DNA from: an archaeon | GTDB taxonomy: Archaea > Iainarchaeota > Iainarchaeia > Iainarchaeales > CSSED10-239 | Assembly (NCBI GenBank): GCA_041657425.1 | Contig: JBBABY010000012.1 | Coordinates: 9,284-35,183 of the forward strand | Direction: 5' to 3' | DNA length: 25,900 bases | Part shown: positions 1 to 25,900 of the stretch, piece after piece | Numbering within the stretch: position 1 is the stretch's first letter | Layout: every line of letters begins with the position of its first letter | Notes under the pieces: model-generated | Told to the model about the DNA's origin: nothing | Databases searched by the model: none | Seen by the model: the letters and a program-made list of their open reading frames with translations, nothing else | Program-made: the position numbers and the translations under genes

Positions 1-70
1 CATTTAAATACTTTTTCTTTTTCCATTATTATATAGTTTATAAGTATTTGATTATTAATCTTTGGAGACA

Positions 71-2698
71 ATGAAATATATGAAGTTTACAGGTATAACC
101 ACAGAAGAAGCAAAAAAGAATCTAAGCATATTTGGATATAACGAGATAAAAGACATAAATAAGAAATCTTGGATTGAAATTCTATTTAGACAAGTAAAAA
201 GTAATTTTATTGTTTATCTTTTAGTTGTTGCAATGACTCTCTCTTTTGTTGTTGGGAAAGGAGTTACAGGATATACAATTCTAGCAGTTATTCTTTTAGT
301 TGTGGGTCTAGGGTTTATTCAAGAATATAAAGCAGAAAAAGCAATTAGTGCTTTGAAAGGAATGATAACACCAATTAGTATTGTTATTAGAGATGGAAAA
401 GAAAAAGAAATCTTATCAAAAGAAATAGTTCCAGGAGATATACTGATTTTAAGAGCTGGAGAAAAAATACCTGCAGACGGAATAATTCTTCAACAGACAA
501 ACATTTTAATTAATGAATCAATATTAACCGGAGAATCAAAAGAAGTAAGAAAAATAGAAATAAAAAGTGAAGATGATTATGATGATGAAAGTAAAGTATA
601 CATGGGTTCTTTTGTAGTTAATGGTAAATGTTTAGCAAAAGTAACACACACTGGAATGAACACAAAATTTGGAAAAATTGCAGGATTAATTTCAGAAACA
701 GAAAAAGAATTGCCATTACAAAAAAAAATCAATAGTATAACTAAATATATTGCAATTGCAGGAGCCTTCTTTGCAACAGTTGCAGGAGTTTTAGTTTTAT
801 TAAATGCTCCGACAATAGATAAAGCATTAATCATAGAAGTTTTGATTTTAGTGATTGCGGTTGCAGTTTCTGCTTTTCCTGAAGGGTTTCCAGTAGTTCT
901 TATTTCTACTCTTTCTTATGGAGCACATAGAATGGCAAAGAATAATGCCATAGTTAATAGAATGTCAATTATTGAAACATTAGGTGAAACCACAGTTATT
1001 TGTTCAGATAAAACCGGCACAATAACAAAAGGAGAGATGACTGTTAAGAAAATTTACACAAATGATAAATATATCATTGTAAGTGGAGTAGGTTATGATA
1101 AAAAAGGAGAATTTATTGTTGATAATAAAATAATGGATTTAAAACAAAATAAAAGTTTAGAACAATTAATTAAAACTGCAGTAATCTGTAATAATTCTTT
1201 TGTTAAAGAAATTGAAAACGATACAACATATGTATTGAATGGAACTCCAACAGAATCTGCACTTTTAGTTCTTGGTGCAAAAGCTAATCTCTTTAAAGAA
1301 GACTATAATATTGAAATAGTAGAAGAAATTCCATTTAGTTCAGATAGAAAAATGATGAGTGTTATTACAAATGATAAATTTGTTTATGTTAAAGGAGCTC
1401 CAGAATATATTATAAATAAATGTACTGAAATTTATAAAAATGGAGTAAATCAAAAATTAACTGAAAGAGAAAAACAATTGTTATTTAATGCAACTCAAGA
1501 AATGAATAAAGATGCATTAAGAACACTAGGTTTAGCATATAAGAAACAAGACAGCAAAGATCCAGAATCAGAACTTGTATTTTTAGGACTTGTTGGTTTA
1601 GAAGATCCACCAAGAGAAGAAGTGAAAGACACAATAAAGCAATGTAAATTATCAGGAATACAAGTAAAAATGATAACTGGAGATAATAAAGAAACTGCAA
1701 TTTCTATTGCTAAACAAATAGGGTTAGACACAAAAGACGTGTTAGTTGGTTCTGATTTAGATGACATGAGTGATGAAGAATTAAGAGATGTTATAAAGAA
1801 TATAACTGTATTTGCAAGAGTGAGGCCAGAACATAAGTTAAGAATAGTAAGAGCATTAAAAGCAAATGGAGAGATAGTTACAATGACTGGGGACGGAGTA
1901 AATGACGCTCCTGCACTTAAAGAAGCACACGTTGGTGTGGCTATGGGTAAAACAGGAACAGATGTTTCTCGTTCAGTTGCTGATTTAATTTTAAAAGATG
2001 ATAATTTTGCAACAATTGTAAATGCAATTAAAGAAGGAAGAACAATTTTTGCAAATATTAGAAAATTTGTTGCGTATCAACTATCTTGTAATTTTGCAGA
2101 ATTATTTGTAATTATTGTAGGTGTTGGTTTTGCAGTTATGTTTGGTTGGGCAATTCCATTATTATTGCCGCTACACATTCTTTTTATGAATATTGTTACT
2201 GATAATCTTCCAGCCATAACTTTAGGATTTAATCCACCATCTCCAGATATTATGAAAGAAAAACCAAAGAAAAAAGATATATTAACAAAAAAATTAATTT
2301 ATTTATTTGTATTTACTGGTTTAATAATGGGATTAATGACTTTAGCAACATATTACATAATGTTTAATGTTTTAGGATTTGATATAATACATTCTAGAAC
2401 AACGGCATTAGTTACTTTGATATTTCTAGAAATAGTTGGAGCTTACATCTATAGATCATTTAGAAAACCTGTACTTAATAGATCTCCATTTATTAATAAA
2501 TATCTTTTCTTTGCAGCAAGTATTTCAATAATTGCAACATTAATTATTATATATACTCCAGCAAGTAAATTATTTGAAACTGTAGCTTTAGGTTATGTTG
2601 AATGGATTGCTATAATTGGAACCGGATTGCTACTTGCAATATTGTTTGATGTTTTAAAAACTATAAATGAAAAGAAGAAATTTTGGAGTATAGAATAA
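71..2698 (+). CDS. P-type (E1-E2) cation-transporting ATPase, P2 / Ca2+-ATPase-like
   Basis: 878-aa ORF (track 62..2698). Motifs present: TGES actuator (ILTGESKEV), PEGFP in TM4, phosphorylation site CSDKTGTIT, TGDN (MITGDNKETA) and hinge MTGDGVNDAPALKEA, plus about 10 hydrophobic segments. The TTG at 62 sits inside a GGAG SD-like element, so ATG 71 (or 80) is the more likely start. Confidence 0.9.
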   Translation: MKYMKFTGITTEEAKKNLSIFGYNEIKDINKKSWIEILFRQVKSNFIVYLLVVAMTLSFVVGKGVTGYTILAVILLVVGLGFIQEYKAEKAISALKGMITPISIVIRDGKEKEILSKEIVPGDILILRAGEKIPADGIILQQTNILINESILTGESKEVRKIEIKSEDDYDDESKVYMGSFVVNGKCLAKVTHTGMNTKFGKIAGLISETEKELPLQKKINSITKYIAIAGAFFATVAGVLVLLNAPTIDKALIIEVLILVIAVAVSAFPEGFPVVLISTLSYGAHRMAKNNAIVNRMSIIETLGETTVICSDKTGTITKGEMTVKKIYTNDKYIIVSGVGYDKKGEFIVDNKIMDLKQNKSLEQLIKTAVICNNSFVKEIENDTTYVLNGTPTESALLVLGAKANLFKEDYNIEIVEEIPFSSDRKMMSVITNDKFVYVKGAPEYIINKCTEIYKNGVNQKLTEREKQLLFNATQEMNKDALRTLGLAYKKQDSKDPESELVFLGLVGLEDPPREEVKDTIKQCKLSGIQVKMITGDNKETAISIAKQIGLDTKDVLVGSDLDDMSDEELRDVIKNITVFARVRPEHKLRIVRALKANGEIVTMTGDGVNDAPALKEAHVGVAMGKTGTDVSRSVADLILKDDNFATIVNAIKEGRTIFANIRKFVAYQLSCNFAELFVIIVGVGFAVMFGWAIPLLLPLHILFMNIVTDNLPAITLGFNPPSPDIMKEKPKKKDILTKKLIYLFVFTGLIMGLMTLATYYIMFNVLGFDIIHSRTTALVTLIFLEIVGAYIYRSFRKPVLNRSPFINKYLFFAASISIIATLIIIYTPASKLFETVALGYVEWIAIIGTGLLLAILFDVLKTINEKKKFWSIE

Positions 2699-2742
2699 TT
2701 ACTCCATTTTTAAATATTTAGGTGTTAAATTATATATTCTTT

Positions 2743-2817
2743 GCTCGGATAGTGTAGCCCGGTCAAGCACATTAGCCTCTCACGCTAATAACACGGGTCC
2801 GAATCCCGTTTCGAGCA
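2743..2817 (+). tRNA. tRNA-Glu (anticodon CUC), no encoded CCA
   Basis: Hand-folded cloverleaf. Acceptor GCTCGGA/TTCGAGC (one G-U). D stem GTGT/GCAC with loop AGCCCGGTCAA. Anticodon stem TTAGC/GCTAA with loop CTCTCAC (U33, CTC, A37). 4-nt variable loop. T stem ACGGG/CCCGT, discriminator A. It is a GC-rich island in AT-rich DNA. The T loop reads TCCGAAT, so C replaces the near-universal U55. Confidence 0.85.
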
Positions 2818-2836
2818 TTTTTATTTTTTTATTTTT
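2818..2836 (+). terminator. oligo-T tract after tRNA-Glu
   Basis: tttttatttttttattttt lies directly 3' of the tRNA. Archaeal RNAP terminates at oligo-T runs. Confidence 0.35.
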
Positions 2837-2845
2837 AAAAACAAC

Positions 2846-2860
2846 CTTTAAAAATATATT
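2846..2860 (+). promoter_or_regulatory. candidate TATA box for the MFS-like gene (short or no leader)
   Basis: ctttaaaaatatatt is centred about 33 nt upstream of ATG 2886 and no SD is present. TATA-like strings are common in AT-rich DNA, so this call is weak. Confidence 0.25.
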
Positions 2861-2885
2861 TCTCTTTCTATTGTATTGAAAAGAT

Positions 2886-4427
2886 ATGCAATTTAAACAA
2901 ACTCCTGAACAGCAACAAACAGACCTCAAATATTATATATTAGAAGGGATTACTTGGGCAGTAATGTATTATATTGGAGTTATTTTTTTAGTTCCATATC
3001 TTATTCAACTTAAGGCAAACACCATGGAAATTGGATTATTAAATACCTTGCCATTATTTTTAGCTTCTTTTTCAGTTTTATTTTCATATAGTGTTTTTAA
3101 ATATTTTAAATCTGAAAAACATTTGGTTTTATTTTTCACCACTTTACAAGCATTATTTTGGATACCATTAGCATTTGTTGGTTATCTTTCTAATAATCAA
3201 TTAGCAATTTGGTTAATTATTATTATTTATTGTTTAATTGTTTTAACTGAGCAATTTCCTCTAGGAGTATATAGAGAATGGATTGGCAAGATATTTAATA
3301 TTTCACAAATTGTAGGGAATAATGCAAAAAAACAAATTATTTTAAATTTATTTTCAATAATTCCACTGTTTATAACAGGATTTGTACTAGATGCAATGCA
3401 AAGAAACACATCTCTTGGATTTACTATAATCTTTTTAATAGCAGGGATTTTTAGATTTGGTTCTGTTATTGTTATGAATAAAATGAGTCAAACAGAAGAT
3501 AACTGTAGTTTATGTAAAGAATCTAAAGAAAAATCACAACCAGTTTTTAAAGTTTTTAGAGATGTAGTTATTAGAAATAAACAATTTATGTATTTTTTAG
3601 TCATAATTTCTTTAATATTTTTCAGTATGTATATTGCTGCGCCGTTCTATAGATATTATTTTTTAGAAATTTTAAAATTTAGTTATAAGCAATATGTTTT
3701 TTTAGAGATTGGTTCTATACTTGGGCTAGTCTTAAGTTTTTATTATTGGGGCAAAATTTGTGATAAGTATGGCTCAACAAAGGTACTTAAAGCAACGATC
3801 TTATTTTTGCCAATTTATCCATTCTTAATTATGGCATTTGGTAATAGAATTTGGTTATTGTTTTTCCTTAATATTATAGACGGTGCATTAATGGCGGGGC
3901 TAACTCTTGGAATATTTGGGTACTTCTATCAAAACATTAAAAGTGATTTAATACACCATATGTCTTTCTTTTTAATATTTCAATCATTTGCAATGCTTCT
4001 TGGAACAATTGTTGGAGGATATATTTCATCTAATCCTAAATTTTGGTTTATGGGTGTTGAAAGATATGGATTATTATTAATTTTTGCTATTTCAATGATA
4101 TTTAGAATATTTACTATTGGTTTTGTCGGTAAGATAAAAGACACAAATAGAAGCAAAATAGATTTGCCAAAAAATATTCTTTTACAAAAACCAATTATGT
4201 TTGGGTTAAATCAATTTTTACATTTCACTAGAACTGAAGGAGAAATATTAGGCAGAGGATTAAAAAAAGAAGAAAAAGAATTAAAAAAACATTTAATTAA
4301 GCAAGAAAAAGTTATAGAAAAGAACATTAAACACCTTGTAAATCAGGAAAAATTGCTTTTCGAAAAGATGACTGAAATAGAGAAACGCAAAAAATCGTTT
4401 AAAAATCTCAAAAAAGTAAAAAAATAG
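2886..4427 (+). CDS. MFS-like multi-pass membrane transporter with C-terminal Lys/Glu-rich coiled-coil tail
   Basis: 513-aa ORF with about 12 hydrophobic segments in two halves. A loop motif WGKICDKYGSTKV resembles the MFS D-R/K-x-G-R-R/K loop. The last 65 or so aa (KKEEKELKKHLIKQEKVIEKN...) are charged low complexity. Confidence 0.6.
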   Translation: MQFKQTPEQQQTDLKYYILEGITWAVMYYIGVIFLVPYLIQLKANTMEIGLLNTLPLFLASFSVLFSYSVFKYFKSEKHLVLFFTTLQALFWIPLAFVGYLSNNQLAIWLIIIIYCLIVLTEQFPLGVYREWIGKIFNISQIVGNNAKKQIILNLFSIIPLFITGFVLDAMQRNTSLGFTIIFLIAGIFRFGSVIVMNKMSQTEDNCSLCKESKEKSQPVFKVFRDVVIRNKQFMYFLVIISLIFFSMYIAAPFYRYYFLEILKFSYKQYVFLEIGSILGLVLSFYYWGKICDKYGSTKVLKATILFLPIYPFLIMAFGNRIWLLFFLNIIDGALMAGLTLGIFGYFYQNIKSDLIHHMSFFLIFQSFAMLLGTIVGGYISSNPKFWFMGVERYGLLLIFAISMIFRIFTIGFVGKIKDTNRSKIDLPKNILLQKPIMFGLNQFLHFTRTEGEILGRGLKKEEKELKKHLIKQEKVIEKNIKHLVNQEKLLFEKMTEIEKRKKSFKNLKKVKK

Positions 4428-4454
4428 TTGTTTTTTAATAATTCGAAAAAACAA
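4428..4454 (+). terminator. hairpin with oligo-T just after the MFS-like stop codon
   Basis: TTGTTTTTT (4428-4436) and AAAAAACAA (4446-4454) form a perfect 9-bp inverted repeat with a 9-nt loop. It contains a T6 run. Confidence 0.35.
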
Positions 4455-4672
4455 TTAGTTTATATATATTTCGGTTTTATAAATATTATATGCTCCTGTC
4501 TAGTTTATTTATATTTAGGTTTTTTATCGATAACAGAGTAAATTTAAACGATTTTTATAAATATAGCAGTTTTAAACAAGCTCTATCTATCAGCACGTAT
4601 TAGATTTTAAAGACCTGTCCGCTATCGGCATAAATAAGCTATAAAAGACAAAGAAGTAAAAATTATATTTAA

Positions 4673-4678
4673 AAGGTG
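4673..4678 (+). promoter_or_regulatory. Shine-Dalgarno element AAGGTG for rpoH
   Basis: Same AAGGTG(A) motif as upstream of rps12, rps7 and EF-2. The ORF-track GTG start (4676) is part of this motif. An in-frame TTG lies 6 nt downstream at 4685. Confidence 0.55.
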
Positions 4679-4684
4679 TTAGTT

Positions 4685-5110
4685 TTGCCAGGAATAAAAA
4701 CAGATTACGGTTTAGAAGACGATTATAGCATTATCGATGATGTGGAAATTAAATCCGCAAAAGAAGAAACGGATGATGATGAAAAAGAAGTTGCTCCAGC
4801 TTTCGATTACACAGAAGAAGAAGAGGAAGAAGACGTAAAGGGAAAGAAAAAGAAAGTTAAAAAAAGAGCAAGAAAAATAAAAGAAGAAATTAAACATAGT
4901 TATATCCCAAAACACGAAATAGTTTCTGCTGATGATTTAGAAAAACTAATTCAAGAACAAAATATTATTCCAGAAAAATTACCATTAATATTTATTGCAG
5001 ATCCTGGCATCGCTCAATTAGAAGTTAAAGCAGGAGATGTAATTAGAATTACTAGAAAGAACAGAACAGTTGGAGAAGTTATTTACTATAGAAGAGTAAT
5101 TAAAATTTAG
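4685..5110 (+). CDS. rpoH: DNA-directed RNA polymerase subunit H (Rpo5/Rpb5 C-terminal domain) with a long N-terminal charged extension
   Basis: The C-terminal 70 or so aa (HSYIPKHEIVSADDLEKLIQEQNIIPEKLPLIFIADPGIAQLEVKAGDVIRITRKNRTVGEVIYYRRVI) are canonical RpoH. It occupies the first position of the rpo operon. ORF track 4676..5110; the start was reassigned to TTG 4685 from the SD spacing. Confidence 0.85.
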   Translation: MPGIKTDYGLEDDYSIIDDVEIKSAKEETDDDEKEVAPAFDYTEEEEEEDVKGKKKKVKKRARKIKEEIKHSYIPKHEIVSADDLEKLIQEQNIIPEKLPLIFIADPGIAQLEVKAGDVIRITRKNRTVGEVIYYRRVIKI

Positions 5111-5161
5111 TTTTCTCCTTAAAGATAATATTTTATAGATTAATTTAAAACGTGAAGAATT

Positions 5162-6637
5162 ATGAAAAACTTAGATAAATGGTCAGTTATTGAATCTTAT
5201 TACGATTTATATAGTCCAGTTCAACAACAAATAAATTCTTTTAATCAATTTATTGATGAAAAAGTTCCAGAGATTGTTGAAGAAAATGGATTTATACAAA
5301 GTTCTAGTACTGGTAATGGTGTTGATGTTACATTATCAAATGTAGAAATTACAAATCCGCAAATTGTAGAAGCAGACAGAACTGCAAAATTCAGATTAAT
5401 GCCAATGGAAGCAAGACTTAGAAATCTAACTTACTCTGGTTCAATTTACTTAGATATTAAGCTTTACAGAAAAGGAGTTCTTCAAGATGAAAAAAGAGCA
5501 TATGTTGGAGAAATGCCAATTCTTGTAAAATCAAATAGATGTAATCTTTCTGGATTATCTCCAGAAGAACTAATTGAAAATGGAGAAGATCCAATGGATA
5601 AAGGCGGTTACATGATTGTTAATGGTTCAGAAAAAGCATTAATTACTCAAGAAGTTCTCGCATTTGATAGGATTCTTTTAAATGATGATGAAGAATTAGT
5701 AAATGCACAAGTTATTTCTGTTAAAGGTGCATTCAAGGGGAAAGTAAGAATCTCAAGGACATCTGATGGATTATTCACAGTTTCATTTCCATCTTCTCCA
5801 AGAAAATTAATGCTTATTGAATTACTAAATGCAATAGGTTACATAAAAGCAAATGCAATTTTAGATTTATTTCCAAAAGATCAAATTACTCAAAATGAAA
5901 TCTTATTAAATTTAGATAAAATTGAATTACAATCAGAAGAAGAAGCACTTGATAAGATTGGAAGATCAGTTGCTCCATCTCAAACAAGAACTTACAGATT
6001 AAGAAGAGCAAAAGAAGTTATTGATTCTTTCTTATTACCACACTTAGGTCAAGAAAAAGATGCAAGAACAATGAAAGCTCACTTTCTTGTAGCAATGTCT
6101 GTAAAAATTATTGAAAAAGCATATCACTTGAGAACACAAGCAGACAAAGATCATTATGCTAATAAAAGATTAGAATTATCTGGAAAATTAATGGAAAATT
6201 TATTTAGATTTTCATTTAAACATTTCACTAAAGATTTAAAATTCCAAATTGATAGAACTATTTCAAGACACAGAAAATTAAATATTAACACTGTTATTAG
6301 ACCTGATGCAATCACTGAAAGAATAATGTTTGCAGTAAGTACAGGTAACTGGATTGGACAATTGACAGGTGTTAGTAAATATATGTCAAGAGATAATTTC
6401 ATTACTCCAATCACAGATTTAAGAAGAGTTAAATCCACACTTGATTCATCAAGAGAATTATATGAAGCAAGAGATGTTCATGGAACACATTGGGGAAGAC
6501 TTTGTCCAATTGAAACACCAGATGGACCTAACTGTGGTCTTGTAAAGAATTTGTCAATGATGGCAAAGATTACAACAGACACTGATACAGAAGGAATTAG
6601 AAGAATATTAAAGAATGAAAATATGAGTTCAGACTAA
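5162..6637 (+). CDS. rpoB2: DNA-directed RNA polymerase subunit B'' (N-terminal part of split B)
   Basis: 491 aa ending in the conserved WGRLCPIETPDGPNCGLVKNLS block. Position and size match the split B seen in methanogens and halophiles. GTGA (5152-5155) lies 6 nt before the ATG. Confidence 0.93.
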   Translation: MKNLDKWSVIESYYDLYSPVQQQINSFNQFIDEKVPEIVEENGFIQSSSTGNGVDVTLSNVEITNPQIVEADRTAKFRLMPMEARLRNLTYSGSIYLDIKLYRKGVLQDEKRAYVGEMPILVKSNRCNLSGLSPEELIENGEDPMDKGGYMIVNGSEKALITQEVLAFDRILLNDDEELVNAQVISVKGAFKGKVRISRTSDGLFTVSFPSSPRKLMLIELLNAIGYIKANAILDLFPKDQITQNEILLNLDKIELQSEEEALDKIGRSVAPSQTRTYRLRRAKEVIDSFLLPHLGQEKDARTMKAHFLVAMSVKIIEKAYHLRTQADKDHYANKRLELSGKLMENLFRFSFKHFTKDLKFQIDRTISRHRKLNINTVIRPDAITERIMFAVSTGNWIGQLTGVSKYMSRDNFITPITDLRRVKSTLDSSRELYEARDVHGTHWGRLCPIETPDGPNCGLVKNLSMMAKITTDTDTEGIRRILKNENMSSD

Positions 6638-6662
6638 AATGACAATTTTAATGTGAAAAATT

Positions 6663-8483
6663 ATGACTAAATCAAGAGCAAAAATTTATGTTAATGGTGG
6701 AATTGTAGGATTCCATGACGACCCAGAAAAATTAAGAGCAGATTTACTTAAGAAAAGAAGAACACTTCAGATTGATTCTCAAATAAATATTGCTTTTGAT
6801 GAAAATACTAATGAATTGTACATTAACACAGATGCAGGAAGAGTACAAAGACCAGTAATTATTGTTGATAAAGGACAATCAAGAGTAACTGCGGAAATTG
6901 TTGAAGACTTAAAATCTAAAAAAATGACTTGGCAAGATTTATTAGCAAAAGGAATTGTTGAATTTTTAGATGCTGAAGAAGAAGAGAATGCTTACATTGC
7001 ATTAACAGAAGATGAACTAACTCCTGATCATACACATTTAGAAATTTCAGGAACTGCAATTTTTAGTATTGTTTCATCAATGATTCCATTCATTGAACAC
7101 AACATGGCTGGAAAAGCAATTCACGGTGCAAAACTTTACAAGCAAGCAATTGGAATACCATCCTCAAATTATAATTTAAGATTTGATACAGAAATGCATT
7201 GTTTGTATTATCCACAAAAACCATTAGTATTTACAAGAACAGAAGATTTAATGCATATGGAAAAAAGACCAATGATTCAAAATGCAATTGTTGCAATTAT
7301 GCCTTTTAGAGGATTTAATATGCTTGATGCTTATATTATTAATCAAGGGTCTATCCAAAGAGCTTTTGGAAGATCATCTTATTACAGAGCATATTCAGCT
7401 ACTGAAATTAGATATCCTTCAGGACAAACAGACAAGTTCACTATCCCAACTGAAGATGCAAGCGGATATAGAGGAACTGATGCTTATGCAAATTTAGATG
7501 AAAGCGGAATTGCAAATTTAGAATCTAAGATTGTAGAAGGCGGTGTAATTATTGGAATGACTTCTCCACCAAGATTTGTAGAAGAAGTTTCTGAGTTCGG
7601 TGTTGTTACTGAAGAAAGAAGAGATACTTCTGTTTGTTCAAGAAAACACTTAGAAGGCTACATTGATAGAGTTATGTTATCTGAAACAATTTCTGGAACT
7701 AAATTATGTAAGATTAGAGTTAGAACATATTTAGAACCTCAAGTTGGAGATAAATTCACTTCACACCACGCACAGAAAGGAGTTGTTGGTGCAGTTATTA
7801 AGGAAGAAGATATGCCTTTTACAAGTGAAGGTATTAAACCAGATTTTATTTTAAATCCACACTCAATTCCTTCAAGAATGACTTTAGGTCACTTGTTTGA
7901 AAGTATTGCAGGAAAGACAGTTGCTGCAAGTGGAAAAGCAATTGATGGAACTCCTTTCAATAACGATAAAGATGAAATATTTAAGATGTTAAAAGAATAT
8001 GGATTTAGACCAGACGGTAAAGAAACTTTCTATGATGGAAAGACTGGTGAAAAAATCGAGATGCCAATATTTGTTGGGCCTCTTGCATTTGAAAGACTAC
8101 AAACACACTTAGTTGTAAACAGAATACAAGCAAGAGACAAAGGACCAGTACAATTATTAACAAGACAACCAACTGAAGGAAAGCAAAAAGGCGGCGGTTT
8201 AAGATTTGGAGAAATGGAAGGCGAAGCTTTAGTTGCTCACGGTGCTGCAATGACATTACAAGAAAAGTTAATGGACGATGCAGACGAAATGAATATCATG
8301 GTTTGTGAAGACTGTGGAATTCCAGCAGTTGATGATAAGATAAGAAACAAAAGATACTGTCCAGTATGTAATGGAACAAACGTACACCAAGTAAAGATCA
8401 GTTATGGTTTCAAGTTATTACTTGATGAACTAAAAGCAATGGGCGTATATCCTAAGTTAGTCCTTGGAGATAAAATAGACTAG
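6663..8483 (+). CDS. rpoB1: DNA-directed RNA polymerase subunit B' (C-terminal part of split B)
   Basis: 606 aa with GDKFTSHHAQKGVVG (the GDKFASRHGQKG block), ILNPHSIPSRMTLGH, GGLRFGEMEGEAL and the C-terminal Zn ribbon CEDCG...CPVCNG. GTGA (6653-6656) lies 6 nt before the ATG. Confidence 0.95.
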   Translation: MTKSRAKIYVNGGIVGFHDDPEKLRADLLKKRRTLQIDSQINIAFDENTNELYINTDAGRVQRPVIIVDKGQSRVTAEIVEDLKSKKMTWQDLLAKGIVEFLDAEEEENAYIALTEDELTPDHTHLEISGTAIFSIVSSMIPFIEHNMAGKAIHGAKLYKQAIGIPSSNYNLRFDTEMHCLYYPQKPLVFTRTEDLMHMEKRPMIQNAIVAIMPFRGFNMLDAYIINQGSIQRAFGRSSYYRAYSATEIRYPSGQTDKFTIPTEDASGYRGTDAYANLDESGIANLESKIVEGGVIIGMTSPPRFVEEVSEFGVVTEERRDTSVCSRKHLEGYIDRVMLSETISGTKLCKIRVRTYLEPQVGDKFTSHHAQKGVVGAVIKEEDMPFTSEGIKPDFILNPHSIPSRMTLGHLFESIAGKTVAASGKAIDGTPFNNDKDEIFKMLKEYGFRPDGKETFYDGKTGEKIEMPIFVGPLAFERLQTHLVVNRIQARDKGPVQLLTRQPTEGKQKGGGLRFGEMEGEALVAHGAAMTLQEKLMDDADEMNIMVCEDCGIPAVDDKIRNKRYCPVCNGTNVHQVKISYGFKLLLDELKAMGVYPKLVLGDKID

Positions 8484-8491
8484 ATGATAGT

Positions 8492-9010
8492 ATGGCAGTT
8501 CCAAAACCAAAAGTTGGGAGAAAAGCAAAATTAGTATCAATAAAGAAATTTGTTGAAAATAAAGTAGTTGAATATGCAAAAAAATATCCATTTATAGATC
8601 CAAGAACTAAAGAAGTGTGGCCAAGAAGAATAATTCAACCAAAACGTATGAATTTTAATGATAAGACAACTCTTCAAATGGAAACTTATAGGTTTATGGT
8701 AAAAAAAGGATTGATAGATAAAGAAATATTTGATTTAAATAAAAAATATAATTTTCAAGAAATCTCTGGAAACGAAGTATTAAATTTAGGAACAGAATAT
8801 TTTTTAAAAAAATATAAAGGAAATAAAGAAAAAGCAAGAAAAGATGTAAAAGAGAAAGATAAAAAAATAGTTGAATTATATAACAAATGGAATAAAGAAG
8901 AAAAAAAGTTATTTCCAAAAAATATAAAATTTGAAGACGCTCATCAAGCAAAAACAACGTTGGTTGGAATACATTTCATATATAAGGAAATATTAGAAAG
9001 ATTAAAATAA
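8492..9010 (+). CDS. hypothetical basic Lys-rich protein inserted between rpoB' and rpoA'
   Basis: 172-aa ORF starting 8 nt after the rpoB' stop and ending 22 nt before the rpoA' start, on the same strand. It has no Cys and no motif I recognise. Codon usage looks like that of its neighbours. Confidence 0.6.
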   Translation: MAVPKPKVGRKAKLVSIKKFVENKVVEYAKKYPFIDPRTKEVWPRRIIQPKRMNFNDKTTLQMETYRFMVKKGLIDKEIFDLNKKYNFQEISGNEVLNLGTEYFLKKYKGNKEKARKDVKEKDKKIVELYNKWNKEEKKLFPKNIKFEDAHQAKTTLVGIHFIYKEILERLK

Positions 9011-9032
9011 CATTAAAAAACAGGTTGATAGA

Positions 9033-11627
9033 ATGAACACATCAAAAAAAATAAGAAGCATTGAATTTGGAGTATTAAGTCCTGAAATGATAAGAAAGAT
9101 GTCTGCTGTTGAAATTTCAAGAGCTGATACTTATGATAAGGATGGTTATCCAATTGAAAGAGGATTAATGGATCCTCACTTAGGAATTATCTCTCCAGGA
9201 CTTAGATGTAAAACTTGTGGACAAACAATGAAGGGGTGCCCCGGTCACTTCGGTGCTTTAGAATTAATTAGACCTGTAGTTCATCCAAAGTTTGGTGAAA
9301 AACTTTATTATGTGTTAACTTCAACTTGTCAACATTGTGGAAGATTATTATTAGATGATGAAGAAGTAAATGATTTAATGTTAATCTCAGAAGATACAGA
9401 TAAAACAGTTAAGGAAATATTAGCAAGAGTTAAAGGAACAAAAAAGTGTCCTCATTGTAAAACACCAGTTGATAAAATTGCTTTAGATAAACCAACAAAC
9501 TATTTCAAAAACGGAGAAAGATTATATCCTGCAGAAATATTAGATTGGTTAGTTAAAGTTCCAGACAAAGATTTATTCTTATTTGGATATTCAGATAAAT
9601 TAAAACCACAATGGTTTATTCTTTCAGTTTTACCAATATCTCCAGTTTCAATTAGACCATCATTATCTTTAGAAAATGTTATTACTTCTGAGGATGATCT
9701 TACTTACAAGTTACTTGATATTGTTAGAATAAATATTAGATTACAAGAAAACATAAATGCTGGAGCACCACAAATAATTATTGAAGATCTTTGGGATCTT
9801 TTACAATACAATATTACAACATATATTGATAACAACACCGCAGGAGTTCCACCAGCAAAACAAAGATCCGGAAGACCACTTAAAACAATTGCACAAAGAT
9901 TAAAAGGAAAGAAAGGAAGATTTAGATATAACCTTATTGGAAAAAGAGTAAATGCTTCTGCTCGTTCAACAATTACACCTTCTACTGAAATTAAATTCAA
10001 TGAACTTGGAATACCAGAATTTGTTGCAAACACTTTAACAGTTCCAGAAAAAGTAACAACTTGGAATAAAGAAAAAATAAAAGAACAAATATTAAAAGGA
10101 AAGATAAGTTATATCTTGTCAGAAAAAGGATTAAGAAAAATAGTAACTCCAGAAAACTGCGAAGAACTTGCAGGATTATTAGCAGAAGGTATGACTGCTA
10201 AAAGAAAGTTACAAGATGGAGATATAGTAATCTTTAACAGACAGCCAACACTTCACAGAATATCTATGATGGGGCATTATGCTAAAATTCTTCCAGGAAG
10301 AACATTTAGATTAAATCCAATTTGTTGTGATCCATACAATGCTGATTTCGATGGAGATGATATGAATCTTCACGTACCACAAAGTGAAGAGTCCTATACT
10401 GAAGTTAAAGAACTTATGATTGCTGATAAGCATGTAATAAGTGTTAGAAACGGTAAACCAGTTATTACTCCAGATCACGATTTGATTTCAGGAGCATATC
10501 TTTTAACAAGAACAAAAACTGAATTTACAAGAAAAGAAGCAATGGAAATGTTATATTCAATTGGAATAACTGAATTACCTGTTGCAGACAGAGGAAGAGG
10601 AAATTATTCTGGTAAATTAATATTTAGTCAAATACTTCCAAAAGGATTGACCATTGAATATAATAATAAAATGTGTTCAATTGTTGCAAAAGCAAAAGAA
10701 TGCAAGAAAAAATGTAAGAAAGAAAAATGTGCTTACGATTGTTATATGAAAATAGAAAATGGAAAATTAGTTACTGGAGTAATAGATGAAAAAATTGGTT
10801 CTCATAAAGGATTAATTGAAACAATCTATAGACATTTTGGAATTCAAATATTAATTGATTTCTATTATAAGTTTTCAAAATTAGTATTCTATGCAATTGC
10901 AAAACAAGGATTAACTGTTGCTTTAGATGAATATAATGCTTCTGAAGATCTTAAGAAGGAAATTAAATCTAAGATTAAAGGAATGATTGCAAGTTCAAAT
11001 GCAATTATTAAAAAATACGAAGATAGAACTTTACCATTAACTCCAGGAAAAGATTTAGAAGAAACATTTGAAAATGAAATCTTAAAGATTACTGGTGAAA
11101 TGAAAGATAAAGTTTCAGATAAGATTTTAGAAATAAAACTAGATGAATTATTCTCAGAAACAAAGAAAGCAAATAATAATGCAATTCTTATTGCAAGTAT
11201 TGGCGGAAGTCGTGGAAGAGTTTTAAATGTTGTTAATATGACTGGACTATGGGGTCAAGTAACTGTTAGAACAGGAAGACCAAAATCTGGATATGCTGAT
11301 AGATTATTAAGTATTAGTCCAAAAGGAACAAACCAATTAACAGATTATGGATTTGTACAAAGTAATTTCTTTGATGGAATGAATGCAAGAGAATATTTCT
11401 GTCATGCTATTGGTGGAAGACAAGGAGAAATCGACACAGGTGTTGCAACAAAAGTATCTGGTTATCTTTACAGAAGATTATCAAATGCCTTAAAGGATCT
11501 TGTAGTTAACGATGAACTAAAAGTCACAACCGCAGACGGACAAATAATACAATACCTATATGGAGAAGACGGATTATCTCCAGAGAAAGCATACTTAGGA
11601 AAGAATATCAATTTCTTTAACGAGTAA
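9033..11627 (+). CDS. rpoA1: DNA-directed RNA polymerase subunit A'
   Basis: 864 aa with Zn motifs CKTCGQTMKGCPGHFG and CQHCG...CPHCK, RQPTLHRISMM, and the catalytic NADFDGDDMNLHVPQS. Confidence 0.96.
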   Translation: MNTSKKIRSIEFGVLSPEMIRKMSAVEISRADTYDKDGYPIERGLMDPHLGIISPGLRCKTCGQTMKGCPGHFGALELIRPVVHPKFGEKLYYVLTSTCQHCGRLLLDDEEVNDLMLISEDTDKTVKEILARVKGTKKCPHCKTPVDKIALDKPTNYFKNGERLYPAEILDWLVKVPDKDLFLFGYSDKLKPQWFILSVLPISPVSIRPSLSLENVITSEDDLTYKLLDIVRINIRLQENINAGAPQIIIEDLWDLLQYNITTYIDNNTAGVPPAKQRSGRPLKTIAQRLKGKKGRFRYNLIGKRVNASARSTITPSTEIKFNELGIPEFVANTLTVPEKVTTWNKEKIKEQILKGKISYILSEKGLRKIVTPENCEELAGLLAEGMTAKRKLQDGDIVIFNRQPTLHRISMMGHYAKILPGRTFRLNPICCDPYNADFDGDDMNLHVPQSEESYTEVKELMIADKHVISVRNGKPVITPDHDLISGAYLLTRTKTEFTRKEAMEMLYSIGITELPVADRGRGNYSGKLIFSQILPKGLTIEYNNKMCSIVAKAKECKKKCKKEKCAYDCYMKIENGKLVTGVIDEKIGSHKGLIETIYRHFGIQILIDFYYKFSKLVFYAIAKQGLTVALDEYNASEDLKKEIKSKIKGMIASSNAIIKKYEDRTLPLTPGKDLEETFENEILKITGEMKDKVSDKILEIKLDELFSETKKANNNAILIASIGGSRGRVLNVVNMTGLWGQVTVRTGRPKSGYADRLLSISPKGTNQLTDYGFVQSNFFDGMNAREYFCHAIGGRQGEIDTGVATKVSGYLYRRLSNALKDLVVNDELKVTTADGQIIQYLYGEDGLSPEKAYLGKNINFFNE

Positions 11628-11652
11628 ATAAAAAATAAAAAAAGTGAAAAGA

Positions 11653-12825
11653 ATGAAAGCATTGCCAATTAACATTGTTGAAAAAATAGAAAAATATGCA
11701 TCTATGCAAAAGATGAGTCCAGACAAGAAAAGAAAACTTCTTGATGTTGTAACTAAAAAGTACAATGACGGACTTGTTGTTCCAGGTGATGCTGTTGGTC
11801 TTATTGCTGCTCAATCAATTGGAGAACCAGGAACTCAGTTGACATTAAGAACAAAGCACTATGCAGGTTCTTTAGAAGTTTCTGTTGGTCAAGGAATACA
11901 AAGAGTTATTGAAATCGTTGATGCTCGTTCACAAGCAAAGTTTCCATCTATGAAAATTTATGTTAATAGAGAAATAGTAAAGAAAGACAAAGACGTAGAA
12001 ACATTTTGTACAAACTTAATTGATGTTAAAGTTGGAGATGTTGGTTCTTTTGTTGAAGATTTTACTGAAAGATTAGTTTCATATAAATTCAATGCAGAAA
12101 AAGCAAAAGTTTTAGGAATTAATCCAGAAGAAACCATGGAGTCAATCTATGCTGAAATTGAAGATACGTTTGATTCTAAAAGATTTACAAATAATAAACA
12201 ACAAATTAATTTTCACTTCACAAATAAAACTCCATTATATAATATTAGAAAAGCAATATTAAAATGGAATAAAATACCATTATACGGAGTTAAAGGAATT
12301 GAAAAAGCAGTTGTAATTGAAGAAAATGGAGAAAAAGTAATACAAACAAAAGGGTCTAATCTTAAAGAAGTATTAAAGATTGAAGGAATTGATGCATATA
12401 GAACAACAACAAATGATATTTTTGAAGTATATAAGGCATTTGGTGTTGAAGCAGCAAGAGAATCAATAGTTAAAGAATTAAAATATACTTTTGATGTAAA
12501 TGGTATTGCAATTAATACAAGACACATTTATATCTTAGCAGATATGATGACTTCAGCTGGAGCAGTCCAAGGAGTTGTTAGAACAGGAATTACAGGAAAG
12601 AAGAAAAGTCCATTTGCTAGAGCAGCTTTCGAAGAAACAATTAAACATATTGTTAATGCAGCTTTCAATGGAGAAATTGAAGGACTTGTTGGAATTACTG
12701 AAAATATCATTGTTGGTCAACCAATCTCTGCAGGAACAGGAAAAGTAAGATTAACACTTGATGCTAAGGGCCTTGAGAAGATGATCAAGGCAAAAGCTCA
12801 GCAAGACAAGAACAAGGAAGAATAA
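11653..12825 (+). CDS. rpoA2: DNA-directed RNA polymerase subunit A''
   Basis: 390 or so aa with [23 protein letters not shown] and a trigger-loop-type region. ORF track starts at GTG 11644, but that GTGA is the SD-like element 5 nt upstream of ATG 11653. Confidence 0.93.
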
Positions 12826-12960
12826 TTTAGTTTATAATGTTTTTGTAATATAAAATATATAGTTATTCTATTTATTTTAGATTATAAGAATTATAATATT
12901 AGTAAAATAAAAGATGTGCAAGACAAAGTAAAAATAAAAAATTGAGGAATGTGAATAATT

Positions 12961-13545
12961 ATGAATTGGATAAGATTCAATCAAGAACTAAGAAATACAA
13001 TTGATACAGGAAAAATAATCTATGGTGCAAACCAAGCTAAAAAAGAATGTTTAATTGGAGACCCAAAATTAATAATTGTGAGTTCAACAATTGACAAGCA
13101 AAATAAAGAATTATTTGGCCATTATGCAAAATTGTTAAATATACCAATGGTAGAATATCCAGAAGGAAGTGTTGAACTTGGTTCTGTTTGTGGAAAACCA
13201 TTTAATATGGCAATAATTGTAATAATTGACGGCGGAAAATCTTCTATATTTGAAGTAATAAATGAAAAAGACTCAGATAAGAAAGAAGATGTAAAAGTTG
13301 TCGCAAAAAGACAAAAGAAAGAAGATAAGAAAACTGCAAAATCTGAGAAAGCAAAATCAAAGAAAGATGCTGATGAAGACTTCTCTGAAGAAGAATTAAG
13401 TTCTAAGAAAACAAGAGATGCAAAGAAAGCAACAAGAGGAACTAAAGTTAAAGAAAATAAAGACAAAGAAACAAAAGAAGAAGACGAAGTTCCAATCTTA
13501 GAAGATAAAATGTTTAAAGACATTATTAAAATCAAGAAGAAATAG
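12961..13545 (+). CDS. rpl30e: 50S ribosomal protein L30e with about 90-aa Lys/Glu/Asp-rich C-terminal extension
   Basis: The N-terminal 100 or so aa match L30e (TGKIIYGANQAKK...KLIIVSS...YAKLLNIPMVEYPEGSVELGSVCGKPFNMAIIVIIDGG). It holds the canonical position after rpoA''. GTGA (12951-12954) lies 6 nt before the ATG. Confidence 0.85.
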   Translation: MNWIRFNQELRNTIDTGKIIYGANQAKKECLIGDPKLIIVSSTIDKQNKELFGHYAKLLNIPMVEYPEGSVELGSVCGKPFNMAIIVIIDGGKSSIFEVINEKDSDKKEDVKVVAKRQKKEDKKTAKSEKAKSKKDADEDFSEEELSSKKTRDAKKATRGTKVKENKDKETKEEDEVPILEDKMFKDIIKIKKK

Positions 13546-13556
13546 AAATAAAACTT

Positions 13557-13563
13557 AAGGTGA
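13557..13563 (+). promoter_or_regulatory. Shine-Dalgarno element AAGGTGA for rps12
   Basis: It lies 7 nt upstream of ATG 13571. The ORF-track ATG at 13565 is only 1 nt from the motif. Confidence 0.6.
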
Positions 13564-13570
13564 AATGAAT

Positions 13571-13996
13571 ATGGCAAATGGAGAATTTTCTGCAAGGAAA
13601 TTAATTAAAGATAGAAAGAAATGGGTTAAGAAAGATCCAAGAAATAAAAGAAAATTAAAAGTTGATAAAAAAGCAGGACTTTTAGAAGGAGCACCTCAAG
13701 CAAGAGGAATTGTTCTTGATAAAAAAGGAATTACTGCAAGACAGCCAAACTCTGGAATCAGAAAATGTGTTAGAGTTCAATTAATTAAAAATGGTAAAGA
13801 ACTAACTGCATTTGCTCCAAAAGATAAAGCAATTAAATTTATTGATGCGCACGATCAAGTTACTGTTGAAGGTATCGGTGGAAGAAAAGGCGGACCAATT
13901 GGAGATCTTTGGGGTGTAAGATACAAGGTTGTAAAAGTTAACGATCAATCACTTGAAATGTTAAGAAAAGGTAAGAAGGAAAAGACTAAGAGATAA
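13571..13996 (+). CDS. rps12: 30S ribosomal protein S12
   Basis: Contains the [26 protein letters not shown] block typical of archaeal S12 (uS12). ORF track starts at 13565; 13571 is preferred from the SD spacing. Confidence 0.93.
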
Positions 13997-13999
13997 ATT

Positions 14000-14005
14000 A
14001 AGGTG
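14000..14005 (+). promoter_or_regulatory. Shine-Dalgarno element AAGGTG for rps7
   Basis: It lies 7 nt upstream of ATG 14013. Confidence 0.6.
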
Positions 14006-14012
14006 TTAAAAA

Positions 14013-14612
14013 ATGAAATTATTTGATAAATGGGAAACAAAAGGAATAAATCATAAAGATGCAGGTCTTTATAAGTATATGAATTTAGAAGACAAGATTA
14101 TACCACATTCATTTGGTGCAACAAACAAAGAACCTTCAAGAAAAACAAAAATAAATGTTGTTGAAAGACTTGTTAACAAGATGATGAGATCTGGACAAGG
14201 AAAGAAAAAGCTTGCAGGAAAATATGTAAGACACAGAATGGGTTGTGGAAAGAAAGAATTAATGTTAAAGGCAGTAGAAGATGCTTTTGATCATATACAC
14301 AAGGTTACAAAAGAAAATCCAGTTCAAGTGTTAGTAACAGCAATAGAATATTCTGCACCTAGAGAAGACATTACTAAACTTAAGAAAGGAGACATAACTT
14401 ACACACAATCAGTTGATTTAGCTCCAATCAAGAGATTAGATGAAGCTTTAAAGAACATTTCCCTTGCATGTTTTAAAAACACATACAAAACAAAGAAAGA
14501 ACCAGCAGCAGCACTTGCAGAAGAAATAATTGATGCTTCAAAGAACGATCAAAAGAGTTTTTCAGTAAAAAAGAAAGACGAAATCGAAAGAATTGCACAA
14601 GGTTCAAGATAA
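14013..14612 (+). CDS. rps7: 30S ribosomal protein S7
   Basis: 199 aa in the canonical position after rps12. Archaeal uS7-like sequence (VERLVNKMMRSG...KKLAGK..., C-terminal KKKDEIERIAQGSR). Confidence 0.9.
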   Translation: MKLFDKWETKGINHKDAGLYKYMNLEDKIIPHSFGATNKEPSRKTKINVVERLVNKMMRSGQGKKKLAGKYVRHRMGCGKKELMLKAVEDAFDHIHKVTKENPVQVLVTAIEYSAPREDITKLKKGDITYTQSVDLAPIKRLDEALKNISLACFKNTYKTKKEPAAALAEEIIDASKNDQKSFSVKKKDEIERIAQGSR

Positions 14613-14629
14613 ATAAATTTAGAACCTTC

Positions 14630-14654
14630 TTCATTCTTTCTTTTTTTCTTTTTT
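14630..14654 (+). terminator. T-rich terminator after rps7
   Basis: cttcattctttctttttttctttttt follows an inverted repeat GGTTC/GAACC (14601-14605 / 14622-14626) that spans the stop codon. A 137-nt spacer separates it from the next gene. Confidence 0.4.
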
Positions 14655-14735
14655 AAATTATTTTACTGTAATTTTTATAACTAAAGATAAGAAGATGATA
14701 TTTAATTTGATAATAAATTAATAATAAAAAAATTT

Positions 14736-14742
14736 AAGGTGA
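14736..14742 (+). promoter_or_regulatory. Shine-Dalgarno element AAGGTGA for EF-2
   Basis: It lies 7 nt upstream of ATG 14750. Confidence 0.6.
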
Positions 14743-14749
14743 ATTATAA

Positions 14750-16948
14750 ATGGGACGAAAAGAACTTGTTGCAGAACTTGCACAAAGATTAATGAGTAAT
14801 ACAAAAAATATTAGAAATATTGCAATCATTGCACATATTGATCACGGAAAGTCAACATTGACTGACAACTTAGTTGCTACAGCTGGACTTATTTCAAAAG
14901 AATTAGCTGGTCAACAAGTATTCATGGATTCTTATATCTTAGAACAAGAAAGAGGAATCACAATTAATGCTTCTAATGTTTCTGTTCCTTGTGAAATAAA
15001 CGGAGAGAAATTCTTAGTTAATATTATTGATACACCAGGTCACGTTGATTTCGGTGGAGATGTTATTAGAGCTATGAGAGCTGTTGATGGTGCAGTTCTT
15101 GTTGTTGATGCTGTTGAAGGAGTTATGCCTCAAACAGAAACAGTTCTAAGACAAGCATTAAAGGAAAGAGTTAGACCTGTATTATTCATCAACAAAGTTG
15201 ATAGATTAATTACAGAAATGAATGTAACTCCAGAAGACATGCAAAAAAGATTCATAAAGGTTGTAATGGATATTAATAATTTAATATCAAAGAACGCACC
15301 TGAAGAATTTGCACAAATCTGGCAAGTTAATATTAAAAACGGTTCAGTATGTTTCGGTTCAGGATACCACAACTGGGCATTATCAGTTCCAGCAATGGCT
15401 AAATATAATATGAAGTTTAGTGATATTGTTGATTATTGTAAACAAGAAAAACAAAAAGAATTATCTCAAAGAATTCCAGTAAGTGAAGTTTTCTTAGAAA
15501 TGGTTTCAATGCATTTACCAAATCCAATGCAATCTCAAAAATATAGAATTCCAATCATTTGGGGTGGAGATTTAGAAACTACAGAAGGAAAAGCAATGAG
15601 TGAATGTAATCATTCTGAAGATAATGTAGCTATGATGATAACTGATATTGTTTTAGATAAACACGCAGGAGATATTGCTTCTGGAAGAATTTATTCTGGA
15701 TCAATAAAGAAAGGAATGGACCTAAATGTAATAGGTGCAGACAAAGTTGCTAAAGTTCAACAAGTTGGAATTTACTTAGGACCAGAAAGAGTAATCTTAG
15801 ATGAAGTAATAGCTGGTAACATTGTTTGTGTTATTGGTATGAAAGAAGTTTATGCTGGTCAAACATTATCAAATCACGAAATAAAACCATTTGAAAGCTT
15901 TATGTCAGATGTTGAACCAGTTATGACTGTTTCAATTGAAGCAAAGAACAGTAAAGATCTTCCAAAATTAATTGAGGTTGTACACAACATCACAAAGGAA
16001 GACCCAAACATAAGAGTTGAATTAAATCAAGAAACAGGAGAACACTTAATTTCAGGAATGGGAGAACTTCATTTGGAAATTACTCAATACAAGATTGAGA
16101 AAGATAATAATATTCCAATCACAGTTAGTCCACCAATTGTTTTATACTATGAAACAATACAAAAGGAAGGCCCAACAATTGAAGGAAAATCTCCAAACAA
16201 ACACAATAAGTTTAAAATCTCTGTAGAACCAATTGAACCAGAAATGCTTGCAAAGATTAAAGCAATGAAGTTTGATGGAAGAATCAGATTAAACAAAGAT
16301 GTTGATATCCAAAATAAATTTATTGATGCAGGATTCACAAAAGATGAATCAAAGAACATTTGGGCAGTTCATAATAACTGTATCTTAATCAACAGAACAA
16401 AAGGAATACAAAATCTTTTTGAAACTAGAGAACTTGTAATTGATGCATTTAATGATGCAACAAAAGAAGGACCAGTTGCTAAAGAGAAAGTTTCTGGAGT
16501 TTTAGTAAATTTAGAAGATGCAACTCTTCACGAAGATGCAATACACAGAGGTCCAGCTCAAGTACTTCCAGCAATTACAAGAGCGATCTGGGCAGGTATT
16601 CTTTCAGCAGATTATACATTGTTTGAACCAAAGCAGAAATTATCTGTTTCAGTTCCACAAGATTTCATGGGTTCAGTTAATAGAGTATTAGCTGGTAGAA
16701 GAACACAAATTGAAAGAATTGATATGGAAGGAGACTCTTGTGTTGTTGTTGGAGTTATCCCAGTTAAATCATTAATTGGTTTAAGTCAGGACATGAGAGG
16801 AGAAACACAAGGAAGAGCTGTTTGGACTGCAGAATATGCGGGTTACGAGAAGATCCCAAAATCAATCTTAATGTCCACAATCATGGAAATAAGAACAAGA
16901 AAGGGATTAGAACCAGAACCAAAGCCAGCAGAATTCTTTATGGATTAA
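14750..16948 (+). CDS. fusA: translation elongation factor 2 (aEF-2)
   Basis: 732 aa with GTPase motifs AHIDHGKST, DTPGHVDF and NKVDR, and the diphthamide-site block HEDAIHRGPAQV. Confidence 0.96.
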   Translation: MGRKELVAELAQRLMSNTKNIRNIAIIAHIDHGKSTLTDNLVATAGLISKELAGQQVFMDSYILEQERGITINASNVSVPCEINGEKFLVNIIDTPGHVDFGGDVIRAMRAVDGAVLVVDAVEGVMPQTETVLRQALKERVRPVLFINKVDRLITEMNVTPEDMQKRFIKVVMDINNLISKNAPEEFAQIWQVNIKNGSVCFGSGYHNWALSVPAMAKYNMKFSDIVDYCKQEKQKELSQRIPVSEVFLEMVSMHLPNPMQSQKYRIPIIWGGDLETTEGKAMSECNHSEDNVAMMITDIVLDKHAGDIASGRIYSGSIKKGMDLNVIGADKVAKVQQVGIYLGPERVILDEVIAGNIVCVIGMKEVYAGQTLSNHEIKPFESFMSDVEPVMTVSIEAKNSKDLPKLIEVVHNITKEDPNIRVELNQETGEHLISGMGELHLEITQYKIEKDNNIPITVSPPIVLYYETIQKEGPTIEGKSPNKHNKFKISVEPIEPEMLAKIKAMKFDGRIRLNKDVDIQNKFIDAGFTKDESKNIWAVHNNCILINRTKGIQNLFETRELVIDAFNDATKEGPVAKEKVSGVLVNLEDATLHEDAIHRGPAQVLPAITRAIWAGILSADYTLFEPKQKLSVSVPQDFMGSVNRVLAGRRTQIERIDMEGDSCVVVGVIPVKSLIGLSQDMRGETQGRAVWTAEYAGYEKIPKSILMSTIMEIRTRKGLEPEPKPAEFFMD

Positions 16949-16976
16949 TGAAGAATTTTTTTCCCTTTTTTAATTT
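16932..16976 (+). terminator. hairpin plus oligo-T after EF-2
   Basis: AATTCTT (16932-16938) pairs with AAGAATT (16951-16957) across the stop codon. It is followed by tttttttcccttttttaattt. Confidence 0.4.
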
Positions 16977-17015
16977 ATTTAATTTCTATTTCTTTGATTT
17001 TATTAAATCGCAAGA

Positions 17016-17030
17016 TTTATATATATTTTT
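17016..17030 (+). promoter_or_regulatory. candidate TATA box for ORF 17048 (leaderless-type spacing)
   Basis: tttatatatattttt is centred about 25 nt upstream of ATG 17048, and no SD is present. Confidence 0.3.
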
Positions 17031-17047
17031 ATCTTCTATAAGTAATT

Positions 17048-17380
17048 ATGAGAACAATAAAATTTTCTAGAATTAGAATTGCAAGAAATTTTAAAAATAC
17101 TAAATCAATAGGTGTAACTTTACTTATGATTTTATTTATTTTTACTATGTTTGTTTCTAAAGGTTTATATGCTCACAGATTTGAAGTAGTAACTACAAAA
17201 TCTAACGATAATTCTGGAGAAGATAGATTTGAAAAAAACAAAGTAAATACTGATAAATTTATTTATACAGATTATTCTTTAGATGATGATTCATTCGGAT
17301 TAATAGAGGATGATACAGACGTATTTGATTTATTATTACCAGATGACGATTATTATCCTGATGAAGTAAGTCCCCGGTGA
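17048..17380 (+). CDS. hypothetical small membrane-anchored or secreted protein with acidic C-terminus
   Basis: 110 aa with a basic N-terminus and one hydrophobic segment (IGVTLLMILFIFTMFVSKGLYA). The tail is Asp-rich (DDDSFGLIEDDTDVFDLLLPDDDYYPDE). No homology recognised. Confidence 0.4.
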   Translation: MRTIKFSRIRIARNFKNTKSIGVTLLMILFIFTMFVSKGLYAHRFEVVTTKSNDNSGEDRFEKNKVNTDKFIYTDYSLDDDSFGLIEDDTDVFDLLLPDDDYYPDEVSPR

Positions 17381-17408
17381 GCTACAAAAATTCAACGGTA
17401 TTTTTTTA

Positions 17409-17633
17409 GGAGCTGAAGTTTCGTCGGAAGAAACACTAACCTCCGAAGTTAGTTTAGAGACAATTCACAGATGATGTAAAAATTGGGTTGCGCCTGTCGT
17501 CGTAAGACGGGTTTCCCGAAAGGGAGACCTCGGTCGTCAGAAATGGCTTCCGGATGGAAGAAATTCCTTCGCGTAGTAGGCCCGAATCATAGTTGATTTG
17601 TTTCGCTTGCGGGTTCGAATCCCGTCAGCTCTA
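17409..17633 (+). tRNA. tRNA-Arg(CCG)-like gene carrying a 156-nt structured insertion between anticodon arm and T arm
   Basis: Acceptor GGAGCTG (17409-15) pairs with CAGCTCT (17626-32), 7 bp with G1-U72. D stem GTTT/AAAC (17418-21 / 17431-34). Perfect anticodon stem CTAAC/GTTAG (17436-40 / 17448-52) with loop CTCCGAA (U33, CCG, A37). Canonical T arm GCGGG-TTCGAAT-CCCGT (17609-25) and discriminator A. The insert 17453-17608 is GC-rich and highly self-complementary. Non-canonical features are A8, C14 and the insert itself. Confidence 0.6.
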
Positions 17634-17656
17634 CTATTATATTAATGTGGTAAAAA

Positions 17657-19051
17657 ATGAAGTTAAAGAAGAAAGCGATATCTCCAATTATTACAATTAT
17701 TTTATTAGTTGTGGTTGCAGTAGTTATAGCTGGAGTTTTATTAAGTTGGAGTACTAATTTTTTTAACAAGAATTTATCCGCAAATTCTAATAAGATTTTA
17801 ACTGAGGAAAAAACAGCAGGATATTTTTTTATTAAAGAAGCAGCAAATAACAAGATATTAATAAATAATAAAAGTCCAAAAGACATTACAATAAGAAGTT
17901 ATAAAATTATAGATAATAAATTAACAGATGCAAATTATTTAAATAGAACAATTGGATTAGAAAATTCATTATTTTTAAAAAGTGGAGATGTTGCAAGTTT
18001 AGATATTGCTTGTTTTCCATCAGATTCTTTTAAAATTAATTTAAACACTATTGAAGATAAATATATAGAATTACAAGTAAACACTTCTGATTATGATTTT
18101 GCAGATTGTCAAAGATATGATCCTGCAATAAAAATAACTAGTTGTCCAGATGGATACATTTCAGTTCCAGGAAATGCAAATTATGCAATAAGTGGCTTTT
18201 GTGTACAGCAATATGAAGCTAGAATTGATGGAATAATTTCAAATGGAGTTTGTGATGAAGGAGTAGAAGAAAATTTATCTACTGCGATTATAAGATCTAG
18301 TTATAGTTTTACTCCAAGGGCAAATATTAATTTGTGTACTGCAAAAAAGATTTGTGAAAATTCAGGAGCACATTTAATTACAAATAATGAGTGGATGACA
18401 ATTGCAAGAAATCTTGAGCAAGTTTCTGAGAATTGGACAAGTGGAACTTTAGGAAGTGGAATGATTAAAAGAGGAAATATAGGATATATTTATGATGGTG
18501 GGAATTTTACGATTCCAGAAGGCGGGTATACTAAAGATAATGATAGATTATATGGTGGAGCTGTAGACTTTGGTGATGGTAGAGATGAATTGGCAAGATT
18601 AACACTTTCAAATGGAGAGTATATTTGGGATTTTTCAGGTAATCTTGCGGAATGGGTTGATTTAACAATAATTGAAAGTTGTGATGGAACTTGTGTATTA
18701 GGTAGTGATGATATGGGAATTCAACATGGTTCTCCTGGTTTTGATGCACTCGTAGATATGAATTGGTATGAGTTTACTGAATTAACAAGGTCTGGATCTT
18801 TAACATATCCTGATATTAAACCTTATAACGATTATGATTCTATAAACGGGGTTGGGAAGATTTTTATTTCTCCTGGACATTCAAATGATATAGTAGATCG
18901 TTATATGGAAAATAACGTTCATGCAGTTGTAAGAGGAGGAAACTATTCTGATGATTATGCTGCAGGAGTATTTGCTATGAATTTTATGTGGGCTCCAAAT
19001 TATTATAGTGATAAAACTGGATTTAGATGTGCAATTACTTTAGAAGAATAA
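17657..19051 (+). CDS. archaeal type IV pilin-signal (class III signal peptide) protein with C-terminal FGE-sulfatase / C-type-lectin-fold domain
   Basis: The N-terminus MKLKKKAISPIITIILLVVVAVVIAGVLLSW matches the archaeal Pilin_N (DUF1628-type) pattern K-A|ISPII plus a hydrophobic helix. The C-terminal half carries FGE/SUMF1-family landmarks: A..C...GAHLITNNEWMTIAR, GNLAEWVD, VVRGGNYSDD and GFRCA near the end. GTGG (17647-17650) lies 6 nt before the ATG. Confidence 0.75.
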   Translation: MKLKKKAISPIITIILLVVVAVVIAGVLLSWSTNFFNKNLSANSNKILTEEKTAGYFFIKEAANNKILINNKSPKDITIRSYKIIDNKLTDANYLNRTIGLENSLFLKSGDVASLDIACFPSDSFKINLNTIEDKYIELQVNTSDYDFADCQRYDPAIKITSCPDGYISVPGNANYAISGFCVQQYEARIDGIISNGVCDEGVEENLSTAIIRSSYSFTPRANINLCTAKKICENSGAHLITNNEWMTIARNLEQVSENWTSGTLGSGMIKRGNIGYIYDGGNFTIPEGGYTKDNDRLYGGAVDFGDGRDELARLTLSNGEYIWDFSGNLAEWVDLTIIESCDGTCVLGSDDMGIQHGSPGFDALVDMNWYEFTELTRSGSLTYPDIKPYNDYDSINGVGKIFISPGHSNDIVDRYMENNVHAVVRGGNYSDDYAAGVFAMNFMWAPNYYSDKTGFRCAITLEE

Positions 19052-19293
19052 TTTGAAAAAAACTAATTTACTATTTTATTACTAATTGTGGGACACAACT
19101 TTTTTCTTGGACAATCCTTATTTTAGTTGTCTGTAATAAAAGATAAATTCTAGTTTCTCAGAAAACATTTAATATAAAATATTTATTTTATTGTATAAAT
19201 TATTGGACAATCAACAATAATAAGCTTTATATACCTTTCATATATAGATATAGATACTTTTTAATATTACATTAAAAAAGGGGGGAAAGAAAC

Positions 19294-19335
19294 ATGGCAG
19301 CAAAAAAGAAAGCAGCAGCAAAAAAGAAAAAGTAA
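19294..19335 (+). CDS. possible micro-ORF encoding MAAKKKAAAKKKK
   Basis: 13 codons plus TAA, preceded by the only G-rich element of the spacer (aaaaaGGGGGGaaagaaacATG). It is very short, so coding status is unproven. Confidence 0.15.
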   Translation: MAAKKKAAAKKKK

Positions 19336-19433
19336 ATTGAATTATTTTAATGGAGGATAAAAGAATTTTTCTTTTATTTTCTTTTATTTTTTTAGTTTAA
19401 ATCTTTTTTTTAAATTTTCTAAAATTCTAATCT

Positions 19434-19445
19434 TCTTTTAATACT
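19434..19445 (+). promoter_or_regulatory. candidate TATA box for the DXR-like gene
   Basis: tcttttaatact lies about 27 nt upstream of ATG 19467, and no SD is present. The AT-rich context makes this weak. Confidence 0.2.
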
Positions 19446-19466
19446 TTTGATTATAATATAATTATT

Positions 19467-20618
19467 ATGATAACTAAGATTCTAGTTTTAGGAAGTCAAA
19501 GAAAAAAATCACAAGATATCATATCCTTTTTTTCTAAATATCCTAATAAATATAAAATTTCTGGATTAATGTGTACTGATGAAAAACAACTTGATTTTTT
19601 CAAGCAACAAATAAAGAAATTAAAACCAGAAGTGGTTTTCTTTCCAAATAAAGAACAGGCTCAGCAAATCGCTGAAGATTTTAATATTAAGTGTTTTTCT
19701 GATAATTTACAATATACTCAATTCTTGAAAATAAGTAATTGTGATTTAGTGGTTTCTGATCTTACAGGTATAGATTCCATAAAGTTAATTTTAGCAACAG
19801 TTGGAGAGTATAAAGATATTTGCTTATTAAATTTAGAACCAATATTGTATTCAGGAAAAATAATAATAAATGAAGCAAAGAATAAAGGCGTAAAGTTACA
19901 ATTTATTACTCATCAATTTTATTCATTTGATTTATTCTTTAAATATAAGAATAATTTAACAAATATAAATAAGGTTATACTTACAAATTATGATAGTATA
20001 TATGATAAAGAGAATTTAGAAAACTATGCTTCTTCAAGTAAAAGTTTATCAGAATTTAAAAAGATTTTATATTTTAAAAACAAAATGTGGTTAGGAAGAC
20101 ATTTGATAGTTCTAAGTAACGTTTATGATTTAGAATCAAATACTTTTGAATATTATAAATCAAATACAGATTCTTTAAGTTTAATTTTACAATTAAAGAC
20201 TGGAAGTAATTATTTTAATCTCACTGATAATAATAAAGAAGTAATTTATAATTATTATTATTTAAATAGTCAAAATACAGATATTAAATTAAATTTAGAA
20301 AAAAATATAGATATAAAGTTACAGAAAATAAAAGCTGAAGATATAATTTCTTTAGATTTAGCAAATCAAGCACTTAAGAAAGGGGGATCGTATCCTATAA
20401 TTTATCAAATGGCTTATGATCTATGTGCAGAAGGAATGTATCTGAATAAAATTAAAAACAAAAATTGTTTTATGAAAGTATTTACAGAAATGCTTGAAGA
20501 TAAAACCTTCTATTCTAAAAACGCAAATATTCAAACAATATTTGCACTATATGAAAGAGTAAAAGAAAAGATCAATGCAGATTTTATAAAAACAAAGAAA
20601 ACAGAATCTAAAAAATAG
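19467..20618 (+). CDS. 1-deoxy-D-xylulose-5-phosphate reductoisomerase (DXR)-fold homologue with degenerate cofactor and catalytic motifs
   Basis: 383 aa, alignable by eye to bacterial Dxr along its whole length. [16 protein letters not shown] aligns with LTILGSTGSIGxxTLDVV. [33 protein letters not shown] aligns with [46 protein letters not shown] aligns with [49 protein letters not shown] aligns with [35 protein letters not shown]. Confidence 0.65.
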   Translation: [383 protein letters not shown]

Positions 20619-21402
20619 CTTCTTCTAATTTTTCTGTAAGTATAATTTGAGAATTACTTTTTTGTTTTGCTTGTTCCAAAATAAGTTTTAGTTTTTGTTT
20701 ATCAAAAATCTCTTTTAAAGCATAATCTGGAATGATGTGGCCAAAACAATATTTTTCTTCTTTATTGAAAGTAAATCTATTGAATTTGGTGCAATAATGA
20801 GAACCCCCAATACCAACAGTTTCTATCCATCCATTTTCGTTTTTTATTTTTTCTTTATCATAGTTTTTAATTACTTTAATTAAGCAATCAACAACAAATC
20901 TAGACACAACAGGATCATTCCAAGCATTCTCTTCAGAACCGATTTCAACAAAGATTGTTGGTTTTTTTAAAAAAGGGCCATGATGAGTGGCTTCTTGCTT
21001 TATTTCATAGGCTATTGATTTAGGTTTATTATCATAAAGTTCAAGAAGAAGAGATCTAATAAGGATTGGATCAGTTTCAACTACTGTTTCATCAACACCA
21101 CCTAGTTCTGCTTTTCCCCAGTTTCCAATGGCGTGAACAGTAATAGAATGTGGTTTAGTTTCAGAAAGTGTCGAATGTTTAGAAAGAAAAATTATATAAT
21201 CTATCTCCTTATAGTTAGAAACTATTGAATAAAGATTTTTCTCTAAAATAAATATGTGCATTTCATCAATTTTACAAAGAAAAATAGAATTGTTTCCGTC
21301 TATAACCAATTGATTATCCTTAATTTCATAGTTATTAGTAAATGTATTGTAAAAGTTAATACTAGCAGGATCTTTTTCAGAAAACACAAGTAAGAAATTC
21401 AT
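20608..21402 (-). CDS. dtdA: archaeal-type D-aminoacyl-tRNA deacylase (DTD2)
   Basis: 264 aa with DTD2 family blocks HAIGNWGKAELGGVDETVV, EATHHGP, FVEIGSEENAWNDP, VGIGGSHYCTKF and FGHIIPDYA. Its 3' end overlaps the convergent DXR-like gene by 11 nt. Confidence 0.88.
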   Translation of the reverse strand: MNFLLVFSEKDPASINFYNTFTNNYEIKDNQLVIDGNNSIFLCKIDEMHIFILEKNLYSIVSNYKEIDYIIFLSKHSTLSETKPHSITVHAIGNWGKAELGGVDETVVETDPILIRSLLLELYDNKPKSIAYEIKQEATHHGPFLKKPTIFVEIGSEENAWNDPVVSRFVVDCLIKVIKNYDKEKIKNENGWIETVGIGGSHYCTKFNRFTFNKEEKYCFGHIIPDYALKEIFDKQKLKLILEQAKQKSNSQIILTEKLEEAIF

Positions 21403-21504
21403 ATATTATCAATTATTAGTATATTTTAATAAGATTATAAGAGAAACCATTTATAAATATTTTTAGTAAGTAAATATTATAGTAAATATATAATTAGTGA
21501 TTTT

Positions 21505-22521
21505 ATGGACACAACTCAAAAAAAAAACAAAAATTTCTCTTTTTTAGATATTGTAGTTTGTGGTCCGGACATGTCTGGGACAAGCACGCAAATAAATGAT
21601 ATGATTAATTACTTTGTATCTAAAAAGATGAAAATAAGAGACATACGTGGAACCGAAATGGATCTTTTGTTTCACGCAGAGATGTTTAAAGAATACAATA
21701 AAGATTTTATTTCATTAAAAGCTTTCTTAGATTCTGATAAATTCAATAAAGAAGACAAAAGTAAATTATTATTAGAGATATATTCTTTAATTTCTGGCTA
21801 TAAAAAAGAAACAGATCTTTTAGTTGGTTCCTTTAAGAAAAATAAAATTACTACTTATATTAATCCAAATTCTGCAGATGTTTGGGTTTCAGAAGAACCT
21901 ACAAAGAGAGGGGCGGGGCAAGTTAATAGAGTAATAGAGCAAAATAGAAGTTCTTATGATTTTGAAAGCACAGGGTTTTCAACAATTGACGGGTATTCAG
22001 CAGCGCTTGTTCATCAGGCATACCGAATTGACGAATTTTACAGAATTAGAAAAATATTAAGAGATAATAATAAAATAATAATTAGAAGTAGATCAGAAGA
22101 ATCTGCTTGTTATCAGATATATGATGAAAAAAATAATGTAAATGGAATAAAGATAGAAGAGTATATTGCGCTTCCAGGACATAAAGTTGCCTTTAGGTTT
22201 CCCCCAACTCATCTTTTTGTGGTTTGTGGCCCAGAGAATTGGGATAAAGAGAGTTATTTAAACTTAAAAACTATTAGAAGTAATGGTAGGATATTAGATG
22301 ATTATGAATTAAATTCAGATTATCAATTAATGGTAAATCAAAGATACGCTAGTGATTGGTTAAATCAATTTTATAAAAGAGGATGCAACAGCAATAACGC
22401 GGAATACTGCCCAGAAATCTTTAGATTTAGTATATTTGATTTAAAAGAAGACATTAAAGCAAAAATGTACCAAGAGTTAGATAATCTATACTCTCTTTGG
22501 TCAAAGAAAAGTTCAATTTAA
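21505..22521 (+). CDS. thymidylate kinase (Tmk)-family protein, divergent: P-loop Lys replaced by Thr, large insertion
   Basis: 338 aa. IVVCGPDMSGTSTQ aligns with IVIEGLEGAGKTTQ-type P-loops. VSEEPTKRGAGQ aligns with TREPGGT. ALVHQAYRIDEFYRIRKILRDNNKIIIRSRSEESACYQ aligns with [38 protein letters not shown]. The lid-like LKTIRSNGRILDDYE aligns with RARARGELDRIE. About 90 extra aa sit between the P-loop helix and the EP motif. Confidence 0.6.
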   Translation: MDTTQKKNKNFSFLDIVVCGPDMSGTSTQINDMINYFVSKKMKIRDIRGTEMDLLFHAEMFKEYNKDFISLKAFLDSDKFNKEDKSKLLLEIYSLISGYKKETDLLVGSFKKNKITTYINPNSADVWVSEEPTKRGAGQVNRVIEQNRSSYDFESTGFSTIDGYSAALVHQAYRIDEFYRIRKILRDNNKIIIRSRSEESACYQIYDEKNNVNGIKIEEYIALPGHKVAFRFPPTHLFVVCGPENWDKESYLNLKTIRSNGRILDDYELNSDYQLMVNQRYASDWLNQFYKRGCNSNNAEYCPEIFRFSIFDLKEDIKAKMYQELDNLYSLWSKKSSI

Positions 22522-22546
22522 ATATGCTTTGTAATTAAAATTATTC

Positions 22547-23287
22547 ATGGGTTCATTCCTAAATAGTTGGTTTAATAAGCCAAAGTCAAATAAGTATAAC
22601 GAAATATATTTACTTGTACATCCTTTGTTTCATTATACTCATGGGGGTTATAGTTATTGTGATTTAACTAGAATATCTACTCAACTCTCAATAAAAAGAA
22701 TATTAAATCAATATGGCCAAATTCTTCAAAAAATGAAAAATAATCCTAAGGCCATATATGTAGTTGTAACTCCGGGGTTTGATATTAATGGAGTTAAAAA
22801 TGAACAAAAAATCCCAGTATATACATTGAAAGAAAAAAATAATAACCTACAATTATTAAGAAGATTTTTTAATTTTGGAGAAACAGAATTAGGAGACCGG
22901 TTTATAGTTACTAATTTCGATTCTACAACGGAAGGAATGAAAAAATTATTTGAGAGAAAAATGTATGCAAAATTTGATAAACAAGTAAAATTAAAATATT
23001 TTGGAGAATATCAAGATGCTTGTGTCGAGTCTTGGAGTTCTTATGTTTCTAGAGAGTTAAATGAAAGAAAAATAAAAACAACCAAAGATCTATTGGTAGA
23101 TAGTACATTAGCACTTGAATTTAGAAATAGCGAAAGTAAATGGCGGAATATTCCTTTAACAAAATTAGAGAAAGGGATTTTAAAAAAACAAAAAGCGCAG
23201 TTCCAGAAAATCGACAAACAAAGGAAATCATTGATTAAGAAGACGGTAAATATTATTAACCAACATGCAAGATCAAAGGCGAAGTGA
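22547..23287 (+). CDS. hypothetical protein with basic C-terminal tail
   Basis: 246-aa ORF with no motif I recognise. Its stop TGA lies inside the GTGA SD-like element of glyA, which suggests translational coupling. Confidence 0.5.
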
Positions 23288-23292
23288 TTATA

Positions 23293-24510
23293 ATGAATAA
23301 AATTAAAGAATTAATAGAAAAAGAAAAACAAAGACAGCAAGAAACAATTGAAATGATTGCTTCTGAGAATATTTGTTCAAGGGAAATTAGAGAAGCATGT
23401 GGTTCTGTTCTTACAAACAAGTATGCTGAAGGTTATCCTGGCAAAAGATATTATTCTGGTTGTGAAATTGTTGATGAAATAGAAACAATTGCAATTGAAA
23501 AAGCAAAAGAACTATTTAAATGTAAATTTGCAAATGTTCAATCTCATTCTGGCTCTTCTGCTAACATTATTGCTTATTTTTCTGTACTTGAACCTAAAGA
23601 CAAAATCCTTGGGATGTCACTTGATAGTGGTGGCCACCTTACTCACGGTTTTAAACTGAATTTCTCTGGAAGAATATTTGAAAGTCATAGTTATGGAACT
23701 GATGAGAATGGTTATCTTGATTATGATGCAATTCAGAAGCTTGCAAGAGAAATAAAACCTAAGATGATTGTTTGTGGAGCATCTGCTTATCCTCGAAAGA
23801 TTGACTTTAAAAGATTTAGGGAAATTGCAGATGATGTTGGTGCTTATTTGATGGCAGATATGGCACACATTGCAGGACTTGTTGCAACTGATCTTCATCA
23901 ATCTCCATTACCTTATGCAGATATCGTAACTTCAACCACTCATAAAACTTTAAGAGGTCCAAGAGGTGGGCTAATCTTAACAAACAATGAAGAGATTGGA
24001 GAAAAAATAAATAAAAATACATTTCCTGGCTTTCAAGGAGGTCCTTTAGAGCACATAATTGCAGGAAAAGCAATTTGTTTTAAAGAAGCTTTAAAACCAG
24101 ATTTTAGAATCTATCAAGAACAAGTTCTAAAAAATTCAAAAGTGTTATCAGAAGAATTACAGAAATCAGGTTTTAAGTTAGTAACTGGTGGAACAGATAA
24201 CCATCTGGTTTTAGTAGATTTAAGAACAAAAAATATTAGTGGAAAGAAAGCACAAAGTTGTCTTGAAGAAGTAAACATATCTATTAACAAAAATGCAATC
24301 CCAATGGATCCAAAATCTCCAATGATTACTAGTGGAATAAGGATTGGAACTCCTGCAATTACAACCAGAGGATTTAAAGAAGAAGAAATAAGAGCGGTTG
24401 CAGATTATATTAATCAAGTAATCTCAGACCCAGACAATCCAGAACTAAAATCCAATTTAAGACTTAAAGTAATTGAAATGCTTAAAAGCTATCCAATAGA
24501 TAAAATATAA
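23293..24510 (+). CDS. glyA: serine hydroxymethyltransferase
   Basis: Contains [47 protein letters not shown] and the PLP-lysine block [17 protein letters not shown] track starts at GTG 23284, but that GTGA is the SD-like element 5 nt upstream of ATG 23293. Confidence 0.95.
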
Positions 24511-24522
24511 AGAGAAATAATT

Positions 24523-24975
24523 ATGACAAAAATAATCGATTTTCAAGAAGCAAAGAAAAGATTAGATTTATCAAGTACACAACCAAAATCTAAGCAATAT
24601 TATAAATATATTAAAGAACAAGAGCAATTAATCGATTCTATTTCTGATTTAATAATAAAAAAATTAAGAGATGTTTATGTTTGTGAAAATCCAGAAGTTC
24701 ATTTAAAAAGAGTTTCTGAAATGAAGAAATTAACTAAAGTTTTTAACTCTGTATTATCTAGAATTGATAAAGCAGGTATTGAGTTCTCAGATAAAATATT
24801 ATTAAAAAGAAGAATGACTGAAAAAACCGAAAAAATAGAAACAATAAGACAAGCTTATGAAGATTTATTGAATGACATTATGAAATCAGAAATAATTCCA
24901 ATAGAAAGAATTGAAGAAAAAAAAGATAAGAAGAGAAAAGCAATTAGAGTAAATACAAGGAGAAATGTGAAATAA
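24523..24975 (+). CDS. hypothetical helical protein, tandem paralogue 1 (KIIDFQEAK ... KKRKAIRVNTRRNVK)
   Basis: 150 aa sharing conserved N- and C-termini and internal landmarks (YIKE..IDxxS.L, (A/S)GIxxSDK..LK.R) with the next ORF. Confidence 0.6.
   Translation: MTKIIDFQEAKKRLDLSSTQPKSKQYYKYIKEQEQLIDSISDLIIKKLRDVYVCENPEVHLKRVSEMKKLTKVFNSVLSRIDKAGIEFSDKILLKRRMTEKTEKIETIRQAYEDLLNDIMKSEIIPIERIEEKKDKKRKAIRVNTRRNVK
24527..24551 (+). repeat. 25-nt perfect direct repeat, copy 1 (CAAAAATAATCGATTTTCAAGAAGC)
   Basis: Identical to 24987-25011. Encodes the KIIDFQEA N-terminus of paralogue 1. Confidence 0.95.
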
Positions 24976-24976
24976 T

Positions 24977-25441
24977 TTGGACAGAGCAAAAATAATCGAT
25001 TTTCAAGAAGCTAAAAGCAAATTAAATTCAGTAGAATATAGATCTGCCGCACCTAAAACTTATAATCAATATATAAAAGAATTAGAAAATTCAATTGATT
25101 ATGTTTCAAAACTAACATTAAGAAATATAGATCTTCATAAGAAATGTAAGGATATAGAAGAATTTAATATAATTTCTAAAAAGATTGCTGAATTAAAAAG
25201 ATTATATGACCCCATTTTAATAAAAATAAAACAATCAGGTATAACCGAATCAGATAAAGAAATATTAAAAAGTAGAATTAGAATGCATAAAGAAACAGAT
25301 TCTGTATTAGAATTTATTTCAATGTCAGGTGAAATGAGAAGAGCACTTATGGATAAATCCCGAAAAAAAGAAATTGAAAAGAAAATTATAGAAAAAAAAA
25401 GAAAAGCTATTAAAGTGAATACCAGGAGAAATGTGAGATAA
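24977..25441 (+). CDS. hypothetical helical protein, tandem paralogue 2 (TTG start)
   Basis: 154 aa. TTG 24977 lies 6 nt after GTGA (24967-24970), which is embedded in the last codons of paralogue 1. It ends KKRKAIKVNTRRNVR. Confidence 0.6.
   Translation: MDRAKIIDFQEAKSKLNSVEYRSAAPKTYNQYIKELENSIDYVSKLTLRNIDLHKKCKDIEEFNIISKKIAELKRLYDPILIKIKQSGITESDKEILKSRIRMHKETDSVLEFISMSGEMRRALMDKSRKKEIEKKIIEKKRKAIKVNTRRNVR
24987..25011 (+). repeat. 25-nt perfect direct repeat, copy 2
   Basis: Identical to 24527-24551. Encodes the KIIDFQEA N-terminus of paralogue 2. Confidence 0.95.
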
Positions 25442-25442
25442 A

Positions 25443-25900
25443 ATGAAAGCATATTTAGATATAATTAAACACATAATTGAAAATGGAGAACTAAAACATA
25501 ATAGAACAGGGATTGATACAAAAGCAGTTGCTGGTTGTATGTTTGAACATGATATGCAAGAGGGTTTTCCACTTCTTACAACTAAAAAAGTGCCATTTAG
25601 ATTAGTGTCTTCAGAATTAGAGTTTTTCATAAAAGGAATAACTGATAAAAACTGGTTAAGAGAAAAAGATAATCACATTTGGGATGAATGGTGTTCTCCA
25701 GATGTTGTTCCTTATGGTAATGATGAAGAAACTAAAAAGAAAATGCTTGAAGAAAGAGAACTTGGACCAATCTATGGTTATCAATGGAGAAATTTTGGAA
25801 AAACTTACCAGTCCTATGATAAAGAACCGACAGGTAATGGGGTAGATCAGTTAAAAAAATTAGTAGAAACACTTAAAACAAATCCAACAGACAGAAGAAT
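25443..25900 (+). CDS. thyA: thymidylate synthase ThyA family, 5' part (truncated by window end; absent from the ORF track)
   Basis: Own translation from ATG 25443 is open to the window end: MKAYLDIIKHIIENGELKHNRTGIDTKAVAGCMFEHDMQEGFPLLTTKKVPFRLVSSELEFFIKGITDKNWLREKDNHIWDEWCSPDVVPYGNDEETKKKMLEERELGPIYGYQWRNFGK...VDQLKKLVETLKTNPTDRR. It contains the ThyA blocks NRTG, FPLLTTKK, IWDEW, LGPIYGYQWR, DQL and P.DRR. GTGA (25433-25436) lies 6 nt upstream. Confidence 0.9.
   Translation, partial: MKAYLDIIKHIIENGELKHNRTGIDTKAVAGCMFEHDMQEGFPLLTTKKVPFRLVSSELEFFIKGITDKNWLREKDNHIWDEWCSPDVVPYGNDEETKKKMLEERELGPIYGYQWRNFGKTYQSYDKEPTGNGVDQLKKLVETLKTNPTDRR

Follow-up and report, generated by a model that had tools for sequence, protein, structure and literature searches.

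Positions 17409-17633 of a 25,900-nt stretch of archaeal DNA (the window) encode a tRNA-Arg(CCG)-like gene in which a structured module replaces the variable loop. The locus is real, conserved and explained by no known family. All coordinates and helices given in the original prediction, which was made from this single copy, are correct when checked against the sequence; homologous loci keep the four tRNA arms and the two helices that close the module (P1 and P2), with compensatory changes. Judged by its sequence features, the element would belong among the disrupted archaeal tRNA genes, an already known kind. Its best explanation, which we favor tentatively and with a little less than even confidence, is a variable-loop intron of ~150 nt that is clamped by P1 and would be cleaved by a DPANN splicing endonuclease of relaxed specificity.

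The tRNA Body

The following parts of the tRNA body were delineated:

17409..17453 (+): 5' part of the tRNA-Arg(CCG)-like gene, from sequence reading, the fold, pair counts and ARAGORN on the spliced version
17409-15 / 17626-32 (+): acceptor stem, GGAGCUG / CAGCUCU, with G1.U72
17418-34 (+): D arm, GUUUC-GUCGGAA-GAAAC, 5 bp possible, including C14-G21
17436-52 (+): anticodon arm, CUAAC-CUCCGAA-GUUAG, anticodon CCG (Arg) at 17443-45
17609..17633 (+): 3' part of the tRNA, with the T arm GCGGG-UUCGAAU-CCCGU at 17609-25 and the acceptor 3' strand at 17626-32

In a cloverleaf test, all four arms showed standard spacing apart from the variable region, and exactly 156 nt separate the anticodon stem from the T stem in the window copy, the same distance as first reported. 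The discriminator A73 is position 17633, and CCA is not encoded. Canonical elements of the body include U33, A37/A38, G18G19, A20, the T-loop UUCRAAU (with G or A at position 57, R57, depending on the copy) and G53-C61; A20 and C35/G36, all of which are present, are arginine identity elements. The core carries A8 for U8 and C14 for A14, as originally described, along with G21 for A21. A9 follows A8, and with A8, C14 and G21 replacing U8, A14 and A21, a fifth D-stem pair, C14-G21, becomes possible. The G1.U72 pair is kept in all copies, and the rest of the tRNA body is canonical.

After in silico deletion of the insert, ARAGORN recognized a tRNA-Arg(CCG) in each of the four copies examined, every spliced version scoring 105-114. 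The two scans proposed for the intact element, by ARAGORN and by Rfam at gathering scores, both overlooked it and called only a tRNA-Glu (2742-2818), as expected given the 156-nt insertion. Extending the source contig by 10 kb yielded no additional tRNA genes for comparison. The tRNA exons show 95-100% identity between lineages in which the flanking intergenic DNA cannot be aligned. They are nearly invariant apart from the anticodon stem, where CUAAC/GUUAG changes to CUGGU/GCCAG around the fixed loop CUCCGAA.

Homologues and Genomic Context

Among the proteins encoded by the window are a split RpoB, RpoA'/A'', EF-2 and a pilin-like protein of archaeal type. The EF-2 shares 91-94% identity with that of uncultured archaeal MAGs and 60-85% with that of MAGs named Candidatus Iainarchaeum, ainarchaeum and Forterrea; the host is therefore placed in DPANN, among Iainarchaeota. 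Homologues of the element were sought via its two flanking proteins, with every protein-database cluster recovered. Five further distinct copies and one near-identical variant were obtained:

L004:12673-12901, homologue, also found in L026 and L146
L147:4325-4563, homologue
L021:560-785, homologue
L149:534-759, homologue, nearly the same as L021
L022:1-204, homologue, cut at the 5' end
L148, homologue, 5' part only

In addition, positions 17369-17660 are base-for-base identical in two other public assemblies, L151 (ENA) and L152 (NCBI GCA_041678985.1). The conservation of the element in five related lineages is an independent argument against an assembly artefact. Intron-less copies with a decaying insert, which the original prediction had named as a contrary outcome, were not seen in the loci examined.

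All copies of sufficient length share one gene order: EF-2, a small ORF, the tRNA-like gene and the pilin-like gene. In most relatives, a DXP-reductoisomerase-like gene directly follows EF-2; the two genes are separated by a cassette of ~2.25 kb (16949-19200) in the window and in a few relatives. The cassette is found in some close relatives and absent from others. Around the tRNA-like gene, it contains the following features:

17048..17380 (+): small membrane-anchored acidic ORF, 110 aa, the first cassette gene, always directly upstream of the tRNA-like gene
17369..17383 (+): block AGTCCCCGGTGAGCT, 26-40 nt upstream of the tRNA 5' end, invariant in the alignment
17657..19051 (+): archaeal type IV pilin-like protein of 464 aa, in every copy the gene that comes next after the tRNA-like gene

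The C-terminal region of the pilin-like protein is related to the FGE-sulfatase (SUMF1) domain. The gaps between these genes measure 26-30 nt from the small ORF to the tRNA and 23-55 nt from the tRNA to the pilin start; in the window, the latter distance is 23 nt counted from A73, in agreement with the earlier count. A Shine-Dalgarno-like GGUG/GGAG lies ahead of the pilin gene start. Since the intergenic gaps are too short for separate canonical promoters, and with this Shine-Dalgarno-like site, co-transcription of the small ORF, the tRNA-like gene and the pilin gene appears plausible from the sequence. T-runs straight after the tRNA in several copies could terminate transcription.

Additional searches were made beyond these loci. 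One more distant pilin homologue that was looked up, P0006 from Forterrea, has no tRNA upstream. A metagenome DNA scan with the 3' half, GCGGGTTCRAATCCCGTCAGCTC, gave only the L004 contig again among the matches listed; this pattern is shared with bacterial tRNA-Asp genes, which swamped the scan. Neither the D arm nor the insert ends matched anything in scans of viral contigs, and two weak BLAST matches (L010:20354 and L016:5652) were set aside as AT-rich coding sequence.

Architecture of the Insert

Between the two parts of the tRNA, the insert comprises the following elements:

17453..17456 (+): 5' linker UUUA, from the anticodon stem to P1, invariant in 6/6 aligned sequences, its first U being U44
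17457..17467 (+): 5' strand of the closing helix P1, GAGACAAUUCA (= GAGACAATTCA), pairing with 17594-17604
17468..17475 (+): internal-loop purines (C)AG, then the P2 5' strand AUGAU, with AGAUGAUGU invariant in all copies
17476..17585 (+): variable interior, multi-branch, with 3-4 hairpins, from the fold
17586..17593 (+): P2 3' strand AUCAU, invariant, then the loop AGU, which is GG in relatives
17594..17604 (+): 3' strand of P1, UGAUUUGUUUC (= TGATTTGTTTC), from pair counts on the alignment
17605..17608 (+): 3' linker GCUU, directly 5' of the T stem, G-Y-U-U in all copies

The linkers that flank P1 are single-stranded and 4-6 nt long per side. UUUA and GCUU may be the 5' and 3' splice regions, respectively, or may instead belong to the variable loop. 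P1 has one U.U mismatch in the window copy and spans 11-13 bp in every homologue; its sequence varies between copies, and its pairing is always kept. P2 is an invariant 5-bp helix, AUGAU/AUCAU (17471-75 / 17586-90), within AGAUGAUGU ... AUCAURGUU. The variable region measures 154-170 nt across copies, of which the interior, from P2 to P2, accounts for 114-130 nt.

Three features of the original description hold for the window copy and not for its relatives. The loop between P1 and P2, for which tandem G-A pairs had been proposed, is indeed a 3x3 CAG/AGU loop in the window, whereas homologues have a 2x2 AG/GG loop. The inner helices, including TGCGC/GCGTA and the GNRA-capped hairpin GGUUUCCC-GAAA-GGGAGACC at 17510-29, are present in the window copy, but these particular helices are not conserved in relatives. 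The insert had also been called clearly more GC-rich than its flanks; in this genome of 29% GC, the intergenic stretch with the element stands alone in the window as GC-rich (0.43 vs. 0.12-0.31 in all the other intergenic stretches), whereas interior GC varies from 0.36 to 0.51 across copies. GC-richness is thus no family trait of the insert.

Folding and Covariation

The unconstrained MFE fold of 17409-17633 consists of the cloverleaf plus a self-contained insert domain, at -84.9 kcal/mol. Dinucleotide shuffles of the window copy reach -63.6 +/- 4.6 kcal/mol (z = -4.59), and 0/200 fold as well, in line with the earlier description of an insert that folds well rather than resembling filler. 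The same combination of cloverleaf and insert is the MFE fold in four full-length copies (full-length z = -4.6, -4.5 and -5.7), and the 5'-truncated L022 adopts the same fold over the part present (z = -2.4). L147 was examined in an alignment fold with L004, with no separate fold of its own.

The covariation check on homologous loci that had been suggested at the outset was performed on an alignment (A4) of six sequences, i.e., five distinct and one near-identical, all from one narrow clade, with a 40-pair structure comprising the four tRNA helices, P1 and P2. Standard pairs occupy 98.2% of the cells, against 36-54% when the partners are slid by 1-3 columns, and pairing is 100% in all four tRNA helices. 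Six pairs are changed on both sides, two in the anticodon stem and four in P1, and 0/500 shuffles match A4 on pairing, doubly changed pairs or covariation score. Coming from six related sequences, this covariation gives modest but clear support for the structure.

The interior cannot be aligned between three subgroups: the window; L004 and L147; and L021, L149 and L022. Folded singly, each copy forms 3-4 hairpins, which P2 closes. Compensatory changes preserve these hairpins within subgroups, with three such pairs between L004 and L147 (for example, CUCUUUGCAA/UUGUAGGGAG becomes CUUCUUGCAC/GUGUAGGAAG) and six between L021/L149 and L022. The interior evolves approximately as fast as unconstrained intergenic DNA, and the ends and the closing helix are kept.

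Searches for Known RNA Classes and Splice Motifs

Rfam scans of the window and the homologue copies, suggested originally as a means of refutation, revealed no family that explains the insert. Group I and II introns and small self-cleaving ribozymes gave no Rfam match at E values up to 5-10 in four copies. Hammerhead, twister, hairpin and other ribozymes as well as riboswitches were rejected on these null results and on too few conserved nucleotides: conservation in all insert copies is confined to the nucleotides of P2 and its flanks, fewer than any known core needs. The insert gave a chance-level match to c-di-GMP-I-UAU, at 19 bits vs. a gathering score of 66.

A C/D box or K-turn reading of AGAUGAUGU ... 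UUGA was also rejected. The C-like AUGAUGU (C box, RUGAUGA) is present and paired in P2, the D-like box is unconserved (UUGA, UUAA or UUGU at that position, against CUGA in a D box), and the geometry is wrong for a K-turn, in that 5-8 nt rather than 3 must bulge and no tandem G.A lies in the right strands. No Rfam C/D family was significant on the copies scanned. As antisense or guide RNA to neighbouring genes, the interior offers longest complementary runs of 8 nt, below the shuffle means of 8.4-9.9, and as repeated or mobile sequence it has no second copy in the window and the homologue loci searched. Assignment to class II tRNAs, which have one hairpin arm of roughly 10-24 nt, fails on a variable region of 154-170 nt, its multi-branched form and the anticodon CCG.

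For bulge-helix-bulge motifs, three scans were carried out, the first over all motifs, the second over those conserved in register between copies and the third over those that would leave a variable loop of 3-6 nt. They bear out the earlier inspection by eye: no copy contains a canonical 3-4-3 bulge-helix-bulge that would leave a variable loop of 4-5 nt, and neither of the relaxed forms, HBh' and BHL, occurs cleanly at the junctions. In the exhaustive search for splice pairs that leave 3-6 nt, these have no more than 2-3 of the 4 weak central pairs and lack an outer helix. The best register-consistent candidate, [G43 U U]-UANN-P1 ... P1-[YUG]-UUUG, has 3/4 weak central pairs, again with no outer helix, and leads to the variable loop U-G-Y-U-U in four copies and to one of 6 nt in L004, where the register differs. 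This candidate would form at the expense of better pairs in P1, the anticodon stem and the T stem and is at about chance level in AU-rich sequence. A bulge-helix-bulge centered on P2, with P1 as the long arm, was discarded, as AG/GG forms a 2x2 loop rather than staggered bulges and the helix is 5 bp. The junctions might serve as a relaxed substrate for a DPANN splicing enzyme. EndA and RtcB genes were found neither in the window nor in the homologue loci.

The Upstream Block and the Rare Codon CGG

Anticodon CCG reads a sole codon, CGG, via Watson-Crick pairing. CGG accounts for 3/7457 codons in the window and for 0-3 per 1159-7286 codons in relatives. The last sense codon of the small ORF is CGG, the codon read by the tRNA encoded 26 nt downstream. 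The block AGTCCCCGGTGAGCT spans the last three codons of this ORF (AGT CCC CGG), the stop codon and three further nucleotides; it is invariant in the window, L004, L021, L147 and L149, with one change in L148, and its invariance extends to synonymous sites. The small ORF around it has only ~31-35% protein identity between copies. Both codons, CCC and CGG, are hardly used in these genomes; therefore, the constraint on AGTCCCCGGTGAGCT is not ordinary coding. No pairing partner for AGTCCCCGGTGAGCT is consistent across copies, and its membership in the tRNA-like element is uncertain.

A Proposed Intron in the Variable Loop

Three readings were left open by the original prediction, namely an intron, a permanent expansion domain and a tRNA-like end on a different RNA. 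These may not be separable by sequence alone; we rank the intron above the permanent expansion, and both above the tRNA-like end. In the intron reading, the gene would be transcribed with its neighbours or alone, and the insert would fold by itself into a compact multi-hairpin domain. The covarying P1 (11-13 bp) would clamp the exon ends, allowing the cloverleaf to form around the insert. The insertion site would lie roughly between nt 44/45 and nt 45-48 (about 17454-17604 in the window). We infer that the insert is excised there and the halves joined, likely by a relaxed-specificity DPANN splicing endonuclease and an RtcB-type ligase, to leave a variable loop of 5 nt, most plausibly U-G-Y-U-U. 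The excised RNA would probably be released as a stable, possibly circular, structured RNA, and the invariant P2 / AG-GG module might be the recognition site for a protein or processing enzyme.

With its fast-evolving interior and conserved closing helix and junctions, the insert behaves like an archaeal intron. Moreover, a 150-nt domain in the variable region is far above the size of known class II arms and could hardly be accommodated in the ribosome, so that a tRNA active in decoding would have to lose it. Typical tRNA introns are well below the 150-165 nt of this insert.

A close comparison is with the non-canonical tRNA introns of, for example, Thermoproteales, ARMAN and other DPANN (bulge-helix-bulge introns outside position 37/38), in which the intervening sequence likewise lies at a non-anticodon position of an archaeal tRNA gene. 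Shared features are the fast interior and a helix that closes the intron beside the exon junctions, and a lineage known for disrupted tRNA genes and relaxed-specificity endonucleases (PMC5829648, PMC4033280, PMC12397907). In DPANN, disrupted tRNA genes occur with endonucleases of broadened specificity (PMC5829648, PMC4033280, PMC12397907). Splicing endonucleases with extra loops have been tied to the many disrupted tRNA genes of this group, whose tRNA sets are often incomplete by standard prediction (PMC5829648, PMC4033280), and EndA with the L3 loop occurs across DPANN (PMC5829648). Unlike these introns, the insert lacks a recognisable 3-4-3 motif or a clean HBh'/BHL form and has the invariant P2 / AG-GG module and a held size.

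The Euryarchaeota tRNA-Trp intron, a C/D box guide RNA of about 100 nt, is also long, and AUGAUGU resembles its C box. In the insert, however, the C-like box is locked in the Watson-Crick helix P2, the D-like position is unconserved, K-turn geometry is lacking, and the interior, unlike an open guide, is heavily structured; furthermore, the tRNA-Trp intron lies at 37/38, whereas the insert sits in the variable loop. Split tRNA genes (Nanoarchaeum equitans, Caldivirga) offer another parallel, with a helix of 12-14 bp that joins the 5' and 3' parts as does P1, at 11-13 bp. Here, in contrast, both halves and the connector are on one transcript, P1 is AU-rich rather than GC-rich, and no bulge-helix-bulge lies between P1 and the tRNA body.

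Several observations count against the intron. No copy contains a canonical splice motif. The length is held at 154-170 nt and P2 and its flanking purines are invariant, neither of which simple removal would require; in sequence terms, the two suggest contact with a protein or enzyme, or a function of the insert itself. The core is unusual (A8, C14-G21 and G1.U72), and with CGG near-absent at 3/7457 codons there is scant need for the tRNA.

Alternative Explanations

Many of the same observations can be read in favor of the main rival, a permanent expansion domain, which is less probable than the intron and which we regard as doubtful. The RNA would never be spliced and would instead be a tRNA-shaped non-coding RNA of ~225-240 nt, with P1-P2 as a rigid stalk for a fast-evolving multi-hairpin head; its function might be, for example, non-decoding, as a protein scaffold or decoy, or the specialised decoding of the rare CGG. 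Such a domain would agree with a splice motif that was not found, a size that is constant despite unalignable sequence, interior hairpins kept by compensatory changes, and P2 and the AG/GG loop being invariant like a binding site. The non-canonical core (A8, C14-G21 and G1.U72), a decoding role made almost dispensable by the near-disuse of CGG, and the position of the gene in an accessory cassette missing from close relatives fit as well. However, the anticodon loop, the covariation of the anticodon stem, the T-loop, G18G19/A20 and the acceptor stem are kept as in a working tRNA, and the single-stranded linkers of 4-6 nt beside P1 are looser than in class II arms. We know of no tRNA with a variable arm anywhere near the size of the insert.

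Known RNAs with extra domains differ from the element in other respects. Class II tRNAs and the nematode nev-tRNAs (reviewed in PMC4033280) have short hairpin arms, known from Leu, Ser, Tyr and Sec, that do not exceed about 20-odd nt; the element has instead a 150-nt multi-branch domain in Arg(CCG), with linkers of 4-6 nt on each side. Like tmRNA and other tRNA-like fusions, it joins an acceptor and T arm of tRNA type to a large additional domain, and the Rfam tmRNA model gave a weak partial match over the T arm and acceptor (14.6 bits vs. a gathering score of 47). Unlike tmRNA, it lacks a tag reading frame and pseudoknots, and its D and anticodon arms are complete, with a normal anticodon loop. 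To our knowledge, tmRNA does not occur in Archaea. Taken together with its surroundings, an insert that is never removed would give a tRNA-Arg(CCG)-shaped RNA of ~230 nt, carried in an accessory cassette, reading the CCC-CGG of the upstream ORF and followed by the gene for a surface pilin-like protein; we consider this fuller version unlikely, somewhat more so than the expansion domain as such.

A further proposal, which we judge improbable, places the element between cistrons, as a processing or regulatory element of a three-gene transcript made up of the small ORF, the tRNA-like gene and the pilin-like gene. RNase P and RNase Z would cut its ends, thereby separating or stabilising two mRNAs, and CCC-CGG-stop would couple translation of the upstream ORF to the supply of the CGG-reading tRNA. 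The constant gene order, the short gaps, the Shine-Dalgarno-like site and the lack of space for separate promoters point in this direction, as does the invariance of AGTCCCCGGTGAGCT, synonymous sites included, with its use of two near-absent codons. Yet the 150-nt insert is left unexplained, the T-runs after the tRNA in several copies might end transcription, AGTCCCCGGTGAGCT has no consistent pairing partner, and co-transcription of tRNA and mRNA is common and needs no special function. This proposal is also compatible with either the intron or the expansion domain and is not a full alternative to them.

Finally, a functionless, decaying tRNA pseudogene hit by an insertion (e.g., a small mobile element with inverted ends) would account for the inverted repeat P1 at the insert ends, the patchy distribution of the cassette among close relatives and the deviations at core positions 8 and 14, but it is very improbable and is largely refuted by the covariation, with compensatory changes in the anticodon stem and in P1, inverted ends that covary where transposase-bound ends would stay constant, exons that are 95-100% identical amid unalignable intergenic DNA, no second copy of any interior in the sequences searched, and a clean fold in every copy.

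Implications for tRNA Annotation in DPANN

If the insert is an intron, it would be among the longest archaeal tRNA introns, situated in the variable loop and without the motif that defines archaeal splicing substrates. The gene would then provide a natural test substrate for how far DPANN splicing endonucleases relax their specificity, and it would help to explain the incomplete tRNA sets that standard tools report from these genomes. If the insert is retained, the element would break the assumed size limits of tRNA variable arms and represent a new class of expanded tRNA or tRNA-scaffolded RNA, in which a rare codon is linked to its own decoder. The element is invisible to ARAGORN and falls just below the Rfam threshold; thus, similar disrupted tRNA genes have probably been overlooked in the annotation of DPANN genomes. 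On the L004 copy, the Rfam tRNA model (RF00005) aligns over positions 1-71 at 28.1 bits (E = 6e-4), against a gathering score of 29, and treats the insert as one long insertion.

A Cassette Between the EF-2 and dxr-Like Genes

The small ORF, the tRNA-Arg(CCG)-like gene with its structured insert, and the pilin-like gene make up a cassette that, in the window and in the homologous loci L004 and L147, occupies the interval between the EF-2 gene and the DXP-reductoisomerase-like (dxr-like) gene. A further contig, L146, also carries the cassette as far as its sequence reaches. The relevant features of the window are as follows:

16949-19200: the cassette (about 2.25 kb)
17048-17380, + strand: small ORF (110 aa)
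17369-17383: invariant 15-nt block AGTCCCCGGTGAGCT
17409-17633, + strand: tRNA-Arg(CCG)-like gene
17657-19051, + strand: pilin-like gene (464 aa)

In four close relatives (L002, L003, L016, and L017), the same position lacks the cassette and is filled by an unrelated spacer, about 340 nt long in L002; L001, the sequence of which covers about 800 nt downstream of EF-2, likewise appears to be cassette-free. About 1.5 kb downstream of the cassette lies a gene (20608-21402, - strand) that carries the annotation tRNA deacylase (PF04414) in an identical contig, a proximity that is probably coincidental.

Conserved and Variable Segments

The block AGTCCCCGGTGAGCT recurs in the homologous copies at L004:12630-12644 and L021:512-526, as well as in L147 and L149, and a single change distinguishes the version in L148. 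It covers the 3' end of the small ORF, where it reads Ser-Pro-Arg-stop, and contains the codons CCC and CGG, both nearly missing from these 29%-GC genomes; the latter is the codon for tRNA-Arg(CCG), the gene of which starts 26 nt downstream. No RNA pairing partner for the block was consistent among the copies.

The copy nearest to that of the window, L148 (L148:1588-1649), has an identical anticodon stem and a small ORF that is 83% identical. The 5' strand of P1, the closing helix of the insert, nevertheless reads GCAGGUA in L148 vs GAGACAA in the window, and the L148 contig ends there, before the 3' strand; from this comparison of sequences, P1 seems to turn over very rapidly.

The Pilin-Like Protein

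The pilin-like protein has an N-terminus of archaeal type (class III signal peptide, Pilin_N), and its C-terminal two thirds share 30-40% identity with proteins of Patescibacteria (CPR bacteria) that combine a bacterial prepilin N-terminus (PF07963) with an FGE-sulfatase/SUMF1 domain. One surface domain thus seems to be common to episymbiotic archaea and bacteria.

tRNA Genes in Related Loci

Across about 350 kb of Iainarchaeota relatives (loci L001-L025), mostly representing one shared syntenic neighbourhood, the ARAGORN scan, which covered 19 EF-2 loci (L001-L019), yielded no more than three tRNA genes, and an arm-based scan added only one, in L023-L025. This scarcity agrees with published remarks on the incomplete prediction of DPANN tRNA sets. 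Separately, an unrelated metagenome contig (L088:560-652) encodes a tRNA whose anticodon region is split by about 35 inserted nt that form a hairpin (GCTTCTTTC...GAAAGAAGC); this appears to be a conventional tRNA with an intron.
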